Source of the DNA: Oscillospiraceae bacterium
GTDB taxonomy: Bacteria; Bacillota; Clostridia; Oscillospirales; Oscillospiraceae
Reading direction: 5' to 3'
DNA: 64,000 nt
NCBI GenBank assembly: GCA_902778275.1
Contig: CACYXE010000015.1
Location: 6,619 to 70,618 of the forward strand
The stretch's first letter is position 1. Each line of letters starts with the position of its first letter. Position numbers and translations under genes: made by a program. Of the stretch, positions 1 through 64,000 are shown in pieces. Below the pieces are notes generated by a model. It did not search any database. It was not told where the DNA came from and worked only from the letters and a program-made list of their open reading frames with translations.

Positions 1-918
1 ACGTTTCTGCTGTGGATGCTGACGGAGCTTTTTGAAAAGCTGCCGGAGGTGGGCGATTTGGAAAAGCCCCGGATGATCTTCTTTTTCGACGAGGCCCATC
101 TGCTCTTTACCGACGCGCCCAAGGCCCTGGTCCAGAAGATCGTGCAGGTGGTCAAGCTGATCCGCTCCAAGGGCGTCGGCGTATACTTTGTTACCCAGAG
201 CGCCTCCGACATTCCGGACGAGGTGCTGGCGCAGCTTTCCAACCGGGTGCAGCATGCCCTGCGGGCCTATACGCCGAGCGAGCAGAAGTCAGTCCGCGCG
301 GCGGCCGGGGCTTTTCGCGTAAACCCCGCTTTCAGCACGGAACAGGCCATCACGGAGTTGGGCGTGGGCGAGGCGCTGGTGAGCTTTCTGGATGAAGAAG
401 GCGTCCCCACCGTGGTGGAGCGGGCTTATATCCTGCCGCCCCAGAGCCTGATCGGACCCGCCGATGAACGGGAAGTTCTCAATCTGATCAAACAGGATGA
501 ATTCGAACTGAAGTACCGGGAGAGCGTCGACCGGGAATCCGCCTATGAAATCCTGATCAAAGCCAATGCGGAACTGGCTCGCCGCCGCCAGGAGGAGACT
601 GAGGCGGCCGCCGAGGAAAAGCAGCGGGCCAAAGAGGAGGCGGCTGCGGCCAGGGCGGCGGAGCGAGAGGCGGCCCGGGAAGCGAAGGAAGCCGCACGGG
701 AGGCGGAGAGGAAGAAAAAAGTGGTACAGCAGGCGGCCAATCGGGCGGCCAATTCGGTGATCACGTCGGTAAGCCACAACATGGTAAACTCGGTGACCGG
801 CGGCAAGACCACCAGTATGTCCACCATCGCCAAGCGGGCGGCGTCCAGCGCCATCAGCTCGGTGATGCGCTCCGGCACCAGCTCCATCATCCGCGGCATC
901 TTTGGCAGCATGAAATAA
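1..918 (+). CDS. HerA-like ATPase, DUF853/YjgR family, C-terminal part (5' end lies outside the window)
   Basis: Frame 1 is open from base 1 (ORF track 16..918). [11 protein letters not shown] and [15 protein letters not shown] blocks are typical of YjgR-type HerA-like ATPases. K/E/A-rich tail. Confidence 0.75.
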
Positions 919-930
919 AGCCAGATAATC

Positions 931-966
931 GGAAAAGAACCGGATCGGTCGATCCGGTTCTTTTCC
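931..966. terminator. Bidirectional intrinsic terminator between convergent genes
   Basis: Perfect 16-bp stem GGAAAAGAACCGGATC / GATCCGGTTCTTTTCC with loop GGTC. Confidence 0.75.
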
Positions 967-977
967 TTGTATGTCTA

Positions 978-1304
978 TTATGCGGGCTCGTAGGAACGGC
1001 TGATCTCGATCCCGTCGGCGTTATACTCCACGTCCTCCATCAAGGACGGGTCCACGCGGCTGCGTTTCTTGACCACCATGCCCTCGCCCTGATTGTTGAA
1101 TACCCAGATCTTATGGGTGGGGAAGTCCGGATCCTGCTTGTTGAAGGCGCCGGATTCGTTCAGCCGGCAAAACTTGGCGCGGCCCTCCGGCGTGTCCAGG
1201 AGATCGCCGGGGCCGGTGTAGTACAGCTCGTCCTGCGCCGCCTTTTTCTTGAATTCTTCCCAATCCTTATCCTCTACCTTGTTGATATCGTTTGGCTGGA
1301 TCAT
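978..1304 (-). CDS. Hypothetical 108-aa protein
   Basis: ATG at 1304 is preceded by GAGGA. It lies 10 nt downstream of the SDR stop, which suggests one operon. No family recognised. Confidence 0.55.
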   Translation of the reverse strand: MIQPNDINKVEDKDWEEFKKKAAQDELYYTGPGDLLDTPEGRAKFCRLNESGAFNKQDPDFPTHKIWVFNNQGEGMVVKKRSRVDPSLMEDVEYNADGIEISRSYEPA

Positions 1305-1314
1305 ATCCCTGTCC

Positions 1315-2073
1315 TCACTTTCCCTGCTGCCTGCACCAGGTGTTCATTACGAAACTTACCGGCAGATGCTTGACCATGGCGGCCTGCAGCTGCTCCGGCA
1401 GGCCCAGGATCGAAACGGTCTTGCCCTTCTTCAGATCTCGCAGGGCCTTTTCAATGACCTGCTCCGGGAGATAAAACCGATTGTAATAGCGAATGGTGTC
1501 GTCGTGGACGGCGTGCTCGAAAAATTCCGTGGTGATCCAGCCGGGGCAGACGGCCATGACCTGGATGCCGCGGCCTTTCAGCTCCCTGCCCAGGGCCCGG
1601 GAAAAACTGAGCACGTAGGCCTTGGAGGCGCCGTACACGTTGATATAGGGAACCGGCTGCCAGGAGGACATGGAGCCCATGTTGATGATCCGGCTGCCTG
1701 CCTGCATATAGGGCAGACTCAGATAGCACATGCCGGTGAGACCCCGGGCGTTCAGATCGATGATGTCCAGCTGCCTTGAAACGTTCATCTCCTCAAAGAC
1801 GCCGAATAAACCAAAGCCCGCGGCGTTGACCAGCACGGAGATCTCCGGCTTTTCTGCTTCCAGCAGCTGCCGGTAAACTTCCAGGCTTTCCCGCTTTTGC
1901 AGATCCAGTACAAGCGGACGGACGGAATTGCGGCATTTGGCCTTCAACTCCTCCAGGCGATGCTCCCTCCGGGCGATGACCCAGATCTCATCGAAGCGTT
2001 CTTCCTTGTCCAGCGCGTAAACAAACTCCCGGCCCATGCCGGAGGACGCGCCGGTGATCACAGCAATTTTCAT
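1315..2073 (-). CDS. Short-chain dehydrogenase/reductase (SDR) family oxidoreductase
   Basis: Start trimmed to MKIAVITGASSGMG (ATG 2073). TGxxxGxG cofactor motif and YGASK catalytic motif. Confidence 0.85.
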   Translation of the reverse strand: MKIAVITGASSGMGREFVYALDKEERFDEIWVIARREHRLEELKAKCRNSVRPLVLDLQKRESLEVYRQLLEAEKPEISVLVNAAGFGLFGVFEEMNVSRQLDIIDLNARGLTGMCYLSLPYMQAGSRIINMGSMSSWQPVPYINVYGASKAYVLSFSRALGRELKGRGIQVMAVCPGWITTEFFEHAVHDDTIRYYNRFYLPEQVIEKALRDLKKGKTVSILGLPEQLQAAMVKHLPVSFVMNTWCRQQGK

Positions 2074-2194
2074 AGTTACATCTTGCCCTTTCTCGTGTTG
2101 GCTATACACAGAATAGCACAAGAGGAACAAAAGTACAACAGCCCCGGATAGGGATTTCTCTTTCCGGGGCTGGAAACAGCCGGAGCAGAGCCGC

Positions 2195-3022
2195 TCAGCA
2201 AAATGCGGCGATCTCCTTTGCCAGCAGTTCGGGCTGCTCAATGGGAACCATGTGGCTGGCATTGGCACACTCCACGATTTTGACTCCGCCCTTGGCATGG
2301 GCAGTCATAAATTCGGAAGCCACTTCTTTCGGATACAGGCCGCTGTCCGGGTAGAAATACAGCACCGGGACCGTGATCTTATCGATAGCGCTGCGGAAGT
2401 CGGCCCGGAACATGGACCACCAAAAGAGGGCCAGGATCCGGCGGTCATTGATACCGATCAGACCCGGACGGATCAGCACGGCAAGCTGCTCGGGGAAGGT
2501 TGCGAATACAGGCAGCACTTCACCGTAGAAGGTGAAGAGGAACTTATCGAAATCTTCGCAGATCAGATCCATGTCCTGTTCGAGCAATTCCAATGTCTTG
2601 TGCACCTTCCGATAGCCCAGGGACCAGTTGTCGTCATTGAGAAGCTTGGGACTCATGTCAATGAACACGCACTTCTTGATATTGTCACAGCCAAATTGAT
2701 CGATATAGCTGTAGATGGTCATGGCGCCCATGCTGTGTCCGATCAGGATCACGTCCTTTAAACCAAGGGCGTTGATCAGCGCGTGCAGATCTTGCCCCAG
2801 CTGCTGCATCGTTAAGCCCTTATCACAGGTAGAGGATGCACCGTGACCCCGGTGATCGTAATTGATGATCCGATATTTGCCCTGAGCCAGCAGCCTCTGG
2901 ATGATAGGCTCAAAGAGCTTGCCGTTGGAACTCCAACCGTGGACGAAGACAATGGGCTGGCCCTCGCCGCGGTCATCATAGTAGAGCTTCGCGTCGTAGA
3001 GTGAAGTTGTAAAGTATGGCAT
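2195..3022 (-). CDS. Alpha/beta-fold hydrolase
   Basis: VFVHGWSSNG oxyanion region and GHSMGA nucleophile elbow; 275 aa. Confidence 0.85.
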   Translation of the reverse strand: MPYFTTSLYDAKLYYDDRGEGQPIVFVHGWSSNGKLFEPIIQRLLAQGKYRIINYDHRGHGASSTCDKGLTMQQLGQDLHALINALGLKDVILIGHSMGAMTIYSYIDQFGCDNIKKCVFIDMSPKLLNDDNWSLGYRKVHKTLELLEQDMDLICEDFDKFLFTFYGEVLPVFATFPEQLAVLIRPGLIGINDRRILALFWWSMFRADFRSAIDKITVPVLYFYPDSGLYPKEVASEFMTAHAKGGVKIVECANASHMVPIEQPELLAKEIAAFC

Positions 3023-3106
3023 GTTGCTTCCTCCTATAAAATATTGTAAGAATCGTTTATCATAGCGGGCCTCCCGCTGTCAAGCGTGCGGGCGGCGGAA
3101 ACAACG

Positions 3107-3137
3107 TTCCCTGTCCTGTGAAACGCAGGACAGGGAA
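3107..3137 (-). terminator. Probable terminator after pfkA
   Basis: 12-bp perfect stem TTCCCTGTCCTG / CAGGACAGGGAA with a 7-nt loop. The T-tract on the minus strand is weak. Confidence 0.5.
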
Positions 3138-3142
3138 TGTGC

Positions 3143-4228
3143 TCAGTCGCCGAAGCTGATGCCGATGTTGCGGGCTACCTGGATCATGGGATGATCCACC
3201 GGCAGGAACTTGGTCTTGCTGGCGGCTTCTTCCAAAGGAATGGAGGTGATCCTGCCGTCCTGGATGGCCACCATACGGCCGTATTCCCGATTGATGATCA
3301 GCTCCGCCGCTGCGGTGCCGAACTGGGTGGCCAGGGCCCGGTCATAGGGGCAGGGGGGACCGCCGCGCTGATAGTGACCGGGGACCGTTACGCGGGCTTC
3401 CATGCCGGTAAGCCTCTCCAGCTCCGCCGCGATGGCATAGGAGATCGTGGGATACATGCTGTTTTCTTTCTTCTTGCGGCTGGCCTCTTCGTCCAGAACC
3501 GTATCGTCGATGGAGACGGCGCCTTCGGCGCAGGCTACGATGGAAAAGCTGCTGCCCCTGCGGCGGCGGCTTTCGACCAGCTCCGCCACCTTGTGGATAT
3601 CATAGGGGATCTCCGGGATCAGGATCACGTCCGCGCCGCTGGCGATGCCCGCATGCAGCGTCAGCCATCCGGCGTCACGGCCCATCAGCTCCACCACGAA
3701 AATGCGCCCGTGGGAGCTGGCGGTGGAGTGGATGTAGTCGATCACATTGGTGGCGATGTCCACGGCGCTCTGGAAGCCGAAGGTGGTATCCGTGCCGTAG
3801 ATATCGTTGTCGATGGTTTTGGGCAGGGTGATCACGTTCATGCCGTAATCGGCGATGAGCTTGGCGCTTTTCTGGGTACCGTTGCCGCCCATGATGACCA
3901 GACAGTCCAGATTCAAACGGTTATAGGTATGCAGCATGTCGGGCAGCAGGCTCCTGCCCTGCTCGTCCACAATGTCCTTGCCCGGAATATAGCGCTGCCG
4001 GGAAGTACCCAGGATCGTGCCGCCCTGGGTGAGGATGCCGGAGAAGTCCCGCGGCTCCATAAATTTATAGTCGCACTCGATGAGACCCCGGTAGCCGTCG
4101 TACATGCCGTAGATCTCCACATTGTCGAGCTTCTCATACAGGGTCTTGCCGATACCGCGAATGGCGGCGTTCAGCCCCTGACAATCGCCGCCGCTGGTGA
4201 CCAGCGCGACACGGGTCATTCTCTTCAT
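3143..4228 (-). CDS. pfkA: 6-phosphofructokinase
   Basis: Start trimmed to MKRMTRVALVTSGGDCQGLNAAIRG (ATG 4228, GGAGGATG SD). GGNGT, PKTIDNDI and MGR motifs. Confidence 0.9.
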   Translation of the reverse strand: MKRMTRVALVTSGGDCQGLNAAIRGIGKTLYEKLDNVEIYGMYDGYRGLIECDYKFMEPRDFSGILTQGGTILGTSRQRYIPGKDIVDEQGRSLLPDMLHTYNRLNLDCLVIMGGNGTQKSAKLIADYGMNVITLPKTIDNDIYGTDTTFGFQSAVDIATNVIDYIHSTASSHGRIFVVELMGRDAGWLTLHAGIASGADVILIPEIPYDIHKVAELVESRRRRGSSFSIVACAEGAVSIDDTVLDEEASRKKKENSMYPTISYAIAAELERLTGMEARVTVPGHYQRGGPPCPYDRALATQFGTAAAELIINREYGRMVAIQDGRITSIPLEEAASKTKFLPVDHPMIQVARNIGISFGD

Positions 4229-4345
4229 ACCGCATCCTCCATGATTTGTTAGTTCCTTGTCATTATGGAACATTCGACGGAAAAAAGCAAGAGGCATCCA
4301 TAAAGTTTTGTGCGATTCGCTTTGGCAAAATTCAAGGCTTGTTCA

Positions 4346-4374
4346 TAGACAAGCTCTGCGCTTTTTGCTATAAT
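4346..4374 (+). promoter_or_regulatory. Sigma-A-like promoter for the DegV gene
   Basis: TAGACA, 17 nt, TATAAT, with TG at the extended -10 position (TGCTATAAT). Confidence 0.5.
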
Positions 4375-4401
4375 GACTCTGGAGTATGTCAAGCGAAGGA
4401 G

Positions 4402-5259
4402 ATGTGGGGTTTGAGCAAGCCTGTTGTGATTACCGCTGACAGTACGGTGGACCTGTCCCCGGAACTGGTAGAACGTTTTCAGATCAAAGTGATCCCCTTG
4501 ACCATCGTACTGGGGGATGAGAGTTTTCTGGACGGGATCCATTTTACGCCGATCGACATGTACAAGCGATACCATGAGGACGGGACCCTTCCCAAGACCG
4601 CGGCTCCCAGTGTTCAGGATTTTCTGGATTTCTTTTCGGCTCTGGTGGAGGAGGGCAATGAAGTCGTCCATCTGGATATCAGTGCCGAACTCTCCAATAC
4701 CTATAACGCTGCCCGCCTGGCCGCCTCAGAACTGGAAGGCGTATATGTGGTGGACAGCCGTATGCTCTCCACCGGGGTTGGCCTTCTGGCCATCGAAGGG
4801 GCAGAGTGCCGCGATCAGGGCATGAACGCCTGGCAGATCGCCCGTCACCTGGAGAGCCTGACCGGCAAGGTGGAGACCAGCTTTGTGCTGGACACCCTGG
4901 AATTCATGCATAAGGGCGGCCGCTGCTCGGGCGTGGCGGCATTGGGCGCCAACCTGCTGAAGCTCAAGCCCGCTCTGGAGATGAAGGACGGCAAGCTGGG
5001 CGTGTATAAGAAATACCGCGGCAGCATTGAGCATGTGTACAAGCAGTACATAACGGAGCGCCTCAAGGACAAGGCGATCCGCCCCGGCCACATCTTCCTG
5101 ACGGAATCCGGCGAGATCGCCCCGGAGGTGGTAGACGAGCTGGAGAAGCTGGTTTTGGAATTGAGCGGCTGCAGGGAAGTCCACCACACCATTGCGGGCT
5201 GTACGATCTCTTCCCACTGCGGACCCAAGACCCTGGGCGTCCTGTTTATCGACGAATAA
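4402..5259 (+). CDS. DegV family (fatty-acid-binding) protein
   Basis: KPVVITADSTVDLSPEL N-terminus and overall DegV layout. Start is ATG 4402 or TTG 4411 (AAGGAG upstream). Confidence 0.85.
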   Translation: MWGLSKPVVITADSTVDLSPELVERFQIKVIPLTIVLGDESFLDGIHFTPIDMYKRYHEDGTLPKTAAPSVQDFLDFFSALVEEGNEVVHLDISAELSNTYNAARLAASELEGVYVVDSRMLSTGVGLLAIEGAECRDQGMNAWQIARHLESLTGKVETSFVLDTLEFMHKGGRCSGVAALGANLLKLKPALEMKDGKLGVYKKYRGSIEHVYKQYITERLKDKAIRPGHIFLTESGEIAPEVVDELEKLVLELSGCREVHHTIAGCTISSHCGPKTLGVLFIDE

Positions 5260-5271
5260 GATATATGGAAA

Positions 5272-5309
5272 CAGCAAGAGGCTCCCTCAACTGAGGGAGC
5301 CTCTTGCTG
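5272..5309. terminator. Bidirectional terminator between DegV and galE
   Basis: 18-bp perfect inverted repeat CAGCAAGAGGCTCCCTCA / TGAGGGAGCCTCTTGCTG. Confidence 0.75.
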
Positions 5310-5310
5310 C

Positions 5311-6327
5311 TTATTCGTTGTAGCCCATGGGGTTTTTGGACTGCCAGGTCCAGGTGTCCCGGCACATGTCGTCCAGGTCATACTCGGCTTTCCAGCCCAG
5401 CAGCTGCGCGCTCTTATCGGGACTGGAATAGACGGTGGCCAGATCGCCGGGCCGACGGTCTACGATCTCATAGGGGATCTTCTGCCCGGTGACCCGCTCA
5501 AAGGCATGTACCATGTCCAGCACGCTGTAGCCGGTGCCGGTACCCAGGTTGAACACGTTCTCGCCCCGGTGCTTCTGCATGTAGTCGATGGCCGCCACAT
5601 GTCCCCGGGCCAGATCCACCACGTGGATGTAATCCCGCACACCGGTGCCGTCGGGCGTGTCATAGTCGTTGCCGAAGACGCTGAGATGATCCCGCCGTCC
5701 CACGGCCACCTGGGCGATGAAAGGCATCAGATTGTTGGGAACGCCCCGGGGGTCCTCACCGATCAGACCGCTTCTGTGGGCGCCGATGGGGTTGAAGTAG
5801 CGCAGAAGGGAAACGGAGAAGTCCTCCACAGCCTTGGAGGTGTCCCGCAGGATCTGCTCGGACATGTATTTGGTCCAGCCATAGGGGTTGGTGCACATGC
5901 CGGTTTTGGAACTCTCCCGCAGGGGCATCTCATTGTCGCCGGAATAGACGGTGGCGGAGGAGGAGAAAACGATGTTCTTCACCCCATGATCCCGCATGGC
6001 CTCACACAGGGTGATGGTGGAGAACAGGTTGTTGTCGTAATACTCCAGGGGCATGGCCACGGATTCACCCACGGCCTTGAGCCCGGCAAAATGAATGGCG
6101 CAGCTGATATCGTGCTTCTCAAAGATCCGGTCCAGGGCCGCCCGATCCCGCACGTCGTTTTCGTAAAAGTCCACGTGCTTTCCGGTGATCTGCTCCACCC
6201 GTTCGATGGCCTTGGCGCTGGAGTTGACCAGGTTATCGATGACAACGACGCCGAAGCCCTTTTCCAGCAGTTCCACACAGGTATGGCTGCCGATATAGCC
6301 GGCGCCGCCGGTTACGAGTACGTTCAT
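5311..6327 (-). CDS. galE: UDP-glucose 4-epimerase
   Basis: MNVLVTGGAGYIGSH Rossmann motif, YGWTK catalytic YxxxK; 338 aa, typical GalE length. GGAGGG SD. Confidence 0.92.
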   Translation of the reverse strand: MNVLVTGGAGYIGSHTCVELLEKGFGVVVIDNLVNSSAKAIERVEQITGKHVDFYENDVRDRAALDRIFEKHDISCAIHFAGLKAVGESVAMPLEYYDNNLFSTITLCEAMRDHGVKNIVFSSSATVYSGDNEMPLRESSKTGMCTNPYGWTKYMSEQILRDTSKAVEDFSVSLLRYFNPIGAHRSGLIGEDPRGVPNNLMPFIAQVAVGRRDHLSVFGNDYDTPDGTGVRDYIHVVDLARGHVAAIDYMQKHRGENVFNLGTGTGYSVLDMVHAFERVTGQKIPYEIVDRRPGDLATVYSSPDKSAQLLGWKAEYDLDDMCRDTWTWQSKNPMGYNE

Positions 6328-6342
6328 TTCATGTCCCTCCGA

Positions 6343-7251
6343 TCAATCCAACAGTTTTTCGGGGTAGACCCCATCCCTGCGCAGCTGCGCGATGTAGGAA
6401 ACGACGTCGTCCATATCCTCACGATAGGTGATGCCGTGCCAGGTCTCGCGGCAGTTGAGTACCCGAACCCGGCCCTCGCCGGCCTGGATCAAAGCATTGG
6501 TGACAAAAGGAAGAAAATACTCGCACTTTTCCGGATTGACCGGGAGATTGGCGTCGAGCCAGGCGGGAAAGCGCTTTTCCAGCTCCGCCATCATGGAGGG
6601 CTGAAAGCCCCAGAAATTCATGGATACCGGAGAGAGCCCGGAGAGGGGGATCCAGGTCTCGCCGTCTTCGGTATAAGCGGCGTCCTCGCCGCGCTTGGCG
6701 ATCTTGGTGCGCTCCACCACGTCGCTCAGATATCCATCCTCCACCTGGCAGATACCGCGGGCTACAGTGCCATGCTCGGTGACCGTGTTCTTCAGCTGAT
6801 AGGCCACCATGGCGTGCTCGTTCTCCCCATGCTCCCCGGTGAGAAAAGCATAGAGAGCAGCGTAGGCGCTGGGACCATAGAAATCGTCGGCGTTGATGAC
6901 GGCGAAAGGACCGTCCACCGCGTCCTTGGCGCAGAGCGTGGCGTGGCCGGTGCCCCAGGGCTTGACGCGGCCTTCGGGCACGGAATAACCCTCCGGCAGC
7001 TTGTCCAGCTGCTGGTAAACATAGTGTACGTCGAAATACTTCTCCATGCGGCGGCCGACGGCGGCTTTGAAGTCCTCCTCGATCTCGTGCTTGATGATGA
7101 AAGCGACTCTACGGAAGCCCGCCCGATAGGCGTCATACAGAGAAAAGTCGATGATGGCGTGACCGAAAGGGTCCACCGCGGTGATCTGCTTAAGACCTCC
7201 GAAGCGGCTTCCCATACCGGCGGCCAGGATCACAAGTGTCGGCTCTGTCAT
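6343..7251 (-). CDS. Sugar-1-phosphate nucleotidyltransferase family protein
   Basis: LVILAAGMGSRFGG signature of NTP-transferases. GAGGGAGG SD. Sits 16 nt upstream of galE. Confidence 0.7.
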   Translation of the reverse strand: MTEPTLVILAAGMGSRFGGLKQITAVDPFGHAIIDFSLYDAYRAGFRRVAFIIKHEIEEDFKAAVGRRMEKYFDVHYVYQQLDKLPEGYSVPEGRVKPWGTGHATLCAKDAVDGPFAVINADDFYGPSAYAALYAFLTGEHGENEHAMVAYQLKNTVTEHGTVARGICQVEDGYLSDVVERTKIAKRGEDAAYTEDGETWIPLSGLSPVSMNFWGFQPSMMAELEKRFPAWLDANLPVNPEKCEYFLPFVTNALIQAGEGRVRVLNCRETWHGITYREDMDDVVSYIAQLRRDGVYPEKLLD

Positions 7252-7262
7252 GTGCGCCTCCC

Positions 7263-7874
7263 TCAGCGGCTCAGCGCTGCGCGGCAGTAGTAGTTGAACA
7301 TCCGTTCCCGGGCCAGGGTGCTGCTGTCCATGTGGCCGGGATAGACCTCAAAGTCACCCTCCAGCAGGCAGAGCCTGCGCAGCGAATCCAGCTCCGTGTA
7401 CATATCGCCGCCGGGCAGGTCGGTGCGGCCGCAGCTGCCGCGAAACAGGGTATCGCCGGTAAAAAGGGCGTTCTCACAGCGGAGCGTGACCCCGCCGGGG
7501 GTATGACCCGGGGTACCGATCACTTCAAAGTGCAGGCCGGCCACGTCCACCACGTCGCCGTCCTTGTAGTAGACGCCGCCCTCGGGCAGAGTGAAGCGCC
7601 CATTGCCCAGGTTGATATGCCTGGCGTCGTCCAGCTCGTTCATATAGACAGGTGCGCCGGTCTCCCGCCGAACGCCATCCACCGCGCCGATATGGTCCCA
7701 ATGGGTATGGGTCAGCAGAATGGCCTTGCACTTGAGCTTATTGTCTTCCATGTAGTTGAGAATAGTGTTGGTCTCGTCGCCCGGATCAATGACGACACAT
7801 TCAAGGGTTTCCTCGTTGGTGACCACGTAGCAGTTGGTCTCCAACTGGCCCACAGGCAGGGTTTTGATCAGCAT
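7263..7874 (-). CDS. MBL-fold metallo-hydrolase (glyoxalase II-like)
   Basis: Start trimmed to MLIKTLPVGQLETNCY (ATG 7874). THTHWDH metal motif. Confidence 0.85.
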   Translation of the reverse strand: MLIKTLPVGQLETNCYVVTNEETLECVVIDPGDETNTILNYMEDNKLKCKAILLTHTHWDHIGAVDGVRRETGAPVYMNELDDARHINLGNGRFTLPEGGVYYKDGDVVDVAGLHFEVIGTPGHTPGGVTLRCENALFTGDTLFRGSCGRTDLPGGDMYTELDSLRRLCLLEGDFEVYPGHMDSSTLARERMFNYYCRAALSR

Positions 7875-7876
7875 AG

Positions 7877-8320
7877 TTACAGCTCCTTTGTATCCAGAAT
7901 GATGGTGACGGGACCATCGTTGATCGACTCCACAAGCATTTCCGCGCCGAAGGAACCGGTCTCCACACGGAAGCCCTGCTCCCGGCACTTTTCGATGACC
8001 AGCTCATACAGAGGGATGGCGGTATCCGGCCGGGCGGCCTTGGAAAAGCCCGGGCGCCGGGATTTGCAGTCGGCAAACAGGGTGAACTGGCTGATGATCA
8101 GCAGCTCCGCCCCGGCGTCCTTGGGGTTGACGTTCATCTTGCCGTTTTCATCTTCAAAGATCCGCAGGCCGCAGATCTTGTCGGCGATTTTCAGGGCCTC
8201 CGCCTCGCCGTCCTCCTGATGAACGCCCAGCAGGACCAGAAAGCCCTTGCCGATGTTGCCCTGGACTTGACCGTCTATGGTGACGGAGGCGGATCTTACA
8301 CGAGTAAGCACTGCTCTCAT
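7877..8320 (-). CDS. dtd: D-aminoacyl-tRNA deacylase
   Basis: 147 aa. GKGFLVLLGV and SQFTL motifs characteristic of Dtd. Confidence 0.92.
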   Translation of the reverse strand: MRAVLTRVRSASVTIDGQVQGNIGKGFLVLLGVHQEDGEAEALKIADKICGLRIFEDENGKMNVNPKDAGAELLIISQFTLFADCKSRRPGFSKAARPDTAIPLYELVIEKCREQGFRVETGSFGAEMLVESINDGPVTIILDTKEL

Positions 8321-8338
8321 AGAAAAGCTCCTTTCGCT

Positions 8339-10576
8339 TCAGCTGCCGTTGCGGGTGACGCTGGTCACAGCGGGGATCGCCTGCAGGCGGCCCATGATGT
8401 AACGCACCTCGGCGGCGTTTTTGACCTCCAGCGTGATCACGGTGAGGGCCAGGTTCCCGCCGGTGTTGCGGGAGGAGAGATTTCGCACCTTGGCGTTGAG
8501 GGCGTTGAGCACGGTGGCAATGTCCATGACCAGGCCGGAACGGTCTTTGGAAGCAATGGTCAGGGTGGTCACGTAGCTGTCGGTGGTCTCCCTCGCCCAG
8601 GACACACGAATCCAGCGGCCCTCGTTCTCGGCGTTGGCCAGGCTCTTCTGATAGTTGCTGCAGTCCTTGCGGTGGATGGATACACCCTGCCCGCGGGTGA
8701 TGAAGCCGATGATATCGTCGCCGGGCACGGGGGTGCAGCAGCGGGAGAACTTGATCAGGCAATTGTCCAGCCCCTCTACCAGGATCCCGTGGACAGCCTT
8801 GCCCTCTTTTTTTGCGTTCTGCTCCCGGCGCTCCGCCGCGGCTGCGACCTTATCCAGCGCGGTCTTGCGGTCGGGCTTGGCGTTCTTGATCTCGTCCCGC
8901 AGACGGTTGGCCACCCGGCCCACGGTGATGCCGCCGTAGCCGATGGCGGCATACATGTCCTCCGTAGAGGTGTAGGAGAGGCGCTTGAGGATGGGGGCCA
9001 GGATCTCCTCGTCCAGCACATCATCCAGGGACAGGCCGTTGTGCTTGAGCTCGTCCTCCAGCATTTCCCTGCCGCGGATCACGTTTTCTTCCCGCCGCTC
9101 CTTCTTGTACCACTGCTTGATCTTGGTACGGGCGGAACCGCTCTTGACGATGTTCAGCCAGTCACGGCTGGGGCCGGGGGCGGATTTGGAGGTGCGGATC
9201 TCCACGATATCGCCGTTTTGCAGCACATAGTCATAGGTGACGATGCGGCCGTTGACTTTTGCGCCCACCATGTGGTTGCCCACGTCGGAATGGATGCTGT
9301 AGGCGAAGTCGATGGGGGTGGCGCCCGCCGGCAGGTTGATCACGTCGCCCTTGGGGGAGAACACGAACACCTCGTCGGCAAACATATCGATCTTCAGATC
9401 GTGGAAAAAGTCCTGCGCGTCGGACTCCTGCTGGGTCTCCAGCAGGCGCCGTACCCAGGCGAACTTGTCCTCGTCGCCGCTGCGTACCGCGTCACCGCCG
9501 TCGGACATTTTGTATTTCCAATGAGCCGCGATGCCGTACTCGGCGGTATGGTGCATCTCCCAGGTGCGGATCTGCACCTCAAAGGGGATGCCTTCCGTGC
9601 CGATGACGGTGGTATGCACGCTCTGATACATGTTGGGCTTGGGGGTGGAGATATAATCCTTGAAACGGCCCGGCACAGGCTTGAACATGTCGTGGATGAT
9701 TCCGAGCACATTATAGCAGTCGGGGATGGTGTCTACGATCACACGGAAAGCGCACAGGTCGAAGATGCCGTCGATGTCCAGCTTCTGGGCGTACATCTTC
9801 CGGTAAATGCTGTAGACGTGCTTGATGCGGCTGTAAATGGTGGCCTGGATGCCCAGGGCCTCCAGCCGGTCCTGGATCTTCTTCTCCATGCTGGACATAA
9901 AGCCCTCCAGCATGGGGAGCTTCTCCTCCAGAGACTTGGTGATCTCCATATAGCCGGCGGGGTCCAGGTACTGCAGGGACAAGTCCTCCAGCTCCCACTT
10001 GGCCCGCTGCATGCCCAGACGGTGGGCGATGGGGGCGTAGATCTCCATAGTCTCCAGAGACTTGGCCCGCTGCTTTTCGGTGGTCTGGTAGGCCATGGTC
10101 CGCATGTTGTGGAGCCGGTCGGCGATCTTGATGAGGATCACGCGGATGTCCTTGGCCATAGCCATGAGCATCTTGCGCAGGTTCTCCATCTGCTCCTCTT
10201 CCTTGCTGGTGTACTGGACACGGGTCAGCTTGGTAACGCCTTCCACGATATCCGCCACCGGGACACCGAACTGATGGGCGATATCCGCATGGGTCAGGGT
10301 AGTGTCTTCGATCACATCGTGCAGCAGGGCCGCGACGATGGAATCCTCATCCAGACCCAGATCCACCGTGATATCCGCGGCGGCCACGCAATGGGTCACA
10401 TAGGGAGAGCCGTCCTTGCGCAACTGCCCCGCGTGGGCCTGCTTGGCCATCTCATAGGCGGCGCGGATGCGCTCCATATTCACAGGATGCCCGGAAGTAC
10501 GCAGCTTTTCCTCCAACTGAGAGAACATAAGATCCGGATCCAGGGGCTTATTCTCTTGTAGCATTTCTTCCTGCAT
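8339..10576 (-). CDS. relA: Bifunctional (p)ppGpp synthetase/hydrolase (RelA/SpoT homologue)
   Basis: Start trimmed to MQEEMLQ (ATG 10576, AAGGAG SD). HD hydrolase motif HDVIEDT, synthetase domain, TGS and ACT-like C-terminus. Confidence 0.92.
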   Translation of the reverse strand: MQEEMLQENKPLDPDLMFSQLEEKLRTSGHPVNMERIRAAYEMAKQAHAGQLRKDGSPYVTHCVAAADITVDLGLDEDSIVAALLHDVIEDTTLTHADIAHQFGVPVADIVEGVTKLTRVQYTSKEEEQMENLRKMLMAMAKDIRVILIKIADRLHNMRTMAYQTTEKQRAKSLETMEIYAPIAHRLGMQRAKWELEDLSLQYLDPAGYMEITKSLEEKLPMLEGFMSSMEKKIQDRLEALGIQATIYSRIKHVYSIYRKMYAQKLDIDGIFDLCAFRVIVDTIPDCYNVLGIIHDMFKPVPGRFKDYISTPKPNMYQSVHTTVIGTEGIPFEVQIRTWEMHHTAEYGIAAHWKYKMSDGGDAVRSGDEDKFAWVRRLLETQQESDAQDFFHDLKIDMFADEVFVFSPKGDVINLPAGATPIDFAYSIHSDVGNHMVGAKVNGRIVTYDYVLQNGDIVEIRTSKSAPGPSRDWLNIVKSGSARTKIKQWYKKERREENVIRGREMLEDELKHNGLSLDDVLDEEILAPILKRLSYTSTEDMYAAIGYGGITVGRVANRLRDEIKNAKPDRKTALDKVAAAAERREQNAKKEGKAVHGILVEGLDNCLIKFSRCCTPVPGDDIIGFITRGQGVSIHRKDCSNYQKSLANAENEGRWIRVSWARETTDSYVTTLTIASKDRSGLVMDIATVLNALNAKVRNLSSRNTGGNLALTVITLEVKNAAEVRYIMGRLQAIPAVTSVTRNGS

Positions 10577-10586
10577 GGCGCACTCC

Positions 10587-12602
10587 TTATGATCGCGGCA
10601 TAGAACGCAGAGTCCGGAGAATGTGGGTCGCTTCCAGATCGGCCTTGCCCTGAATCTCAACAGCCTCCGCTCCGAAAATACCGCCATCGGGGCCGGAAAG
10701 CAGCCCGGCCTCCAGCAAAGCGATCAGACAAATGCAATAGGTTTCCGGCAGCATACCGTCGGGGCACTGTTCCAGAATGGACTGCGCGTCAGCCCCCATA
10801 CGGAGCTTGCCCTTGCTCTCCCGCCAGATGCGCACAAAGTCCGCACGGACGGGGCAGGCGTCCGCCGCCGCCCAGAGACAGTCTCCTTGCTGCTCCAGGA
10901 TGTCCCGGCACAGCGGGGCGGCTTCGTGCTTCCGGGCGGCTGCCACCTGCAGCTGCACGGAGACATGACCGCGAAATTCATTGACTTTGGGATGGAAGGC
11001 CAGGTCGATCCGGTCGCCCTCGTGGATGTCCAGATCTTCGGCGGTATGGGAAAAGAATATCCCCTCAAAGCTGCTTTGCCCCAGGCGGACACGCAGCCGC
11101 AGATGGCGTCCGCCGCCCACATTGCAGGCATTGAGGACTTCCGCGCCGCTGAGACACAAGATGGGACGGGGATTGCCGTTCCCGTAGGGCTCCAGCAGAT
11201 CCAGCTGCTGCACGGAATCGATGCTGAGCATGGCCGGATCCCGGATCAGCAGATCGCATTGGACCTCCGGCTGGGGCTCGGGCCGGTTGTTCCGATAATA
11301 GGCGGACAGCGCCCGGCGAAAATCCTCCACCTTGTCCCGGCGAACGTTGAGACCGGCGGCAAGCGCGTGCCCGCCGAAATCGATCAACTGGTCCGAGCAG
11401 GCGCCCAGCGCTTCAAAGAGATTGAAATTGCCGTAGCTGCGGCAGGAGCCCTTGCCCAGTTCGCCGTTGAGACAGATCATGATGGCGGGTACCGAGAACT
11501 GCTCCGCCAGGCGGGAGGCGGCGATACCGATCACGCCCTGATGCCAGTTGTCGCTGGCCAGAACGATGGGCTGATCGGGGACATTGTCCGGCAGGAGCAT
11601 CTGCGCCTCCTCCCAGATCTCCATTTCGATGTTCTGGCGCTGGCGGTTCAGCTCACACAGCTCTGCCGCCAGGGGAGCGGCCTGCTCCAGACTGGCGCAC
11701 ATGAGCAGATCCAGGGCCTTGCCTGTTTGACCCAAACGGCCGGCGGCATTGAGCCGGGGGGCCAGACCAAAGCCGATGCTGGCGGCGGTAAGCCGCTGGG
11801 GATCCAAAGAGGCCTCCTTCAGCATGGCGGCAAAACCCGGTCGGGGCCGTTGGGCCAGCATGGCAAGCCCCCGGCGGACCAGGTAACGGTTTTCCTCTGT
11901 CAGGGGCATCACGTCCGCCACGGTGCCCACGGCCACCAGATCGGCATAGCGGTCCAGCATGGCCTCGCTGCTGCCTTCACAGGCGCAGGCCAATTTCAGC
12001 GCCATGCCCACACCGGCCAGCTTGTCGTTGGGATAGCTGTCCCCGGGCTGCTTGCAGTCGACGACCGAGACCGCATCGGGCAGGCCGTCGTTTTTGCATT
12101 CATGATGATCGGTGACGATCATATCCAGACCCAGAGAGCGGGCATAGTCGGCCTCCGCCACGGCGGTGATGCCGCAGTCCACGGTGATCACCAGGCTGAC
12201 GCCCTGAGCCTTCAGCGCGTCCAGCGCGGCGCAGTTGAGCCCGTAGCCCTCCTCGCTCCGGTCAGGGATATAGGGGAGACAATGCAGACCCTTGCTGCGC
12301 AGGTAATCCGTCAGGAGACAGGTGGAGGTGATGCCGTCTACGTCATAGTCGCCGTACACAGCCACGGTCTCTCCATGGTCGATGGCCATGCGGACCCGGG
12401 CAACGGCGGTATCCATCCCCAGGATCAGGAAGGGGTCGTGGAGGCATTCCATACCGCCCTCGATCAGCCCGTGGGCCGCCGCTGCGGTGCGGATGCCGCG
12501 CAGGGCCAGGACAGCAGAAAGCAGCGGCCCGTAGCCCGCCTGCAGCAGCGCCGCCGGAATCTCCGGCCTGGCATATGGAATTTTCCATTCCTTTTTGTCC
12601 AT
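10587..12602 (-). CDS. recJ: Single-stranded-DNA-specific exonuclease RecJ
   Basis: DHH family motifs (YGDYDVDG, VTDHHE) and GGH motif (FGGHALAAG). Start taken at MDKKEW (ATG 12602). Confidence 0.9.
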   Translation of the reverse strand: MDKKEWKIPYARPEIPAALLQAGYGPLLSAVLALRGIRTAAAAHGLIEGGMECLHDPFLILGMDTAVARVRMAIDHGETVAVYGDYDVDGITSTCLLTDYLRSKGLHCLPYIPDRSEEGYGLNCAALDALKAQGVSLVITVDCGITAVAEADYARSLGLDMIVTDHHECKNDGLPDAVSVVDCKQPGDSYPNDKLAGVGMALKLACACEGSSEAMLDRYADLVAVGTVADVMPLTEENRYLVRRGLAMLAQRPRPGFAAMLKEASLDPQRLTAASIGFGLAPRLNAAGRLGQTGKALDLLMCASLEQAAPLAAELCELNRQRQNIEMEIWEEAQMLLPDNVPDQPIVLASDNWHQGVIGIAASRLAEQFSVPAIMICLNGELGKGSCRSYGNFNLFEALGACSDQLIDFGGHALAAGLNVRRDKVEDFRRALSAYYRNNRPEPQPEVQCDLLIRDPAMLSIDSVQQLDLLEPYGNGNPRPILCLSGAEVLNACNVGGGRHLRLRVRLGQSSFEGIFFSHTAEDLDIHEGDRIDLAFHPKVNEFRGHVSVQLQVAAARKHEAAPLCRDILEQQGDCLWAAADACPVRADFVRIWRESKGKLRMGADAQSILEQCPDGMLPETYCICLIALLEAGLLSGPDGGIFGAEAVEIQGKADLEATHILRTLRSMPRS

Positions 12603-12691
12603 GCCCACACCCAAAAACAATTAATAATTTATATTACCAGAATTCGACGTGTTATTCAATAGCGACAGGCATATTTCAAGCCTTTTTGCGC

Positions 12692-13273
12692 TTATTTGCT
12701 GTAATCCTCCAGCCGCCGGATGCTGCCGCTGAGAACCTCCGCGTGCTCCACGTGATCCAGCGCCTCTTCCGGCGTGGCGCAGAAGCCGAACAGACGCAGG
12801 CAGTTGCGGCTCATAAAACCGCCGTCCGCCGCCGTGTAAAGCATGGCCAGCATCGCGTCATAATAGCGCAGCGTGTTGAGCACGGCAATGGGCTTGCCGT
12901 GACGGCCCAGCTGCTTCAGAGTCAGCGTTTCAAAAAATTCTTCCAGCGTGCCGATTCCGCCGGGGAGGACGATGAAGGCGTCGCTCTGCTCCTCCATGAG
13001 CTGTTTGCGTTCCCGCATGGTTTCGGTAAAGAGAAAGCGGGTGCAGCCGGGGAAGAGGATACCCGGCTCGTCAAAGAAGCGGGGCGCGATGCCGGTGATC
13101 TCACCGCCTTGCCGGGCGGCGCCTTCCGCGCATGCGCCCATCAGGCCACCCTGCCCGCCGCCGAAAACCAGGCTGTGTCCGCCTGCGGCGAGCAGTTCGC
13201 CCAGCTTATGTGCCGCTTCGAAATATTCCGCTGCCAGCTCGCTGCCGGAAGCCCCAAAAACGCAGATCCGCAT
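12692..13273 (-). CDS. LOG family (TIGR00730) nucleotide 5'-monophosphate nucleosidase
   Basis: VFGGGQGGLMG and PGGIGTLEE motifs. Confidence 0.85.
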   Translation of the reverse strand: MRICVFGASGSELAAEYFEAAHKLGELLAAGGHSLVFGGGQGGLMGACAEGAARQGGEITGIAPRFFDEPGILFPGCTRFLFTETMRERKQLMEEQSDAFIVLPGGIGTLEEFFETLTLKQLGRHGKPIAVLNTLRYYDAMLAMLYTAADGGFMSRNCLRLFGFCATPEEALDHVEHAEVLSGSIRRLEDYSK

Positions 13274-13348
13274 AGGTATCCCTCGTTCATCTACTTTATA
13301 TTTTATTTTATTATTATAGCATTCTCTCTGATTTTTGAAAACCCCAAC

Positions 13349-13377
13349 TTGACCGGAAATGGCGTTTGCGCTATAGT
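13349..13377 (+). promoter_or_regulatory. Sigma-A-like promoter of the metal ABC operon
   Basis: TTGACC, 17 nt, TATAGT, 25 nt upstream of the ATG. Confidence 0.5.
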
Positions 13378-13401
13378 AGGAAACTGGATCGGAGGGAGCC
13401 C

Positions 13402-14349
13402 ATGAAGAGATTTATCCCGATTCTGCTGACGCTTTCGTTATGCCTGGCCCTGTGCGGCTGCGGCGGCGCGGCGGCAGAACCTGAAAAGACAAGTGACAAA
13501 TTGCAGATCGTGGCGACGGTATTCCCCGCCTATGATTTCTCCCGGCAGATCGCGGGGGAGCGTGCGGCGGTGACCCTGCTGATCCCGCCCGGCGCGGAGG
13601 TGCACAGCTTTGAGCCTACGGCCAAAGACATGGTGCGCATACAAAACGCGGATCTGCTGGTCTGCAACGGCGGCGAGTCTGAGGAATGGCTGGAGCAGCT
13701 GCTGGAAGGGCAGGATGCCCCGCTGCATATGCTCAGCATGCTGGACTGTGTGGACGCCCTGGAGGAAGAAACGGTCGAGGGGATGCAGGAAGCGGATGAG
13801 GATGCGGAGGAAGAGGGCCCGGAGTATGACGAGCACGTCTGGACCTCTCCTGTCAACGCCCAGCACATCTGCCGCGCCTTGGCTGACAGCCTGAGCCAGG
13901 TGGACCCGGAAGGGGCGGGCGTGTATCAGGCCAACTGTGACGCCTACTGCGAAAAGCTCCAGGTTTTGGACGAGGCCTTTCGCCAGGTGGTGGACGGCGC
14001 CGCCCGGCACACCGTGATCTTTGCCGACCGCTTCCCGGCGCGCTATTTCGTGGAGGAATACGGGCTGGATTACTATGCGGCCTTTCCCGGCTGTGCGGAG
14101 GACACGGAACCCGCCGCCGGGACTGTGGCGTTTCTGATCGACAAGCTGCGTGAGGAGAAGATCCCAGCCGTTTTTTATATCGAGTTTTCCAATGAAAAAA
14201 TGGCGGATATCATCTGTGAGGACACCGGCTGCAAGAAGCTGCTGTTCCACTCCTGCCACAGCATCAGCGCGGACGATCTGAAGGCGGGGGTCGGTTATCT
14301 GGAACTGATGCAGAACAACGTGACGACACTCGGGGAGGCTTTGCGCTGA
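13402..14349 (+). CDS. Metal (Zn/Mn) ABC transporter substrate-binding lipoprotein, ZnuA/TroA family
   Basis: Start trimmed to MKRFIPILLTLSLCLALCGCGG (lipobox). TroA-like fold motifs and an acidic flexible loop. Confidence 0.85.
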   Translation: MKRFIPILLTLSLCLALCGCGGAAAEPEKTSDKLQIVATVFPAYDFSRQIAGERAAVTLLIPPGAEVHSFEPTAKDMVRIQNADLLVCNGGESEEWLEQLLEGQDAPLHMLSMLDCVDALEEETVEGMQEADEDAEEEGPEYDEHVWTSPVNAQHICRALADSLSQVDPEGAGVYQANCDAYCEKLQVLDEAFRQVVDGAARHTVIFADRFPARYFVEEYGLDYYAAFPGCAEDTEPAAGTVAFLIDKLREEKIPAVFYIEFSNEKMADIICEDTGCKKLLFHSCHSISADDLKAGVGYLELMQNNVTTLGEALR

Positions 14350-15056
14350 TGGCGATCCTGGAATGTAAAAATCTGTGCCTCGCCTATGACGGGAAGATGG
14401 TGCTGGAAGGCGTCAACTTCTCCCTCCAGGCGGGGAACTACCTGTGCGTGGTGGGAGAGAACGGCTCCGGCAAATCCACGCTTATTAAGGGCCTCCTGGG
14501 CCTGAAGGCGCCGGACAGCGGCAGCATCCTCTATGGGGAAGGGCTCAAGAGCACGGAGATCGGCTATCTGCCCCAGCAGACCCAGCTGCAGCGGGATTTC
14601 CCCGCCAGCGTGGGTGAGGTGGTGCTCTCCGGCTGTCTCAATTCCCTGGGCGGCAGGCTGCACTACAATGCGGCGGACAAGGCCCTGGCCCGTATGAATA
14701 TGGAGCGCATGGGTATTGAGGACCTGGCAAAGCAGAGCTACCAGGCGCTCTCCGGTGGGCAGCAGCAGCGGGTGCTGCTGGCGCGGGCTCTCTGTGCCAC
14801 CAAAAAGATGCTGCTGCTGGACGAGCCGGTCACCGGTCTGGACCCCATTGCCACCGGGGAGATGTACAATCTCATCAAGCTGGTGAACCTCTGTGACGAT
14901 ATCACTGTCATCATGGTGTCCCACGATATCCATGAGGCGGTCCGCTATGCCACGCACATCCTGCATCTGGGACAGCGGCAGCTGTTTTTCGGCACGGCGG
15001 CGGAATACCGCGAGAGCGACCTGGCCCGGCGCTTTTTGGGAGGGAATCGGATATGA
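14349..15056 (+). CDS. Metal ABC transporter ATP-binding protein (ZnuC-like)
   Basis: Walker A GENGSGKST, signature LSGGQQQR, Walker B LLLLDEP. Start overlaps the upstream stop. Confidence 0.88.
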   Translation: MAILECKNLCLAYDGKMVLEGVNFSLQAGNYLCVVGENGSGKSTLIKGLLGLKAPDSGSILYGEGLKSTEIGYLPQQTQLQRDFPASVGEVVLSGCLNSLGGRLHYNAADKALARMNMERMGIEDLAKQSYQALSGGQQQRVLLARALCATKKMLLLDEPVTGLDPIATGEMYNLIKLVNLCDDITVIMVSHDIHEAVRYATHILHLGQRQLFFGTAAEYRESDLARRFLGGNRI

Positions 15057-15862
15057 CGGAAATCCTGCATATGCTTTCCTACCATTTCATGCAGCGGGCG
15101 CTGATCGTAGGCGTGCTGGTCAGTCTCTGCGCCGCGCTGCTGGGCGTGTCCCTGGTGCTCAAGCGCTACTCCATGATCGGCGACGGCCTGTCCCATGTGG
15201 GCTTTGGCGCCCTGGCCATCGCCTCCGCGCTGCATCTGGCGCCGCTGGCGGTGGCGGTCCCGGTGGTGGTCGTGACGGCGGTACTGCTGCTGCGGCTCAG
15301 CGAGAGCAGCCGCGTCAAGGGGGACGCCGCCATCGCGCTGATCTCCAGCAGCGCCCTGGCCATCGGCGTGATCAGCGTGTCCGTGACCACGGGCATGAAC
15401 ACCGAGGTCTCCAACTACATGTTCGGCAGCATCCTGTCTCTCAGCCGCTCCGACGCTGTGCTGAGCGTGCTGCTGTCCGTCGCGGTGCTGGTGCTGTTCA
15501 TCCTGTTTTATCCCCGGCTTTTCGCGGTGACCTTTGATGAGAGCTTTGCCCGGGCTACCGGGACCAGGGCCGGTTCCTACAACATGCTGCTGGCAGTGCT
15601 CACGGCCATTACCGTGGTGTTGGGCATGCGCATGATGGGCGCGCTGCTGATCTCCAGTCTGATCATTTTCCCGGCGCTGTCCGCGATGCGGGTGTGCAGG
15701 AGCTTTCGCGCCGTCATCCTGTGCGCGGCGGCGATCTCTGTGCTGTGCTTCCTTATTGGGGCGGTGGCCTCCTACTTCCTGGAGACGCCCACGGGCGCCA
15801 GCATCGTGGTGGCGAACCTCCTGTGCTTTGCCGGTTTTTCCCTTGCAGGAATGAAAAATTGA
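15053..15862 (+). CDS. Metal ABC transporter permease (ZnuB-like)
   Basis: Polytopic 269-aa protein of ABC-3 type. ATGA overlap with the ATPase gene. Confidence 0.85.
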   Translation: MTEILHMLSYHFMQRALIVGVLVSLCAALLGVSLVLKRYSMIGDGLSHVGFGALAIASALHLAPLAVAVPVVVVTAVLLLRLSESSRVKGDAAIALISSSALAIGVISVSVTTGMNTEVSNYMFGSILSLSRSDAVLSVLLSVAVLVLFILFYPRLFAVTFDESFARATGTRAGSYNMLLAVLTAITVVLGMRMMGALLISSLIIFPALSAMRVCRSFRAVILCAAAISVLCFLIGAVASYFLETPTGASIVVANLLCFAGFSLAGMKN

Positions 15863-15871
15863 ATTGCCGAC

Positions 15872-15938
15872 TTGCCCCGAATATGCATTTTTGACGTGCA
15901 CATTCGGGGCAAAACGAATATTAAAGAAAAATATTCGT
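15872..15938 (+). terminator. Two consecutive hairpins ending the metal ABC operon
   Basis: TTGCCCCGAAT...ATTCGGGGCAA (15872..15912), then ACGAATATT-N7-AATATTCGT followed by a T-rich run (15914..15938). Confidence 0.6.
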
Positions 15939-15957
15939 ATATTTTTGCAAAATGCTG

Positions 15958-15986
15958 TTGACATATACGGCCTGCAGTGCTATTAT
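15958..15986 (+). promoter_or_regulatory. Sigma-A-like promoter of the amino-acid ABC operon
   Basis: TTGACA, 17 nt, TATTAT. Confidence 0.6.
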
Positions 15987-16041
15987 CACAATCGTCCACC
16001 GGACAATTTATGGATTATGACGAAATGTGAGGAATAACAAA

Positions 16042-16869
16042 ATGAAGAAGATTGTATGTATCGCTCTTGTGCTGGTCATGGTTTTGGCCCTGGCCGCGTG
16101 CGGCAGCGGCGCCAGCACCGCCAGCACTGCCAGTGCTCCGGCTGCCAAAGAGAAGCTGGTGATGGGCACCTCCGCAGACTATGCTCCCTTTGAGTTCATG
16201 TATCCCGATGACAACGGCGATCTGGTCTATGGCGGCATCGACGTCTCCGTTGCCCAGTACATTGCGGATTATACCGGCAAGGAGCTCCAGGTGGAGAACA
16301 TGGGCTTTGATTATCTGCTGGCCAGCCTGCAGAAAGGCGACTTTGACATAGTCATTGCCGCAATGGAAATCAGTGAGGAGCGTCTTAACAGCGCCGACTT
16401 CTCCGACCCCTATTACACGGACTATCCGCCTATGGTTTTGGTGAAGGCTGCCAACGCAGACCAGTACACCTCTAAGGATTCCTTTGCGGGTAAGTCTGTG
16501 GGCGCGCAGACCGCAACTACCAAGGAAGGCATCGTCAAGGATGATCTGACCGGTGCAAACCTGGTATCCCTGCAGAATGTGAACGATCTGGTCAATCAGC
16601 TGGTCAACGATAAGATCGACGCTGTGGTTCTGGATGGTGCCGTTGCTCTGCAGTTCGTAGCCTCCAACAGTGATCTGGCGGTTGCCTCTGTGGATCTGGG
16701 TGAAGCCTATCCCTACTGTGTCGCGGTTGCCAAGGGTGATCCCAAGGGACTGCTTCCCGGCATCAATGAGGCGATTGCGGACATGCTGGATAAGGGCAAG
16801 GTCACGGAGTTTGAGGACGTTGCCGCTTCTCTGGAAGATGTCTTGGTAGAGGTCTCGGCCGAGGATTGA
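16042..16869 (+). CDS. Polar amino-acid ABC transporter substrate-binding lipoprotein (family 3 SBP)
   Basis: Start trimmed to MKKIVCIALVLVMVLALAACGSG (lipobox). SBP_bac_3-like sequence. Confidence 0.85.
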   Translation: MKKIVCIALVLVMVLALAACGSGASTASTASAPAAKEKLVMGTSADYAPFEFMYPDDNGDLVYGGIDVSVAQYIADYTGKELQVENMGFDYLLASLQKGDFDIVIAAMEISEERLNSADFSDPYYTDYPPMVLVKAANADQYTSKDSFAGKSVGAQTATTKEGIVKDDLTGANLVSLQNVNDLVNQLVNDKIDAVVLDGAVALQFVASNSDLAVASVDLGEAYPYCVAVAKGDPKGLLPGINEAIADMLDKGKVTEFEDVAASLEDVLVEVSAED

Positions 16870-16971
16870 TCTTCCCGGCCTACCGTATAGTGCGAACGGT
16901 GCAGAGCCTTGAAAAAGGCTTTGCACCTTCGCGTATTTCAAGCAAGTTAATTTGCGGAAAGGAATCCCTCT

Positions 16972-17703
16972 ATGTGGTGGAGTAATCTGTTTACCGATAT
17001 GAGCCCGGCCAGCTTTTTCAATTTCTCCTTCCTGCCGAAATACGGTGTGTTTTTCATTCAGGGGATTGAGTATACGCTGATGCTGGCGGTGGTGTCGGTG
17101 CTGCTGGCTGTGATCCCGGCTTTGATGCTGGCGCTGATGCGTTTGAGCAAGAACAAACTGATCCACGCCATCTCCGGCGCCTATATTGCGCTGTTCCGAT
17201 CCACGCCGCTGCTGGTGCAGCTGTCCATCATTTATTTTGGCCTCTTTGGCGTGATCAATATCCCGCGCTATTCGCTGTTCGGCTTTGTGGATATCAGCCG
17301 CTTTATCCCCGGCGTGGTGGCCCTGGCGCTCAACAGCTCCGCCTATGTGGCTGAGATCTTCCGCGCCGGTATCCTGGCGGTGGACAAGGGGCAGACGGAG
17401 GCTTCCCGTTCCCTGGGGCTGAGTGCCTGGCAGACCATGCGCCTGGTGGTGCTGCCCCAGGCCATCAAAAATGTGCTGCCTGCTCTGGCCAACGAGATCA
17501 TCACCATGGTCAAGGAGAGCTCCATCTGCTCCACGCTGGGTATGGCTGAGCTGATGTTCGGCGCCAAGGCGGTGGCCTCGTCCACCTATATTACACTTGC
17601 CCCGTATACCCTCGCGGCATTGATTTACTTCTGCATCAACTACCCGGCTTCCAAGGGTATCGAAGCCATAGAAAGGAGGATGCGCCGTGGAGACAAGGCC
17701 TGA
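16972..17703 (+). CDS. Amino-acid ABC transporter permease (HisM/GlnP type)
   Basis: Polytopic protein with the EAA-like loop [22 protein letters not shown]. Confidence 0.87.
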
Positions 17704-18433
17704 TCTGATCCGCGTAGAAAAGCTGACAAAAAAATACAACCACGGCCAGGTGGTCGCGCTCCATGAAAACGACCTGACGGTCAAGCGCGGCGAGGTGGTC
17801 GCCATCATCGGCCCCTCCGGTTCCGGCAAGTCCACGTTTTTGCGCTGCCTGAATCTGCTGGAAAAGCCAACCTCCGGCCACATCTATTTCGATGGAGTGG
17901 ATCTGGCGGACCGCTCTGTGGATATCAACCTGCACCGCAGGAAAATGGGTATGGTGTTTCAGCATTTTAACCTGTTTCCCCATAAGACCGTTTTGCAGAA
18001 CATCACCATGGCTCCTGTCACGCTGAAGCTGAAAACCCCGGCCGAGGCCGAGGCGAAAGCCAAACAGCTGCTGGAGCGGATCGGCCTGCCCGATAAGATC
18101 AACGAATATCCCAATATGCTCTCCGGCGGTCAGAAGCAGCGTATTGCCATTATCCGCGCCCTGGCTATGGAGCCTGAGGTGATGCTCTTTGACGAGCCCA
18201 CCTCCGCGCTGGATCCGGAAATGGTGGGCGAGGTGCTGGACCTGATGCGGGATCTGGCGAAGGACGGCATGACGATGGTGGTCGTGACACATGAGATGGG
18301 CTTTGCCCGTGAGGTGGCGGAGCGTGTGATCTTTATGGACAGCGGTTCCATCCTGGAGGAGAATACGCCTGCAGAGCTTTTCGATCATCCTCAAAATCCC
18401 AGAACACAGTTGTTCCTCTCCAAAGTGCTCTGA
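17687..18433 (+). CDS. Amino-acid ABC transporter ATP-binding protein (GlnQ-like)
   Basis: GTG start with GAAAGGAGGA SD. Walker [29 protein letters not shown]. Confidence 0.9.
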
Positions 18434-18456
18434 GGAAAGGCGGCAGAATACAAAGA

Positions 18457-19554
18457 ATGCTGAACAATTCCTATCTTTTGATAGATACAGCTGCTCTTGC
18501 TTTGAACGTTCAAACGCTGCAGGGAGAGCTGAATGGAGCCAAACTGGTCCCAGTGATCAAGGATGACGCCTATGGGCTGGGCGCGGTTCCGGTGGCAAAG
18601 CAATTGATGAATTGCGGTATAGACACCTTCGCGGTGGCCCATGTTTCCGAGGGACTGATCCTGCGCGAGGGCGGTGTGGACGCGGAGATCTGGGTCATGA
18701 GCATCCCGCTGGACTTCCAGGTCGAGAGCGCCGTGGCCGCAGACCTGGTCCTGACGGTCGGCAGTTTTCGTCAGTTTCCCGTGCTGTGCGAGGCGGCAAA
18801 GAAAGCGAATAAACGACTTGACGTACAGCTGAAGCTGGACACCGGCCTCCACAGGATCGGCTTCCGGGAAGATGAATTGCCCCAGGTGGCCCGCATGTTT
18901 GCGGAGGCTGCGCCGTATCTTCATTGCGTCGGGAGCTTTTCCCATTTTGCCAACAATGAAACGGAGCACATGGAGAGCCAATATTCGTTGTTCTTGTCCA
19001 TGGCTGAACAACTGCGCAATCTCGGCATGGACCCGGGACCGCTGCACATCTCCAGCTCCGCTTCTCTGGAGGCCAACGCAAAGTATAATCTGGATGCCGT
19101 GCGTGTCGGCCGGCGGCTGTATATGGACAACCCGGAGAATCCCACCGGCAAGATCCGGGAGATCGCGAGCCTGCGGGCCTATATCACGGATATCCGTGAG
19201 CGAAAGGCGGGGGACAGCCTCTCCTATGGGGGCGTCTTCCATCTGCCGGAGGATGCAGTGGTGGGCGTGCTCTCTGTGGGCTACGGCGACGGTTTGACTC
19301 CGGAGCTTTTCGACCGGCACGCGCCGGTGTTGATCCGCGGCAAGCGTGCAAAACTTTTGGCCTCCTGTATGGACCAGAGCTTTGTGGACCTGACCGGGAT
19401 CCCCTGCCAGGTGGGAGACGAGGTCACCTTCTTCGGCTATGACGCTGACGGGGGCTTCCTTTCCTCGCAGGAGATAGCCAATTGGATCGGCGCCAACGAG
19501 GGCTGCGCACTGACCGGCGCATTGACGACGAGGGTGGCGCGGGTTTTCCGGTAA
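18457..19554 (+). CDS. alr: Alanine racemase family PLP enzyme
   Basis: VIKDDAYGLG (PLP-lysine motif variant), SVGYGDG, beta-strand C-terminal domain; 365 aa. Lies 23 nt after the ABC ATPase gene. Confidence 0.8.
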   Translation: MLNNSYLLIDTAALALNVQTLQGELNGAKLVPVIKDDAYGLGAVPVAKQLMNCGIDTFAVAHVSEGLILREGGVDAEIWVMSIPLDFQVESAVAADLVLTVGSFRQFPVLCEAAKKANKRLDVQLKLDTGLHRIGFREDELPQVARMFAEAAPYLHCVGSFSHFANNETEHMESQYSLFLSMAEQLRNLGMDPGPLHISSSASLEANAKYNLDAVRVGRRLYMDNPENPTGKIREIASLRAYITDIRERKAGDSLSYGGVFHLPEDAVVGVLSVGYGDGLTPELFDRHAPVLIRGKRAKLLASCMDQSFVDLTGIPCQVGDEVTFFGYDADGGFLSSQEIANWIGANEGCALTGALTTRVARVFR

Positions 19555-19567
19555 AGAAAATAAGGTT

Positions 19568-19603
19568 CCCCGCTGTACCGAAACGTACAGCGGGGTTTCT
19601 TTT
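19568..19603 (+). terminator. Intrinsic terminator after alr
   Basis: CCCCGCTGTAC / GTACAGCGGGG 11-bp stem followed by TTTCTTTT. Confidence 0.8.
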
Positions 19604-19611
19604 GCATAGCC

Positions 19612-19638
19612 TTAGCACTCAAAATGAAAGAGTGCTAA
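19612..19638 (+). promoter_or_regulatory. CIRCE operator (HrcA binding site)
   Basis: Perfect match to TTAGCACTC-N9-GAGTGCTAA, 130 nt upstream of hsp20. Confidence 0.9.
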
Positions 19639-19768
19639 TATTCACAGTCTGTTCATATTTAACGCTATATTTGTTCATAAATGTGCGGTATTTTATATAT
19701 AGAACGAAACGAAAGAAATGAATGTTTCGCCAAAAGAAGTACATCATAGATTTATGGAGGTATAGATT

Positions 19769-20206
19769 ATGTTTGAACTGATTCCTTTTGACCGTCGTGG
19801 CCGCAATGTTTCCGTGTATGACCCCTTCCGGGCCTTTGACGAACTGGAGCGCAGCTTCTTCGGCAACACCGCCAATAGCGTTTCCGCATTCCGCACCGAC
19901 GTGACCGATACCGGCGACGCCTACAAGCTGGAGGCCGAGCTTCCCGGTTTCAAGAAGGACGATATCAAGATCGATATCGAGAACGATTGCCTGACCATCA
20001 GCGCCGAGCGCAAGGCCGAGAACGAGGACAAGAAGCACAACTTCGTCAAGCGGGAGCGCTTCTACGGGTCCTTCAGCCGCAGCTTTGACGTCTCCGGCAT
20101 CAACGTGGACGGGATCGAAGCCGCTTATACCGACGGCGTGCTGACCCTGAACCTGCCCAAGAAGGTGGAGACTGTTCCCGCCAGCCGCCGGCTGGAGATC
20201 AAGTAA
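19769..20206 (+). CDS. Hsp20/alpha-crystallin family small heat-shock protein
   Basis: 145 aa. DVTDTGDAYKLEAELPGFKKDDIKI alpha-crystallin domain. GGAGG SD. Confidence 0.9.
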   Translation: MFELIPFDRRGRNVSVYDPFRAFDELERSFFGNTANSVSAFRTDVTDTGDAYKLEAELPGFKKDDIKIDIENDCLTISAERKAENEDKKHNFVKRERFYGSFSRSFDVSGINVDGIEAAYTDGVLTLNLPKKVETVPASRRLEIK

Positions 20207-20223
20207 GAAGCCATCAGGCAAAT

Positions 20224-20262
20224 ATCGGAGGCACTCAGCAGAGTGCCTCCGATTTCTTTTTT
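20224..20262. terminator. Terminator shared by hsp20 and the convergent nhaC gene
   Basis: 13-bp perfect stem ATCGGAGGCACTC / GAGTGCCTCCGAT followed by a T-run. Overlaps the last codons of nhaC. Confidence 0.7.
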
Positions 20263-21545
20263 TGTATGAGCGCCTTTGCAAAACGTGACAGGGGGAGCAA
20301 ATAGAGCAGGCAGGCGGCCAGCAGGCTTTTGACCGGGACGCCCAATGTGGTAAGCGGAACGGAGCTTGCGATGGACCAGGGGATCAGCGGCGCGATGACG
20401 ATCACCGTGTCCTCCAGATCGATGGCAAAGCTCTCCTTTGATTCGCTCAGATCGCTGCACAGTTGATTGGTCAGCATGGCGGCCAGCGTCTGATTGCAGG
20501 AGATGGCGCAGGTAACGACAGCGGAACAGAACGTCGCCCCAAAGGGGGTGATGCGCCGGCTGATCTGTACGAGGCTGTGTTTGGCTCCGTCCAACAGTCC
20601 GGTGCCCTGAAAGATCCCCGCGTAGCAGGAGGAGATCAGGATGATGCCGATCACGCTGAGCATGGACACAACGCCGCCGCCGTCCACCATAGGCGCCAGG
20701 GCGGGGGAGGAGCTCCGATATCCTGCAAACAGGATGCGGAACACTTGTGAAATGTTGAGACCCTGCACGGTGATGCTGAGTACGGCTGCCAGCAGCAGGC
20801 TGACAGACAGTGTGAGCAGGACCGGCCTGCGGAAGAAGGACAGGATCAGTACCGCCAGGGCGGGCAGCACGCAGATCCAATGGAGCTGAAAGCCCTCCGC
20901 AAAGAGCGCGCGGATGTCCATGCCGCTGTCCGCCGGGTGGCTGTTGAGCCCCACCAGCAGATAGACGCCGCAGCTGAGCAGGAAGGGGAGCAGCACGGTC
21001 CGGCACATGCGGCGGATGTTCTGAAACAGGTCTGTGTCGGTCAGGGTACAGACCAGAAGGGCGCTGGTGGAAATGGGGGAGCAGCGGTCACCGAAGAAGG
21101 CCCCGGCCAGAATGGCCCCGCCGATCCAAACCGGGTCCATCTGCATGGTATTTGCCATGGTCATGCAGATGATGCCGATGGTGGCAACGGTACCGAAAGC
21201 GGTGCCGGTCAATACGGAGACGCCGCAGTTGAGCAGAAAACATAACAGCAGGAAAACAGATGGGCGGATCAGCCGGGAAGCGTAGCAAATGATGACCGCT
21301 ATGGTGCCGCTGGCCCGCCACAGAGCGGTCAGGGCGCCGATCAGCGCCATCATGATAAGGATCCCGCTGGCGGTCTTGACGCCGCTGAGGGACAGCCGCA
21401 GCAGCTCCCGCAGGGGAACACGCTTATACAGACCGTAGGCCAGGAACAGCAGCAGTCCGGCGAGCAGGGCGTACAGGATAGAGATATCCAGAAGGACGCA
21501 GCCCAGCAGAATCATACAGAACAGGGAAAGGGTAAGTGTCGCCAT
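20235..21545 (-). CDS. Na+/H+ antiporter NhaC family membrane protein
   Basis: 436-aa polytopic protein. GTAFGTVATIG and FFGDRCSPIS blocks are typical of NhaC-like transporters. Confidence 0.8.
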   Translation of the reverse strand: MATLTLSLFCMILLGCVLLDISILYALLAGLLLFLAYGLYKRVPLRELLRLSLSGVKTASGILIMMALIGALTALWRASGTIAVIICYASRLIRPSVFLLLCFLLNCGVSVLTGTAFGTVATIGIICMTMANTMQMDPVWIGGAILAGAFFGDRCSPISTSALLVCTLTDTDLFQNIRRMCRTVLLPFLLSCGVYLLVGLNSHPADSGMDIRALFAEGFQLHWICVLPALAVLILSFFRRPVLLTLSVSLLLAAVLSITVQGLNISQVFRILFAGYRSSSPALAPMVDGGGVVSMLSVIGIILISSCYAGIFQGTGLLDGAKHSLVQISRRITPFGATFCSAVVTCAISCNQTLAAMLTNQLCSDLSESKESFAIDLEDTVIVIAPLIPWSIASSVPLTTLGVPVKSLLAACLLYLLPLSRFAKALIQKKKSEALC

Positions 21546-21567
21546 GGCTTGCCTCCTTTGGAAAATC

Positions 21568-21607
21568 TTGACTTTGAGAGTATACGCCCAAAGTCAAAGC
21601 TTGTAAA
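21568..21607 (-). promoter_or_regulatory. nhaC promoter with an inverted repeat bracketing the -10
   Basis: Minus strand: TTTACA (21602..21607), 17 nt, TATACT (21579..21584). TTGACTTTG (21568..21576) and CAAAGTCAA (21589..21597) flank the -10. Confidence 0.5.
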
Positions 21608-21613
21608 TACCTT

Positions 21614-21642
21614 TTGACAGAGTATCGAATCCCCGCTATACT
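21614..21642 (+). promoter_or_regulatory. Sigma-A-like promoter driving the hairpin-rich tatD leader
   Basis: TTGACA, 17 nt, TATACT. Confidence 0.6.
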
Positions 21643-21658
21643 ATATTGACTATATGAT

Positions 21659-21818
21659 GGCGAAAAGCCAAAACGCTTTTCGCCGCGCCGCTTTGCGGCG
21701 CAGCAAAACAGCCCTGCTGTTTTGCCATATATTCATTGCAATGAGGAATGATTCAAAGAATCATTCGCTGCCAAACTAGTCGTTTGGCAGCGAAATCAAT
21801 CGAACTTTCGATTGATTT
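21659..21818 (+). other. Array of six consecutive perfect hairpins (function unknown)
   Basis: Hairpin positions: 21659..21684 (10 bp), 21685..21701 (7 bp), 21703..21725 (10 bp), 21746..21766 (9 bp), 21767..21791 (10 bp), 21793..21818 (11 bp). No mismatches and all stems differ in sequence. Confidence 0.6.
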
Positions 21819-21860
21819 TGCCATCCGATAATCATTATGATCGCTTAGGAGGGGAAGCGT

Positions 21861-22622
21861 ATGATTTTTGACACCCATTCCCATTATGACGACAAGGCCT
21901 TTGACAAAGACCAGGAGGAAGTCCTTGGTCTGGCTCATGAGGCCGGTGTGGGCCTGATCGTGGATCCGGGCTGCGATGCGGAGAGCAGCGAGGCGGCGAT
22001 TGCCCTGGCGGAACGCTTCGATTTTGTATACGCGGCTGTGGGCTGCCATCCGGAGGAGTTGGCCTCCTGCAGCGAGGAAGCTTATGCCCGGATCGCGGAG
22101 CTGGCCCGCCACCCCAAATGCGTGGCCATTGGGGAGATCGGCCTGGACTACTACTGGGACGACACCCACAAGGAAGAACAGAAGGCTTTGTTTCGCAGAC
22201 AAATCCAGCTGGCGTTGGAATTATGTAAACCGATTATCGTCCACGACCGGGAGGCCCATGGGGACTGTATGGAGATCGTGCGGGATTACCCGGAGCTGCG
22301 GGGCGTGTTCCACTGCTACTCCGGCAGCGCAGAAATGGCAAAGGAACTGCTGAAACGGGGTTGGTATCTGGGCTTTGACGGCCCGGTGACCTACAAAAAC
22401 GCGCGAAAGACCATCGAGGTGCTGGAGATCTGTCCTCTGGACCGGATGCTGATCGAGACGGACAGCCCCTATCTCAGCCCGGTGCCTCTGCGGGGAAAGC
22501 GCAACGATTCCAGAAATCTGCGCTATGTGATCGAAAAGATCGCCGAGGTCCGGGGAGAGCGCCCGGAGCGGATCGAACAGATCACCTGGGAAAACGGAAA
22601 ACGCCTGTTTGGCATTGAATAA
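21861..22622 (+). CDS. TatD family metal-dependent hydrolase (YcfH-like)
   Basis: MIFDTHSHYDD, IGEIGLDYYW and VHDREAH motifs. AGGAGG SD. Confidence 0.9.
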   Translation: MIFDTHSHYDDKAFDKDQEEVLGLAHEAGVGLIVDPGCDAESSEAAIALAERFDFVYAAVGCHPEELASCSEEAYARIAELARHPKCVAIGEIGLDYYWDDTHKEEQKALFRRQIQLALELCKPIIVHDREAHGDCMEIVRDYPELRGVFHCYSGSAEMAKELLKRGWYLGFDGPVTYKNARKTIEVLEICPLDRMLIETDSPYLSPVPLRGKRNDSRNLRYVIEKIAEVRGERPERIEQITWENGKRLFGIE

Positions 22623-22656
22623 GCAAACCAGCCGTCTGTGGACGGCTGGTTTGCTT
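22621..22656. terminator. Bidirectional terminator after tatD
   Basis: 16-bp perfect stem AAGCAAACCAGCCGTC / GACGGCTGGTTTGCTT with loop TGTG. Confidence 0.75.
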
Positions 22657-22676
22657 ATTCATCGACTTTTCAAATC

Positions 22677-23189
22677 TCAGTGCTGCTTGACCCAGGCGAC
22701 GATCTCACTGACGTCCCAGCTGGCGGGTTCGCCCCGGCCGGTGGTAGCCATGACATAGGTGGCCTGCTCCTGGGCGTTCAGCGGGGTCTTGAGCCGCTTG
22801 AACTCCAGCTTCTTGGCGATGTCCTTGACCTTCAGGCGCATGATGAGGTTCATGGGCAGCGGCAGCTTGTTGATGTTGAAGCCGCCCTGTAGGCAGAAGT
22901 AGCCCACACTGCCGGGGACCTGGTTTTTCTCCCGGCCGAAAGCGGCGCTGCCCTCCGTCACGGGGGCCATGCCCACCGCGCAGACAGCGGCCACAGGCAG
23001 CTGCTTTTTGACTTTGCTGTAGCCGACGACGGTCCCGGCCATGACCCAGCTGACGTAGATCACCTCGCCGTCTTTGATGGCGGGCTGCTGGCCCAGAGCA
23101 TAGGCGGGCAGCGCCAAGAAACGGGACAGCTCCTCGGCATAGCGCTTGCAGGATCCGGTTTGAGAATTGTAGATGATGGCTTTGATCAT
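22677..23189 (-). CDS. Flavodoxin-like domain protein
   Basis: MIKAIIYNSQTGSCKRYAE N-terminus resembles a flavodoxin FMN-phosphate loop; 170 aa. GGAGGG SD. The family call is tentative. Confidence 0.5.
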   Translation of the reverse strand: MIKAIIYNSQTGSCKRYAEELSRFLALPAYALGQQPAIKDGEVIYVSWVMAGTVVGYSKVKKQLPVAAVCAVGMAPVTEGSAAFGREKNQVPGSVGYFCLQGGFNINKLPLPMNLIMRLKVKDIAKKLEFKRLKTPLNAQEQATYVMATTGRGEPASWDVSEIVAWVKQH

Positions 23190-23244
23190 TGGTATCCCTC
23201 CGTATAGATTGCCGTTTTCCTTTTCCGTGCTGCGGCTTGTTTGC

Positions 23245-24414
23245 TCAGCTGTAGCTGGCGTAGACGTCGGAATAGTCCCGGCCCTCCTTGTCGGCCTGGT
23301 AGCTGCCGTCCAGCTTGCTCAATACCCGGTTGTAGGCGTCGGAACCCTCGGTGTAGGGCGTGGGGCAGTAGTCGTTGTAGTTGTCTCCGGTATATCCCTC
23401 GTTAACGGGGCGGCTGCTGACACAGCAGGGGATGATCGTATAGCCGTCGTTGGAGATGCTGCCGTCCACATCCCGCTTGACGGAGACCTGGACGATGGCG
23501 GTGTCCCGGTCGGTGGGGGCGGTGTGGCCACCAAAGGACCAGTTGCCCATACTGTAGAGGATGATGCCGCCCTTATACTCCTCGATCGGCTGCAGGCAGT
23601 GGGTATGGGTGCCATAGACCAGATCCGCGCCGGCGTCAATGGCGGCGTGGCCTATGTCGGTTTGGCTGGCGTTTGGGTGGTAATACAGCTCCTGGCCCCA
23701 GTGGTAGGCGCAGATGATATATTCCGCCCCCTCATCCCGCAGCTGCCGGATAGCCGCGGCGGCTTTATTCTTGTCAGGCTGGAAGTCATTGTATGCGCAG
23801 TAGATCCCCAACTTCAAACCGCTGTCCGTGGTGATGATCTGAGCCTCGTCTTCTTTCCCGTAGGGGATGCCGTGGTCCTCCAGGGCTTTCCAGGTGAAGT
23901 CCAGTCCTGTCTGGCCAAAGTCCAGCATGTGATTATTGGCAGTGGTGACAAAGTCAACCCCGCCTTCGATCAAAATGTTGGCATAGTCGCTGGGAGCACG
24001 AAAATAAAACTGCTGGGCGGAATACAGCTTGTTGTCGGCAAGAGTGCATTCCAGGTTGGATATGGTGAAATCGTCGCTCTCAAAATATTGGACCGTGTTG
24101 GAGAAGGGGTAGGCATAGTCGCCGTTCATCCGGGCCGCGTAGGAATAAGGGGTCCCGTCTTTATATTGATTGGTGGCCAGGGTCTGGTCGCCGATGACGG
24201 AAATGGTGTAGGAAACAGGCTCCGGCGCCGGGGTCGGATCCGGTTCGTCCTCCGGTACGGCGGCAGAGGGAGACGTGTCTGCGGGAGCGGATACGGCCGG
24301 ATCGGCATTCCCGACGGAAGCTGGGACAGATCCGGCGGGTACACGCAGATGCACCACAACGCCCAATACCGCGGCCAGGAGCACGGTTATGATAATTTGG
24401 AGTAATCTTTTCAT
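23245..24414 (-). CDS. CapA family (PGA_cap metallophosphatase-like) membrane-anchored protein, paralogue 1
   Basis: Start at MKRLLQIIITVLL (ATG 24414). N-terminal TM helix, P/E-rich linker, NLECTL, ANNHMLDFG and GTHTHCLQP motifs. Confidence 0.85.
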   Translation of the reverse strand: MKRLLQIIITVLLAAVLGVVVHLRVPAGSVPASVGNADPAVSAPADTSPSAAVPEDEPDPTPAPEPVSYTISVIGDQTLATNQYKDGTPYSYAARMNGDYAYPFSNTVQYFESDDFTISNLECTLADNKLYSAQQFYFRAPSDYANILIEGGVDFVTTANNHMLDFGQTGLDFTWKALEDHGIPYGKEDEAQIITTDSGLKLGIYCAYNDFQPDKNKAAAAIRQLRDEGAEYIICAYHWGQELYYHPNASQTDIGHAAIDAGADLVYGTHTHCLQPIEEYKGGIILYSMGNWSFGGHTAPTDRDTAIVQVSVKRDVDGSISNDGYTIIPCCVSSRPVNEGYTGDNYNDYCPTPYTEGSDAYNRVLSKLDGSYQADKEGRDYSDVYASYS

Positions 24415-24482
24415 GCAAAACAAGACCTCATTCAGAGAAATCGCCTGTTCATTATAAGCAGAAATCAGCCGAAAAGCAAGTA

Positions 24483-24515
24483 AAACAGCACCGAATTGTC
24501 TGTTCGGTGCTGTTT
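24483..24515 (-). terminator. Terminator between the two CapA paralogues
   Basis: 13-bp stem AAACAGCACCGAA / TTCGGTGCTGTTT with a T-run on the minus strand. Confidence 0.7.
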
Positions 24516-24520
24516 GATGT

Positions 24521-25720
24521 TCAGCCGTTATTCAAGTTGGAGTAATCGATATGCAGGTTGGGGCCGTCAAAGCCGCCGGTAAGCTTGCTCATGGCCCGGT
24601 CATAATACTCTGTGCCCTCTGCGTAAGGCGTGGGGCAATAGTCGTTATAGGCCTCTGCGGTATAGTCCTCCAGAACGGGCCGGCCGCTGACACAGCAGGG
24701 GATGATGGTATAGCCGTCGTTGGAGACGCTCCCGTCCAGATCCCGCTTGACGCTGACCTGGACGATGGCGGTATCCATATCCGAGGGGCTGGTGTTGCCG
24801 CCGAAGGACCAGTTGCCCATGCTGTAAAGGATGATGCCGCCGTTATATTCCTCAATGGGCTGCAGCGTGTGGGAGTGGCTGCCGTAGACCAGATCGGCGC
24901 CCGCGTCGATACAGGCGTGGGCCAGATCGATATCATACTGCGTGGGCTGGTAGACGCCCTCGTCGACGCCCCAGTGGAACATGCAGATGATGTACTCCGC
25001 GCCCGCGTCCCGCATGGCGCTGATGGCGGCCGTGCAGTTTTCGGTCTTGGGGTAGTAGCCGTTGTAGGCGCAGTAGATGCCAACCGTCAGGCCGCTGTCG
25101 GTGGTGAGGATCTTGTACTCGTTCTCCTTGCAGTAGGGCAGCCCCACCGCATCCAGAGAAGCGCAGGTCTCTTCAATGCCCTGCAGGCCGTAGTCGTCCG
25201 TGTGGTTATTGGCGGTGTTAACGAAGTCCACCTTGCCCTCCGTGAGGATGTTGGCATAGGCTGCGGGAGCCAGGAAGTGGAAGAAGGACTCGGAATAGAT
25301 CTTTTCGTCCGAGAGCGTACACTCCAGATTGGCGATGGTCAGATCGTCGTTTTCAAAGTACTGCACCGTGCGGGAGAAGGGATAGGCGTAATTCTCGCCC
25401 ACATAGGAGGCGTAGGAAAACTCGGCGGTGGCGGGCGTATAACGGGTATCGTTATAGAGTGTGCAGTCGCCGATGGCGGAGATCGTGAAGATTTCCGGTG
25501 TTGGCTCCGGTGTGGGTTCGGGGGTAGGTTCCGGTGTGGGTTCCGGCGTGGGCTCCGGTGTTGCCTCCGTTGCAGGCGCCGCAGCCGGCTCCGCCGTCGC
25601 TTCGGGGGTCACCTCGGTCCTGCCAGAGAAGGGAGATACTGTCAGGATCCGCAAAACGATCGCGGCTGCCAGCAGAAGCAGAGCCAGTATAAAAAAGAGT
25701 GTCTTTATTGTTTTTTTCAT
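24521..25720 (-). CDS. CapA family membrane-anchored protein, paralogue 2
   Basis: N-terminal TM helix, (EPTP)n linker, and the same NLECTL / ANNHTDDYG / GSHSHTLQP blocks as paralogue 1. Confidence 0.85.
   Translation of the reverse strand: MKKTIKTLFFILALLLLAAAIVLRILTVSPFSGRTEVTPEATAEPAAAPATEATPEPTPEPTPEPTPEPTPEPTPEIFTISAIGDCTLYNDTRYTPATAEFSYASYVGENYAYPFSRTVQYFENDDLTIANLECTLSDEKIYSESFFHFLAPAAYANILTEGKVDFVNTANNHTDDYGLQGIEETCASLDAVGLPYCKENEYKILTTDSGLTVGIYCAYNGYYPKTENCTAAISAMRDAGAEYIICMFHWGVDEGVYQPTQYDIDLAHACIDAGADLVYGSHSHTLQPIEEYNGGIILYSMGNWSFGGNTSPSDMDTAIVQVSVKRDLDGSVSNDGYTIIPCCVSGRPVLEDYTAEAYNDYCPTPYAEGTEYYDRAMSKLTGGFDGPNLHIDYSNLNNG
25496..25567 (-). repeat. Six tandem 12-nt coding repeats (EATP, then EPTP x5)
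   Basis: Plus strand reads CGGTGTNGGNTC x6, giving TEATPEPTPEPTPEPTPEPTPEPTPE in CapA paralogue 2. Confidence 0.9.
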
Positions 25721-25825
25721 AATTCACCACATACTTCATTATTTGGGAAACACTGTTATTATAGTGAATCTCATCCAGGAAAGCAAGGGATAAGGACGAG
25801 TTTTGAGCCCAAAGCTCGAAAAAGT

Positions 25826-25854
25826 GCTCCGGGCCGCCGTACACGGCCCGGAGC
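25826..25854 (-). terminator. Terminator after the pyrophosphatase gene
   Basis: GCTCCGGGCC / GGCCCGGAGC stem followed on the minus strand by ACTTTTT. Confidence 0.7.
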
Positions 25855-25889
25855 GAGTATATGCGGTTAAGGAGTGAAAGTAGAATCTA

Positions 25890-27881
<1,992 letters not shown>

Positions 27882-27918
27882 AAAACATACACTCCTTTTG
27901 TGTAGTTATTCTTTGTGT

Positions 27919-27947
27919 ATTTTACACGATAAAGCCGTTTTTCACAA
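27919..27947 (-). promoter_or_regulatory. Possible hppA promoter
   Basis: Minus strand: TTGTGA, 17 nt, TAAAAT. Confidence 0.4.
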
Positions 27948-28317
27948 GGCCAAAAAGCAAGGATTTGTGGCAAAATGCCTAAGTTTATGGAAAGTGACGA
28001 ATTCGACTTCCGTACAGAAGCCTTTATGGGCAAAATACCCAAAGTCCAGGGAGGCCCTGTCGCCGTATGAATGCGGCACATTCGGGGAATCTGGTAAAAA
28101 GCCCGGCAGGTTAAATGTATAACAGGCGGATTCACAAAAAATGCACTGGCTTTGGTGCAATCGAACTTGACATTTTTCACAAAAAGCCTCTGCCCGCAGG
28201 GCAGCGCACTGCAATCGACGGGGAGAAGCGGCCGGATGAAATCGAGCAAATAATACTTGGAATTGACAGGCAAAGGCGGTATAATGAAAAGCAGAAAGAG
28301 AAAAGGAGATATGCCCT

Positions 28318-30255
28318 ATGGATGCACAGCATTTGAATCATATCCCCCGGGATGATATTTATCTGTTCAATACCGGCAACGCGCGGAAGGCCTGGCTCTG
28401 CTTCGGCTGCCGCTATGTGCCGGAGCTGGACGCCCACCGTTTCCTGGTCTGGGCGCCCAACGCCAGGGCGGTCAGTCTGGTGGGTGACTTCAACGGATGG
28501 GACTGGGGTGCAACGCCCATGGAAAAACTGGAAGGCGGCGTCTGGGCCGTGTTCCTGGGGGGGCTGCAGGACGGTCAGCGCTATAAATACTGCGTGACCG
28601 GCGCCGACGGCAGAGAGGTACTGAAGGCGGACCCCTTTGCGGCCTATTCCCAGTGCGGCATGGAGACGGCCTCCATGGTGTGGACCGAGCGGGAATACCC
28701 ATGGAGCGATGGGGCGTATATGAAAAAGCGCGCCCGGCGCAATTTCATGAGCAGCCCCATGAGCATCTACGAACTCCATCCGGGCTCATGGCAGATCCCG
28801 GAGGGCGGGGTCAGCTATCGCTGGCTGGCGGACAGCCTGTCGGAGTACTGCGTGGACATGGGCTATACCCATGTGGAACTGATGCCGGTCACCGAGTATC
28901 CCTATGACGGTTCCTGGGGCTATCAGGTCACGGGCTATTATGCCCCCACCTCCCGCTACGGCTCGCCGGACGATTTCCGTTATTTCGTGGATAAGCTGCA
29001 CAGTGTGGGACTGGGCGTGATCATGGACTGGGTCCCGGCCCACTTCCCCAAGGACGAGCACGGCCTTGCCATGTTTGACGGGACGCCCCTGTTCGAGTGC
29101 AAGGAACGACGCATGGCCGAGCACCCGGAGTGGGGCACGCTGATCTTTGACTATGCCAGCGATCAGGTCCAGAGCTTTCTGGTCTCCTCCGCCTGCAAAT
29201 TCTTTGAGGAGTTCCATATTGACGGCATTCGTGTGGACGCTGTCAGCTCCATGCTGTACTTAAACTACGGCCGGCGGGACGGGGAGTTTACCCCCAACGA
29301 GGAGGGCGGCGTGACCAACCTGCACGCCTTGGACTTCCTGCGGAAGATGAACTCCGCGGTGCTGTCCAACTATCCCGGCGCGGTCACCGTGGCGGAGGAA
29401 TCCACCGCTTTCCCGCTGATCACGGCGCCTCCCGACGTGGGCGGCGTGGGCTTCAGCCTGAAGTGGGACATGGGCTTCATGCACGACACCATCGATTATA
29501 TGAAGCTGGATCCCTACTTCCGCAGCTTCAACCACAACAGGCTGACCTTCTCCATGATGTACGCTTTCTCGGAGAACTATGTGCTGGCCTATTCCCATGA
29601 TGAGGTGGTGCACGGGAAGCTGTCCATGATCAACAAGATGAGCGGGGACTACGATCAGAAATTCGCCTCCCTGCGCGCCCTGTACGGCTATCAGTTCGGG
29701 CACCCCGGCAAGAAGCTGAACTTCATGGGCAGTGAGTTCGGACAGTTCATCGAATGGAACTGGAAACAGGGGCTGGACTGGCTGCTGCTGGACTATCCCC
29801 GGCATGAGGAGCTGCGCCGCTATATGCGCGCGCTCAACAAGCTGTACACGTCCACCCCCGCTCTCTATGCGGTGGACCGCTCCTGGGACGGCTTCAAGTG
29901 GCTGAATGTGGACGATGCGGGCAGGAGCTCCGTGGCTTTCCTGCGCTCGGCGAAGAAGGAAAACAGCTATGTGGTCTGTGTCTGCAACTTTACGCCGGTA
30001 TCCTATGAGGGTTTTGTGATCGGCCTGCCCAAGGCCGGTACTTTGAAGGAGATCCTCAACAGCGATGATTTCCAGTACGGTGGAAAAGGCGAGGGCAATC
30101 CCAAGCTGATCCGCAGCAGAAAAGAGGCCTTTTTGGATATGCAGTATTCGGCGGCGCTGACGCTGCCTGCTATGTCGACGCTGTTCTTCCGCTATACGCC
30201 GAAGAAAGAAACAGCGGGCAAAGCTGCGGCCCCTAAGGAGAAAAAGAAAAAATGA
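28318..30255 (+). CDS. glgB: 1,4-alpha-glucan branching enzyme
   Basis: 645 aa. GH13_9 blocks DWVPAHF, GIRVDAV, EESTAFP, YSHDEV. Confidence 0.92.
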   Translation: MDAQHLNHIPRDDIYLFNTGNARKAWLCFGCRYVPELDAHRFLVWAPNARAVSLVGDFNGWDWGATPMEKLEGGVWAVFLGGLQDGQRYKYCVTGADGREVLKADPFAAYSQCGMETASMVWTEREYPWSDGAYMKKRARRNFMSSPMSIYELHPGSWQIPEGGVSYRWLADSLSEYCVDMGYTHVELMPVTEYPYDGSWGYQVTGYYAPTSRYGSPDDFRYFVDKLHSVGLGVIMDWVPAHFPKDEHGLAMFDGTPLFECKERRMAEHPEWGTLIFDYASDQVQSFLVSSACKFFEEFHIDGIRVDAVSSMLYLNYGRRDGEFTPNEEGGVTNLHALDFLRKMNSAVLSNYPGAVTVAEESTAFPLITAPPDVGGVGFSLKWDMGFMHDTIDYMKLDPYFRSFNHNRLTFSMMYAFSENYVLAYSHDEVVHGKLSMINKMSGDYDQKFASLRALYGYQFGHPGKKLNFMGSEFGQFIEWNWKQGLDWLLLDYPRHEELRRYMRALNKLYTSTPALYAVDRSWDGFKWLNVDDAGRSSVAFLRSAKKENSYVVCVCNFTPVSYEGFVIGLPKAGTLKEILNSDDFQYGGKGEGNPKLIRSRKEAFLDMQYSAALTLPAMSTLFFRYTPKKETAGKAAAPKEKKKK

Positions 30256-30324
30256 AGCTGGTCTGTCCGCCTTGCCGCGGAGCGGGCGGAAAAACAGAAA
30301 AGCCGCGGCAGAATGGAGAAGTCA

Positions 30325-31803
30325 ATGAAAAAAGAGTTTCGTGATCTGCTGAAAGAAAAGGGGAGAGACAAGCTGCCCGCCGTACTGCTGGCGGCGGCGG
30401 AGTGCGCCCCCTTGTCCAAGACCGGAGGTCTGGCCGACGTGGTGGGGACCCTGCCCAAGTCCCTGGCCGCTCTGGGCATCGACGCCCGGGTCATCACCCC
30501 GTATCACCGGGTAATCAAGGAAAAGTACGCCGACCAGGTGGAGCACATGTTCTATTTTTATGTGCAGCTGGGCTGGCGCCGGGAGTACGCGGGTATCGAG
30601 AAGCTGGTGCTGGACGGCGTGACCATCTATCTGGTGGACAATGAACACTATTTTGGCGACCGGATCTACTGGGGCGGTGAAGCGGAAGGAGAGCAGTACG
30701 CTTTCTTCACCCGCGCCGTGTTGGACGCCCTGCCCAATCTGGACTTCCAGCCGGAAGTGGTACACTGCAACGACTGGCATACGGCCATGATCCCCATGCT
30801 GGGGCGTACCCAGTATCCCGGCGGCATGCAGGAGAATCTGCGCTATCTGCTGACCATCCACAACATTGCCTTCCAGGGCATCTACAGCTTCGACTATGTA
30901 AAGGATCTGCTGGGGGTAGAGGACAAGTATCTGACTTCCGAGTTCATGGAGCTCAACGGCTGCGCCAATTACATGAAGGGCGGTCTGGTGTTCTCCCACA
31001 AGATCAATACCGTCAGCCCCAGCTACGCCCGGGAGATCATGATGCCCTACTATGCCGAGGGCCTGGAGGGTATCCTCAACGCACGTCATGACGACGTGAG
31101 CGGCATCATCAACGGCATCGACAAGGTGACCTTCAATCCCCGTACCGATCCGCTGCTGCCCGCCCACTTCGACCGGGGCCACCGCAAGGGAAAGGCCGCC
31201 TGCAAGGCTGCGCTGCAGGAGCGGATGGGTCTGGAGCAGCGGCCGAACGTGCCGTTGTTCGCAATGGTCACCCGCATGACCGAGCAGAAGGGCTTCGATC
31301 TGGTGGCCTGTGTGCTGGACGATATGATGAGCCGGGAGGACATGCAGTTCATGCTGCTGGGCACCGGCGACTCCCGCTTTGAAAACTTTATGCGGCAGGC
31401 GGAGGAGCGCTACAGGGGCCGGCTTTGCGCCTACATAGGCTACAGCGAGGAGCTGAGCCATCTGGTCTATGCGGGCAGCGATTTCTTCCTGATGCCTTCC
31501 CGCTTCGAGCCCTGCGGACTGAGCCAGATGATCGCCATGCGCTACGGCTCTCTGCCCATCGTGCGGGAGACCGGCGGCCTGCGGGACACGGTCCAGCCTT
31601 ACAATCAGTACACCGGCGAGGGTGACGGCTTCTCCTTTGCCAATTTCGACGCCTGGGAGATGCGCGACACCATCCACAAGGCCATCGAAGCCTACTATAA
31701 GAAAGACGTTATGGAGGGGCTGATCACCAGCGCCATGAAGGCTGATTTCGGCTTTGAACTGTCCGCCATGGAGTATGCGAGGCTCTATCTATGCATGCTG
31801 TGA
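30325..31803 (+). CDS. glgA: Glycogen synthase (ADP-glucose type, GT5)
   Basis: AECAPLSKTGGLADVVG motif and SRFEPCGLSQM. ATG 30325 has GGAG 6 nt upstream; ATG 30313 is also possible. Confidence 0.9.
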   Translation: MKKEFRDLLKEKGRDKLPAVLLAAAECAPLSKTGGLADVVGTLPKSLAALGIDARVITPYHRVIKEKYADQVEHMFYFYVQLGWRREYAGIEKLVLDGVTIYLVDNEHYFGDRIYWGGEAEGEQYAFFTRAVLDALPNLDFQPEVVHCNDWHTAMIPMLGRTQYPGGMQENLRYLLTIHNIAFQGIYSFDYVKDLLGVEDKYLTSEFMELNGCANYMKGGLVFSHKINTVSPSYAREIMMPYYAEGLEGILNARHDDVSGIINGIDKVTFNPRTDPLLPAHFDRGHRKGKAACKAALQERMGLEQRPNVPLFAMVTRMTEQKGFDLVACVLDDMMSREDMQFMLLGTGDSRFENFMRQAEERYRGRLCAYIGYSEELSHLVYAGSDFFLMPSRFEPCGLSQMIAMRYGSLPIVRETGGLRDTVQPYNQYTGEGDGFSFANFDAWEMRDTIHKAIEAYYKKDVMEGLITSAMKADFGFELSAMEYARLYLCML

Positions 31804-34208
31804 GGTCCACAGCATCCTGCACCCTGACAGAGGGCGCATATCCTGGAGACCTGGAGATCCCCTTCGGCGGCAGTTATCGGGAATGCTGGTCGGAGGATTA
31901 TACCCTTTCCATCCAGTACGAGGGGCGGCGGTATGTACGCGCGGCCTGGACCGACGGCTGCTGGCAGGCCGTGGGAGGCGATCCTGTACTGACGGGTCAG
32001 CTGCGTACAGGAAATTGCCCGGCAATGACCCTGCAGTATTTTCAGGCGGCGGCAGAAGTGTCCGCCGCGGTGCAGCGCTGCGAGAGAAACGGCCTGCGTC
32101 TGGAACAGCTCCAGGAGTGCGCAGGCTTTTCACCGAATCCTCTGACCGGGCCGGAGCTGCTGCGCCTGCTGATGGACGACAGGGGCTTTCCCCTGAACTA
32201 TGCCTATCAGGTGGTGGCAAGCTGCTGCGAGGATCTGGTGGCGGCGGGCGTGGACGTGGAAGCGGTCTACCCGCTCCAGCCGCGCACAGCCCATGTGATC
32301 AGCATCCTGCGCCGCTGCAGCAGAAACGTGTTAGCCCTGCAGCACAACAGCACGGAGCCGACGTTTCGTGATCCGATCGGAGCTGTCCCGGAGGGGACGG
32401 AGCTTTGCCTGGCGGTCCGTGTCCTGTCCGGCGATGTGGAACAGGCCTATCTCCATCTGTATGGGGACGCTTTTGAAAATGAGATCCCGATGAAGCGGGA
32501 GGGGGATCTGTACCGCTGTGTTTTCCGGGTACCGGATACGGCGGAGGCGCTGTGGTACAGTTTCCGGGTAGAGACCGGGACCAGTTCCCATTGGCTCTGT
32601 CCGGATGAGACCGGCTACCGGGGGCGCCTGTACGGATATCAGGCGCCGGGCTTTCGGCTGACGGTCTATCGCAAGGACTTTGAAACGCCTGCCTGGTTCC
32701 GGCGCAGCGTGATGTATCAGATCTTTCCGGACCGCTTTGCCTTTTCGACGGATGACATCGCCCGGCGCGGCGTCGCCTATCATCAGGGCCTGGGTCAGAC
32801 GCCGGAGCTGCATGAACATGTGGAAGAGCCGGTGCGCTGGCAATCCCGGCCCTTTGAAGAGGATTACAGCCCGGACGATTTTTACGGCGGCACGCTCGAT
32901 GGAATCCGGGAGAAGCTGCCCTATTTGAAGGAGCTGGGCGTCAATTGCCTGTACCTGAATCCCATCGTGGAGGCTCGCTCCAACCACCGCTATGACACCT
33001 CGGACTATCTGCGGGTGGACCCGATCCTGGGCAGCAATGAGGACTTTGAACGGCTCTGCACAGAGGCCGCGGCCCAGGGGATCCGCATCATCCTGGACGG
33101 CGTCTACTCCCATACGGGGGCGGACAGCGTATATTTCAACCGCTGGGGACACTACCCGGACAAGGGTGCCTGCCAGGGGTCGGATTCGCCGTATTTCGGC
33201 TGGTACGATTTTTACAGCTACCCCGATGATTACCGCTGCTGGTGGGGCTTCCGGGATCTGCCGGAGGTGGACGAGGAGAACCCGGACTGGCAGCAGTTCG
33301 TGATCCGGGGTGAGAACAGTGTGGTCAAAACCTGGCTTCGCCGGGGCGCCTCCGGCTGGCGACTGGACGTGGCGGACGAGCTGCCGGATCATGTGCTGGC
33401 TCTGATCCGCCAGGCGTCCAAGGAGGAGAAACCGGACGCGCTGGTGTTGGGCGAGGTCTGGGAGGACGCGGTCATCAAGGAGAGCTACGGGGGACGGCGC
33501 AACTATGCCCTGGGCTACTCGCTGGACACTGTGATGAATTACCCCCTGCGCACCGCGGTGCTGAACTTCATGCACCGCAACATCAGCGCCTATGCTCTGC
33601 GCGATTTTCTGATCGGCCAGCAGATGAATTATCCCGGGCCCATGTACTATTCCCTGATGAATCTGATGGGCTCGCACGACGTGGAACGGCTGCGTACAGC
33701 TCTGGCCGCGAACATCAACTACGACGATTTAAGCCGGGAAGCACAGATGCATCTGTATTTTTCCCCGGAGGACCTGGACCGCGCTTCCCAATTGGAGATG
33801 CTGTGCGCGGCGATCCAGTTCGCCCTGCCCGGTGTGCCGAGCATCTATTACGGGGATGAGCAGGGCATGTGCGGGGTACGGGACCCCTTCAACCGAATGC
33901 CCTTCAAGGAGGGGCACCGGCAGCTGCACGAGTATTATGCGGCGCTGGCCAAGATGCGCCGCAGCGCGGATGCCCTGTCTACCGGCAAAGTCCGCTTCCT
34001 GGCTGCCAGCGGGGATGTGCTGCTGATCCTGCGCTATATCACCGATGGAAAAGATGTGTTCGGCCAGCCTGCGGAGAACGGCGCGTTCCTCGCGGTGATC
34101 AACCGGGGCGATACGGAAGCGGTGTTTTCAGTGGACTGCAGTGAGGTCAGCCCGGGTCAAATCAAGGGGAAGATCGACGCCTGCTCGGCGGAGATCCTGG
34201 TATTATAA
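31791..34208 (+). CDS. GH13 alpha-amylase-family glycosidase (neopullulanase/debranching-like) with a long N-terminal extension
   Basis: MYQIFPDRF, LYLNPI, DGVYSHTG, GWRLDVADE, GEVWED and GSHDVER blocks. Overlaps the glgA end by 13 nt. The exact start is uncertain. Confidence 0.82.
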   Translation: MHAVRSTASCTLTEGAYPGDLEIPFGGSYRECWSEDYTLSIQYEGRRYVRAAWTDGCWQAVGGDPVLTGQLRTGNCPAMTLQYFQAAAEVSAAVQRCERNGLRLEQLQECAGFSPNPLTGPELLRLLMDDRGFPLNYAYQVVASCCEDLVAAGVDVEAVYPLQPRTAHVISILRRCSRNVLALQHNSTEPTFRDPIGAVPEGTELCLAVRVLSGDVEQAYLHLYGDAFENEIPMKREGDLYRCVFRVPDTAEALWYSFRVETGTSSHWLCPDETGYRGRLYGYQAPGFRLTVYRKDFETPAWFRRSVMYQIFPDRFAFSTDDIARRGVAYHQGLGQTPELHEHVEEPVRWQSRPFEEDYSPDDFYGGTLDGIREKLPYLKELGVNCLYLNPIVEARSNHRYDTSDYLRVDPILGSNEDFERLCTEAAAQGIRIILDGVYSHTGADSVYFNRWGHYPDKGACQGSDSPYFGWYDFYSYPDDYRCWWGFRDLPEVDEENPDWQQFVIRGENSVVKTWLRRGASGWRLDVADELPDHVLALIRQASKEEKPDALVLGEVWEDAVIKESYGGRRNYALGYSLDTVMNYPLRTAVLNFMHRNISAYALRDFLIGQQMNYPGPMYYSLMNLMGSHDVERLRTALAANINYDDLSREAQMHLYFSPEDLDRASQLEMLCAAIQFALPGVPSIYYGDEQGMCGVRDPFNRMPFKEGHRQLHEYYAALAKMRRSADALSTGKVRFLAASGDVLLILRYITDGKDVFGQPAENGAFLAVINRGDTEAVFSVDCSEVSPGQIKGKIDACSAEILVL

Positions 34209-34219
34209 GGAGCGTTTTC

Positions 34220-35728
34220 ATGGAGAAAAGGGAACTGTCCGTTCTGGAGCGGCTGTTTGGCTGGCTGGCAGAACGGATGCGCGAAAACAGAATACCGCTG
34301 CTCTGCGGCATTGCGGCGGGGCTGCTGGCGCATATGTTCGCCTTTACCAACAAGCTGGTCAATGCGGACGAGGTCTGGTCCCTGTTCGAGCGGGGGGCGA
34401 CCATTACCTCCGGCCGCTGGGGACTGGAGCTTTCCAAGTGGATCTTTCCCAGTATTTCCATGCCCTGGATCTACGGGGTGATCAGTATCGTTCTGCTGAC
34501 TGTGACGGCCTGCGTCACCATCCGCCTGTTTCAGATCCGCAGCAGGTGCCTGCAGGCCCTGCTGGCGGCTGTATTCGTCAGCTTCCCCTCGGAGACGGGC
34601 TTGTTCTGCTTCATGTTTACCAGCGCACCCTATGCTCTGGCCTTTCTGCTGGCGGTCATCGCGGTGGCTCTGGCGGAGCGCGGCGGGAAAGTGAACTGGC
34701 TCATGAGCTTCCTGCTGCTGGTGCTGGCGATGGGCACGTATCAGGCCTATGTGGCCGTCGTAGCCAGCTTCTTTGTGATCCGCATGATCCAGCGGCTGCT
34801 GCGCGGCGAGGGAAGCGCGAAGGAGGTCTTGCTCTACGGCGTATATCGGCTGGGCCTGCTGATCGTCAGCCTTGTGGTATATTACCTGATCAGCCTGGCT
34901 GCTGCGCGGCTCTCCGGCCTGGGCTTTGCTGACTACGGCGTGTCCCGCTGGACGAGTATCTTTTATAAGATCGCGTTGGCCTACAGCGCCTTTCTGCATA
35001 CCTTTACCAGAGGCTATTTCGCCTTTGTCCGGTCGCCGCTGGCTATGATCCTGCATTTCCTGCTGGCTCTGGCTGCCGCGGTGCTCCTGCTCCGTTGGCT
35101 GCTCCGCTGCAAAGACCGGGCCAGGGGCCTGCTGCTGGTGATTTGCCTGCTGCTGTTTCCCCTAAGTGCGTACTGCATTTACCTGATCGCCGAGGTCGAC
35201 ATCATCCACTCGCTGGTGCTGGTCAGCTTCCTGTCGGTCTATGTGCTGGCGGCTGTGGTCGTGGAGACTGCGGAAGGAAAAGCCGGGCGCTGGAGCCGGG
35301 ACGCGGTACTTTTGTCTCTGCTGCTGGTTATGGCGGGGAATGTGCTGTTCGCCAATAAGGTGTATTTGAAAATGCACTTCCAGTATGAGCAGGCTTATTC
35401 CATATACACCAGTATCATCACGCAGATCGAGAGTACGGAGGGCTTTGATGCGGACAAGAAAGTCGCCATTGTCGGGAACGGGGATCAGCAGGGTCTGGAG
35501 ATGGAGGAGCTTGACGCGGAGGGCCTCATGGGACCCAGCAAAAATCTGATCGATATCTACACGAGGGAGCTGTTCATGCAGCGGTATCTGGGCTTTGATG
35601 TGAGCTTCGCGACAACGGCTGAGCGCAGGGCGCTGCAGAAGGATGAGCGGGTACAGGCTATGCCGTGTTATCCCTATTATGGCTCCGTCCAGGTGATCGA
35701 CGACTACATCGTTGTCCGGCTGGACTAA
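34220..35728 (+). CDS. Polytopic membrane protein, glucosyltransferase-domain (Glucos_trans_II)-like
   Basis: AAGGAG SD; 502 aa. N-terminal block FAFTNKLVNADEV...GRWGL resembles that family. The family call is from memory only. Confidence 0.5.
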   Translation: MEKRELSVLERLFGWLAERMRENRIPLLCGIAAGLLAHMFAFTNKLVNADEVWSLFERGATITSGRWGLELSKWIFPSISMPWIYGVISIVLLTVTACVTIRLFQIRSRCLQALLAAVFVSFPSETGLFCFMFTSAPYALAFLLAVIAVALAERGGKVNWLMSFLLLVLAMGTYQAYVAVVASFFVIRMIQRLLRGEGSAKEVLLYGVYRLGLLIVSLVVYYLISLAAARLSGLGFADYGVSRWTSIFYKIALAYSAFLHTFTRGYFAFVRSPLAMILHFLLALAAAVLLLRWLLRCKDRARGLLLVICLLLFPLSAYCIYLIAEVDIIHSLVLVSFLSVYVLAAVVVETAEGKAGRWSRDAVLLSLLLVMAGNVLFANKVYLKMHFQYEQAYSIYTSIITQIESTEGFDADKKVAIVGNGDQQGLEMEELDAEGLMGPSKNLIDIYTRELFMQRYLGFDVSFATTAERRALQKDERVQAMPCYPYYGSVQVIDDYIVVRLD

Positions 35729-35739
35729 GGTGCACAACA

Positions 35740-35774
35740 GTCGCAAAGGGCGCAATTGGCAGGCCCTTTGCGAC
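35740..35774 (+). terminator. Hairpin after the membrane-protein gene
   Basis: 12-bp perfect stem GTCGCAAAGGGC / GCCCTTTGCGAC with an 11-nt loop. Weak T-tract. Confidence 0.5.
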
Positions 35775-35788
35775 TAAAGAATTTCCTC

Positions 35789-35816
35789 TTTACAAATCCG
35801 AATTTCGTGTTATAAT
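35789..35816 (+). promoter_or_regulatory. Promoter of tRNA-Ala
   Basis: TTTACA, 16 nt, TATAAT with an extended -10 TGT. Confidence 0.6.
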
Positions 35817-35858
35817 AACAAGGCGTTCAAACAGAAAGCTGTTTGAAAAAGCGTATAA

Positions 35859-35935
35859 GGGCTTGTAGCTCAGCTGGGAGAGCGCACGGTTCGCATCCGT
35901 GAGGTTCGAGGGTTCGATCCCCTTCAAGTCCACCA
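35859..35935 (+). tRNA. tRNA-Ala (anticodon CGC), CCA encoded
   Basis: Cloverleaf folds by hand. Acceptor GGGCTTG/CAAGTCC with the G3:U70 Ala identity pair, anticodon loop TTCGCAT, T-loop TTCGATC. 77 nt with one extra variable-loop base. Confidence 0.9.
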
Positions 35936-35970
35936 AAAAGAGCAGCACCCGTTTGGGTGCTGCTCTTTTT
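35936..35970 (+). terminator. Intrinsic terminator after tRNA-Ala
   Basis: AAAAGAGCAGCACCC / GGGTGCTGCTCTTTT with loop GTTT and a T-run. Confidence 0.8.
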
Positions 35971-35980
35971 GGTGGACAAG

Positions 35981-36091
35981 GGATGATCGAATCAAAATCG
36001 AACAGCCCAGCGGGCTGTTCATTGACCAGTGCGGACACTGGTCAATTCTTTAATCGGCGAAGCCGATGCATGCGATCATCCTTCAAGTCCA
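35981..36091 (+). other. Cloverleaf-like four-way junction ending in a duplicate of the tRNA-Ala 3' end
   Basis: Closing stem GGATGATCG (35981..35989) / CGATCATCC (36073..36081) encloses hairpins 36000..36020, 36021..36046 and 36053..36067. CCTTCAAGTCCA at 36080..36091 repeats 35921..35932. Confidence 0.55.
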
Positions 36092-36223
36092 TTGTTCAAG
36101 ATTGCGACCCGGCCTATGAACACAGATGCGACAGCGTTGACCATTTAAAAATAAACAGGATCATGCATATTTCCCAGAGAAAACGACATACTAAACAGGA
36201 ATGTTGAGAAAGGGGGAGAGCAC

Positions 36224-36658
36224 ATGATAGAACAAGATACCATCAAGCTGCTGCGGGAATGTGACGCGGGCGTAAAAATGGGCGTTAGCGCCATCGAGGA
36301 TGTGCTGGGTTACGTGCATGACGGTGAGCTGGAGCAAAAGCTGCAGACCAGCCGCCGGGAGCATGTTGCACTGGCCGGGCGGATCGAAGCGGAGCTCAAC
36401 CGCTTCCGGGACGTGGGGAAGGACCCCAATCCCATCGCGGCGAAAATGAGCTGGATCAAGACCAACGCGGAGCTGATGATGAACGGCACAGACCAGACCG
36501 TGGCGTCGCTTATGACCGATGGCTGCAACATGGGAGTGAAGTCCCTCAACCGCTACCTGAACGAATACAAGGCGGCGGACGAACAGTCCAAGGACATCGC
36601 CAAGCGGCTGATCCACCTGGAGGAACAGCTGACAGGGGACATGCGCGCCTATCTTTGA
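36224..36658 (+). CDS. Hypothetical all-helical 144-aa protein (possibly a four-helix-bundle/ferritin-like family)
   Basis: GGGGGAG SD and heptad-like helical sequence. The family assignment is uncertain. Confidence 0.4.
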   Translation: MIEQDTIKLLRECDAGVKMGVSAIEDVLGYVHDGELEQKLQTSRREHVALAGRIEAELNRFRDVGKDPNPIAAKMSWIKTNAELMMNGTDQTVASLMTDGCNMGVKSLNRYLNEYKAADEQSKDIAKRLIHLEEQLTGDMRAYL

Positions 36659-36662
36659 AACG

Positions 36663-36696
36663 AAAAAGGACCCGGCCCTGCGGCCGGATCCTTTTT
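36663..36696. terminator. Bidirectional terminator
   Basis: AAAAAGGACCCGGCC / GGCCGGATCCTTTTT (one mismatch) between convergent genes. Confidence 0.7.
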
Positions 36697-36714
36697 CATT
36701 TGTCGGGTTTACAG

Positions 36715-38673
36715 TCAGGCTGCGTCAGCCAGTGCGCCGTTTACTGCGAAGTCAGAGGCGCTCTGACCAGCGATACGGCCGAAGACGATGAAGTCGCACA
36801 CAGCGTTACCGCCTACGCGGTTGCCGCCGTGGACGCCGCCGGTGACCTCGCCCGCGGCGAAGAGACCGGGGATCACATCACCCTTGGTATCAATGACCTG
36901 GGCGTCACTGTCGATCTTGACGCCGCCCATGGTGTGGTGGATACCCGCCGTCACATGGATGGCGTAGTAGGGACCCACATCCAGCGGCTGGGCAAAGCTG
37001 GTGCGTCCGAAGTCGGGATCGTTCTTCTCCTCTACATAGGTGTTCCAGGTGTTCATGGTGTCCGCAAACACCTCGGCGGGTACGCCCATGGCCTCGGCCA
37101 GTTCCTCGTAGGTCTCGCCCTTGACCATGAAGCCGCTCTTGTCATAACCCTGGATCACGCCGGAGGCGTCATACATCTTGGAATCCACTACCAGCCAGCT
37201 GGCGGAACCGGTCTGAGCGATCTCAGCTGCAGAAACCTTGTCACGGGTGGAGACCTCGTCGTAGAAGCGCAGGCCTTCCTGGTTGACCAGAATGGCGCCG
37301 TCACCACGGAGACCCTCGGTGATCAGGGAAGCGGTGTTGGCTTCCACAGTGGGATGGATCTGGATCTGCTCCAGGTCCACGGTGTCCGCACCGGCGGCCA
37401 CGGCCATGTCGATGCCCTGACCCTGGATGCCGGGGGCGTTGGTGGTCATGAAGCCTTCCAGCGCCGGCTTGTAGGACACGACCTTCTCCAGGTTCGCGCC
37501 GAAGCCGCCGGTGGCCAGGACCACGGAACCGGCGTTCACGGTGATGGTGTTGCCGGTCTTGCCGGTAGCGATGACGCCGACAGCCTCACCATTATCCATG
37601 ATAATCTCAGTGGCGGTGGTGTTGAGCAGCAGCTCGATGCCGCGCTCGGTCAGGTTGCGCTCCAGGATGGGGACGATGTAGGTGCCGACAGAGACCACCT
37701 TGCCCTCGTCGTTGACCGGGCGGTGGATGCGCTTGACAGATGCGCCGCCGAAGCTGGACACATTGTGCAGATCCGCGCCTACGGTGCTCAGCCATGCGAT
37801 GGCGTCCTCGCTGCTCTCAGTCAGGGTCTTGACCAGCTCGGGGTCGTTCAGCGCGCCGCCGCCGATCAGAGTGTCCAGCTGGAACAGCTCGGTGGAATCG
37901 AAATAGCCGGTGGGATTCTCCTGATAGGCTTCCCACTGCTCCTTGACGATGGCGGCCAGCTCCTGAATGCGTTCATTGTCGGGATAGTTCTCCGCAGCGG
38001 CAAGCTGCTTCTCCACGCCGGCGGATTCGCCGAAATCGTTGACATCCTGCCACTCGGTTTTGGCGGCGTTCATACCGCCGGTGGAACGGATAGAGTTGCC
38101 GCCCACCATGGCCTGGCTCTCCAGAACCAGGACGTTCATGCCAGCGTCATGGGCCACAATGGCAGCGGTCATGCCGGCGCCGCCGGCACCCACAACAACC
38201 ACATCCACATCGTAGGTGATGTCGGGCTCAGCCACTACTTCCACGGGAGCGAGCTCCGTTTCAAAGGCCGCCGCGTCGATGCCCGCATTGGCGAGAGCGT
38301 CACGGATGGCAGCCTTGATGCCGTCAGAGGTCAGGGTCGCGCCGGTGATGGCGTCTACCTGCAGGCTCTGGGCCTCATAGATGGCGACGGGCAGCTGATC
38401 CACTGCCACGGTGCCGATGCCTTCGGTCTCATCGTGCTTGGTCACATTGATCTGATAAATCTTTTCCGGCGTGGCGACCACTTCTACTTCAATGGGACCG
38501 TTTCTGCCGACGGCAGAGCCGGAAAGGGTTTGCGCTTCCGCGGAAACGTTGGCGTCACCCACCGTTTTCACCGTGTGGCTTGCGATGATGTTGGCCACCA
38601 GGAAGACCAGAAGGATCACGCCGCAGGCGATACCGATGATATCGAGCAGTTTCGCTTTCTTCTGCTTGTCCAT
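36715..38673 (-). CDS. Membrane-anchored flavoprotein reductase: FMN_bind domain plus FAD-binding fumarate-reductase/flavocytochrome-c-like domain
   Basis: Start at MDKQKKAK (ATG 38673, GGAGG SD). TM helix, FMN_bind block DAITGATLTS, VVVGAGGAGMTAA dinucleotide fold, HHTMGGVKID and GGNRVGGNA motifs. Confidence 0.85.
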   Translation of the reverse strand: MDKQKKAKLLDIIGIACGVILLVFLVANIIASHTVKTVGDANVSAEAQTLSGSAVGRNGPIEVEVVATPEKIYQINVTKHDETEGIGTVAVDQLPVAIYEAQSLQVDAITGATLTSDGIKAAIRDALANAGIDAAAFETELAPVEVVAEPDITYDVDVVVVGAGGAGMTAAIVAHDAGMNVLVLESQAMVGGNSIRSTGGMNAAKTEWQDVNDFGESAGVEKQLAAAENYPDNERIQELAAIVKEQWEAYQENPTGYFDSTELFQLDTLIGGGALNDPELVKTLTESSEDAIAWLSTVGADLHNVSSFGGASVKRIHRPVNDEGKVVSVGTYIVPILERNLTERGIELLLNTTATEIIMDNGEAVGVIATGKTGNTITVNAGSVVLATGGFGANLEKVVSYKPALEGFMTTNAPGIQGQGIDMAVAAGADTVDLEQIQIHPTVEANTASLITEGLRGDGAILVNQEGLRFYDEVSTRDKVSAAEIAQTGSASWLVVDSKMYDASGVIQGYDKSGFMVKGETYEELAEAMGVPAEVFADTMNTWNTYVEEKNDPDFGRTSFAQPLDVGPYYAIHVTAGIHHTMGGVKIDSDAQVIDTKGDVIPGLFAAGEVTGGVHGGNRVGGNAVCDFIVFGRIAGQSASDFAVNGALADAA

Positions 38674-38838
38674 TTGTCCCTCCATATGTATCGTTTTTTT
38701 TGGTGAGCAGGGGCCCTGCTCTTTATGTTGCACTTACAACAATAATACCCGATTCTTCTCTTTATTTCAATGGAGTCAGACAAAGAAATGCCAAAAATGA
38801 TTTGCCCTTTTTCGGGATGTTGATGTTTGACAATTAAC

Positions 38839-38867
38839 TTGCAAATACGGCCCTGCTGTTATATACT
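38839..38867 (+). promoter_or_regulatory. Possible promoter of the Fe-S flavoprotein/hypA operon
   Basis: TTGCAA, 17 nt, TATACT. Confidence 0.45.
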
Positions 38868-38936
38868 GATATCACAAAATGGTGAAGTGTGCGCTTCACG
38901 CAAAGAGCATAATATTTTTTTAAGAGAGGGATTATT

Positions 38937-41621
38937 ATGGCAGAACTCAGACCCAAGATCGTAAAGCTATGTCATATCATTGGCGGCTTGACCGGCGTCG
39001 TCAACAAGATCGACGAGAACGCGCCGGAATACTACAGCCTGGCCGACATCCTGACGGATGACGAGGCTGACGTTGCCATCGCTGCGGGCCTGCGCAAGGA
39101 ACGTACCGCCGAATGGCTGGCCAAGAAGGTCGGCAAGCCGGTGGACGAAGTGGAGAAGATCGCAAAGCATCTGGCCTGGATCGGCGTGTTCCGCTGCACC
39201 TATGACAAGGAAGCGGGCGTGGACAAGTACTTCATGCAGATCTTCGCCCCCGGCATCATGGAGATGCTGGTCAACAACCAGGAGCTGCTGGATACCCATC
39301 CCGAGGTGGGACGCGCCTTTGAGGAGTACACCCGTATCCGTATGCAGACCATGAGCCCGCTGATCCCCAACGGCTACGGTCTGATGCGCGTGGTGCCGGT
39401 GGAGAGCGCCATCAAGGACATCCCCAATGTCAACGATTTTGAAAAGCTCAGCTATTATCTGAATAAGTACGACACCTTCTGTGTGTCTCCCTGTTCCTGC
39501 CGCGCTTCCCGCAGCTCCATCAATGATGGCTGCGGCCACCTGGCGGAGGAAATGTGCGTGCAGATGGGCAAGGGCGCGGAGCACTACATCCGTACCGGCC
39601 GTGCCCGCCAGATCAGCCGTGAAGAGGCGCTGGAGATCATTCATCGGGCCGAGGAAAACGGTCTGATGCACGACATCCCCAACATCGAGGAAGCCGGCGA
39701 GAGCGCCGCTATCTGCAACTGCTGCGCCTGCGCCTGCTTCGGCCTGCGCGTGGGCCTCATGTTCGGCGCCCGCGACGCCATCCGCTCCAACTTCCAGGCG
39801 GAAGTGGATGAGGCCAAGTGCGTGGCCTGCGCCCAGTGCGTGGAGGTCTGTCCCGCCAACGCCCTGAGACTGGGCCAGAAGCTGTGCACCACCGTGAACA
39901 TCGCCCCGGCCAAGTACACCAAGCTCTCCGAGCATATCGTGTCCAAGGAGGCCTGGAACCCGGATTACCGCGAGAACCGGGAGGACGTCATGCCCAGCGG
40001 CACCGCGCCCTGCAAGGTGGCATGTCCCGCACACGTTCCCGTTCAGGGCTATCTGAAGCTGGCGGCCCAGGGGCGTTACACCGAGGCTCTTGAGCTTATC
40101 AAGACCGAGAACCCGCTGCCCGCGGTCTGCGGACGTATCTGCAACAAGCGCTGCGAAGCGGAGTGCACCCGCGGCGGCGTGGACGAGGCGGTGGCCATCG
40201 ACGAAGTCAAGCGATTCATCGCCGACCATGACCTGAACAGCGAGACCCGCAGCATCCCCAAGATGGTCAACCAGATCGGCAGACCCTATGAGGAGAAGAT
40301 CGCCATCATCGGCTCCGGCCCGGCGGGTCTGAGCTGCGCCTACTATCTGTGCAAGAAGGGCTACAAGGTCACCGTGTTCGACCGCAACCCGGTCCCCGGC
40401 GGCATGCTGACCCTGGGCATCCCCAACTTCCGCCTGGAGAAGGATGTGCTCAACGCGGAGATCGACATCATCCGTGAGATGGGCGCGGAGTTCAGATGCG
40501 GCGTGGAGGTCGGCAAGGACGTGACCATCCAGCAGCTGCGTGAAGAGGGCTACAAGGGCTTCTATCTGGCCATCGGCGCCCAGAAGTCCAGCGCCATCGG
40601 TGTGCCCGGCGAGGATCTGAAGGGTGTTTACGGCGGCGTGGACTTCCTGCGGGAGGTCAACCTGGGCAAGAAGCCCAGGATCGGCAAGAAGTGCGCGGTC
40701 ATCGGCGCCGGCAACGTGGCCATGGACGTGTGCCGCACGGCGGTCCGTCTGGGCGCGACCGATACATACATCATCTACCGCCGCTCCCAGGCGGAGATGC
40801 CCGCCGATCCCGAAGAAGTGGCCGAGGCCATGGAAGAGGGCGTGCAGTTCCGTTTCCTGAACGCTCCCGTGGAGATCGAGGGCAATGACAAGGGCAAGGT
40901 CACCGCACTGAAGGTGGAGATCATGGAACTGGGCGAGCCCGATGAGAAGGGCCGCCGCAAGCCCGTGGGCACCGGCAAGTTCGAGACCATCAAGGTGGAC
41001 TCCGTCATCGGCGCCATCGGCCAGAAGGTGGACTGGGGCACGCTGGATGTGGGCGCTTTGGTAAAGACCGGCAAGGGTACCGCTGAGGCGGACGCCCTGA
41101 CCTATCAGACCGCCGAACCCGACATCTTTGTGGGCGGCGACGTGTACACCGGACCCAGCTTTGCCATCAACGCCATCGCAGCCGGCAAGGAAGCGGCCAT
41201 CTCCCTGCACCGCTATGTGCATCCCGGCCAGACCCTGACCATGGGCCGCGACCGCCGCGTCTACCGCGCGCTGGATAAGGACCATGTGCAGCTGAGCGTG
41301 GGCGGCTTCGACAAGGAGCACCGCCAGGTTCGCGGCTACAACGCCGAGAAGGCCAAGACCTTCGCGGACGCCCGCGTCACCTTCACCGAGGAGCAGGTCC
41401 GCAAGGAGACCGCCCGCTGCCTGGGCTGCGGCGCCACCAAGGTGGATCCCTACCTGTGCATCGGCTGCGGCATCTGCACCACCCGCTGCAAGTTCGACGC
41501 CATCCATCTCAAGAAGGTCCGCGACTGGCATGCCGGCACCTTTGAGACCATGCCCATCAAGGCGGCGGAGAATCTGGTCCGCAAGACCGGCGGCATCGTC
41601 AAAAGAGCGGTAACGAAGTAA
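38937..41621 (+). CDS. Multidomain Fe-S flavoprotein: Cys-rich N-domain, 4Fe-4S ferredoxin motifs and a GltD-like NAD(P)H/FAD oxidoreductase module
   Basis: CSCRASRSSINDGCGH, ICNCCACAC, CVACAQCVEVCP, CGRICNKRCEAEC, IIGSGPAGLSCAY, VIGAGNVAMD, and C-terminal CLGCG...CIGCGICTTRC. Confidence 0.8.
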   Translation: MAELRPKIVKLCHIIGGLTGVVNKIDENAPEYYSLADILTDDEADVAIAAGLRKERTAEWLAKKVGKPVDEVEKIAKHLAWIGVFRCTYDKEAGVDKYFMQIFAPGIMEMLVNNQELLDTHPEVGRAFEEYTRIRMQTMSPLIPNGYGLMRVVPVESAIKDIPNVNDFEKLSYYLNKYDTFCVSPCSCRASRSSINDGCGHLAEEMCVQMGKGAEHYIRTGRARQISREEALEIIHRAEENGLMHDIPNIEEAGESAAICNCCACACFGLRVGLMFGARDAIRSNFQAEVDEAKCVACAQCVEVCPANALRLGQKLCTTVNIAPAKYTKLSEHIVSKEAWNPDYRENREDVMPSGTAPCKVACPAHVPVQGYLKLAAQGRYTEALELIKTENPLPAVCGRICNKRCEAECTRGGVDEAVAIDEVKRFIADHDLNSETRSIPKMVNQIGRPYEEKIAIIGSGPAGLSCAYYLCKKGYKVTVFDRNPVPGGMLTLGIPNFRLEKDVLNAEIDIIREMGAEFRCGVEVGKDVTIQQLREEGYKGFYLAIGAQKSSAIGVPGEDLKGVYGGVDFLREVNLGKKPRIGKKCAVIGAGNVAMDVCRTAVRLGATDTYIIYRRSQAEMPADPEEVAEAMEEGVQFRFLNAPVEIEGNDKGKVTALKVEIMELGEPDEKGRRKPVGTGKFETIKVDSVIGAIGQKVDWGTLDVGALVKTGKGTAEADALTYQTAEPDIFVGGDVYTGPSFAINAIAAGKEAAISLHRYVHPGQTLTMGRDRRVYRALDKDHVQLSVGGFDKEHRQVRGYNAEKAKTFADARVTFTEEQVRKETARCLGCGATKVDPYLCIGCGICTTRCKFDAIHLKKVRDWHAGTFETMPIKAAENLVRKTGGIVKRAVTK

Positions 41622-41962
41622 TGCACGAGCTTGGAATTTGCGACGCCATGCTGAAGATGGTGCGCGGCATCATGAAGGATGAGGAGCTGGACGCCATCAC
41701 CCGCATCACGGTGGAGGTGGGCTCCCTCAGCGGGGTCATGCCCAACTTCCTGGCCGATTGCTGGGTAGCCGTCACCGATGGCACCGAGCTGGAGGAGACG
41801 GAGTTCGTGATCGAAGAGCTGGCCGGCACCGCCAAATGCCTGGACTGTCAGCGGGAGTTCGTCGCAGATCTGAACGACCTCAGCTGTCCCGTCTGCAAGG
41901 GGAAAAAGCTGATGCCGCTGACCGGACGCGATCTGACGCTCAAAGAGATCTTGGTACCATAG
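41621..41962 (+). CDS. hypA: HypA/HybF-type nickel metallochaperone
   Basis: 113 aa. N-terminal MHE nickel motif and a zinc ribbon CLDC-x13-CPVC. TAATG overlap with the upstream gene. Confidence 0.85.
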   Translation: MHELGICDAMLKMVRGIMKDEELDAITRITVEVGSLSGVMPNFLADCWVAVTDGTELEETEFVIEELAGTAKCLDCQREFVADLNDLSCPVCKGKKLMPLTGRDLTLKEILVP

Positions 41963-41981
41963 CAAGAGAAATACATGCTTG

Positions 41982-42015
41982 AATCCGCCTGAGGGTTTTC
42001 CTCAGGCGGATTTTT
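41982..42015 (+). terminator. Intrinsic terminator after hypA
   Basis: 13-bp stem AATCCGCCTGAGG / CCTCAGGCGGATT followed by TTT. Confidence 0.8.
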
Positions 42016-42047
42016 GCGTTACAAAAAGTTCATTTTTTGCCTCAGGT

Positions 42048-42067
42048 TTTCTAAGTCATTTCTAAGT
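42048..42067 (+). promoter_or_regulatory. Two TTTCTAAGT direct repeats with 11-bp phasing upstream of the VTC operon
   Basis: Repeats at 42048..42056 and 42059..42067, 50 nt upstream of the GTG start. Confidence 0.35.
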
Positions 42068-42116
42068 TTCCGGCGGTATGCTTTAGCCACAAGATGAAAC
42101 GCAGGAGGCGATAGCG

Positions 42117-42839
42117 GTGGAAAACAACATCTTTCAGCGGCACGAGATCAAGTTCCTGCTGGACAGCAGGCAGCGGGCCATCATGGAGCAGGCCTTTGCC
42201 GTGCGCATGGAGCCGGACCCCCACGGGCAGAGTACCATCTGCAACATCTATTACGACACCCCGGACTATCGGCTCATCCGCGAGTCTCTGGAAAAGCCCG
42301 TATACAAGGAAAAGCTGCGTATGCGCAGCTATGGGCAGGTGACCGGCGGCGGTGAGGTCTTCCTGGAACTGAAGAAAAAGTATGACGGCGTTGTATACAA
42401 AAGGCGCATCTCTCTCACCGCGCGGGATGCCGCGGCCTATATGAGCGGACGGGTCCCGCTCCCCGAGGACAGCCAGATCGGGCGGGAGATCGACTACTGC
42501 CGGAAGTACTACCGAAATTTGCGCCCGGCGGTGTATCTCTGCTATGACCGCTGCGCCTACTTCTCCACGGAGGATCCGGAGCTGCGGGCGACCTTTGATA
42601 AAAACATCTGTTGGCGGACTTATGACATGCGCTTGACGGCAGCGCCCGGCGGGGAGCATCTGCTTCTGCCCGGCCAATCCCTGTTCGAGGTCAAGACTGC
42701 CACAGCGATCCCACTGTGGCTGGTGGAGGTACTGGACCGGGCCGGGATCCGCCAGGCCTCCTTCTCCAAGTATGGCGAGGCGTATAGAATCATGAGCGAG
42801 CGGGCAAATAAAGAAAGACGAGGTGTCGGTTGTGCTTGA
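42117..42839 (+). CDS. VTC-domain (polyphosphate-polymerase-like, triphosphate-tunnel fold) protein
   Basis: GTG start with AGGAGG SD. RHEIKFLL N-terminus, YYDTPDYRL and KLRMRSYG blocks are typical of bacterial VTC-domain proteins. Confidence 0.82.
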   Translation: MENNIFQRHEIKFLLDSRQRAIMEQAFAVRMEPDPHGQSTICNIYYDTPDYRLIRESLEKPVYKEKLRMRSYGQVTGGGEVFLELKKKYDGVVYKRRISLTARDAAAYMSGRVPLPEDSQIGREIDYCRKYYRNLRPAVYLCYDRCAYFSTEDPELRATFDKNICWRTYDMRLTAAPGGEHLLLPGQSLFEVKTATAIPLWLVEVLDRAGIRQASFSKYGEAYRIMSERANKERRGVGCA

Positions 42840-43524
42840 ATCCTTTTTTTCCGGACTTTATACTGGCGGTACGGATCCCATTTCCCTGCCTGTGTTTCTG
42901 ACTTTGATTCTTTCGGCGCTGGTGATCGGCGCGGTGCAGGCCCTTGTGTATCTGCACAACAACAGCGGCAGCAAGAGCTTTGTGGTGACCCTGGCCACCC
43001 TTCCCGCCGTAGTCAGCACCATCATCATGCTGGTCAGCGGCAGCATCGGAGCGGGCGTGGCCGTGGCCGGGACCTTCTCCCTGGTGCGTTTCCGCTCCGC
43101 ACCCGGCAGCGGCAAGGAGATCGCGGCGGTCTTTACCGCCATGGCGGTGGGCCTGGCCTGCGGCATGGGCTGCCCGGGACTGGCCGCTCTGTTCGCCCTT
43201 GTCATGTGTCTGGCCGATACCCTGTATGCGAAGACCGGCTTTGGTGAGCGCAGGGGAGAGCAGCTGCACAAGTGCCTGCAGATCACAGTCCCGGAGAGTC
43301 TGGAATTTGGAGAGATCTTTGACGATCTCTTTGAGGAATACACCACCGAAGCCAAAATGACCCGGGTAAAGACCACCAACCTGGGCAGCCTCAACCGGCT
43401 GAGCTATGAGGTCACCCTCCGGAAAGGCGGGATCGAGAAGCAATTCATCGACGCGCTCCGCTGCCGCAACGGCAACCTGGAGATCAGCCTGTCCGAACGG
43501 ATGGAAGCATCCGCGGAACTGTAA
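42823..43524 (+). CDS. DUF4956 family membrane protein
   Basis: Overlaps the VTC gene end. TM-rich N-half and SLVRFRSAPG block. The start may be GTG 42832. Confidence 0.8.
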   Translation: MSVVLESFFSGLYTGGTDPISLPVFLTLILSALVIGAVQALVYLHNNSGSKSFVVTLATLPAVVSTIIMLVSGSIGAGVAVAGTFSLVRFRSAPGSGKEIAAVFTAMAVGLACGMGCPGLAALFALVMCLADTLYAKTGFGERRGEQLHKCLQITVPESLEFGEIFDDLFEEYTTEAKMTRVKTTNLGSLNRLSYEVTLRKGGIEKQFIDALRCRNGNLEISLSERMEASAEL

Positions 43525-43541
43525 GAAAGGACGGATCAAAC

Positions 43542-45242
43542 ATGAAAAAGTCATACAATCGTATCCTGGCGGTCCTGGTGGCGGGGACCATGCTGACGGC
43601 CTGCGGCAGCGCGTCCGCCCAGGCCGCCGAGAAAAACGAAAAAGCCGCCGACGCAATCACGGAAGCTGCAGAGCTTACCGAGATCCCATCCGCCGCAGCG
43701 GACGGGGACGCCCGGGAAGCGGAAATCAGTATCACCCTCAGCGATAAGAAGTCTGCCTCTTCTGACGACAGCGTCAGCATCAGCGGCAGCACGGTGACCA
43801 TCACCCAGGAGGGGACTTACCGCGTCAGCGGCACCCTCAGCGACGGACAGATCATCGTAGACGCCGATGAAAACGCCAAGGTCAAGCTGATCCTGGACGG
43901 CGCCGATATCAGCAAAGAGGGGAGCGCCGCCATTTACGTGCTCTCTGCCGACAAGGTCATCCTTTCATCCGCCGAGGGCAGCACTAACAGCATCCGCTCC
44001 TCAGGCGAATTCGTGCAGACCGATGACAACAATGTGGACGCCGCGGTTTTCGCCAAGTGCGATCTGAATCTGAACGGCGACGGCGTCGTCAACATCAGCT
44101 GCGAGACCGGCCACGGTGTGGTCAGCAAGGACGACCTGAAGGTCAAGGACGGCGAGTGGAACATCACCGCCGCCGGAAAGGGCCTCAGCGGCAAGGACAG
44201 CGTCACCGTGGAGGACGGCACCCTGAACATCACCAGCGGCACCAAGGGCATCTGGTCCGACAACGACGAAGATGAGGAGAAGGGCAGCATCGAGATCCTG
44301 GGCGGCAGCATCACCGTCACATCTGCAGACGACAGCATCCACGCCGGCAACACTGTCAGCATCAGCGGCGGCGAGATGACGCTCAGCAGCGCTGACGACG
44401 GCATCCATGCAGATAACACCCTGACCGTCAGCGGCGGCAAGGTCGACGTTACCAAGAGCTATGAGGGCCTGGAGGCCAAGGATATCGACATCAGCGGCGG
44501 CGAGATCAGCATCGCTGCCTCCGATGATGGCATCAACGCGGCGGGCGGCAACGACGGATCCAATGCCTTCGGCCCCTTCGGCGGCGATCCGTTCGGCTCT
44601 GACAGCGGCTCCACCCTGACCATCAGCGGCGGTACCCTTGTGGTGGATGCAGGCGGCGACGGCCTGGACGCCAACGGCGAGCTGACCGTCAGCGGCGGTG
44701 TGATCTACGTGAGCGGCCCCACCAACAGCGGCAACGGCGCGCTGGACTACGGCACCGACGCCGCCATCACCGGCGGCACCATTATCGCAGTGGGTGCGGC
44801 GGGCATGGCGGAGAACTTCGGAAGCAAGTCCACCCAGGGCTGCATCCTGCTGAACCTGAGCGCCGCCCAGACGGCAGGCACCACGGTATCCATCGAAGAT
44901 GAGAACGGCAAGGTGCTGGCCAGCTACACCCCCGGCAAAAACTATCAGTCCGTGGTCATCAGCACGGAGGGCATGGAAGTGGGCGGCACCTACACCGTCA
45001 AGGCCGGATCGGTCAGCGAAGAGATCACCCTGGACTCTGTCATCTACGGCAGCGGTATGGGCATGGGCGGCTTCGGCGGCATGGGCGGCCATGGAAACAT
45101 GGGCGATCCCGGCTGGAGCGGTCAGGGAGCCGGCTGGGAAAGAAACGGTGCGGGCGGTTTCGAGGGCCGGACAGGCGGACCCGGCGGCTTTGGCGGCCGC
45201 CGCGGCCAGGGCGGCTTCCCTCAGCAGTCGAGCGCGGCATAA
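43542..45242 (+). CDS. Secreted lipoprotein with a Cthe_2159-like parallel beta-helix (annotated family: carbohydrate-binding domain protein) and a Gly-rich tail
   Basis: Lipobox LTACGS. Repeated DDxIHA/DDGINA and ISGG/VSGG turns every 20-25 aa. C-terminal G/M/F-rich low-complexity tail. Confidence 0.78.
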   Translation: MKKSYNRILAVLVAGTMLTACGSASAQAAEKNEKAADAITEAAELTEIPSAAADGDAREAEISITLSDKKSASSDDSVSISGSTVTITQEGTYRVSGTLSDGQIIVDADENAKVKLILDGADISKEGSAAIYVLSADKVILSSAEGSTNSIRSSGEFVQTDDNNVDAAVFAKCDLNLNGDGVVNISCETGHGVVSKDDLKVKDGEWNITAAGKGLSGKDSVTVEDGTLNITSGTKGIWSDNDEDEEKGSIEILGGSITVTSADDSIHAGNTVSISGGEMTLSSADDGIHADNTLTVSGGKVDVTKSYEGLEAKDIDISGGEISIAASDDGINAAGGNDGSNAFGPFGGDPFGSDSGSTLTISGGTLVVDAGGDGLDANGELTVSGGVIYVSGPTNSGNGALDYGTDAAITGGTIIAVGAAGMAENFGSKSTQGCILLNLSAAQTAGTTVSIEDENGKVLASYTPGKNYQSVVISTEGMEVGGTYTVKAGSVSEEITLDSVIYGSGMGMGGFGGMGGHGNMGDPGWSGQGAGWERNGAGGFEGRTGGPGGFGGRRGQGGFPQQSSAA

Positions 45243-45324
45243 AGCGCTGGACCATGGGTGAAAGCCTATATGTCTGCCGGAAAAAGAACAGACGCGGACA
45301 TCTGACCAATACAGCGAAAACAGG

Positions 45325-45365
45325 AAGACGAGACCGTGGCGCACGCCGCAGTCTCGTCTTTTTCG
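45325..45365 (+). terminator. Terminator after the beta-helix gene
   Basis: AAGACGAGAC / GTCTCGTCTT stem followed by TTTT. Confidence 0.6.
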
Positions 45366-45414
45366 TTATTCCGTACGAAGCGTGTATGCTGTCGCCAACG
45401 GGTATTTTGAATTT

Positions 45415-45480
45415 TTTCTAAATAGCTGTTGACAGGTCGACGCCCCGGGAGTATAATGCATTTAGATAAATTTCTAAATA
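45415..45480 (+). promoter_or_regulatory. Consensus promoter of sdpRI flanked by repeated TTTCTAAATA boxes
   Basis: TTGACA (45429), 17 nt, TATAAT (45452). 10-bp direct repeats at 45415..45424 and 45471..45480. Inverted repeat ATTTAGA-N6-TCTAAAT at 45460..45479. Confidence 0.7.
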
Positions 45481-45501
45481 CTTAAGGCGGAGGAGAAAGA
45501 A

Positions 45502-45786
45502 ATGGCGTTCGCGGACACCTTCAAAGCACTGTCCGATCCGGTGCGGCGGCAAATCCTGGAGCTGCTGAAAAACGGGCCGCTTTCTGCCGGAGATATCGGC
45601 GCCCATTTTGATATGACAGGCGCCACGATCTCGTATCACTTGAAGATCCTGAAGCAGGCCGGACTGGTTTTTGAGAGCCGTGAGAAAAACTTTATTTATT
45701 ATCAGCTGAACACAAGCGTGCTGGAAGAGATCCTGCTGTGGATATCGACCATCAAAGGAGGGGATACCGATGTTGAAAGCCAATAA
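45502..45786 (+). CDS. sdpR: ArsR-family autorepressor, SdpR type
   Basis: FKALSDPVRRQILELL and GATISYHLKILKQAGL wHTH; 94 aa. Overlaps the downstream SdpI gene. Confidence 0.85.
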   Translation: MAFADTFKALSDPVRRQILELLKNGPLSAGDIGAHFDMTGATISYHLKILKQAGLVFESREKNFIYYQLNTSVLEEILLWISTIKGGDTDVESQ

Positions 45787-46411
45787 GAAGACCTTGCTCA
45801 TTACCAGTATTGTGACAGTCCTGCCGGTGCTGATCGGTCTGTTGTACTGGAGCCGTCTGCCGGACGTGATGGCGACCCACTTCGGGATGCATAACGAGGC
45901 GAATGGATTCAGCAGCAAAGCGGTTGCGGTTTTTGGCCTCCCGCTGTTTTGCCTGGCGATCCTTTGGCTGGGCGCGGTGGTCACATCACGGGACCCCAAA
46001 AAACAGAATATCAGCCCGAAGCTGTTTGTTATGTGTCTGTGGATTGCGCCGCTCGTCTCGCTCATCTGCGCGGCGACGATCTATCCGGTGAATCTTGGCG
46101 TCCCTGTAAACGTCACTTTTATTGCGGAATTACTGGTGAGTGTGATGCTGATCGTCCTCGGCAACTACCTGCCAAAGTGCAGGCAGAATTATACGATCGG
46201 CATCAAGCTGCCCTGGACACTGGCAAATGAGGAAAACTGGAACCGGACCCATCGATTTGCCGGATATCTCTGGCTCGTGTGCGGCTTGCTCATGCTGGCG
46301 CTTTCACTCTGCGGGGCGATGCAGGCAGCCTGGCTGATTGCCATTCTTATTGGAATGGTCCTTGCCCCTTTCGCTTTTTCTTTCTGGCTGCATGTGAAAA
46401 AAGATCTGTAA
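45770..46411 (+). CDS. sdpI: SdpI/YhfL family immunity membrane protein (DUF1648 + SdpI domains)
   Basis: LPDVMATHFG (DUF1648) and GNYLPKCRQNYTIGIKLPWTL (SdpI signature). Confidence 0.85.
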   Translation: MLKANKKTLLITSIVTVLPVLIGLLYWSRLPDVMATHFGMHNEANGFSSKAVAVFGLPLFCLAILWLGAVVTSRDPKKQNISPKLFVMCLWIAPLVSLICAATIYPVNLGVPVNVTFIAELLVSVMLIVLGNYLPKCRQNYTIGIKLPWTLANEENWNRTHRFAGYLWLVCGLLMLALSLCGAMQAAWLIAILIGMVLAPFAFSFWLHVKKDL

Positions 46412-46479
46412 GAGTTCAGGGCACTTTTATCTTTTGACGGATCGTGATATACTTTGGAAAAGGAGATGGAGAGGATCGT

Positions 46480-46788
46480 ATGCACAGAAAGGTGACTTTT
46501 GCCCAGGCAAAGCAATTGCTGGATACCCTGCCAGACTGTGTGCTGATCGACGTGCGGGAGGAAGAAGAGTATATCACCGGGCACGCCGTGGACGCGGTGC
46601 TGCTGCCGGTGGATGAGCTGACGGAGGAGACGGCAGCGCAGGTGATCCCGGACAGGGAGACCCCGGTGCTGGTCTACTGCCGCAGCGGTTACCGCAGCGA
46701 TATGGCGGCCCGGAAGCTGGACGGCATGGGCTATACGCAGGTTTACGATATCGGCAGTCTGATCGGATGGCCCTATGGATTGATCTGA
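46480..46788 (+). CDS. Rhodanese-like single-domain sulfurtransferase
   Basis: Start trimmed to MHRKVTF (GGAGAGGA SD). Active-site loop CRSGYRS. Confidence 0.85.
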   Translation: MHRKVTFAQAKQLLDTLPDCVLIDVREEEEYITGHAVDAVLLPVDELTEETAAQVIPDRETPVLVYCRSGYRSDMAARKLDGMGYTQVYDIGSLIGWPYGLI

Positions 46789-46827
46789 TATTATGTAAAA
46801 TAAATTATGTAAACTTGAACAGCAAAA

Positions 46828-46858
46828 GGGACGGCGCTGCTCCATGCAGCGCCGTCCC
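46828..46858. terminator. Bidirectional terminator
   Basis: 13-bp perfect stem GGGACGGCGCTGC / GCAGCGCCGTCCC. Confidence 0.75.
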
Positions 46859-46876
46859 CGTGTTTCTGAGGCGGAT

Positions 46877-47485
46877 TCAGGCCATATCCATGGCCTTTTT
46901 GATGTTCAACAGCAGTTCGTCGTAGCTGTCGCAGGCTGGGAGGTCCGGATTGTCCCGCTTGATGTTCTCCGTGCTGCGGAAAAGGATGCCGGCCTTGCTG
47001 GCCCGGATCATATCCAGATCGTTGAAGCTGTCGCCGCAGGCGATGGTCTCATAGCCCACAGACTGGAATGCACGGACCGTAGAGTACTTGGTGTTGGTGG
47101 TGCGCATCTTGTAGTCCGCGATGCTGCCGTCCTCGGCCACGACCAGTTCGTTGCAGAAGATGGTGGGCCAGCCCAGCTTCTTCATCAGGGGTGTAGCAAA
47201 CTGGGAGAAGGTGTCGCTGAGGATCACCGCCTGGGTGATGGAGCGCAGCTCATCCAGAAATTCCTTGGCGCCGGGCAGGGGATCGATGGTCGCGATGGTA
47301 TCCTGGATCTCCTTCAGACCGAGACCATGCTCCCGCAGGATACCCAGCCGCCAGCGCATCAGCTTATCGTAATCCGGCTCGTCCCGGGTGGTGCGGCGCA
47401 GCTCGGGAATGCCGCTGGCTTCAGAAAACGCGATCCAGATCTCCGGGACCAGAACGCCCTCCAGGTCCAAACAGGTGATATACAT
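46877..47485 (-). CDS. thrH: ThrH-type HAD phosphatase (phosphoserine phosphatase / homoserine phosphotransferase)
   Basis: Start trimmed to MYITCLDLEGVLVPEIWIAF. Near-colinear with my recollection of Pseudomonas ThrH (CLDLEGVLVPEIWI, ILSDTF, GDSFND). Confidence 0.82.
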   Translation of the reverse strand: MYITCLDLEGVLVPEIWIAFSEASGIPELRRTTRDEPDYDKLMRWRLGILREHGLGLKEIQDTIATIDPLPGAKEFLDELRSITQAVILSDTFSQFATPLMKKLGWPTIFCNELVVAEDGSIADYKMRTTNTKYSTVRAFQSVGYETIACGDSFNDLDMIRASKAGILFRSTENIKRDNPDLPACDSYDELLLNIKKAMDMA

Positions 47486-47653
47486 ATCGCTACCGTCCTT
47501 TATCTTGATTGTTATTAGTAAACAACATGCTTTCCGTTTTGTCAAGCGGCAGACGGAAGAAGGAAAGCGGCAGAAATTTCTGTTGCATTTTGCGGAAAAC
47601 TTGGTATAGTATTAAACAGATGGAACACACAAATAAACACAGGAGGGACCATC

Positions 47654-48028
47654 ATGGGAAAATTTGAAGTCAAAAAAGTCAAGTCCGGCGTGAAATTCAA
47701 TCTGAAGGCCGGCAACGGCGAGATCATCGCCACCAGTGAAGTATACACCACGGAAGCCGCCTGCATGAAGGGCATCGCCAGCGTCCGCCGCTGCTGCGTC
47801 GGCCCGGTGGAAGACCAGACGGTCGAGAATTTCCAAGTCCTCAAGCACCCCAAGTTCGAGGTGTACGTGGATAAGGCCGGCGAGTATCGCTTCCGCCTGA
47901 AGGCCAGAAACGGTGAGATCATCGCCGTGGGCGAGGGCTACAAGGCCAAGTCCAGCTGCCTCAACGGCATTGAGAGCATCAAGAAGAACGCTCCCGAGTC
48001 TCCCGTCGTCAAGGTCGAGGATAAGTAA
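47654..48028 (+). CDS. YegP family protein (two DUF1508 repeats)
   Basis: Two copies of the F.LKA.NGEIIA.SE.Y pattern. AGGAGGG SD. Confidence 0.88.
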   Translation: MGKFEVKKVKSGVKFNLKAGNGEIIATSEVYTTEAACMKGIASVRRCCVGPVEDQTVENFQVLKHPKFEVYVDKAGEYRFRLKARNGEIIAVGEGYKAKSSCLNGIESIKKNAPESPVVKVEDK

Positions 48029-48048
48029 ACAGCGCAAGTACATACGCA

Positions 48049-48079
48049 AAAAGGCAGTACCGTATCGGTACTGCCTTTT
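48049..48079. terminator. Bidirectional terminator
   Basis: GGCAGTACCG / CGGTACTGCC stem flanked by an A-run and a T-run. Confidence 0.75.
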
Positions 48080-48092
48080 GCTGTAGATACGA

Positions 48093-49178
48093 TCAATAGC
48101 TGGCCTGTGCGATCGCCCGCAGCCCGTCCACAGTCTGGACCAGGATCAGCTTGGAATTGTTGGTGGTCGTTGTAAAAGCGCCGTTTTGCCCGTAGGTATC
48201 CACCAGGTAGGTGACGTCCACCACATAGGAATCCTCACTGATCTTTATCGTGTGGTTGATGGTGATGGACTGGAGGAAATCACCGCGGCTGCTGGCAAAG
48301 CCCTGCCCGCCCAAGGCCTGGTACAGACGGGAGTACAGATCGGAATCCCGCACCGTGAGCACCAGAAGCGCATACAGGTTCGGGGTGTGCGCGCCGTTGG
48401 AGCCTGACAGATAGATCACGTAGCGTTCGATATACAGATCGGTAAACTCCTTGATGGCGGCCTTTTCCTCTGCGGAACAGTTGTCTGTGAGCTTCTCCTC
48501 GTCCAGATCCGCCTCCGTGACGACGTTTCCGTTGGGATCGAGGATCTCCAGCTGCACATCCCCGATGACCTTTCCGGTACGGTAGGTTCGTTTCGTGGGC
48601 AGCTTGTAATTGTCATAGAATTCTTCCAGCAGCTTGTAATGGACCTGGTCGTCCACGATATAGGAATCATCCAGGATATAATCGCCGCAGCGTACATGAT
48701 ATCCGGCCGGGACCGTCTGTTCAGCGTCATTGTACAGAAAGTCCAGCGTCAGCTCATCCTCGCTGACCTCCCAGGTGCTGAAGCCCATATGGGTGTCTTC
48801 CGAGGGGACCAGGGTGACCTTGCCGAGCACAGTGCTTCCGGATTTCAGCACGTATACCAGCTTTGTGTCGGTGCATTCGGACACCTTCTTGGCCCACTTG
48901 ACGTCCTCAAAGAGCGCCAGTACGCGCTGTTTGCTCTCCGCCTCCGGCTGGATGTTGTGATCCAGCGTCGCCACAAAAGCATCCACCTTGCTCTGAAAAG
49001 CCTCATTCCCGATATCCTCGATATAGCGGTTCATGGCGCCCTCGGGGCGGCTGTATTCGTACGCGGAGATAAAGAAGTAGAAAAAGACCAGCCCGACCAC
49101 GATCAACAGGGTCAGAAAGATGACATAGATCGCCAGACCCCTGGCGAAGGAATGTCTTTTTTTCTTAGTAGCCGTCAC
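48093..49178 (-). CDS. Hypothetical membrane-anchored extracytoplasmic protein
   Basis: GTG start with AGGAG SD, overlapping the upstream gene end. One N-terminal TM helix. No family recognised. Confidence 0.55.
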   Translation of the reverse strand: MTATKKKRHSFARGLAIYVIFLTLLIVVGLVFFYFFISAYEYSRPEGAMNRYIEDIGNEAFQSKVDAFVATLDHNIQPEAESKQRVLALFEDVKWAKKVSECTDTKLVYVLKSGSTVLGKVTLVPSEDTHMGFSTWEVSEDELTLDFLYNDAEQTVPAGYHVRCGDYILDDSYIVDDQVHYKLLEEFYDNYKLPTKRTYRTGKVIGDVQLEILDPNGNVVTEADLDEEKLTDNCSAEEKAAIKEFTDLYIERYVIYLSGSNGAHTPNLYALLVLTVRDSDLYSRLYQALGGQGFASSRGDFLQSITINHTIKISEDSYVVDVTYLVDTYGQNGAFTTTTNNSKLILVQTVDGLRAIAQASY

Positions 49179-50325
49179 GTTCTCTCGCTCCTTCCTTCAG
49201 TACGATAAAGCTGGAGGGGACCGGACGGATACCGATGACCGACGCGGTATTGTTCACGTAGTGGTCGTTGTAATACATCAGGGAAGAGGAGCCGCCGTCC
49301 AGATTGCAGGCGTTGACCGCGCCATAGCGGAGCATGATCTCCATCAGATCCGCATAGGTGGCGCCCAGGGAGATGACCTGCCGCCCGTCGATGACCAGCA
49401 GGAGCACGGCGCCGTCGGAACGCTGGCCGATGGCGGTCCGGGGATTGATGCCGCTGGCCAGAGAATCCGGGTCCACACCCTCGCCGTTGTGGACCAACAC
49501 CGGACCGAAGGAGCAGCCGTATTGGATGTTGGCTTCCCGCACGGCTCGGGAGCCGACCAGGCCCACATGGAGGATATACTGATCATCAAAACCCACAAAG
49601 CCGTTTCCGGTGCCTTTTTCACCGAAATACATGGTGCCGTTGAAAACTACGGCGGAGTCCGGCTCGCTGCCGTTGCCCATGCCGTTGGGGTCTTCAAAGC
49701 CGCCGGCGTTGGTACCGGCTACCGCGTCAAAGTGCTGGACCATCTCTTCTACGGTGTAGCCCCGGTAGAAGAACGCTTCCGGCACGCTGCCCATGATGAC
49801 CCGGGAGGGATCCAGCACGATCATCATGTAACCGGAGTACCCCTCACCCTTGACCACGTCCAGGATGATGCCATCGCCGTCCTCGTCCACAAAGCCCCAG
49901 GCGTCCGCGTTGGATTCTGTGCCCTCCTCGCTTCCTGTGCCGATGCTGATGAGCGAAGCGTCGGTCTCGTCAAAGACCTCCTGGGTCCGCCCGGATTCGA
50001 TGTCTTCAATCTCCTCGTCGCTCAGGTACAGATTGGCCAGAAAACCGATGGCGCTGGTCTCTCTGACAGACAGCACAAAGCGGTCCCGCGCAGTGGGCGA
50101 GGGACCCTTGGTCAGAATATACATGACGCCGTACAGCCCGGCGACCAGCAGCAGCACCGTCACCAGCAGAACACAGAGCACGCGGCCGAAAAAAAGCCCG
50201 ATGCGCTTGCCGACGGAGGGCTTTTCCCCGGGCGGCGGAGTCATTTCTTCACTAAGACTGGACAGGTCCTCCAGCAGGGCGGCCATTTCCTTGTCTTTGT
50301 TTTTTGCACTCATGTTGCGTTGCAT
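49165..50325 (-). CDS. Phosphodiester glycosidase family protein (NAGPA/DUF2233-like), membrane anchored
   Basis: N-terminal TM helix. GTNAGGF, NPRTAIGQ and ACNLDGGSSS blocks. Confidence 0.8.
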   Translation of the reverse strand: MQRNMSAKNKDKEMAALLEDLSSLSEEMTPPPGEKPSVGKRIGLFFGRVLCVLLVTVLLLVAGLYGVMYILTKGPSPTARDRFVLSVRETSAIGFLANLYLSDEEIEDIESGRTQEVFDETDASLISIGTGSEEGTESNADAWGFVDEDGDGIILDVVKGEGYSGYMMIVLDPSRVIMGSVPEAFFYRGYTVEEMVQHFDAVAGTNAGGFEDPNGMGNGSEPDSAVVFNGTMYFGEKGTGNGFVGFDDQYILHVGLVGSRAVREANIQYGCSFGPVLVHNGEGVDPDSLASGINPRTAIGQRSDGAVLLLVIDGRQVISLGATYADLMEIMLRYGAVNACNLDGGSSSLMYYNDHYVNNTASVIGIRPVPSSFIVLKEGARERDGY

Positions 50326-50467
50326 TCCTGTTCTTCATCGAAGTGTAATGATTTTACCACAATGCGGCACGTTTGACAATGACAATCTTCAAAAGCCGGA
50401 CGATTGACTTGATATGTCCGGCTATGATAAAATCAAGATCGGATCATAAGAAAGGAGGGGAGAGGAT

Positions 50468-52015
50468 ATGACAGGGGAGCTTCGTCCGACCGGGGAACGG
50501 TTCAGCCGTTTCTGCGCGATCATCGTGCTGAGCCTGATAACGCTGATCATGGGTTACCTGTTTATCATGTCCATGCTGGCCACCTCCGATATCAGTACCG
50601 GGGAGGGCTTTGGCGAGCTGCTGACCTTCCGGCGGGACAATGTGCTTGTGAATCTCGCGGTCCTGGTCCTCTGCGTGGGACTTTTGTACCTGTTCTGGCG
50701 GTTCTGCGACGCGATCCGCCTGTCTTCCCTTACCGCGCTGCTGCTGATATGGACGCTTGCGGCCGGGGCGATCTTCGTAATGTCTTCCCGGCTCCAGCCC
50801 TCCCAGGACTCCTATGTGGTCAGCTTCTGGGCCATGCAGTCCGCAAAAGGAGATACCTCCTATTATCACTTTTACTTCAAACGCTTTCCCTATCAGTTCG
50901 GCTACGCCCTGTATGAAGAGCTGATTTTCCGCGCGGTGTTTCTTGTGCTGCCCAACATCCCGGAGGGCTTTGCCAGCATGCTGGTCCAGGCAGGAAACGT
51001 GTTTTTCCTGGCGGTGACGGAATATGCGCTGATCCGTATTGTGGGCCTGACGTTTCATTCCGGGCGGGCACAGAAGCTGACGGCGCTGCTCCTGCTGCTG
51101 AGCCTGCACGGCATTCTGTTCAGCACATACATGTACGGCAACGTGCCGGGGCTTGCTTTCTCTGCTCTGGCGGTCTGGGCTTTCCTGGCCTTTCAGGAGA
51201 GGCCGAACTGGCTGTCGGGGATCCTGTGCGCGCTGTGCCTGGCACTGGCGGTGATCTTGAAATACAATTATATGATCGTGTTTATCGCCGTCGCCATCAC
51301 CTGGCTCGTCTGCCTCCTGCGCCGGCGGCAGCTGAAATCCCTGCTGTGCCTGCTGCTGTGCGCCGCGGCGGTACTGGGATTGAAGGACATGCCCCAGCGG
51401 TATTATGAGCACCGCATGGGCGAGGACTTTGGCAGCGGCATCTCCCTCTGGGGATGGATGGCCCTGGGCTTCAACGAAGGGCAGACCGCTTCCGGCTGGT
51501 ACGACCCCGCCTACACGGTGAATCTCTTTGAGGATAACGGCGGCGACAGCGCGGAGGCGGCCCGCCAAGCCAGGGCGATCATCAAGGACAGGATCGCGTT
51601 CTTCAGGCAGGAGCCGGGAGAGGGGGCGGCCTTCTTCAACAGGAAGTTTCTGAGCCAGTGGAATGAGCCCAGCTATGAAGTGATCTGGAACAACAATGTG
51701 CGGGAACATTATTCCCAACCCGGCAGGATCTATGAGCTGCTGTGCCGCAGCGGCGAAAGTACCCTCAAGCTGCTGATGAATTTCTACCAACAGGGCATCT
51801 TGTTTGGTTTTCTGCTGGCGCTGGTGGGTCTGTGGCGCAGGCGGGAGATCTGCCAGTGCCTGCTGCCGCTGATCATTCTGGGAGGCGTGCTGTACCACCT
51901 GCTGTGCGAGGCCAAGTCCCAGTATTCCTTTGCCTTCTTCCTGCTGATGATCCCCATTGCGTCCTACGGACTGCATTTCCTGTTTGAGGCCCTGCAGGGA
52001 AGAAAAAACGCGTAA
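50468..52015 (+). CDS. Polytopic membrane protein, possibly a GT-C-type glycosyltransferase
   Basis: 515 aa with about 12 predicted TM segments and a central loop. AGGAGGGGAGAGGA SD. The family call is tentative. Confidence 0.45.
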   Translation: MTGELRPTGERFSRFCAIIVLSLITLIMGYLFIMSMLATSDISTGEGFGELLTFRRDNVLVNLAVLVLCVGLLYLFWRFCDAIRLSSLTALLLIWTLAAGAIFVMSSRLQPSQDSYVVSFWAMQSAKGDTSYYHFYFKRFPYQFGYALYEELIFRAVFLVLPNIPEGFASMLVQAGNVFFLAVTEYALIRIVGLTFHSGRAQKLTALLLLLSLHGILFSTYMYGNVPGLAFSALAVWAFLAFQERPNWLSGILCALCLALAVILKYNYMIVFIAVAITWLVCLLRRRQLKSLLCLLLCAAAVLGLKDMPQRYYEHRMGEDFGSGISLWGWMALGFNEGQTASGWYDPAYTVNLFEDNGGDSAEAARQARAIIKDRIAFFRQEPGEGAAFFNRKFLSQWNEPSYEVIWNNNVREHYSQPGRIYELLCRSGESTLKLLMNFYQQGILFGFLLALVGLWRRREICQCLLPLIILGGVLYHLLCEAKSQYSFAFFLLMIPIASYGLHFLFEALQGRKNA

Positions 52016-52018
52016 ATC

Positions 52019-52049
52019 AAAAGCTGTCAGCCGAGGCTGACAGCTTTTT
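52019..52049. terminator. Bidirectional terminator
   Basis: AAAAGCTGTCAGC / GCTGACAGCTTTT. Confidence 0.75.
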
Positions 52050-52050
52050 G

Positions 52051-53358
52051 TTACCAGTCATATCCGATTTGATCGTGCAGCAGCTGATAGCGGGGGACCA
52101 GACCGCCGCCTTCGGCATAGCGCCAATGGTAGCCGTTGACAGCGCCCTTCGGGTCGTAGTGGAAAGCGACCTCCGTGTTGGGCATCAGGGCTGTGATATA
52201 CTCCACCTGCTCCGCCGGAACGTTTACGTCGCAAAGCCCGTAAAGCCGTTCCAGATTGGGCAGCTCGTAAAGCGGGGAGATATCCGTCAGACCCAGCAGA
52301 CCGCCGATGTTCAGATGCTTCAGGGACGTGCATGCGGCCAGGGGACTTACGTCGGTCACTTGGGTCTCGCCCACCTCCAGGAACTCCAGGTTCTCGCAGC
52401 TGGCCAGGGGCGTGAGATCGGAGACGAAGTCATTTTCCACGATGAAGACTTCCAGCTTGGGCATGTAGCGCACAAAGTCCAGACTGTAGATGCCGTTATG
52501 ACCCAAGTCCAGGTACTTGACCTCCGTGCAGTAACGCAGGGGGAAGAGATTGGCGTCGCCAAAGCCGCCGATGGCCCAGATCCGTTCCGTGTCTGACCAG
52601 GAGTTGCCCCAGCCGTAGACCACACGCCAGGCGATCTTCTTGTCCGGGAAAGAATCCCGCAGATCCGCCATGGCCCAGTCGGCAATGTCACAGTATTCGA
52701 TGCGCAGCTCCTGCAGCTTGTCCAGGTAGGGGAGCACCTTGGAGAATACCAGAACGCCATCGTTGCCGATGGGTACCCGGGAGTAGCTGAGAGACTCCGT
52801 CTCCGTGCTTACGGTCTGCCCGAACAGATCAAAGGAATAGGAAAACTGCGCCTGGGGAGCGGCCTTTTTCAGCTGAATGTAATCATCCACCGACAACGCA
52901 TCGGACAACTGTACCTGCGCAAGCTCCGGCAGAAGGGCGAGGGCCTGGGCCGCTTCTGCCGCCTGGCCGCTGCTCAGATCTGACAGATCCAGGCTCGTGG
53001 TGTCCGCAGGGAGCGTTTTGCCCAGCAGGGAAACGCTGTACTGCGGCTGAATGCCGGGCAGCGCCGTGCGGAGCAGCTCCAGCTGCTCCGCGGTAAGGGC
53101 GCCCTCGACGTTCAGTGCCTGCAGGTCCGTGAAGGCCGCCGCGTTTTCGGCCAGGTCCAGGATCTGTGCTTCTCCGCTGATGGTGAGTTCCCGCGCGTCC
53201 GCTGCAAATTCGGCGCCGCCGAGGCTGACGGTAAGCGGCTCTGTCTCCGCAGGCGCCGCAGCTTCACCGGGTGTACCCGCAGCTTTGGAGCCGCAGCCGC
53301 TCAAGCAGAGCGCCAGGACAAGCAGGACCGGCAGGAAGATTTTTCTCCAGTACGACAT
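52051..53358 (-). CDS. Leucine-rich-repeat lipoprotein
   Basis: Lipobox LSGCGS. About 22-residue LRR units (L..L..L.L..N.I.D) in the C-terminal half. Confidence 0.78.
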   Translation of the reverse strand: MSYWRKIFLPVLLVLALCLSGCGSKAAGTPGEAAAPAETEPLTVSLGGAEFAADARELTISGEAQILDLAENAAAFTDLQALNVEGALTAEQLELLRTALPGIQPQYSVSLLGKTLPADTTSLDLSDLSSGQAAEAAQALALLPELAQVQLSDALSVDDYIQLKKAAPQAQFSYSFDLFGQTVSTETESLSYSRVPIGNDGVLVFSKVLPYLDKLQELRIEYCDIADWAMADLRDSFPDKKIAWRVVYGWGNSWSDTERIWAIGGFGDANLFPLRYCTEVKYLDLGHNGIYSLDFVRYMPKLEVFIVENDFVSDLTPLASCENLEFLEVGETQVTDVSPLAACTSLKHLNIGGLLGLTDISPLYELPNLERLYGLCDVNVPAEQVEYITALMPNTEVAFHYDPKGAVNGYHWRYAEGGGLVPRYQLLHDQIGYDW

Positions 53359-53487
53359 ATCGTTGCTTTCCTTTACCCATAGTTTTCGATATCCCTATAC
53401 TAACGCAATTTGGGGCAAAAAGCAACAACAAAGCAAGAGGACTGCCGCGCGGCAGCCCTCCTGCGTTGTCGTATGCTTATTTTTCTG

Positions 53488-54870
53488 TCAGTCCTGTCCG
53501 GGGACCTGGGGCAGTCCGGCAAAGCCCTTGGCCAGATCCTCATCGGTGGGGATATAGTCGGTCATGGTACCGTCATTGAACTGCTGATAAGCCATCAGGT
53601 CGAAGTAACCGGTGCCGGTCAGACCGAAGAGAATGGTCTTCTCTTCGCCGGTCTCCTTGCACTTGAGCGCCTCGTCGATGGCGGCTTTGATGGCGTGGCT
53701 GCTTTCGGGAGCGGGCAGGATGCCCTCCACCCGGGCGAAGATCTCCGCCGCTTCAAAGACCGAGGTCTGCTCCACCGCGCGGGCTTCCATATAGCCGTCG
53801 TGATACAGCTGGCTGAGGATCGTGGACATGCCGTGGAAGCGCAGGCCGCCGGCGTGGTTGGGAGAGGGAATAAAGCCGCTGCCCAGGGTGTACATCTTGG
53901 CCAGGGGGCAGATCATACCGGTGTCGCAGAAATCATAGGCAAACTTGCCGCGGGTGAAGCTGGGGCAGGAAGCGGGCTCCACGGCGATGATGCGGTAATC
54001 CGCCTCACCCCGCAGCTTCTCGCCCATGAAGGGGGCGATCAGACCGCCCAGGTTGCTGCCGCCGCCGGCGCAGCCGATGATGATATCGGGCTTGACGCCG
54101 TATTTGTCCAGCGCCGCCTTGGCCTCCAGGCCGATCACGGACTGGTGCAGCAGTACCTGGTTGAGAACACTGCCCAGCACATAGCGGTAGCCGGGATTGC
54201 TGACGGCTACCTCCACCGCCTCGGAGATGGCGCAGCCCAGACTGCCGGTGGTGCCGGGGTGCTCGGCCAGGATCTTCTTGCCGACCGCGGTCTCTGTGGA
54301 GGGGGAGGGGGTGACGCTGGCGCCGTAGGTACGCATGACCTCACGGCGGAAGGGCTTCTGCTCATAGCTGATCTTGACCATAAAGACCTTGCAGTCCAGG
54401 TTGTAGTAGGAGCAGGCCATGGACAGGGCGGTGCCCCACTGACCGGCGCCGGTCTCGGTGGTGACGCCCTTCAGACCCTGCTGCTTGGCATAGTAGGCCT
54501 GGGCGGCGGCGGAGTTCAGCTTGTGGCTGCCGCTGGTGTTGTTGCCTTCAAATTTGTAATAGATCTTGGCGGGGGTGCCCAGCTTCTCCTCCAGGCAATA
54601 GGCCCGGACCAGGGGAGAGGGACGGTACATCTTGTAGAAATCCTGGATCTCCTGGGGGATGGGATAATAGGCGGTGTCGTTGTCCAGCTCCTGCTTGACC
54701 AGTTCCTCGCAGAAGATGCCGCTCATCTCCTCGGCGGTCAGGGGCTGGCCGGTGCCGGGATTGAGCAGGGGAGCGGGCTTGTTCTTCATATCGGCCCGCA
54801 GGTTGTACCATGCGGTGGGGATCTCATTTTCACTCAGATAGATCTTGTAGGGGATTTTGACTTCGCTCAT
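53488..54870 (-). CDS. TrpB2-type tryptophan synthase beta-like PLP enzyme
   Basis: 460 aa. The long N-terminal extension (IPTAWYN) and GSHKLNSA PLP-lysine block are characteristic of TrpB2. Confidence 0.88.
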   Translation of the reverse strand: MSEVKIPYKIYLSENEIPTAWYNLRADMKNKPAPLLNPGTGQPLTAEEMSGIFCEELVKQELDNDTAYYPIPQEIQDFYKMYRPSPLVRAYCLEEKLGTPAKIYYKFEGNNTSGSHKLNSAAAQAYYAKQQGLKGVTTETGAGQWGTALSMACSYYNLDCKVFMVKISYEQKPFRREVMRTYGASVTPSPSTETAVGKKILAEHPGTTGSLGCAISEAVEVAVSNPGYRYVLGSVLNQVLLHQSVIGLEAKAALDKYGVKPDIIIGCAGGGSNLGGLIAPFMGEKLRGEADYRIIAVEPASCPSFTRGKFAYDFCDTGMICPLAKMYTLGSGFIPSPNHAGGLRFHGMSTILSQLYHDGYMEARAVEQTSVFEAAEIFARVEGILPAPESSHAIKAAIDEALKCKETGEEKTILFGLTGTGYFDLMAYQQFNDGTMTDYIPTDEDLAKGFAGLPQVPGQD

Positions 54871-54911
54871 GGTTACAGGCTCCTTTTCAAAAAGATTTTT
54901 GGATTCAGAGA

Positions 54912-55185
54912 CAAAAGAAAAAACCCCTGTCTCTGCAATTGCAGGGACAAGAGCTCACACTCCTGCGGTACCACCCGGCTTGGCATTTTCATGCCCACTT
55001 CAACGCGCCATCACGCGTCGGCCTTATGCTAACGGATGGCCAACTCCGTCTCCCATACTGCGGCTCACGCCGGTTCTGTTCGCCCTCGCAAGTCCATTCC
55101 CCCGGAAATACAAGACCGCGATCACACCCTCCGCGGCTCTCTGGACCCGTATCGGTCCGGGATACTCCTCTTGCTCACTGGTTTG
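54912..55185 (-). promoter_or_regulatory. T-box riboswitch, tryptophan specifier (UGG)
   Basis: Minus strand shows AGAGAG bulge, Specifier Loop AGUA...GAA-UGG-A (codon at 55094..55096), T-box core GGGTGGTACCGC (54965..54976), and a terminator stem plus T6 (54918..54953). Confidence 0.85.
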
Positions 55186-55190
55186 AGGCT

Positions 55191-55219
55191 ACTATAGCAC
55201 CGCTTTTTGCCCTTGTCAA
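55191..55219 (-). promoter_or_regulatory. Promoter of the T-box/TrpB2 unit
   Basis: Minus strand: TTGACA, 17 nt, TATAGT. Confidence 0.65.
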
Positions 55220-55305
55220 GAAAAATATTTTAGCACATAAAATCGTTAAACATATTTACTTGATGGGTAAAAAGTGCTACACTGCACGCGAAAGGAGCGG
55301 TGCAT

Positions 55306-56082
55306 ATGAAACTGGCAATGGCACAAATGCGCATGTCCGCCTCGCTGCAGGAAAACCTGAACGAGGCGCTTCGATATATGGAACGGGCGGCGGCTGCCGG
55401 GGCGGATCTGGTCTTCTTCCCGGAGGTGCAGCTTTCCCCCTTCTTCCCGGCGGAGGAGAAGCAGGAGGTATCCCGATGGCTCGTGCGGCTGGACGGACCG
55501 GAGGTGCGGGCCTTCTGCGACAAATGCCGGGAGCTTGGCCTTTGGGCCTCGCCCAACGTATACCTGGAGGAAATGGGGGAGCGATATGACGCCTCTCTGC
55601 TGATCGACAATCAGGGACAGATCCGGGGCGTGAGCAAGATGGTGAACATTTTCCAGGCAAAATGCTTTTACGAGCGGGATTACTATACGCCGTCGGACAC
55701 CGGCTTCCGGGTCTACGACACACCCTTCGGGACGCTTGGCATCGTCATCTGCTTTGACCGGCACATCCCCGACAGTATCCGCAGCTGTGCCAGGCAGGGG
55801 GCGGAGCTGGTGATCATCCCCACAGCGAATCTGACCGACGAGCCCATGGAGCTGTTCGAGTGGGAGATCCGTGTCCAGGCTTTCCAGAATCTGAGCTACG
55901 TGGCCATGTGCAACCGTGTGGGCCCGGAAGGGGAACTGTGCTTTGCCGGTGAGTCTCTTGTGGCCGGACCGGACGGCAGCCTGCTGTTCAAGGCCGGCGG
56001 CGCGGCCGGGCTGTATCTGGCGGAGCTCCCATTGGAGACCGTGGCAGAGACCCGCAGGGGCCGGGACTGGCTGCAGTTTTAA
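55306..56082 (+). CDS. Carbon-nitrogen hydrolase (nitrilase superfamily) protein
   Basis: FFPEVQ (Glu) and VICFDRH (Cys) catalytic blocks. ATG 55306 is 8 nt after GGAG; GTG 55300 is also possible. Confidence 0.85.
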   Translation: MKLAMAQMRMSASLQENLNEALRYMERAAAAGADLVFFPEVQLSPFFPAEEKQEVSRWLVRLDGPEVRAFCDKCRELGLWASPNVYLEEMGERYDASLLIDNQGQIRGVSKMVNIFQAKCFYERDYYTPSDTGFRVYDTPFGTLGIVICFDRHIPDSIRSCARQGAELVIIPTANLTDEPMELFEWEIRVQAFQNLSYVAMCNRVGPEGELCFAGESLVAGPDGSLLFKAGGAAGLYLAELPLETVAETRRGRDWLQF

Positions 56083-56084
56083 CC

Positions 56085-57182
56085 ATGGCCGAAATGAGAG
56101 AAAAGCGGGCGCTGATCGCCATGAGCGGCGGCGTGGACAGCTCCGTGGCGGCCTGGCTGATGCAGCGGCAGGGCTTTGCCTGCGAGGGAGTGAACCTGCA
56201 GCTGTACCGGAATACGGATATCGGTCTTGCCTGTCACAAGAGCTGCTGTACCGCCGAAGACCAGGCGGACGCCGCGGATGCCGCTTTCCGGCTGGGGATG
56301 CCTTTTGAGGTGCTGGATTACCAGGGGCTGTTTCGGGAACTGGTGATGGAGGACTTCGTGCGCAGCTATGAGGCGGGCCGCACACCCAACCCCTGCATCC
56401 AGTGCAATCGCCATATGAAATTCGATTTTCTCCTGGACTATGCGCTGGACCAGGGCTTTGACTGCCTGGCGTCCGGCCACTACGCGCGAAACGAATGGAA
56501 TGAGGAAACCGGCCGCTGGGAACTGAAGAAAGCCTTGGACGAGAGCAAGGACCAGACCTATGTCCTGTACATGCTGACGCAGCGGCAATTGTCCCGTTTG
56601 CGCTTCCCCCTGGGGGAATATCGCAAGACGGAGATCCGCAGGATCGCCGCGGAGCTGGGGCTGGTGACCGCCGCCAAGCCCGACAGCCAGGACATCTGCT
56701 TCGTGCCGGATGGGGATTATACGGCTTTTCTGGAGCGCTATACGGGAAAGCAATACCTGGCCGGGGATTTCCTGGACCTGACGGGAAAGAAGCTGGGCCG
56801 GCACCGGGGCGCGGTGCGCTACACGGTGGGCCAGCGCCGGGGACTGGAGCTGCCCATGGGCAGCCGGGTCTATGTGGTCTCCAAGGATATGGAGAGCAAC
56901 ACCGTCACCGTCGGGCCGGAGAGCGCCCTGTACAGCGACAGCCTGATCGCCGCGAGGATGAACTGGGTCTCCATCCCGGAACTGACGGAGCCTTTGCGGG
57001 TGACGGCCAGGACCCGCTACCGCCAGGCGGAACAGGCGGCCAACGCTTATCCCATGAGCGGAGGAAGGCTGCGCCTGGTCTTCGATGAACCCCAGCGGGC
57101 GGTCACGCCCGGACAGGCGGTGGTCCTGTATGACGGCGAACGGGTCGTGGGCGGCGGCACCATCCAGCGCGCGGAAAAATGA
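56085..57182 (+). CDS. mnmA: tRNA 2-thiouridine(34) synthase
   Basis: IAMSGGVDSSVAA PP-loop, NPCIQCN, DQTYVL. Confidence 0.92.
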   Translation: MAEMREKRALIAMSGGVDSSVAAWLMQRQGFACEGVNLQLYRNTDIGLACHKSCCTAEDQADAADAAFRLGMPFEVLDYQGLFRELVMEDFVRSYEAGRTPNPCIQCNRHMKFDFLLDYALDQGFDCLASGHYARNEWNEETGRWELKKALDESKDQTYVLYMLTQRQLSRLRFPLGEYRKTEIRRIAAELGLVTAAKPDSQDICFVPDGDYTAFLERYTGKQYLAGDFLDLTGKKLGRHRGAVRYTVGQRRGLELPMGSRVYVVSKDMESNTVTVGPESALYSDSLIAARMNWVSIPELTEPLRVTARTRYRQAEQAANAYPMSGGRLRLVFDEPQRAVTPGQAVVLYDGERVVGGGTIQRAEK

Positions 57183-57190
57183 AAAAGCTG

Positions 57191-57219
57191 TTGACAAGGG
57201 CGGAGGGCAGTGCTATGAT
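57191..57219 (+). promoter_or_regulatory. Promoter of the Met-rich leader/metNIQ unit
   Basis: TTGACA, 17 nt, TATGAT, starting 9 nt after the mnmA stop. Confidence 0.65.
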
Positions 57220-57265
57220 AAGCGCCAAGATCCCAGTTGACCTCTGGGAATGAATGGAGAAACAC

Positions 57266-57376
57266 ATGAAGAAGCAGACCAGCATGATGATGAGCATGTG
57301 CATGGACATGGCTATGATGCCGATGTTCATGATGCGTCGCGCGCAAAATTGCTGTGGCTGCCAGACATGCTTGTGA
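57266..57376 (+). CDS. 36-codon Met/Cys-rich small ORF (candidate leader peptide); not in the ORF track
   Basis: GGAG 6 nt upstream of the ATG. Product MKKQTSMMMSMCMDMAMMPMFMMRRAQNCCGCQTCL (12 Met, 5 Cys), stop TGA. Confidence 0.55.
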   Translation: MKKQTSMMMSMCMDMAMMPMFMMRRAQNCCGCQTCL

Positions 57377-57412
57377 TTTTCTTCATGATCGTTTGATCGT
57401 GCATGTGAATCC

Positions 57413-57445
57413 AAAGGCCGGGAGCCGCGGGCTCCCGGCCTTTTT
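57413..57445 (+). terminator. Intrinsic terminator/attenuator immediately upstream of metN
   Basis: 11-bp stem GGCCGGGAGCC / GGCTCCCGGCC, loop GCG, then TTTTT. Ends 27 nt before the metN GTG. Confidence 0.8.
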
Positions 57446-57472
57446 ACTTTTGTCATGACGGGAGGAAAACAA

Positions 57473-58519
57473 GTGATAGACCTTAGTCACATCAGCAAGG
57501 ATTTTGGAGATGGGGAAGCCCAGGTGCATGCCGTCAGGGATGTGTCCCTGAAGATCGCTGACGGCGACATCTTCGGCGTCATAGGCTTTTCCGGAGCGGG
57601 GAAGTCCACTCTTGTCCGCTGCATCAATCTGTTGGAGCGGCCCACGGCCGGCAGGGTGGTCGTGGATGGGCAGGAGATGACGCAGCTGTCGAGCGCCCAG
57701 CTTCGTCAGGCCAGAAAGAAGATCGGCATGATCTTCCAGCACTTCAACCTGATGCCCTCCCGCACGGTGGCCGACAATGTGGCCTATCCGCTGCGCCGCA
57801 GCGGCCTGAACAAGCAGGCAAGGCTGGCGCGTGTCCGGGAGCTTCTGGAGCTGGTGGGCATCGCCGACAAGGAGAACGCCTATCCCAGTCAGCTTTCCGG
57901 CGGGCAGAAGCAGCGTGTGGCCATTGCCCGCGCCCTGGCGAACGAGCCCAAGGTGCTTCTCTGCGATGAGGCCACCTCGGCCCTGGACCCCCAGACCACC
58001 AAGGCCATCCTCCACCTGCTGCGTGAAGTGAACGAGAAGCTGGGCATCACCATCGTCTTGATCACCCACGAAATGGCTGTGGTTAAGGAGATCTGCAACC
58101 GGGTCGCCGTCATGGAGCGGGGCCAGATCGTAGAGGAAGGGGACGTGTTCGGTATCTTCGCCGATCCCAAGCAGGATGTGACCCGCAACTTTATCAACTC
58201 TACCTCCAATCTGCATAAGATCGACGAACTGATCGACCTGAACGCCCACATCGCCCAGCTGAAGCCCGGCGAGCTGATCGTCCGGCTCAGTTACGCCACC
58301 CGCAACGTATCCGAGGCGCTGATTTCCCATGTGTCCAGAGAGTTCAATGTGGATGTGAACATCATCTTTGCCAACATTGAGATCCTGCAGGATTCCACCC
58401 TGGGCGGCACGGTGGCCATCTTCAGCGGCGAGCGGGAGAACATCACCAAAGCCATCGCCTTTATGATCGAGAAAAACGTAGGAGTGGAGGTGCTGAAAGA
58501 TGCAAGAGTTTCTGCTTAA
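57473..58519 (+). CDS. metN: Methionine ABC transporter ATP-binding protein (with C-terminal NIL domain)
   Basis: GTG 57473 with GGGAGG SD. Walker [30 protein letters not shown]-terminal NIL-like domain. Confidence 0.9.
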   Translation: MIDLSHISKDFGDGEAQVHAVRDVSLKIADGDIFGVIGFSGAGKSTLVRCINLLERPTAGRVVVDGQEMTQLSSAQLRQARKKIGMIFQHFNLMPSRTVADNVAYPLRRSGLNKQARLARVRELLELVGIADKENAYPSQLSGGQKQRVAIARALANEPKVLLCDEATSALDPQTTKAILHLLREVNEKLGITIVLITHEMAVVKEICNRVAVMERGQIVEEGDVFGIFADPKQDVTRNFINSTSNLHKIDELIDLNAHIAQLKPGELIVRLSYATRNVSEALISHVSREFNVDVNIIFANIEILQDSTLGGTVAIFSGERENITKAIAFMIEKNVGVEVLKDARVSA

Positions 58520-59180
58520 TATCATCCCCAACGTGGTGAAGGACGCCAACATCCTGGGCAGAAGCGTGATCGAGACCCTGCAGATGACCGTCCGCGCCGG
58601 CCTCATCTCCTTCGTGCTGGGCATGATCTTCGGTACCGCCCTGGTGGTCACCAGGCCCGGCGGCATCATGCAGAACAAAGTGATCTATCAGATCCTGGAC
58701 AAGGTGATCAACGTCCTGCGTTCCGTCCCCTTCATCATCCTGCTGTTCTGCCTGCTGCCTCTGACCCGGCTGATTTCCGGCACGGCTATCGGCGTCAAAG
58801 GCGCCATCGTCCCACTGGTCTTCGGCACCACGCCTTTCTTCTCCCGGCAGATCGAGGCGGCCCTCAGCGGCGTGGACGCCGGACTCATCGAAGCGGCCCA
58901 GTCCATGGGCAACAACAACTGGGAGATCATCTTCAGCGTGTACTGGAAGGAGAGCGTCGCGGCCATAGCCCGGGGTACTTCCATCACCCTTATCAATCTG
59001 GTGGGCCTCACCGCCATGGCGGGCGCCGTAGGCGCCGGCGGTCTGGGGAACTTCGCCTATATCTATGGTCAGCAGCGCAACCACATGGACGACATCTATG
59101 TGACGGTGGTGATCCTGGTGCTGCTGGTCATGCTGATCCAACTGATCGGAAACATCGTTGTTAAGCGGAATACGCATTAA
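58500..59180 (+). CDS. metI: Methionine ABC transporter permease
   Basis: Overlaps the metN end. 226-aa polytopic protein with EAAQSMG loop. Confidence 0.9.
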   Translation: MQEFLLNIIPNVVKDANILGRSVIETLQMTVRAGLISFVLGMIFGTALVVTRPGGIMQNKVIYQILDKVINVLRSVPFIILLFCLLPLTRLISGTAIGVKGAIVPLVFGTTPFFSRQIEAALSGVDAGLIEAAQSMGNNNWEIIFSVYWKESVAAIARGTSITLINLVGLTAMAGAVGAGGLGNFAYIYGQQRNHMDDIYVTVVILVLLVMLIQLIGNIVVKRNTH

Positions 59181-59255
59181 CATACACAAAACTGTCCGGC
59201 CGGAGCCTCCTTCCAAGGCTGCCGGGGACAAAAAACATTTTAGGAGGAAGAAAAA

Positions 59256-60119
59256 ATGAAAAAGATCCTTGCAATCGTATTGACACTGGTCATCGCCCTG
59301 TCCTTTGCCGCCTGCGGCTCCGGCAGCACCCAGCCTGCCGCCACGGCCGCTCCCGCAGCCGAGTCTTCGGAAGAGACCGCCGCGGAACCCGTCACCGTCC
59401 GGATCGGTCTGACCGGCGCTGTGTATGAGCCCATCTGGGACGTGGTGAAAGAGAAGCTGGCTCCCGAGGGCATCAATCTGGAGTATGTTCAGTTCAACAA
59501 CTTCTCTCTGCCCAACAATGCCCTGAACAACGGGGAGATCGAGATCAACGCTTTCCAGCACCACGCCTTTTTCAATAACGACACCAGCAGCAACGGCTAT
59601 GATCTCACCGCCATCGGCGACACTTACATCGTGGCCATGGGTATCTTTTCCGATAAGCTCACTGACCTGTCCGAACTGAAGGACGGCGACCTGGTGGGCG
59701 TGCCCAATGACGTGACCAACGAGGGCCGCGCTTTGAAGCTCCTGGAGTCCGCGGGTATCATCGTCATAGACCCTGAGGCCGGCAACTCTCCCACCATCAA
59801 CGACATCACCGAGTACAAGGTGCAGGTGAAGTTCCAGGAAGTGGACGCAAACCTGGTACCCTCCATCCTGCCTGACGTGGCCGTGGCCGTGGTCAACGGC
59901 AACTACGCCGCCGACGCCGGTCTGAAAGCCGCCGACGCTCTGTACATGGAGAACGAGTACTCCGACAACAGCTACTACTGCCTGATCGCTGTCCGCAGCG
60001 AGGACGCGGACAATCCCATCTATCAGCGCATCGTGGAAGCCTATCAGTGCGACGAGGTCATCGACGTATACAACAGCCAGTTCGCCGGCCTGTTCACTCC
60101 CACCTGGAAGCTGGGCTGA
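59256..60119 (+). CDS. metQ: MetQ/NlpA family methionine-binding lipoprotein
   Basis: Lipobox SFAACGS. INAFQH and VNGNYA blocks. AGGAGGAAG SD. Confidence 0.9.
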   Translation: MKKILAIVLTLVIALSFAACGSGSTQPAATAAPAAESSEETAAEPVTVRIGLTGAVYEPIWDVVKEKLAPEGINLEYVQFNNFSLPNNALNNGEIEINAFQHHAFFNNDTSSNGYDLTAIGDTYIVAMGIFSDKLTDLSELKDGDLVGVPNDVTNEGRALKLLESAGIIVIDPEAGNSPTINDITEYKVQVKFQEVDANLVPSILPDVAVAVVNGNYAADAGLKAADALYMENEYSDNSYYCLIAVRSEDADNPIYQRIVEAYQCDEVIDVYNSQFAGLFTPTWKLG

Positions 60120-60131
60120 TTTCCCAAAAAG

Positions 60132-60165
60132 AAAAACCGTGCAGTTTTTTGCTGCACGGTTTTTT
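60132..60165. terminator. Bidirectional terminator after metQ
   Basis: CCGTGCAG / CTGCACGG core stem flanked by an A-run and a T-run. Confidence 0.75.
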
Positions 60166-60179
60166 CTTTCCTGCGTATG

Positions 60180-60611
60180 CTATATGATGTAGTCGTATTC
60201 CACATTGTCCCTGGCCATCAGGTCCTCCAGGGTGAACTTGTCCAGATACTCTGCGATGACCCGGTCCAGCCCCTGCCAGAGGGGGAGGGTGCGGCAGCCG
60301 GCCATGCGCTTGCAGGGAGGACTGTCCTTATCCAGACAGGCCACCGGGGCCAGCGTGCCCTCCATCAGCCGGAGAATATCGCCCACCACGAACTGGTCGG
60401 GCGCCTTACTCAGCCGGTAACCGCCGCCCTTGCCGCGCAAGCCGGTCAGCATGCCTTCCTTGACCAGGGCCTTGACGATGCTCTCCAGATATTTTTCCGA
60501 GATCTCCTGGCGCTCGGCGACCTCCTTCAGCGGGACGTAGCCGGCGGACTGATGCTCCGCCATGTCCACCAAAACACGCAGGGCATAACGGCCCCTTGTA
60601 GATATCATCAT
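60180..60611 (-). CDS. Rrf2 family transcriptional regulator (CymR/IscR-like)
   Basis: Start at MMISTRGRYALR (ATG 60611). wHTH. Three Cys (C-x7-C-x5-C) that could bind an Fe-S cluster. Confidence 0.87.
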   Translation of the reverse strand: MMISTRGRYALRVLVDMAEHQSAGYVPLKEVAERQEISEKYLESIVKALVKEGMLTGLRGKGGGYRLSKAPDQFVVGDILRLMEGTLAPVACLDKDSPPCKRMAGCRTLPLWQGLDRVIAEYLDKFTLEDLMARDNVEYDYII

Positions 60612-60685
60612 AGGTCTCAACCTCGCTTATCCTGTATAAGCCTATTATACCGTGCGGTTTGTAGGATTTCAACGAAAATATTTTT

Positions 60686-60723
60686 GAATTCCTATTGACA
60701 AACTTGGGAATATACGTTATAAT
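60686..60723 (+). promoter_or_regulatory. Consensus cysK promoter overlapped by an ATTCC-N14-GGAAT inverted repeat
   Basis: TTGACA (60695), 17 nt, TATAAT (60718). ATTCC at 60688..60692 and GGAAT at 60707..60711. The minus strand reads ATAGGAATTC. Confidence 0.65.
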
Positions 60724-60857
60724 CCCCACAAACATATGCGAAAGGTGGGTTTTTAATCGTGCCCCTGCAAACTAAGCGATGTTGACCGTGTAAATGTTTT
60801 CAAACCGTATTTCGTTCGACCATCATTTTCAATTATATTTTTTGGAGGAAATATAAA

Positions 60858-61790
60858 ATGGCTAACATTTACACTTCTGCGGATCAACTGATCGGAAAAA
60901 CTCCTCTGCTGGAGCTTGTACATATCGAAAAGGAAGAGGGCCTGGAGGCCACCGTTCTGGCGAAGCTGGAGTACTTCAATCCCGCCGGTTCTGTGAAAGA
61001 CCGTATCGCCAAGGCCATGATCGACGACGCCGAGGCCAAGGGCCTGCTGAAGCCCAATTCTGTGATCATCGAGCCCACCTCCGGCAACACCGGCATCGGT
61101 CTCGCTTCCGTGGCCGCCGCCCGGGGCTACCGCATCATCATCGTAATGCCCGAGACCATGAGCGTGGAGCGCCGCCAGCTGATGAAGGCCTACGGCGCTG
61201 AGCTGGTGCTCACCGAGGGCGCCAAGGGAATGAAGGGCGCCATCGCCAAGGCGGATGAGCTGGCCGCCTCCATCCCTGACAGCTTTATCCCCGGCCAGTT
61301 TGTAAACCCTGCCAACCCCGCCGTCCATAAGGCTACCACCGGCCCCGAGATCTGGGACGACACCGACGGCAAGGTGGATTTCTTCGTAGCCGGCGTCGGC
61401 ACCGGCGGTACCATCACCGGCGTGGGTGAGTATCTCAAGAGCCGAAATCCCGACCTCAAGGTCGTGGCGGTGGAGCCTGCCGGGTCTCCCGTCCTGAGCA
61501 AGGGTACTCCCGGCGCCCACAAGATCCAGGGCATCGGCGCGGGCTTTGTCCCCGACGTGCTGGACACCAAAATCTACGATGAGATCATAGCGGTGGAGAA
61601 TGACGACGCCTTTGCCGCCGGCAGGAAGGTGGGCAAGGCGGAAGGCGTGCTGGTGGGTATCTCCTCCGGTGCAGCCGTATGGGCGGCCATCCAGCTGGCC
61701 AAGCGGCCGGAAAACAAGGGCAAGACCATTGTGGCCCTGCTGCCGGATACCGGCGACCGTTACCTCTCCACACCGCTCTTTGCCGAGTAA
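60858..61790 (+). CDS. cysK: Cysteine synthase A (O-acetylserine sulfhydrylase)
   Basis: [12 protein letters not shown]-lysine, TSGNTG, GTGGT; 310 aa. Confidence 0.92.
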
Positions 61791-61850
61791 GAAACGTCAA
61801 GCATTTATACCTCCACCTTTATTCCGTTTTGCCTCTTTGATTCCTTGCGG

Positions 61851-61881
61851 AAAAGCGCCGGACCCGGGTCCGGCGCTTTTT
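61851..61881 (+). terminator. Intrinsic terminator after cysK
   Basis: GCGCCGGACCC / GGGTCCGGCGC palindrome followed by TTTTT. Confidence 0.78.
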
Positions 61882-61904
61882 CCACGTCAAATGAAAAATA
61901 ATGG

Positions 61905-61948
61905 TAGACAAACACGCGCGTTAGTGGTATAACTGTATACACATATAC
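61905..61948 (+). promoter_or_regulatory. Possible promoter plus GTATA-N4-TATAC palindrome upstream of the HMGL-like gene
   Basis: TAGACA, 17 nt, TATAAC with TGG extended -10. Palindrome at 61935..61948. Confidence 0.35.
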
Positions 61949-61981
61949 AAGAACGCATTATGCGCCAAAGGAGAGAGCACC

Positions 61982-63361
61982 ATGCTTGAACTGTCTGCCA
62001 AAACCAATCTGCTGGAGGAGAACGATTACCGCTACTCGCTCCAGGATGTGAAGGAGCCAATCCTGTACCGGGACGTGTATAATTATGACGAGGTCCCCAA
62101 GGTGGCTTTCAACCATCGCCGCGTGCCCATGTCCATGCCTGAGGATATCTGGATCACGGATACTTCCTTCCGGGACGGGCAGCAGTCCATGAATCCCTAC
62201 ACGCCGGACCAGATCGTTGATCTGTTCAAGCTTCTGAGCAAGCTGGGCGGGCCCTATGGCCTGATCCGGCAGACGGAGTTTTTCATCTACAGCAAGCGGG
62301 ATCGGGAAGCCATCGAGCGCTGCATGGACCTGGGGCTGAAATTCCCGGAGATCACCACCTGGATCCGGGCCAGCCGGGAGGACTTCCGGGCGGTGAAGGA
62401 GCTGGGTATCCGGGAGACCGGCATCCTGGTCTCCTGCAGCGACTACCACATCTTCAAGAAGCTGAAGATGAGCCGCAGCCAGGCCATGGAGCATTACCTG
62501 GCTACCGTCAAGGACGCCTTTGAGGCCGGCGTCATGCCCCGCTGCCACCTGGAGGATATCACCCGGGCGGACTTTTATGGCTTTGTGGTGCCCTTCGTCA
62601 ACGAGCTGATGAAGCTCTCGGACGAGGCGGGCATCCCCGTACGCATCCGGGCCTGCGACACCATGGGCTACGGGGTACCCTATACGGAGGTGGCTTTGCC
62701 CCGCAGCGTTCCCGGTATCATCTACGGTCTGCAGCAGTATTCCGGCGTGGCCAGCGAATACCTGGAGTGGCATGGGCACAATGATTTTTACAAGGCCGTG
62801 GCCAATGCCTCCACCGCCTGGCTGTACGGAGCCAGCGGCGTCAACTGCTCCATGCTGGGCATCGGTGAGCGCACAGGCAATGTGCCGCTGGAGGCCATGG
62901 TCTTCGAGTACGCTTCCCTGCGCGGCTCTCTGGACGGCATGGATCCCACGGTCATCACCGAGATCGGAGAGTATTTCAAGAACGAGATCGGCTATACCAT
63001 CCCGCCCATGACCCCCTTCGTGGGCCGCAACTTCAATGTGACCCGGGCCGGCATCCACGCCGACGGGCTGCTGAAGGACGAGGAGATCTACAATATCTTC
63101 AACACCGAGAAGCTGCTGGACCGCCCGGCCATGGTGGCCGTCAGCAAGACCTCGGGCCTCGCGGGCATTGCCTACTGGATCAACCAGAACTACCGGCTGA
63201 AGGGCGACCGGCAACTGGATAAGCAGACGCCGCTGGTGGTGGCCATGAAGGAATGGGTAGACAAGGAGTACGCGGATGGCCGTACCACCGCCCTGGGCAC
63301 AGAGGAGCTGGAAGCCAAGATCGCGGAGTTGTCCGGCGGCGTGCTCGGGCGGATGCGCTAA
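61982..63361 (+). CDS. HMGL-like (isopropylmalate/homocitrate synthase family) acyl-CoA:oxo-acid condensing enzyme, probably Re-citrate-synthase-like
   Basis: ITDTSFRDGQQS, HLEDITRAD and WHGHNDF metal/active-site blocks. 459 aa with no LeuA regulatory domain. Confidence 0.75.
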   Translation: MLELSAKTNLLEENDYRYSLQDVKEPILYRDVYNYDEVPKVAFNHRRVPMSMPEDIWITDTSFRDGQQSMNPYTPDQIVDLFKLLSKLGGPYGLIRQTEFFIYSKRDREAIERCMDLGLKFPEITTWIRASREDFRAVKELGIRETGILVSCSDYHIFKKLKMSRSQAMEHYLATVKDAFEAGVMPRCHLEDITRADFYGFVVPFVNELMKLSDEAGIPVRIRACDTMGYGVPYTEVALPRSVPGIIYGLQQYSGVASEYLEWHGHNDFYKAVANASTAWLYGASGVNCSMLGIGERTGNVPLEAMVFEYASLRGSLDGMDPTVITEIGEYFKNEIGYTIPPMTPFVGRNFNVTRAGIHADGLLKDEEIYNIFNTEKLLDRPAMVAVSKTSGLAGIAYWINQNYRLKGDRQLDKQTPLVVAMKEWVDKEYADGRTTALGTEELEAKIAELSGGVLGRMR

Positions 63362-63373
63362 GGAGGGAACATC

Positions 63374-64000
63374 ATGAGAGAACATAAAAGTATTTCCATT
63401 GCGGACCAGATCTTTGAGCAGCTGGAGCATGACATCCTGTCCGGCAAATATGCCAGGGGAGAGACGCTCAGCGAGCTGCGCCTGTCCAACGAACTGGGCG
63501 TCAGCCGCACGCCGGTGCGTGAGGCCATCCGCCGCCTGGAGCAGGAGAATATCCTGGAGGAATCCGGCCGCGGCATGATCGTCGTGGGCATCACCCATGA
63601 GGATATGATGGATATGTACGAGATCCGCATGGAGGTGGAGAGCCTGGCGGCCCGCCGCGCTGCCGAGCGGATCACAGATGCGGAGCTGAAGGAGATGCGC
63701 AACATCCTGGACCTGCAGCAATTTTACGCGGGCAAAGGCGGAGTCGACAGCTCCAACCAGATCCGGAACCTGGACTCCCAGTTCCACGATCTGCTGTACC
63801 GCTGCAGCGGCAGCAAGATTTACTATAACGTGCTGCACTCCCTGCACAAGAAGATCACCAAGTTCCGCATGGCCTCTGTCAGCAGACAGAGCCGGGCGAA
63901 GAAGTCCATCGAGGAGCACGAGGCCATCTATGAGGCTCTGGCGGCCCACGACGGGGATCGGGCATACGCCGCCGCCGTGCAGCATATGAACAATGCCAGG
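63374..64000 (+). CDS. GntR family regulator, FadR/FCD subfamily (3' end lies outside the window)
   Basis: AGGAGGG SD. Frame is open to the window end. LSELRLSNELGVSRTPVREAIRRLEQE wHTH, then an FCD-like helical domain. Not in the ORF track because there is no stop codon. Confidence 0.85.
   Translation, partial: MREHKSISIADQIFEQLEHDILSGKYARGETLSELRLSNELGVSRTPVREAIRRLEQENILEESGRGMIVVGITHEDMMDMYEIRMEVESLAARRAAERITDAELKEMRNILDLQQFYAGKGGVDSSNQIRNLDSQFHDLLYRCSGSKIYYNVLHSLHKKITKFRMASVSRQSRAKKSIEEHEAIYEALAAHDGDRAYAAAVQHMNNAR

Follow-up and report, generated by a model that had tools for sequence, protein, structure and literature searches.

A conserved VTC-DUF4956 operon in gut Clostridia: probable polyphosphate synthesis at the membrane and possible export

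What might a VTC-domain protein, a DUF4956 membrane protein and a secreted beta-helix lipoprotein do together? The question is raised by three co-directional genes, here called g1, g2 and g3, that follow one another on the + strand of the window, by which we mean the whole stretch of 64,000 nucleotides that was analysed. An earlier note on this DNA had taken them for a single transcription unit with terminators at 41982 and 45325. The open reading frames were confirmed at the coordinates it gave, and the unit is indeed enclosed by two strong hairpins, both of which fold stably and are followed by U runs. The upstream hairpin is the rho-independent terminator of a hypA-like gene (41981-42016, + strand; 14-bp stem and U run) and forms the 5′ boundary of the unit; its folded part, at about 41981-42013, has a free energy of −29.6 kcal/mol (z −7.8). 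The rho-independent terminator that ends the operon (45319-45367, + strand) is a hairpin with a folding energy of −29.4 kcal/mol (z −6.1) and UUUUU directly behind it. A simple consensus terminator scan picked up neither of the two.

Within the unit, g1 is preceded by a ribosome-binding site, AGGAGG (42103-42108, + strand), read from the sequence 8 nt before the GTG at 42117. The overlap of 17 nt that had been noted between g1 and g2 holds for the longest open reading frame, beginning at GTG 42823, but the better start is GTG 42832, which lies 8 nt downstream of a GAGG and reduces the overlap to 8 nt, the modal junction among homologues. The gap between g2 and g3 is 17 nt rather than the 18 nt first given. 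None of the three genes was matched by the PADLOC models of anti-phage defence.

Comparison of gene neighbourhoods showed that the association of the first two genes is far beyond chance. The DUF4956 gene lies directly 3′ of the VTC gene in 78 of 80 species-level loci, and in a metagenome sample that is independent of these loci and was seeded on a distant DUF4956, the VTC gene is directly upstream of DUF4956 in 70 of 72. The adjacency is kept down to 35% identity and is also found in Bacilli, Peptostreptococcales and Actinomycetota. The operon is thus real and widely conserved in gut Clostridia, and the near-obligate adjacency, together with the overlapping junction, suggests that g2 is the obligate membrane partner of g1. 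The third position is more variable. A g3-like gene comes next after the pair in 55 of the 80 species-level loci and directly downstream in 44 of 68 metagenomic loci; in distant branches, CotH kinases or other exoproteins take its place, and some genomes have the pair with no exoprotein neighbour at all. The genes found there encode a Cthe_2159 lipoprotein, CotH, Listeria-Bacteroides-repeat proteins, a sortase-domain protein, an Ig-like/GH81 surface protein or a Cls-like PLD. Where the variable third gene could be classified, its product is usually extracytoplasmic or membrane-associated, which fits an outward delivery of whatever the pair produces. The conserved core consists of two genes and often occurs without g3, a point that the earlier note had missed, while the recurrence of the pair with beta-helix or CotH exoproteins, which it had stated, is evident in these comparisons. 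It had also placed the pair in both Firmicutes and Bacteroidetes; for the latter we have only a Bacteroides thetaiotaomicron DUF4956 locus tag, in one paper, and one Tidjanibacter-labelled bin.

The CotH form of the pair occurs on the Pseudobutyrivibrio plasmid pNP95, on an Enterococcus faecalis plasmid and in Nonomuraea, although g1 shares only 29% identity with the CotH-linked VTC protein of pNP95. Similar clusters have been listed before. One paper has a group of accessory genes, cotH, 'poly-phosphate polymerase', DUF4956 and DUF4832, beside Gram-positive pel loci (Whitfield et al., bioRxiv 10.1101/768473); another has VTC-'tubulin/FtsZ' pairs together with CotH in NELoc-2 of Clostridium perfringens (PMC2879425). 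Both list the genes only, with no function, promoter or regulator assigned. Such clusters have the same VTC-DUF4956 core and likewise associate it with an exported partner and with genes for cell-surface polymers. They differ from the operon described here in that its partner is a Cthe_2159 beta-helix lipoprotein instead of CotH/DUF4832, and in that no CotH, DUF4832, pel/EPS genes or glycosyltransferase cluster is found within 10 kb of it in the window; distant relatives do have such genes nearby.

The product of g1 (42117-42839, + strand; 240 aa) is predicted to be a cytoplasmic protein of the triphosphate-tunnel fold and is a candidate polyphosphate (polyP) polymerase. The VTC domain proposed for it was recovered in full by Pfam (PF09359, E=2.1e-38; score 132.6 bits, gathering cut-off 23), residues 7-226 covering profile positions 1-234 of 235, and no signal peptide was detected. 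The best 13 PDB fold matches of its AF2 model (pLDDT 78) are all tunnel domains of Vtc4, Vtc3 or Vtc2 (TMq 0.65-0.71, E 1e-12 to 1e-9), with 3g3r at TMq 0.71 and E 2.6e-12. When the g1 profile is aligned with the Vtc4 structure 3g3q (E=2e-11), the catalytic residues coincide. In the profile alignments, R196/K200 of Vtc4 correspond to R8/K12 of g1, R264/R266 to R68/R70, E279/K281 to E84/K86, K294/R296 to K95/R97, Y359/R361 to Y143/R145, R373 to R157 and D377 to D161. All of these g1 residues, including the equivalent of the catalytic lysine K200, are invariant in 76 homologues (41-94% identity), with the exception of Y143, which is kept in at least 90%. The HMMER alignment with Vtc4 ends at residue 171 and does not reach the C-terminal active-site residues E426, S457 and K458 of Vtc4; farther on, g1 gave only a weak match to Vtc2, at 'LMEIK'. 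By eye, the invariant residues E191/K193 and S217/K218 of g1 are the likely counterparts of these three. Because conserved basic tunnel residues are common to the TTM hydrolases, this conservation does not in itself prove that g1 polymerises phosphate.

The assignment of g2 (42832-43524, + strand; 230 aa, or 233 aa from GTG 42823) to DUF4956 was likewise upheld by Pfam (PF16316, E=1.6e-16; score 60.9 bits, gathering cut-off 30.6), and the same family is matched by 110 of 110 aligned relatives. Its AF2 model (pLDDT 91) has five transmembrane helices and a C-terminal ACT/ferredoxin-like domain that is predicted to be cytoplasmic; the matches returned by a fold search cover this C-terminal domain only. 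The RFRS of an invariant motif, G-x-F-S-L-V-R-F-R-S, falls between TM3 and TM4, in a loop that charge bias predicts to face the cytoplasm, the side on which a tunnel exit could dock. No VTC chain was found in the PDB with the g2 profile, no chain of the VTC complex was matched by the g2 model, and no Vtc1/DUF202-like similarity was seen in sequence or fold. It thus appears that g2 is not related to the yeast channel subunits. This lack of likeness to Vtc1 speaks against the transfer of a polymer by g2, and a single protein of five helices is not obviously a polyanion channel.

The analogy with yeast VTC that had been drawn for this locus consequently stands in part. In the yeast complex (Vtc4 with Vtc1/2/3/5; PDB 3G3Q, 3G3R, 7YTJ, 8I6V), as seemingly in the operon, an enzyme on the cytoplasmic side is obligatorily paired with a membrane component and has partner proteins across the membrane from it; the Vtc4 residues are conserved in g1, its fold is closest to Vtc4, it has no signal peptide, and the arginine motif of g2 is predicted to be cytoplasmic. 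The analogy fails for the membrane part. By Pfam, the 240 residues of g1 contain only the VTC domain and lack both the SPX domain and the fused C-terminal DUF202 transmembrane region, the five helices and ACT-like domain of DUF4956 replace a Vtc1-type protein of three helices, and no natural fusion exists. Moreover, yeast VTC is regulated by inositol pyrophosphates, whereas the bacterial operon appears to be under the control of a two-component system.

This last suggestion comes from the promoter region. The direct repeat TTCTAAGT-cat-TTCTAAGT (42049-42067, + strand), with an 11-bp phase, overlaps the −35 position and is a putative site for an OmpR-family response regulator; no second match to it was found in the 64-kb window. 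A putative −10 box, TATGCT (42077-42082, + strand), read from the sequence 9 nt after the repeat, is placed relative to the repeat as are the TATnaT boxes of homologous loci. In these, TTTAAGKT-N3-TTTAAGKT followed by a −10 box lies 55-70 nt before the VTC start, and at least 14 of the 16 repeat positions are matched in 51 of 81 loci, compared with 2 of 1620 shuffles. An OmpR-type two-component system of the cognate type adjoins the operon in 42 of 80 loci; the operon in the window has none beside it. The conserved promoter with its phased repeat and the frequently adjacent two-component system are new here and were missed by the earlier note. Repeat conservation and this adjacency together suggest that an OmpR-family regulator binds the repeat.

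The third gene, g3 (43542-45242, + strand; 566 aa), encodes a lipoprotein of the Cthe_2159 beta-helix family, as had been supposed from its sequence (PF14262, E=1.6e-79, 267 bits). Its N-terminus, MKKSYNRILAVLVAGTMLTAC, contains the lipobox L-T-A-C with Cys20, and a regular-expression search finds a lipobox-like motif in 41 of 56 homologues. The lipobox is followed by an acidic linker containing Ser and Lys, by the beta-helix, and by a tail rich in Gly, Met and Pro, in which 28 of the last 66 residues are Gly; the Gly-rich tail, too, had been noted, and most homologues have low-complexity tails. Residues 49-300 match the crystal structure of Cthe_2159 of Clostridium thermocellum (4peu/4phb, a beta-helix similar to PL9 lyases) with E=3e-37. 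Compared with that protein, g3 is about twice as long, is a lipoprotein with acidic linker and Gly-rich tail, and is part of a VTC operon. The protein is strongly acidic (pI 4.1, net charge about −50), so that it could bind polyP only by way of bridging cations.

Our preferred interpretation, to which we give somewhat less than an even chance, is that the three genes form a regulated system for polyP synthesis, in which a polymerase of the VTC type is coupled to the membrane and delivers its product through it to a partner on the cell surface. Speaking against this reading are the possible kinship of g2 with the MgtC/SapB regulators (see below), the acidity of g3 and the genomes in which the pair has no exoprotein neighbour. 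In the sequence of steps that we infer, cytoplasmic g1 would transfer the gamma-phosphate of ATP, or of another NTP, onto the polyP chain that lengthens in its basic tunnel, as Vtc4 does in yeast. Translational coupling would supply g2 in a fixed ratio; g2 would oligomerise through its ACT-like domain, keep g1 at the membrane by direct contact, take up the emerging chain at invariant arginines (R89 and R91) that face the cytoplasm and form a ring, and then move it across the membrane. On the outer face, lipid-anchored g3 would capture the polymer with the help of bound divalent cations, or would use it in some other way. Transcription would be turned on by the OmpR-type response regulator at the phased repeat, its kinase sensing an extracytoplasmic signal, in keeping with the loop of about 125 aa that the adjacent kinase has on the outside. 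The proposed product is the same as that of PPK1 and PPK2, which also make polyP from NTP, but their folds are unrelated to the VTC type, and the PPKs are reversible cytoplasmic kinases for which neither an integral-membrane partner of their own nor an exoprotein is known.

One could envision other scenarios. PolyP made by g1 might stay in the cytoplasm, where bacterial polyP is normally found, with g2 serving as an MgtC/SapB-like anchor or regulator instead of a conduit and g3 as a co-regulated surface protein that binds carbohydrates or cations; g2 might, for instance, make polyP production depend on the energy state of the membrane or on a ligand bound by its ACT-like domain. MgtC proteins have five transmembrane helices and a C-terminal ACT-like domain, the very architecture predicted for g2, and DUF4956 resembles MgtC/SapB/YhiD (PF02308) also in size (about 215-230 aa) and in a G-L-x-x-G-x-G-x-Y motif of the penultimate helix. 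Weak PF02308 matches occur in 36 of 110 DUF4956 relatives (best E 1.2e-4), and hhalign aligns DUF4956 with YhiD/MgtC colinearly from end to end, with scores of 23-33 (P 0.013 to 0.00026), where reversed controls score about 13 (P about 0.4). Thus g2 may be related to this family of regulators, which are not channels. The homology is nevertheless unproven, because all of these matches fall below the Pfam cut-off of 31.4 bits, at which g2 itself gave none, and the hhalign probability is 3-42%, under every significance cut-off. Furthermore, the E-R-Q and D-P-S-R motifs of MgtC are absent from DUF4956, which has F-S-L-V-R-F-R-S in their stead, and we know of no MgtC protein paired with a VTC enzyme. 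Confinement of polyP to the cytoplasm would agree with the genomes that have the pair and no exoprotein gene, and with the reported binding of cellulosic and pectic substrates by Cthe_2159. On the other hand, a soluble polymerase would need no obligate, translationally coupled membrane partner, and a product confined to the cell is hard to square with a next gene whose product is usually extracytoplasmic and which in about 65% of loci is homologous to g3. We consider this explanation unlikely.

It is also conceivable, but we think quite improbable, that g1 is not a polymerase but some other hydrolase or transferase with the tunnel fold, for instance a tripolyphosphatase, a cyclase or an NTP-dependent enzyme, and that it gates or energises g2 as a small transporter or sensor, its likeness to VTC reflecting common ancestry only. 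The TTM superfamily is chemically diverse, and its members share the conserved Arg/Lys/Glu set; the matches of g1 include yeast Vtc2 and Vtc3, which have the same fold without polymerase activity; and at the N-terminal strand, where canonical CYTH enzymes have E-x-E-x-K, g1 has R-x-E-x-K and Vtc4 has R-Q-T-T-K. Against this, no hydrolase comes nearly as close to g1 in fold as Vtc4 does. The next-best fold matches, ygiF triphosphatase (Escherichia coli, 5A60), SaTTM (Sulfolobus, 7NSD) and the class IV adenylate cyclases, share the fold and the basic and acidic tunnel residues of the superfamily but reach TMq of only 0.41-0.52; they are, moreover, soluble and stand-alone. The significant sequence-profile matches are to VTC proteins only (E 2e-11 to 8e-6), the sole non-VTC match being ygiF at E=0.19, and the equivalent of the catalytic K200 is invariant. 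A further scenario concerns physiology: the operon might be a cation- or metal-stress device, in which the kinase senses external metal, and exported or membrane-bound polyP, a chelator of divalent metals, would buffer or sequester surface cations together with the acidic, Ca-binding beta-helix and its Gly/Met-rich tail. The low pI of g3 is in keeping with this, as are the loop of about 125 aa that the adjacent kinase exposes outside the cytoplasm between two transmembrane helices, and the nearest named NCBIfam models of the two-component system, RppA/RppB followed by the heavy-metal CztRS/SilRS/CopRS, all below cut-off. PhoB/PhoR, WalK and BaeS match nearly as well, however, so that the matches point to no particular sensor. 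In the g3 tails Met is about 4 times as frequent as in the body (4.9% versus 1.3%), but this enrichment is modest and weaker in a second sample; His shows none, and the compared loci do not consistently have metal transporter genes near them. We regard a metal-stress role as very improbable.

The membrane-coupled polymerase with outward transfer of its product thus remains the reading that we prefer. The searchable literature contains no functional study of the VTC/DUF4956 system, in agreement with the earlier note, and mentions the VTC/DUF4956/CotH association only in passing. A bolder extension of our interpretation, which we put forward as speculation and think distinctly doubtful, is that VTC-DUF4956 exports polyP as an energy and phosphoryl currency outside the monoderm membrane, where the variable exoproteins would be its users, modifying wall polymers, exopolysaccharides or surface proteins, and where the outside-sensing two-component system would control the supply. 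In streptococci, enterococci, actinomycetes and EPS loci these users would be CotH kinases; in gut Clostridia, the Cthe_2159 beta-helix lipoprotein would take this part. If this is true, polyP would serve as a phosphoryl donor where ATP is not available, outside the cytoplasmic membrane, and the exoproteins would phosphorylate or otherwise modify their targets there.

Three co-directional open reading frames, identified on the + strand between 42117 and 45242 in the ORF listing of the window, lie tightly packed between two hairpin-plus-U-run terminators and form the transcription unit that the earlier note had described. The first gene (g1), encoding the 240-residue VTC-domain protein, starts at GTG 42117 with AGGAGG 8 nt upstream. 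The longest ORF of the second gene (g2), encoding the DUF4956 membrane protein, starts at GTG 42823 and does overlap g1 by 17 nt, the value first given; functionally, however, the overlap is probably 8 nt, because the alternative start GTG 42832 has GAGG 8 nt upstream, is the start used in the public gene call and leaves the 8-nt overlap found in most homologues. The third gene (g3), encoding the beta-helix lipoprotein, is preceded by AAAGGA and begins 17 nt after the g2 stop codon rather than the 18 nt originally reported. The terminators, previously placed at 41982 and 45325, were found by folding at approximately 41981-42013 (+ strand, −29.6 kcal/mol) and 45319-45367 (+ strand, −29.4 kcal/mol). 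Neither was picked up by the consensus terminator scan, but none of 200 shuffles of either hairpin folded equally well, and both are therefore real by this measure. A search of 41500-45600 against Rfam gave zero matches, and thus no riboswitch or leader was recognized; g1, g2 and g3 were all without a match in NCBIfam and in the PADLOC defence models. Long antisense ORFs (447-854 aa) at 36655-38706, 38967-41531 and 44001-45344, the last of which lies opposite g3, were rejected as genes, being G+C-driven artefacts of mechanical ORF listing.

The domain assignments made from the sequence alone were all borne out by Pfam: VTC in g1 (E=2.1e-38, whole model covered), DUF4956 in g2 (E=1.6e-16) and Cthe_2159 in g3 (E=1.6e-79). 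When g1 was used as a single sequence to search the PDB, the match to yeast Vtc4, the catalytic polyphosphate (polyP) polymerase, was marginal, whereas profiles built from 34 and 76 homologues matched it at E=1.9e-7 and E=2e-11, respectively. The profile alignment pairs Vtc4 residues R196, K200, R264, R266, E279, K281, K294, R296, Y359, R361, R373 and D377 (native numbering of 8i6v chain E) with g1 residues R8, K12, R68, R70, E84, K86, K95, R97, Y143, R145, R157 and D161. These g1 residues are invariant in 76 sequences of 41-94% identity, with the exception of Y143, which is at least 90% conserved. For the last third of g1, the HMMER sub-profile alignment to Vtc4 was not significant; by eye, E191/K193 and S217/K218 are the likely counterparts of Vtc4 E426 and S457/K458. 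An AF2 model of g1 built from 34 close homologues (pLDDT 78) had as its 13 best PDB matches the tunnel domains of Vtc4, Vtc3 and Vtc2 (TMq 0.65-0.71), and generic TTM/CYTH enzymes came next in rank (TMq 0.41-0.52). Because the profile and residue alignments and the fold matches all favour Vtc4/3/2, g1 is placed, from alignment and model, within the tunnel-enzyme superfamily on its VTC branch, with the catalytic lysine kept. The protein is devoid of a signal peptide, an SPX domain and a transmembrane segment.

DUF4956 comprises 2,697 clusters at 50% identity, nearly all of about 225 residues and alignable end to end, according to the cluster-representative search. The AF2 model of g2, obtained with an alignment of 110 diverse members (pLDDT 91), predicts five transmembrane helices (22-46, 51-70, 73-89, 97-114 and 118-138) followed by a beta-alpha-beta-beta-alpha-beta domain (149-225). 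From a family-wide charge bias, the loops at 44-54 and 86-100 and the C-terminal domain are predicted to be cytoplasmic and the acidic N-terminus to lie outside. Only P61, G83 and R91 are invariant in the family, while conservation is at least 90% at F85, R89, F90 and S92. The helix model, the charge bias and the positions of the conserved residues together put the G-x-F-S-L-V-R-F-R-S motif at the predicted cytoplasmic end of TM3.

The membrane part of g2 returned no Foldseek match with the pLDDT-91 model, its C-terminal domain gave only weak, generic ferredoxin/ACT/PII-like matches (E 0.013 or higher), and its sequence profile found no relative among PDB sequences. Homology of DUF4956 to the yeast channel was rejected, as no chain of the VTC complex was matched either by profile in the PDB or by Foldseek. 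Sub-threshold MgtC (PF02308) matches occur in 36 of the 110 DUF4956 proteins, and hhalign aligned the family colinearly over its full length with YhiD/MgtC. The hhalign scores were 23-33, where reversed controls scored about 13, but the probability was only 3-42%; a distant MgtC/SapB kinship is thus possible but not established. Fourteen of the 110 proteins also match PF20300, the prokaryotic STING domain, weakly (best E 0.0038), which is probably noise. We also discarded natural VTC-DUF4956 fusions as evidence of contact: entries P0158, P0240, P0252 and P0282 hold only fragments of each domain, resemble chimeras that a frameshift or an assembly error would create across the 8-nt overlap and, being partial, carry no weight.

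The g3 product matches the crystal structure of Cthe_2159 at E=3e-37 and has the features of the secreted, Gly-rich-tailed lipoprotein proposed before, namely a lipobox (MLTAC) and a tail with 28 Gly in 66 residues. It is strongly acidic (pI 4.1, net charge about −50). By a simple pattern, 41 of 56 homologues carry a lipobox, and most of the 56 have low-complexity tails rich in Gly/Pro/Met/Gln. The post-lipobox linker (residues 21-80, window 43602-43781) is acidic and contains a Ser/Lys/Asp cluster, …SDKKSASSDDS…, resembling the poly-acidic Ser/Lys tracts to which polyP is reported to attach or bind in eukaryotes. Reading the tail as a Met/His-rich copper-binding segment was rejected, since Met is raised only some 2-4-fold and His is not enriched, and it survives as a low-probability rival. 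Cthe_2159 itself is described in the literature as a beta-helix protein similar to PL9 enzymes, with binding to cellulosic and pectic substrates; a literature search for its gene neighbours gave no result.

A homologue search returned more than 7,900 relatives of g1, a lower bound. Many members of the family come from human-gut and rumen Oscillospiraceae, Lachnospiraceae and Ruminococcus. Gene order was counted in the best 80 of at least 570 VTC relatives confirmed in a scan of one genome per species; these 80 come mainly from Oscillospiraceae, Lachnospiraceae, Ruminococcus and unclassified Clostridia bins, with a few bins labelled Spirochaetes, Bifidobacteriaceae and Tidjanibacter. The VTC and DUF4956 genes are directly adjacent on the same strand in 78 of these loci and in 70 of the 72 testable loci of a metagenome scan, for which a 10-sequence alignment was used whose seed DUF4956 is only 35% identical to g2. 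This bears out the co-occurrence to which the earlier note had pointed. In the two genome exceptions, other genes follow VTC. The usual junction is the 8-nt overlap in both sets (34 metagenome loci), and VTC lay upstream of other, distant DUF4956 proteins in every look-up with gene context. A g3-like gene immediately follows DUF4956 in 55 of the 80 genome loci and 44 of 68 testable metagenome loci. Since the pair occurs without g3 (in one case at 75% identity to g1) and elsewhere stands alone, two genes make up the core; among the various genes seen in third position, g3 is the most frequent. The alternatives include Listeria-Bacteroides-repeat proteins, a sortase-domain protein, an Ig-like/GH81 surface protein and a Cls-like PLD; in more distant branches the third gene encodes a CotH kinase, as in a Pseudobutyrivibrio plasmid exopolysaccharide cluster, an E. 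faecalis plasmid and Nonomuraea, so that the recurrence with CotH or beta-helix exoproteins suspected at the outset is real.

Several individual loci merit description. An unannotated 98-kb E. faecalis plasmid record (LR962858.1, 6986-12113; locus L094) holds a VTC-DUF4956-RR-HK-CotH cassette, RR and HK being the response regulator and kinase of a two-component system; mobile DNA of a pathogen-relevant genus thus carries the module. On Pseudobutyrivibrio xylanivorans plasmid pNP95 (7221-10360; L092), CotH-VTC-DUF4956 lies inside an exopolysaccharide cluster with GT2, GT4, acyltransferase, pyruvyl transferase and radical SAM genes. At 8492-10048 in Acetoanaerobium noterae (L095), RR-HK-VTC-DUF4956 is followed by a cardiolipin-synthase-like PLD (PLDc_N plus two PLD motifs), a membrane phosphotransferase and not an exoprotein. 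In the bins of L015, L078 (Bifidobacteriaceae), L032 (Tidjanibacter), L017 and L028 (Spirochaete), the VTC proteins share 47-59% identity with the Oscillospiraceae-type query, and all three genes are present in L032 and L078; either the module crosses phyla or the contigs are mis-binned.

When the neighbours of the 80 loci were clustered, two families dominated: one is an OmpR-type response regulator (Response_reg plus Trans_reg_C), and the other is a HisKA/HATPase kinase in which two transmembrane helices are separated by a loop of about 125 residues. Both adjoin the operon, co-directionally or divergently, in 42 of the 80 loci, and the adjacency extends to Paenibacillus, Acetoanaerobium and E. 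faecalis; the 64-kb window has no member of either family. The closest named families are RppA/RppB, a name that we did not adopt, as the match is below cut-off and PhoB/PhoR, CopR/CusS-type, WalK and BaeS score nearly as well. Upstream of g1, the perfect direct repeat TTCTAAGT-cat-TTCTAAGT (42049-42067, + strand), which occurs once in the window, is followed after 9 nt by TATGCT, a putative −10 box. Homologous loci have the same layout, TTTAAGKT-N3-TTTAAGKT and then a −10 box, 55-70 nt before the start codon. Of 81 upstream regions, 51 match the repeat at no fewer than 14 of its 16 positions, a threshold reached by 2 shuffles and by 18 random segments, each out of 1620. An 11-bp-phased direct repeat overlapping −35 is the classic arrangement for OmpR/PhoB-type activators, and by this analogy we infer that an OmpR-type regulator may bind the repeat. 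The conserved repeat and the dedicated two-component system offer a direct experimental handle on the inducing signal.

The flanking DNA contains other features. Directly 3′ of the operon, a perfect sigma-70 promoter (45429-45457, TTGACA-17-TATAAT, 12/12) drives an ArsR/HTH_5 regulator gene (45502-45786) that overlaps the gene for an SdpI/DUF1648 membrane protein (45770-46411), an SdpR/SdpI-like immunity pair. On the other side, a HypA-family gene (41621-41962, 113 aa) begins at the stop codon of a gene (38937-41621) for an 894-aa Fe-S/flavin oxidoreductase (Fer4_20 plus Pyr_redox_2, GltD-like); no other hyp or hydrogenase genes occur within 10 kb, and this is an odd setting for a nickel-insertion protein. 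A 13-14-bp GC-rich palindrome (46828-46859) between convergent genes for a rhodanese (46444-46788, +) and a HAD hydrolase (46877-47545, −) scored as a terminator on both strands and is therefore probably bidirectional.

The best-supported reading of the module, which we hold tentatively and at rather less than even confidence, is synthesis plus export by a regulated, membrane-coupled VTC-type polyP polymerase. Cytoplasmic g1 would polymerize phosphate from NTP; g2, produced in fixed ratio, would anchor g1 and receive the chain at its cytoplasmic arginine motif; and the product would arrive at the outer face, where a variable exoprotein, here the acidic and probably cation-loaded lipoprotein g3, would use or hold it. 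The two strongest arguments for a vectorial process are that the membrane partner is obligate and translationally coupled and that the third gene, where it can be classified, usually encodes an extracytoplasmic or membrane-associated protein. Against synthesis plus export, g2 shows no relationship to the yeast channel and could be of the MgtC type, and g3 is too acidic to bind a polyanion unless cations bridge the two.

One could also envision that polyP is made and not exported, with g2 serving as an anchor or regulator, a less probable alternative to the vectorial process. It is rather unlikely that g1 carries out a non-polymerase tunnel chemistry. We consider a role in cation or metal buffering very unlikely: the Met enrichment of the g3 tail is modest and lacks a parallel in His, and PhoB/PhoR, WalK and BaeS follow close behind the best match of the two-component system.

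In bacteria, polyP synthesis is ascribed to PPK1 and PPK2, and no function of any bacterial VTC protein or DUF4956 is reported in the literature searched, in agreement with the earlier note. The accessory genes that Whitfield et al. (bioRxiv 10.1101/768473) listed next to Gram-positive pel loci, and contiguous with them, are cotH, "poly-phosphate polymerase", DUF4956 and DUF4832; for NELoc-2 of C. perfringens, Lepp et al. (PMC2879425) listed VTC-"tubulin/FtsZ" pairs together with CotH. Judging by their size and order, the genes called "tubulin/FtsZ" there probably carry an outdated annotation and encode DUF4956; otherwise DUF4956 appears in that literature in transcriptome tables only. The component Pfam families and the VTC/DUF4956(/CotH) linkage were thus already known, whereas the literature searched does not contain counts in both directions for the near-obligate two-gene core, the dominance of the Cthe_2159-lipoprotein form in gut Clostridia, the predicted DUF4956 architecture, or the dedicated two-component system and promoter repeat. 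Unlike in yeast VTC, the candidate VTC-type polymerase is here paired with a non-homologous membrane subunit. If the pair is a polyP synthase-translocase, vectorial polyP synthesis would have a second solution, assembled independently of the first. The pair would then also give a reason for the linkage, long without explanation, between genes for extracellular CotH kinases and for a "polyphosphate polymerase", and would be a means by which gut commensals secrete polyP or place it on the cell surface.

Follow-up and report, generated by a model that had tools for sequence, protein, structure and literature searches.

The transcript leader that precedes the methionine importer operon metNIQ in an Oscillospiraceae bacterium is probably, with a likelihood put at about three in four, a ribosome-mediated transcription attenuator that senses methionine through the charging of Met-tRNA. 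It was identified in a window of 64,000 nucleotides (contig CACYXE010000015.1, positions 6,619 to 70,618), to which all coordinates refer. Comparative sequence analysis points to such leaders as a new and widespread Clostridial family, far more Met-dense than the Met leader peptides proposed earlier, which occurs on hundreds of contigs and, where it is annotated at all, is labelled only as hypothetical protein.

The locus is compact (Table 1). The initial annotation had proposed a promoter, a Shine-Dalgarno (SD) sequence, a Met/Cys-rich 36-codon ORF, a terminator and a GTG start for metN, and all of them were recovered at the places where it had set them. The short ORF, with its stop codon at 57374, lies in the 5' leader of the operon with an SD sequence and a start codon of its own, and it has no gene call in the source assembly; the 348-aa MetN product is called in public assemblies, and matches to its exact sequence are confined to ENA metagenome contigs. 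The promoter TTGACA is unchanged across related leaders, the sequence GGAGA is invariant in A1/A4, and the SD sequence and the start are kept in relatives. An in-frame ATG at 57254, upstream of the start of the leader ORF, is not conserved. Three pairs of the 5' stem-loop have changed in a compensatory manner among the aligned group A sequences (UA/CG, AU/GC and, at one position, four pair types), and the stem-loop might serve as a stabiliser of the 5' end or as a folding element.

Table 1. Features of the metNIQ leader and operon, in window coordinates
Feature	Position	Strand	Evidence or remark
Sigma-70-type promoter, TTGACA-17-TATGAT with TG extension	57191..57219	+	11/12 matches
5' stem-loop of leader transcript, UCCCAG/CUGGGA	57231..57249	+	Structure prediction
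Leader-ORF SD, GGAG	57256..57259	+	6 nt upstream of ATG 57266
Start-codon-region arm of long-range helix closing the short ORF	57265..57286	+	Inverted repeat I1, 22 nt, 77% complementary to 57366..57387
Leader ORF, 36 codons + TGA, MKKQTSMMMSMCMDMAMMPMFMMRRAQNCCGCQTCL	57266..57376	+	12 Met and 5 Cys; homologous peptides exist
Proposed regulatory Met-codon block, 11 ATG in 17 codons, core MDMAMMPM	57284..57334	+	Peptide alignment
Candidate region 1, GUCGCG, right after the last Met codons; local pairing with 57353..57358	57336..57341	+	Predicted from RNAalifold consensus hairpin and column-consistent helix
Candidate region 2, UGUGGCUGCC, last codons of the short ORF, proposed antiterminator 5' strand	57353..57362	+	
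Stop-codon-region arm of long-range helix	57366..57387	+	Inverted repeat I1, group A consensus fold
Intrinsic terminator, 14-bp stem 57413..57426/57430..57443, loop GCG, T-run	57413..57449	+	Terminator scan
Region 3, terminator upper 5' arm + loop, proposed antiterminator 3' strand	57420..57429	+	
metN SD, GGGAGG	57460..57465	+	Kept in L081
metN, methionine ABC transporter ATPase, GTG start	57473..58519	+	TIGR02314 ABC_MetN, E = 7e-125
metI, permease	58500..59180	+	NF008049, E = 1.3e-57
metQ, substrate-binding lipoprotein	59256..60119	+	NF008285/TIGR00363, E ~1e-47

The promoter scan of 56500..58500 returned the site at 57191..57219 only and no second promoter for metN, in agreement with the earlier proposal that metNIQ lacks a separate promoter and depends on read-through. 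The terminator separates the leader ORF from the operon genes, with the metN GTG 27 nt downstream of the T-run and, as metN lacks a separate promoter, the operon must be gated by the hairpin. What had been described as an 11-bp GC stem with T5 (57416..57445) is the G+C core of a 14-bp stem (57413..57443), which contains 10 G-C pairs and is followed by TTTTTACTTTTG. Every family member has its equivalent of this terminator, and a G-C to A-U compensatory change was found in relatives. The idea in the initial annotation that the 3' arm of the hairpin (CUCCC) might sequester the metN SD (GGGAG) was set aside, since such a match is trivial for purine-rich SD sequences and the arm is already paired inside the terminator.

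The density of Met codons sets this locus apart from the rest of the window. Over the six frames of the 64 kb, a 36-codon stretch contains 0.6 ATG on average and the runner-up contains 8, as against 12-13 at the leader locus (binomial P ~9e-13 per window), so extreme an outlier that a chance origin is excluded. A second ATG-rich spot at ~21.07-21.2 kb (8 ATG/36 codons) was considered as a leader and discarded, as it runs antisense inside a 436-aa ORF. When 22 leaders were compared, in-frame and out-of-frame ATG triplets stood at 225:25, and this bias indicates that the ORF is read. Moreover, the cognate codons are both enriched and conserved in orthologous leaders: the Met positions of the block are invariant across the peptide alignment while the tails are variable and frame-shifted, which points to the Met codons as the regulatory ones.

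It took a profile search to reveal the peptide family, since a protein search with the single peptide gave just 3 matches. The profile yielded 95 peptide clusters with the core M..MDM.MM.M and 8-14 Met each, the largest cluster covering 466 contigs. A scan of metagenomes with the core DNA motif matched at least 120 stretches; among the matches listed, about three quarters were chance occurrences in genes for surface proteins, proteases and other unrelated products and were discarded, all the true ones were upstream of metN or metQ, and no other methionine gene was found downstream of the motif. The conserved module comprises the TTGACA promoter, the 5' hairpin, the SD sequence, the Met-rich short ORF, the terminator with its T-run and the SD-metN junction. 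It precedes metNIQ or metQNI in Agathobaculum (L001), Pseudoflavonifractor (L003/L006) and a further Oscillospiraceae member (L005), as well as in more than 15 distinct gut-metagenome leaders. In all leaders examined, a purine-rich SD-like motif (GGAG, or GAGG in L006) accompanies a start codon, and the frame is closed by a stop codon ahead of the terminator. The Met-rich short ORF, which the initial annotation had suggested looking for in orthologous metN/metQ leaders, is conserved across lineages, and the MetN proteins of the carrier groups are only 48-72% identical. In Holdemanella (L030/L059) and L. phytofermentans (L009), metN follows unrelated leaders that likewise combine a Met-rich short ORF with a terminator, and in the peptides of group E and L. 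phytofermentans Met alternates with Cys.

The proposed mechanism would operate as follows. By default, transcription from the promoter would stop at the terminator, leaving metNIQ off. A ribosome would load at the GGAG and the ATG at 57266 and translate the leader ORF. With ample methionine it would pass the 11 Met codons of the block, reach the stop at 57374 and cover or unwind region 2, the terminator hairpin would fold and RNA polymerase would drop the transcript. With scarce Met-tRNA the ribosome would stall within the block and mask region 1, leaving region 2 free to pair with region 3; the terminator would then be blocked, and read-through to metN, metI and metQ would raise methionine uptake. 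Initiation on the leader ORF itself requires Met-tRNAfMet, so that severe starvation could prevent sensing. In group D, where no more than 12-21 nt separate the stop from the terminator, the terminating ribosome might hinder the hairpin and not permit it.

Ribosome-coupled attenuation requires a ribosome that keeps pace with RNA polymerase. In B. subtilis the ribosome is reported not to do so, according to the summary of Johnson et al. 2020 given in PMC7858274. In an improbable extension of the attenuator model, the element would do more than count codons: a helix hiding the SD sequence of the short ORF, together with the invariant core G-MMM-x-M-MDM-x-MM-P-M-P, would make it a single-ribosome sensor. 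Stalling would be sharpened by the nascent peptide or by slow peptide bonds linked to Pro, elongator and not initiator Met-tRNA would be read, and interleaved Cys codons would supply a second input, for cysteine, in group E, in L. phytofermentans and possibly in the Streptomyces metL. If this were true, the wide conservation would imply that the ribosome keeps pace with RNA polymerase in Oscillospiraceae, unlike the runaway transcription of B. subtilis.

A distinct explanation assigns the sensing to the peptide itself: the nascent core G-MMM-x-M-MDM-A-MM-P-MP would halt the ribosome from within the exit tunnel on binding free methionine or SAM, irrespective of tRNA charging, in the manner of sensors such as TnaC, SpeFL and plant CGS1. 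The near-invariance of non-Met residues across groups (the D, and the G before MMM) and the mostly conserved P exceed what a pure codon counter needs. However, the conserved non-Met codons join a CAUG-based hairpin that can explain their conservation, and the leaders of Holdemanella and L. phytofermentans are Met-rich without the core. The logic would also be inverted, since high methionine or SAM would stall the ribosome at the Met block and leave region 2 exposed, which would turn the importer on. Such direct peptide sensing is considered quite unlikely.

The Cys-rich end of the peptide had been read as a possible cysteine input or as the sign of a metal- or sulfur-binding micropeptide. In close relatives a 1-nt indel turns NCCGCQTCL into NAVAAGHA or NAVAAQIAFDSCGV with no change in the nucleotides TGCTGTGGCTGCC, and group B offers a parallel, in which CAPAHEGF (L005) and LRASAWKF (L003) are read over one GCGCGCCUSC box. 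As the peptide frame shifts and the nucleotides do not, the tail segment appears to act as RNA; with a tail that is frame-shifted and not conserved as peptide, the cysteine-sensor and metal-peptide readings were both rejected. The more general proposal that the short ORF encodes a functional Met/Cys-rich micropeptide (metal-binding, antioxidant or RiPP/SCIFF-like), with the hairpin as its own leaky terminator, would draw on the NCCGCQTCL ending, on the Met/Cys alternation in group E and L. phytofermentans and on the conservation of the peptide family. It is very unlikely in view of the frame-shifted tails of close relatives and of group B, together with the hairpin that must gate the operon and a neighbourhood of mnmA and metN in which no maturase, exporter or radical-SAM gene is found. 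Searches of Pfam and NCBIfam with the leader peptide gave no Pfam match, and the best NCBIfam score was 14.6 bits, below the cut-off of 1086. A SCIFF or Cys-rich RiPP precursor was specifically rejected, there being no qualifying family match, with mnmA and metN as neighbours and a frame-shifted Cys tail in relatives.

The possibility that a known RNA switch occupies this position was analyzed with Rfam. No SAM, T-box or other family matched 56900..57800 even at E<=10, and at the gathering score no SAM-family or T-box match was obtained in the whole window. The search was also run, again at the gathering score, on 20 orthologous loci. It detected a T-box at the equivalent position of the metN leaders L004, L007, L012 and L014 and a SAM-I in L019, and gave no SAM-family riboswitch match in the leaders L001, L005 and L006. 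The absence of an S-box or T-box, claimed from reading the sequence, is thus upheld by a search that does find T-boxes in orthologous leaders, and the idea that a short ORF and a terminator stand in their place ahead of metNIQ agrees with the conservation of the ORF, its Met codons, the terminator and their position.

A translation-independent RNA switch with the ORF as an incidental feature, whether a riboswitch of a new kind or a terminator controlled by a TRAP-like protein on the AUG triplets, is as unlikely as the micropeptide. Nucleotide-level conservation is strong, including segments read in different frames, the long-range helices are conserved and the fold z-score of 57226..57480 is -5.25, but much of the predicted structure is an automatic result of CAUG palindromes and no Rfam model matches. 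The in-frame bias of the ATG triplets, with SD, start and in-frame stop in every leader examined, speaks for translation. A TRAP-type triplet-repeat attenuator was rejected on the frame constraint: the spacers are all multiples of three, which a triplet-binding protein would not need, and SD, start and stop are intact in all members.

The ribosome-mediated attenuator calls for an alternative to the terminator hairpin. None that was convincing had been seen by eye, and the structural analysis yielded a candidate antiterminator, moderately supported, in the pairing of 57353-57362 with 57420-57429. The nucleotides of region 2 are invariant despite the differing reading frames of relatives, and the loop of region 3 varies (GCG, GCA, AUG), with wobble pairs preserving its complementarity to UGUG in region 2. 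In group A, where the helix was picked post hoc from a scan of few, related sequences, 97.8% of the alignment cells of the region 2:region 3 pairing are paired, with one-sided changes only, and 35-55% when the strands are slid. In groups B/D, 91.5% of cells show the SD box paired with the GCGCGCCUCC box. Pairing of the latter box with the terminator 5' arm holds in 90% of cells, with 3 pairs changing on both sides and a covariation score of 0.427 vs 0.336 in shuffles, again for a helix picked post hoc from few, related sequences. The long-range helix formed by the I1 arms, whose start-codon arm is partly retained in the group A consensus fold, is analogous to this SD box:GCGCGCCUCC helix. The ten places for P0004 are near-identical and hence add no covariation.

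Candidate 2:3 pairings occur in every group. The duplex energy of region 2 with the terminator arm is -13.1 kcal/mol for cognate partners, no better than the -12.8 kcal/mol of non-cognate ones, so that energy alone is no proof of an antiterminator; the comparison with mononucleotide shuffles was marginal, and the pairing in the leader studied here is weak (-11.1 kcal/mol, z = +0.8 vs shuffles). In partition-function models that include the ribosome footprint, upstream engagement of the terminator 5' arm is greater with the ribosome on the Met codons than at the stop, with values of 0.66-0.71 vs 0.01-0.06 for this leader and 0.52 vs 0.41 for the whole family. The stop is always upstream of the terminator, with a gap of 6-66 nt in the family (18-43 nt in group A, 36 nt in the present leader). 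Translation-dependent control without an antiterminator, in which a ribosome near the stop affects terminator folding or the short ORF tunes mRNA stability or SD access, with a logic that may differ or be opposite, finds some ground in the 6-21 nt gap of group D and Holdemanella, in the strong helix that sequesters the SD sequence of the short ORF in groups B/D and in the weak antiterminator statistics, but is the least credible of the explanations, given group A gaps beyond steric blocking in most members, the little physiological sense of importer induction by ample methionine and the 2:3 pairings in all groups.

Methionine genes of Firmicutes are the textbook case of sensing by RNA alone, through S-box and T-box elements. 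The leaders described here suggest that many abundant gut Clostridia read Met-tRNA charging with the ribosome ahead of their methionine importer. The family offers a natural test of transcription-translation coupling in these Clostridia, and of the sensing of an amino acid that is also required for translation start. The short ORF deserves annotation, and its motif could become an RNA or peptide family model.

Leader-peptide attenuators of amino-acid operons are classically those of trpL, hisL, leuL, pheL, thrL and ilvL in Proteobacteria, for which PMC2965389 cites reviews. The Clostridial leader shares with them a promoter, an SD sequence, a short ORF rich in cognate codons, a stop some tens of nucleotides upstream of a terminator that precedes the structural genes, and candidate 1:2, 2:3 and 3:4 alternative pairings. 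It differs in that methionine has one codon, which is also the start codon, in the unusually large number of 11-12 regulatory codons and in the control of an importer and not of biosynthesis. Its host is a Clostridium-class Firmicute, sequence homology is absent and, in groups B/D, the equivalent of region 1 is the SD box of the short ORF. T-box and SAM-I leaders (RF00230, RF00162), for which the S. aureus met T-box (PMC3771891) is a Firmicute example, share the position and the output, a terminator ahead of metN, and the T-box likewise reads tRNA-Met charging. Their sensor is a structured RNA, whereas the present leader has neither aptamer and its proposed sensor is the translating ribosome. 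Ribosome-mediated attenuation does exist in Firmicutes, where it replaces T-boxes. Examples are the Leu-rich attenuator peptide of S. aureus ilv-leu (PMC5794164) and, in bacilli, the His-codon leaders of hisS/hisZ paralogues (PMC2965389), which concern other amino acids and genes and have unrelated sequences.

Sulfur amino-acid supply is also read by a ribosome on a short ORF rich in cognate codons in Actinobacteria, by means of cysteine-codon leader ORFs (PMC1262725) and mycobacterial polycysteine leaderless ORFs (bioRxiv 10.1101/834739). Those leaderless elements rely on Cys codons and lack an intrinsic terminator, and the Cys codons of the Clostridial tail are not conserved. The initial annotation held that no methionine version had been described, which is not the case. 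In C. jejuni, the 20-aa MetL with 3 Met codons was predicted upstream of metBA (PMC3847290), its translation start was later observed, and CJsORF19 (MMYQMR) precedes the MetQ-like Cj0772c (PMC11955535). In S. lividans, a metL peptide, MSTTSDRTPATEATTTPGARCMCRRMCAF, was predicted upstream of metNIQ, according to its authors without a recognisable intrinsic terminator (PMC8079986). All three are short translated ORFs with Met codons (in Streptomyces also Cys) in leaders of methionine genes, in two cases ahead of a methionine ABC transporter, and all were proposed as Met-sensing attenuators. They belong to other phyla, contain 3-4 Met codons without the MDMxMMxM core, as compared by inspection only, and came without comparative or mechanistic analysis, and they are treated here as functional analogues and not as homologues. 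The earlier proposals were single-genome predictions; with the Clostridial family, a methionine leader-peptide attenuator is for the first time supported by comparison across several lineages.

The Met-codon leader in front of metNIQ is real and conserved. Re-reading of the sequence together with a promoter and terminator scan returned the promoter, SD, Met/Cys-rich small ORF (sORF), terminator and metN spacing exactly as in the initial annotation, and its remark that it saw no room for a separate metNIQ promoter is borne out, since the site listed in the table is the only promoter-like one in 56500..58500. By NCBIfam, mnmA lies upstream of the leader and metN, metI and metQ follow it. Directly 3' of metQ lies an Rrf2-family regulator (60180-60620 (-); best specific models IscR and CymR, both below cut-off), divergent from cysK, cysteine synthase A (60858-61790 (+)), so that these genes and metNIQ form a small sulfur amino-acid neighbourhood. 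The Met-codon density of the leader locus is far above chance: across the six frames of the whole window the mean is 0.6 ATG per 36-codon stretch, and the leader reaches 12-13, the runner-up being 8, antisense within a long ORF. This second locus (21073-21180 (+), …ICMVFAMVMQMMPMVATV…, 8 in-frame ATG in 36 codons) lies within a 436-aa minus-strand ORF (20235..21545) and is without leader-like context. A 99-aa His-rich ORF (…HHEHRHHSHVHAHAHHH…, 57047-57346 (-)) overlapping the end of mnmA was rejected as a gene, being an artefact that mirrors the CATG-rich Met block (CAT = His).

Features of the metNIQ leader, in window coordinates
Feature	Position	Description
Promoter	57191..57219	near-consensus, TTGACA-17-TATGAT
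SD of leader ORF		GGAG, 6 nt 5' of ATG 57266
Leader ORF	57266..57376	36 codons, product MKKQTSMMMSMCMDMAMMPMFMMRRAQNCCGCQTCL, 12 Met and 5 Cys
Met block	57284..57334	predicted stall site
Region 1	57336..57341	GUCGCG
Region 2	57353..57362	UGUGGCU.CC, within the last codons of the leader ORF
Terminator hairpin	57413..57443	14 bp, 10 G-C pairs, then TTTTTACTTTTG
Region 3	57420..57429	GG.AGCC and loop
metN start		GGGAGG-N7-GTG, 27 nt past TTTTTACTTTTG

Orthologous metN upstream regions, which the initial annotation had proposed to scan, contain Met-rich sORFs in several of the best 80 loci inspected in a MetN scan with one genome per species. They lie directly 5' of metN in Agathobaculum (L001), Pseudoflavonifractor (L003 and L006) and an Oscillospiraceae MAG (L005), and in a different sequence form before metN in Holdemanella (L030, L059) and Lachnoclostridium phytofermentans (L009). 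The order of parts is the same in each sORF-bearing locus: sigma-70-type promoter (consensus TTGACA in L001, L005 and L006), SD, sORF, G+C-rich hairpin with T-run, SD and metN. A metagenome scan with the shared DNA core ATGGAYATG(N0-3)ATGATGNCNATG gave, among the matches listed, members that all precede metN or metQ; the other matches listed were chance occurrences in unrelated genes. A profile search with the aligned leader peptides gave 95 peptide clusters of 30-69 aa with 8-14 Met each, the largest on 466 contigs, none with a name beyond 'hypothetical protein', and the gene context was a metNIQ or metQNI operon in every case examined. The peptides fall into four sequence types, A (the window's own, MKKQTSMMMSMCMDMAMMPMFMM...), B (MT[HY]GYGMMM[ER][MG]MDMAMMPMP..LRAS..KF), D (MIVxRFGMMMCMMDMGMMTMPK...) and E (MKKLACVAMDMMMSMCMCSMCMLC...), which share the invariant Met positions M..MDM.MM.M; the MetN proteins of their members are between 48% and about 100% identical to that of the window. 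Relatives of the leader ORF, where called, are unnamed or 'hypothetical protein'; for a metagenome contig equivalent to window 56873-59119 with an identical MetN (L219, ENA ERZ27280284 k141_629285) the annotation goes from mnmA straight to metN and omits the leader ORF.

The Holdemanella (L030:2361-2480, L059:2361-2480) and L. phytofermentans (L009:2260-2445) sORFs, with peptides MKTMMMSMMQMYMCINVTRFSIRLSRV and MRTVNLINTMNMKMCCNNGCMCNSMPNTVRSKSGFL, lie between promoter and terminator, are without the MDMxMM core, and may represent separate origins of this device. A candidate antiterminator of 9 bp in L030 pairs CCCGGUUUU with AAGGCCGGG (-14.5 kcal/mol, z = -2.3) and lies 5' of a stop codon that is only 6 nt from the terminator.

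A search of 56900..57800 against Rfam, extended to E<=10, gave no relevant match, in agreement with the earlier view that no S-box or T-box core precedes metN; across the whole 64 kb a single tRNA gene (35859-35932 (+)) is alone in reaching the gathering score. The leader peptide had no meaningful match in Pfam or NCBIfam. At the same position before metN, other orthologous leaders carry a T-box (L004, L007, L012 and L014, about 2150-2460) or SAM-I (L019:2267-2406); hence the Met leader stands where the usual sensors of Firmicutes would be. MetN of these operons is 56-65% identical to that of the window, and only 48-52% in group D, which has the Met leader; it follows that sensor types have been swapped repeatedly or move with the operon.

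The initial annotation had suggested that the Cys-rich C-terminus might add a cysteine input, which is not supported for the window's lineage: loss of one base (AAAATTGCTG -> AAAA-TGCTG) in L081/L082 and L083 changes NCCGCQTCL to NAVAAGHA or NAVAAQIAFDSCGV, and this tail is not conserved as peptide. The TGCTGTGGCTGCC nucleotides are invariant there despite the frame change, and the group B box GCGCGCCUSC is read RAS in L003 and CAP in L005, which points to RNA-level selection on these segments. Dual Met/Cys input may occur in some lineages. The group E leader MKKLACVAMDMMMSMCMCSMCMLCRANISDVQPSGV (L097, reverse strand, oriented 3786-3920; L211:4001-4111) interleaves 5 Cys with 9 Met and precedes an operon ordered metQ-metN-metI. 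The other earlier suggestion, a metal- or sulfur-binding micropeptide, is likewise unsupported for this lineage, where in close relatives one deleted base removes the Cys tail and leaves TGCTGTGGCTGCC intact. The ATGs of 22 leaders, 225 in the sORF frame versus 25 out of frame, speak against a TRAP-like protein that binds triplets and against an element that works without translation, as do the SD, start codon and stop present in every member, the stop 6-66 nt 5' of the terminator; the leader ORF is read.

For five distinct group A sequences, the RNAalifold consensus contains a 5' hairpin in which compensatory changes occur, a helix between the start-codon and stop-codon regions (57265..57286 with 57366..57387), Met-block hairpins formed by CAUG palindromes, a local hairpin of region 1 with UGUGGC (57353..57358), and the terminator with a G-C to A-U compensatory change. 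Groups B and D (twelve sequences) have a 9-bp long-range helix between the sORF's own SD box GGAG.CGCGC and a post-Met-block box GCGCG.CUCC, with 91.5% of cells paired and little covariation. The boxes, GGAGGCGCGCC and GCGCGCCUCC, are complementary at columns 7-16 and 92-101 of A5, the alignment of these groups (e.g. L005:2266-2280 with 2351-2362). Such complementarity suggests that the post-Met box, once transcribed, would block further leader initiation, a one-ribosome-per-transcript design.

The initial annotation saw no antiterminator by eye. Alternative partners of the terminator 5' arm were searched for in the alignments, and two helices, picked post hoc among few related sequences, are candidates: in group A region 2 pairs with region 3 in 97.8% of cells (slid controls 35-55%), retained via wobbles where GCA or AUG replaces GCG in the loop, and for B/D the terminator arm finds a partner in the 3' part of the post-Met box (90% of cells paired), three pairs changing on both sides (e.g. 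G-C in D versus A-U in B), with a covariation score of 0.427 against 0.336 for shuffles (15/500 reach it) and about 0.1 slid. These candidate pairings would give the classical 1:2 / 2:3 / 3:4 layout, in which region 2 would be covered by a terminating ribosome and left uncovered by one stalled in the Met block. Partition-function models that give the ribosome a 31-nt footprint point the same way: for the window they predict upstream engagement of the terminator arm with P 0.66-0.71 for a ribosome at Met7-9 versus 0.01-0.06 at the stop, and over 21 leaders the means are 0.52 (Met codons) and 0.41 (stop; one-sided Wilcoxon p = 0.03, sequences non-independent). Duplex energies of region 2 with the arm (-7 to -16 kcal/mol, mean -13.1) are no better than those with non-cognate arms of other groups (-12.8) and only slightly better than those of shuffles; the window itself gives -11.1 kcal/mol (z = +0.8). 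Because of these energies and the post hoc choice of helices we infer the antiterminator rather than report it as a finding; it is reasonable and tentative, its probability somewhat short of even.

We likewise infer stalling, direction of regulation and coupling to transcription. By default the transcript would end at 57445..57449. When charged Met-tRNA is scarce, the translating ribosome would stall in the Met block, and pairing of region 2 with the upper arm of the terminator would let RNA polymerase read into metNIQ; with ample methionine the ribosome would reach the stop at 57374, region 2 would be occluded and the terminator would form. If no ribosome were present, 1:2 pairing, in B/D the SD box/post-Met box helix, would also permit termination. 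Difficulties for the model are that leader initiation too requires methionine, that transcription in B. subtilis is reported to run ahead of translation (as summarised in PMC7858274), and that group D leaves only 12-21 nt between the stop codon and the terminator.

In published full text no description of this Met-dense leader family was found. The initial annotation was not aware of a described methionine version, but the idea as such has precedents. In C. jejuni Porcelli et al. predicted a 20-aa MetL, containing 3 Met codons, 5' of metBA (PMC3847290). TIS profiling later detected its translation start, and the study that did so proposed a Met-enriched sORF (MMYQMR) 5' of a MetQ-like gene as a leader peptide (PMC11955535). 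In S. lividans a 29-aa metL (…ARCMCRRMCAF) is annotated upstream of metNIQ, without a clear terminator (PMC8079986); like the group E leader it mixes Met and Cys. Cys-codon leaders are known in Actinobacteria (PMC1262725), and in Firmicutes leader peptides have been noted for hisS/hisZ (PMC2965389). The element is best filed among the leader-peptide attenuators as a predicted member, here from Clostridia, that is unrelated in sequence to those described earlier, unusually Met-dense and widespread.
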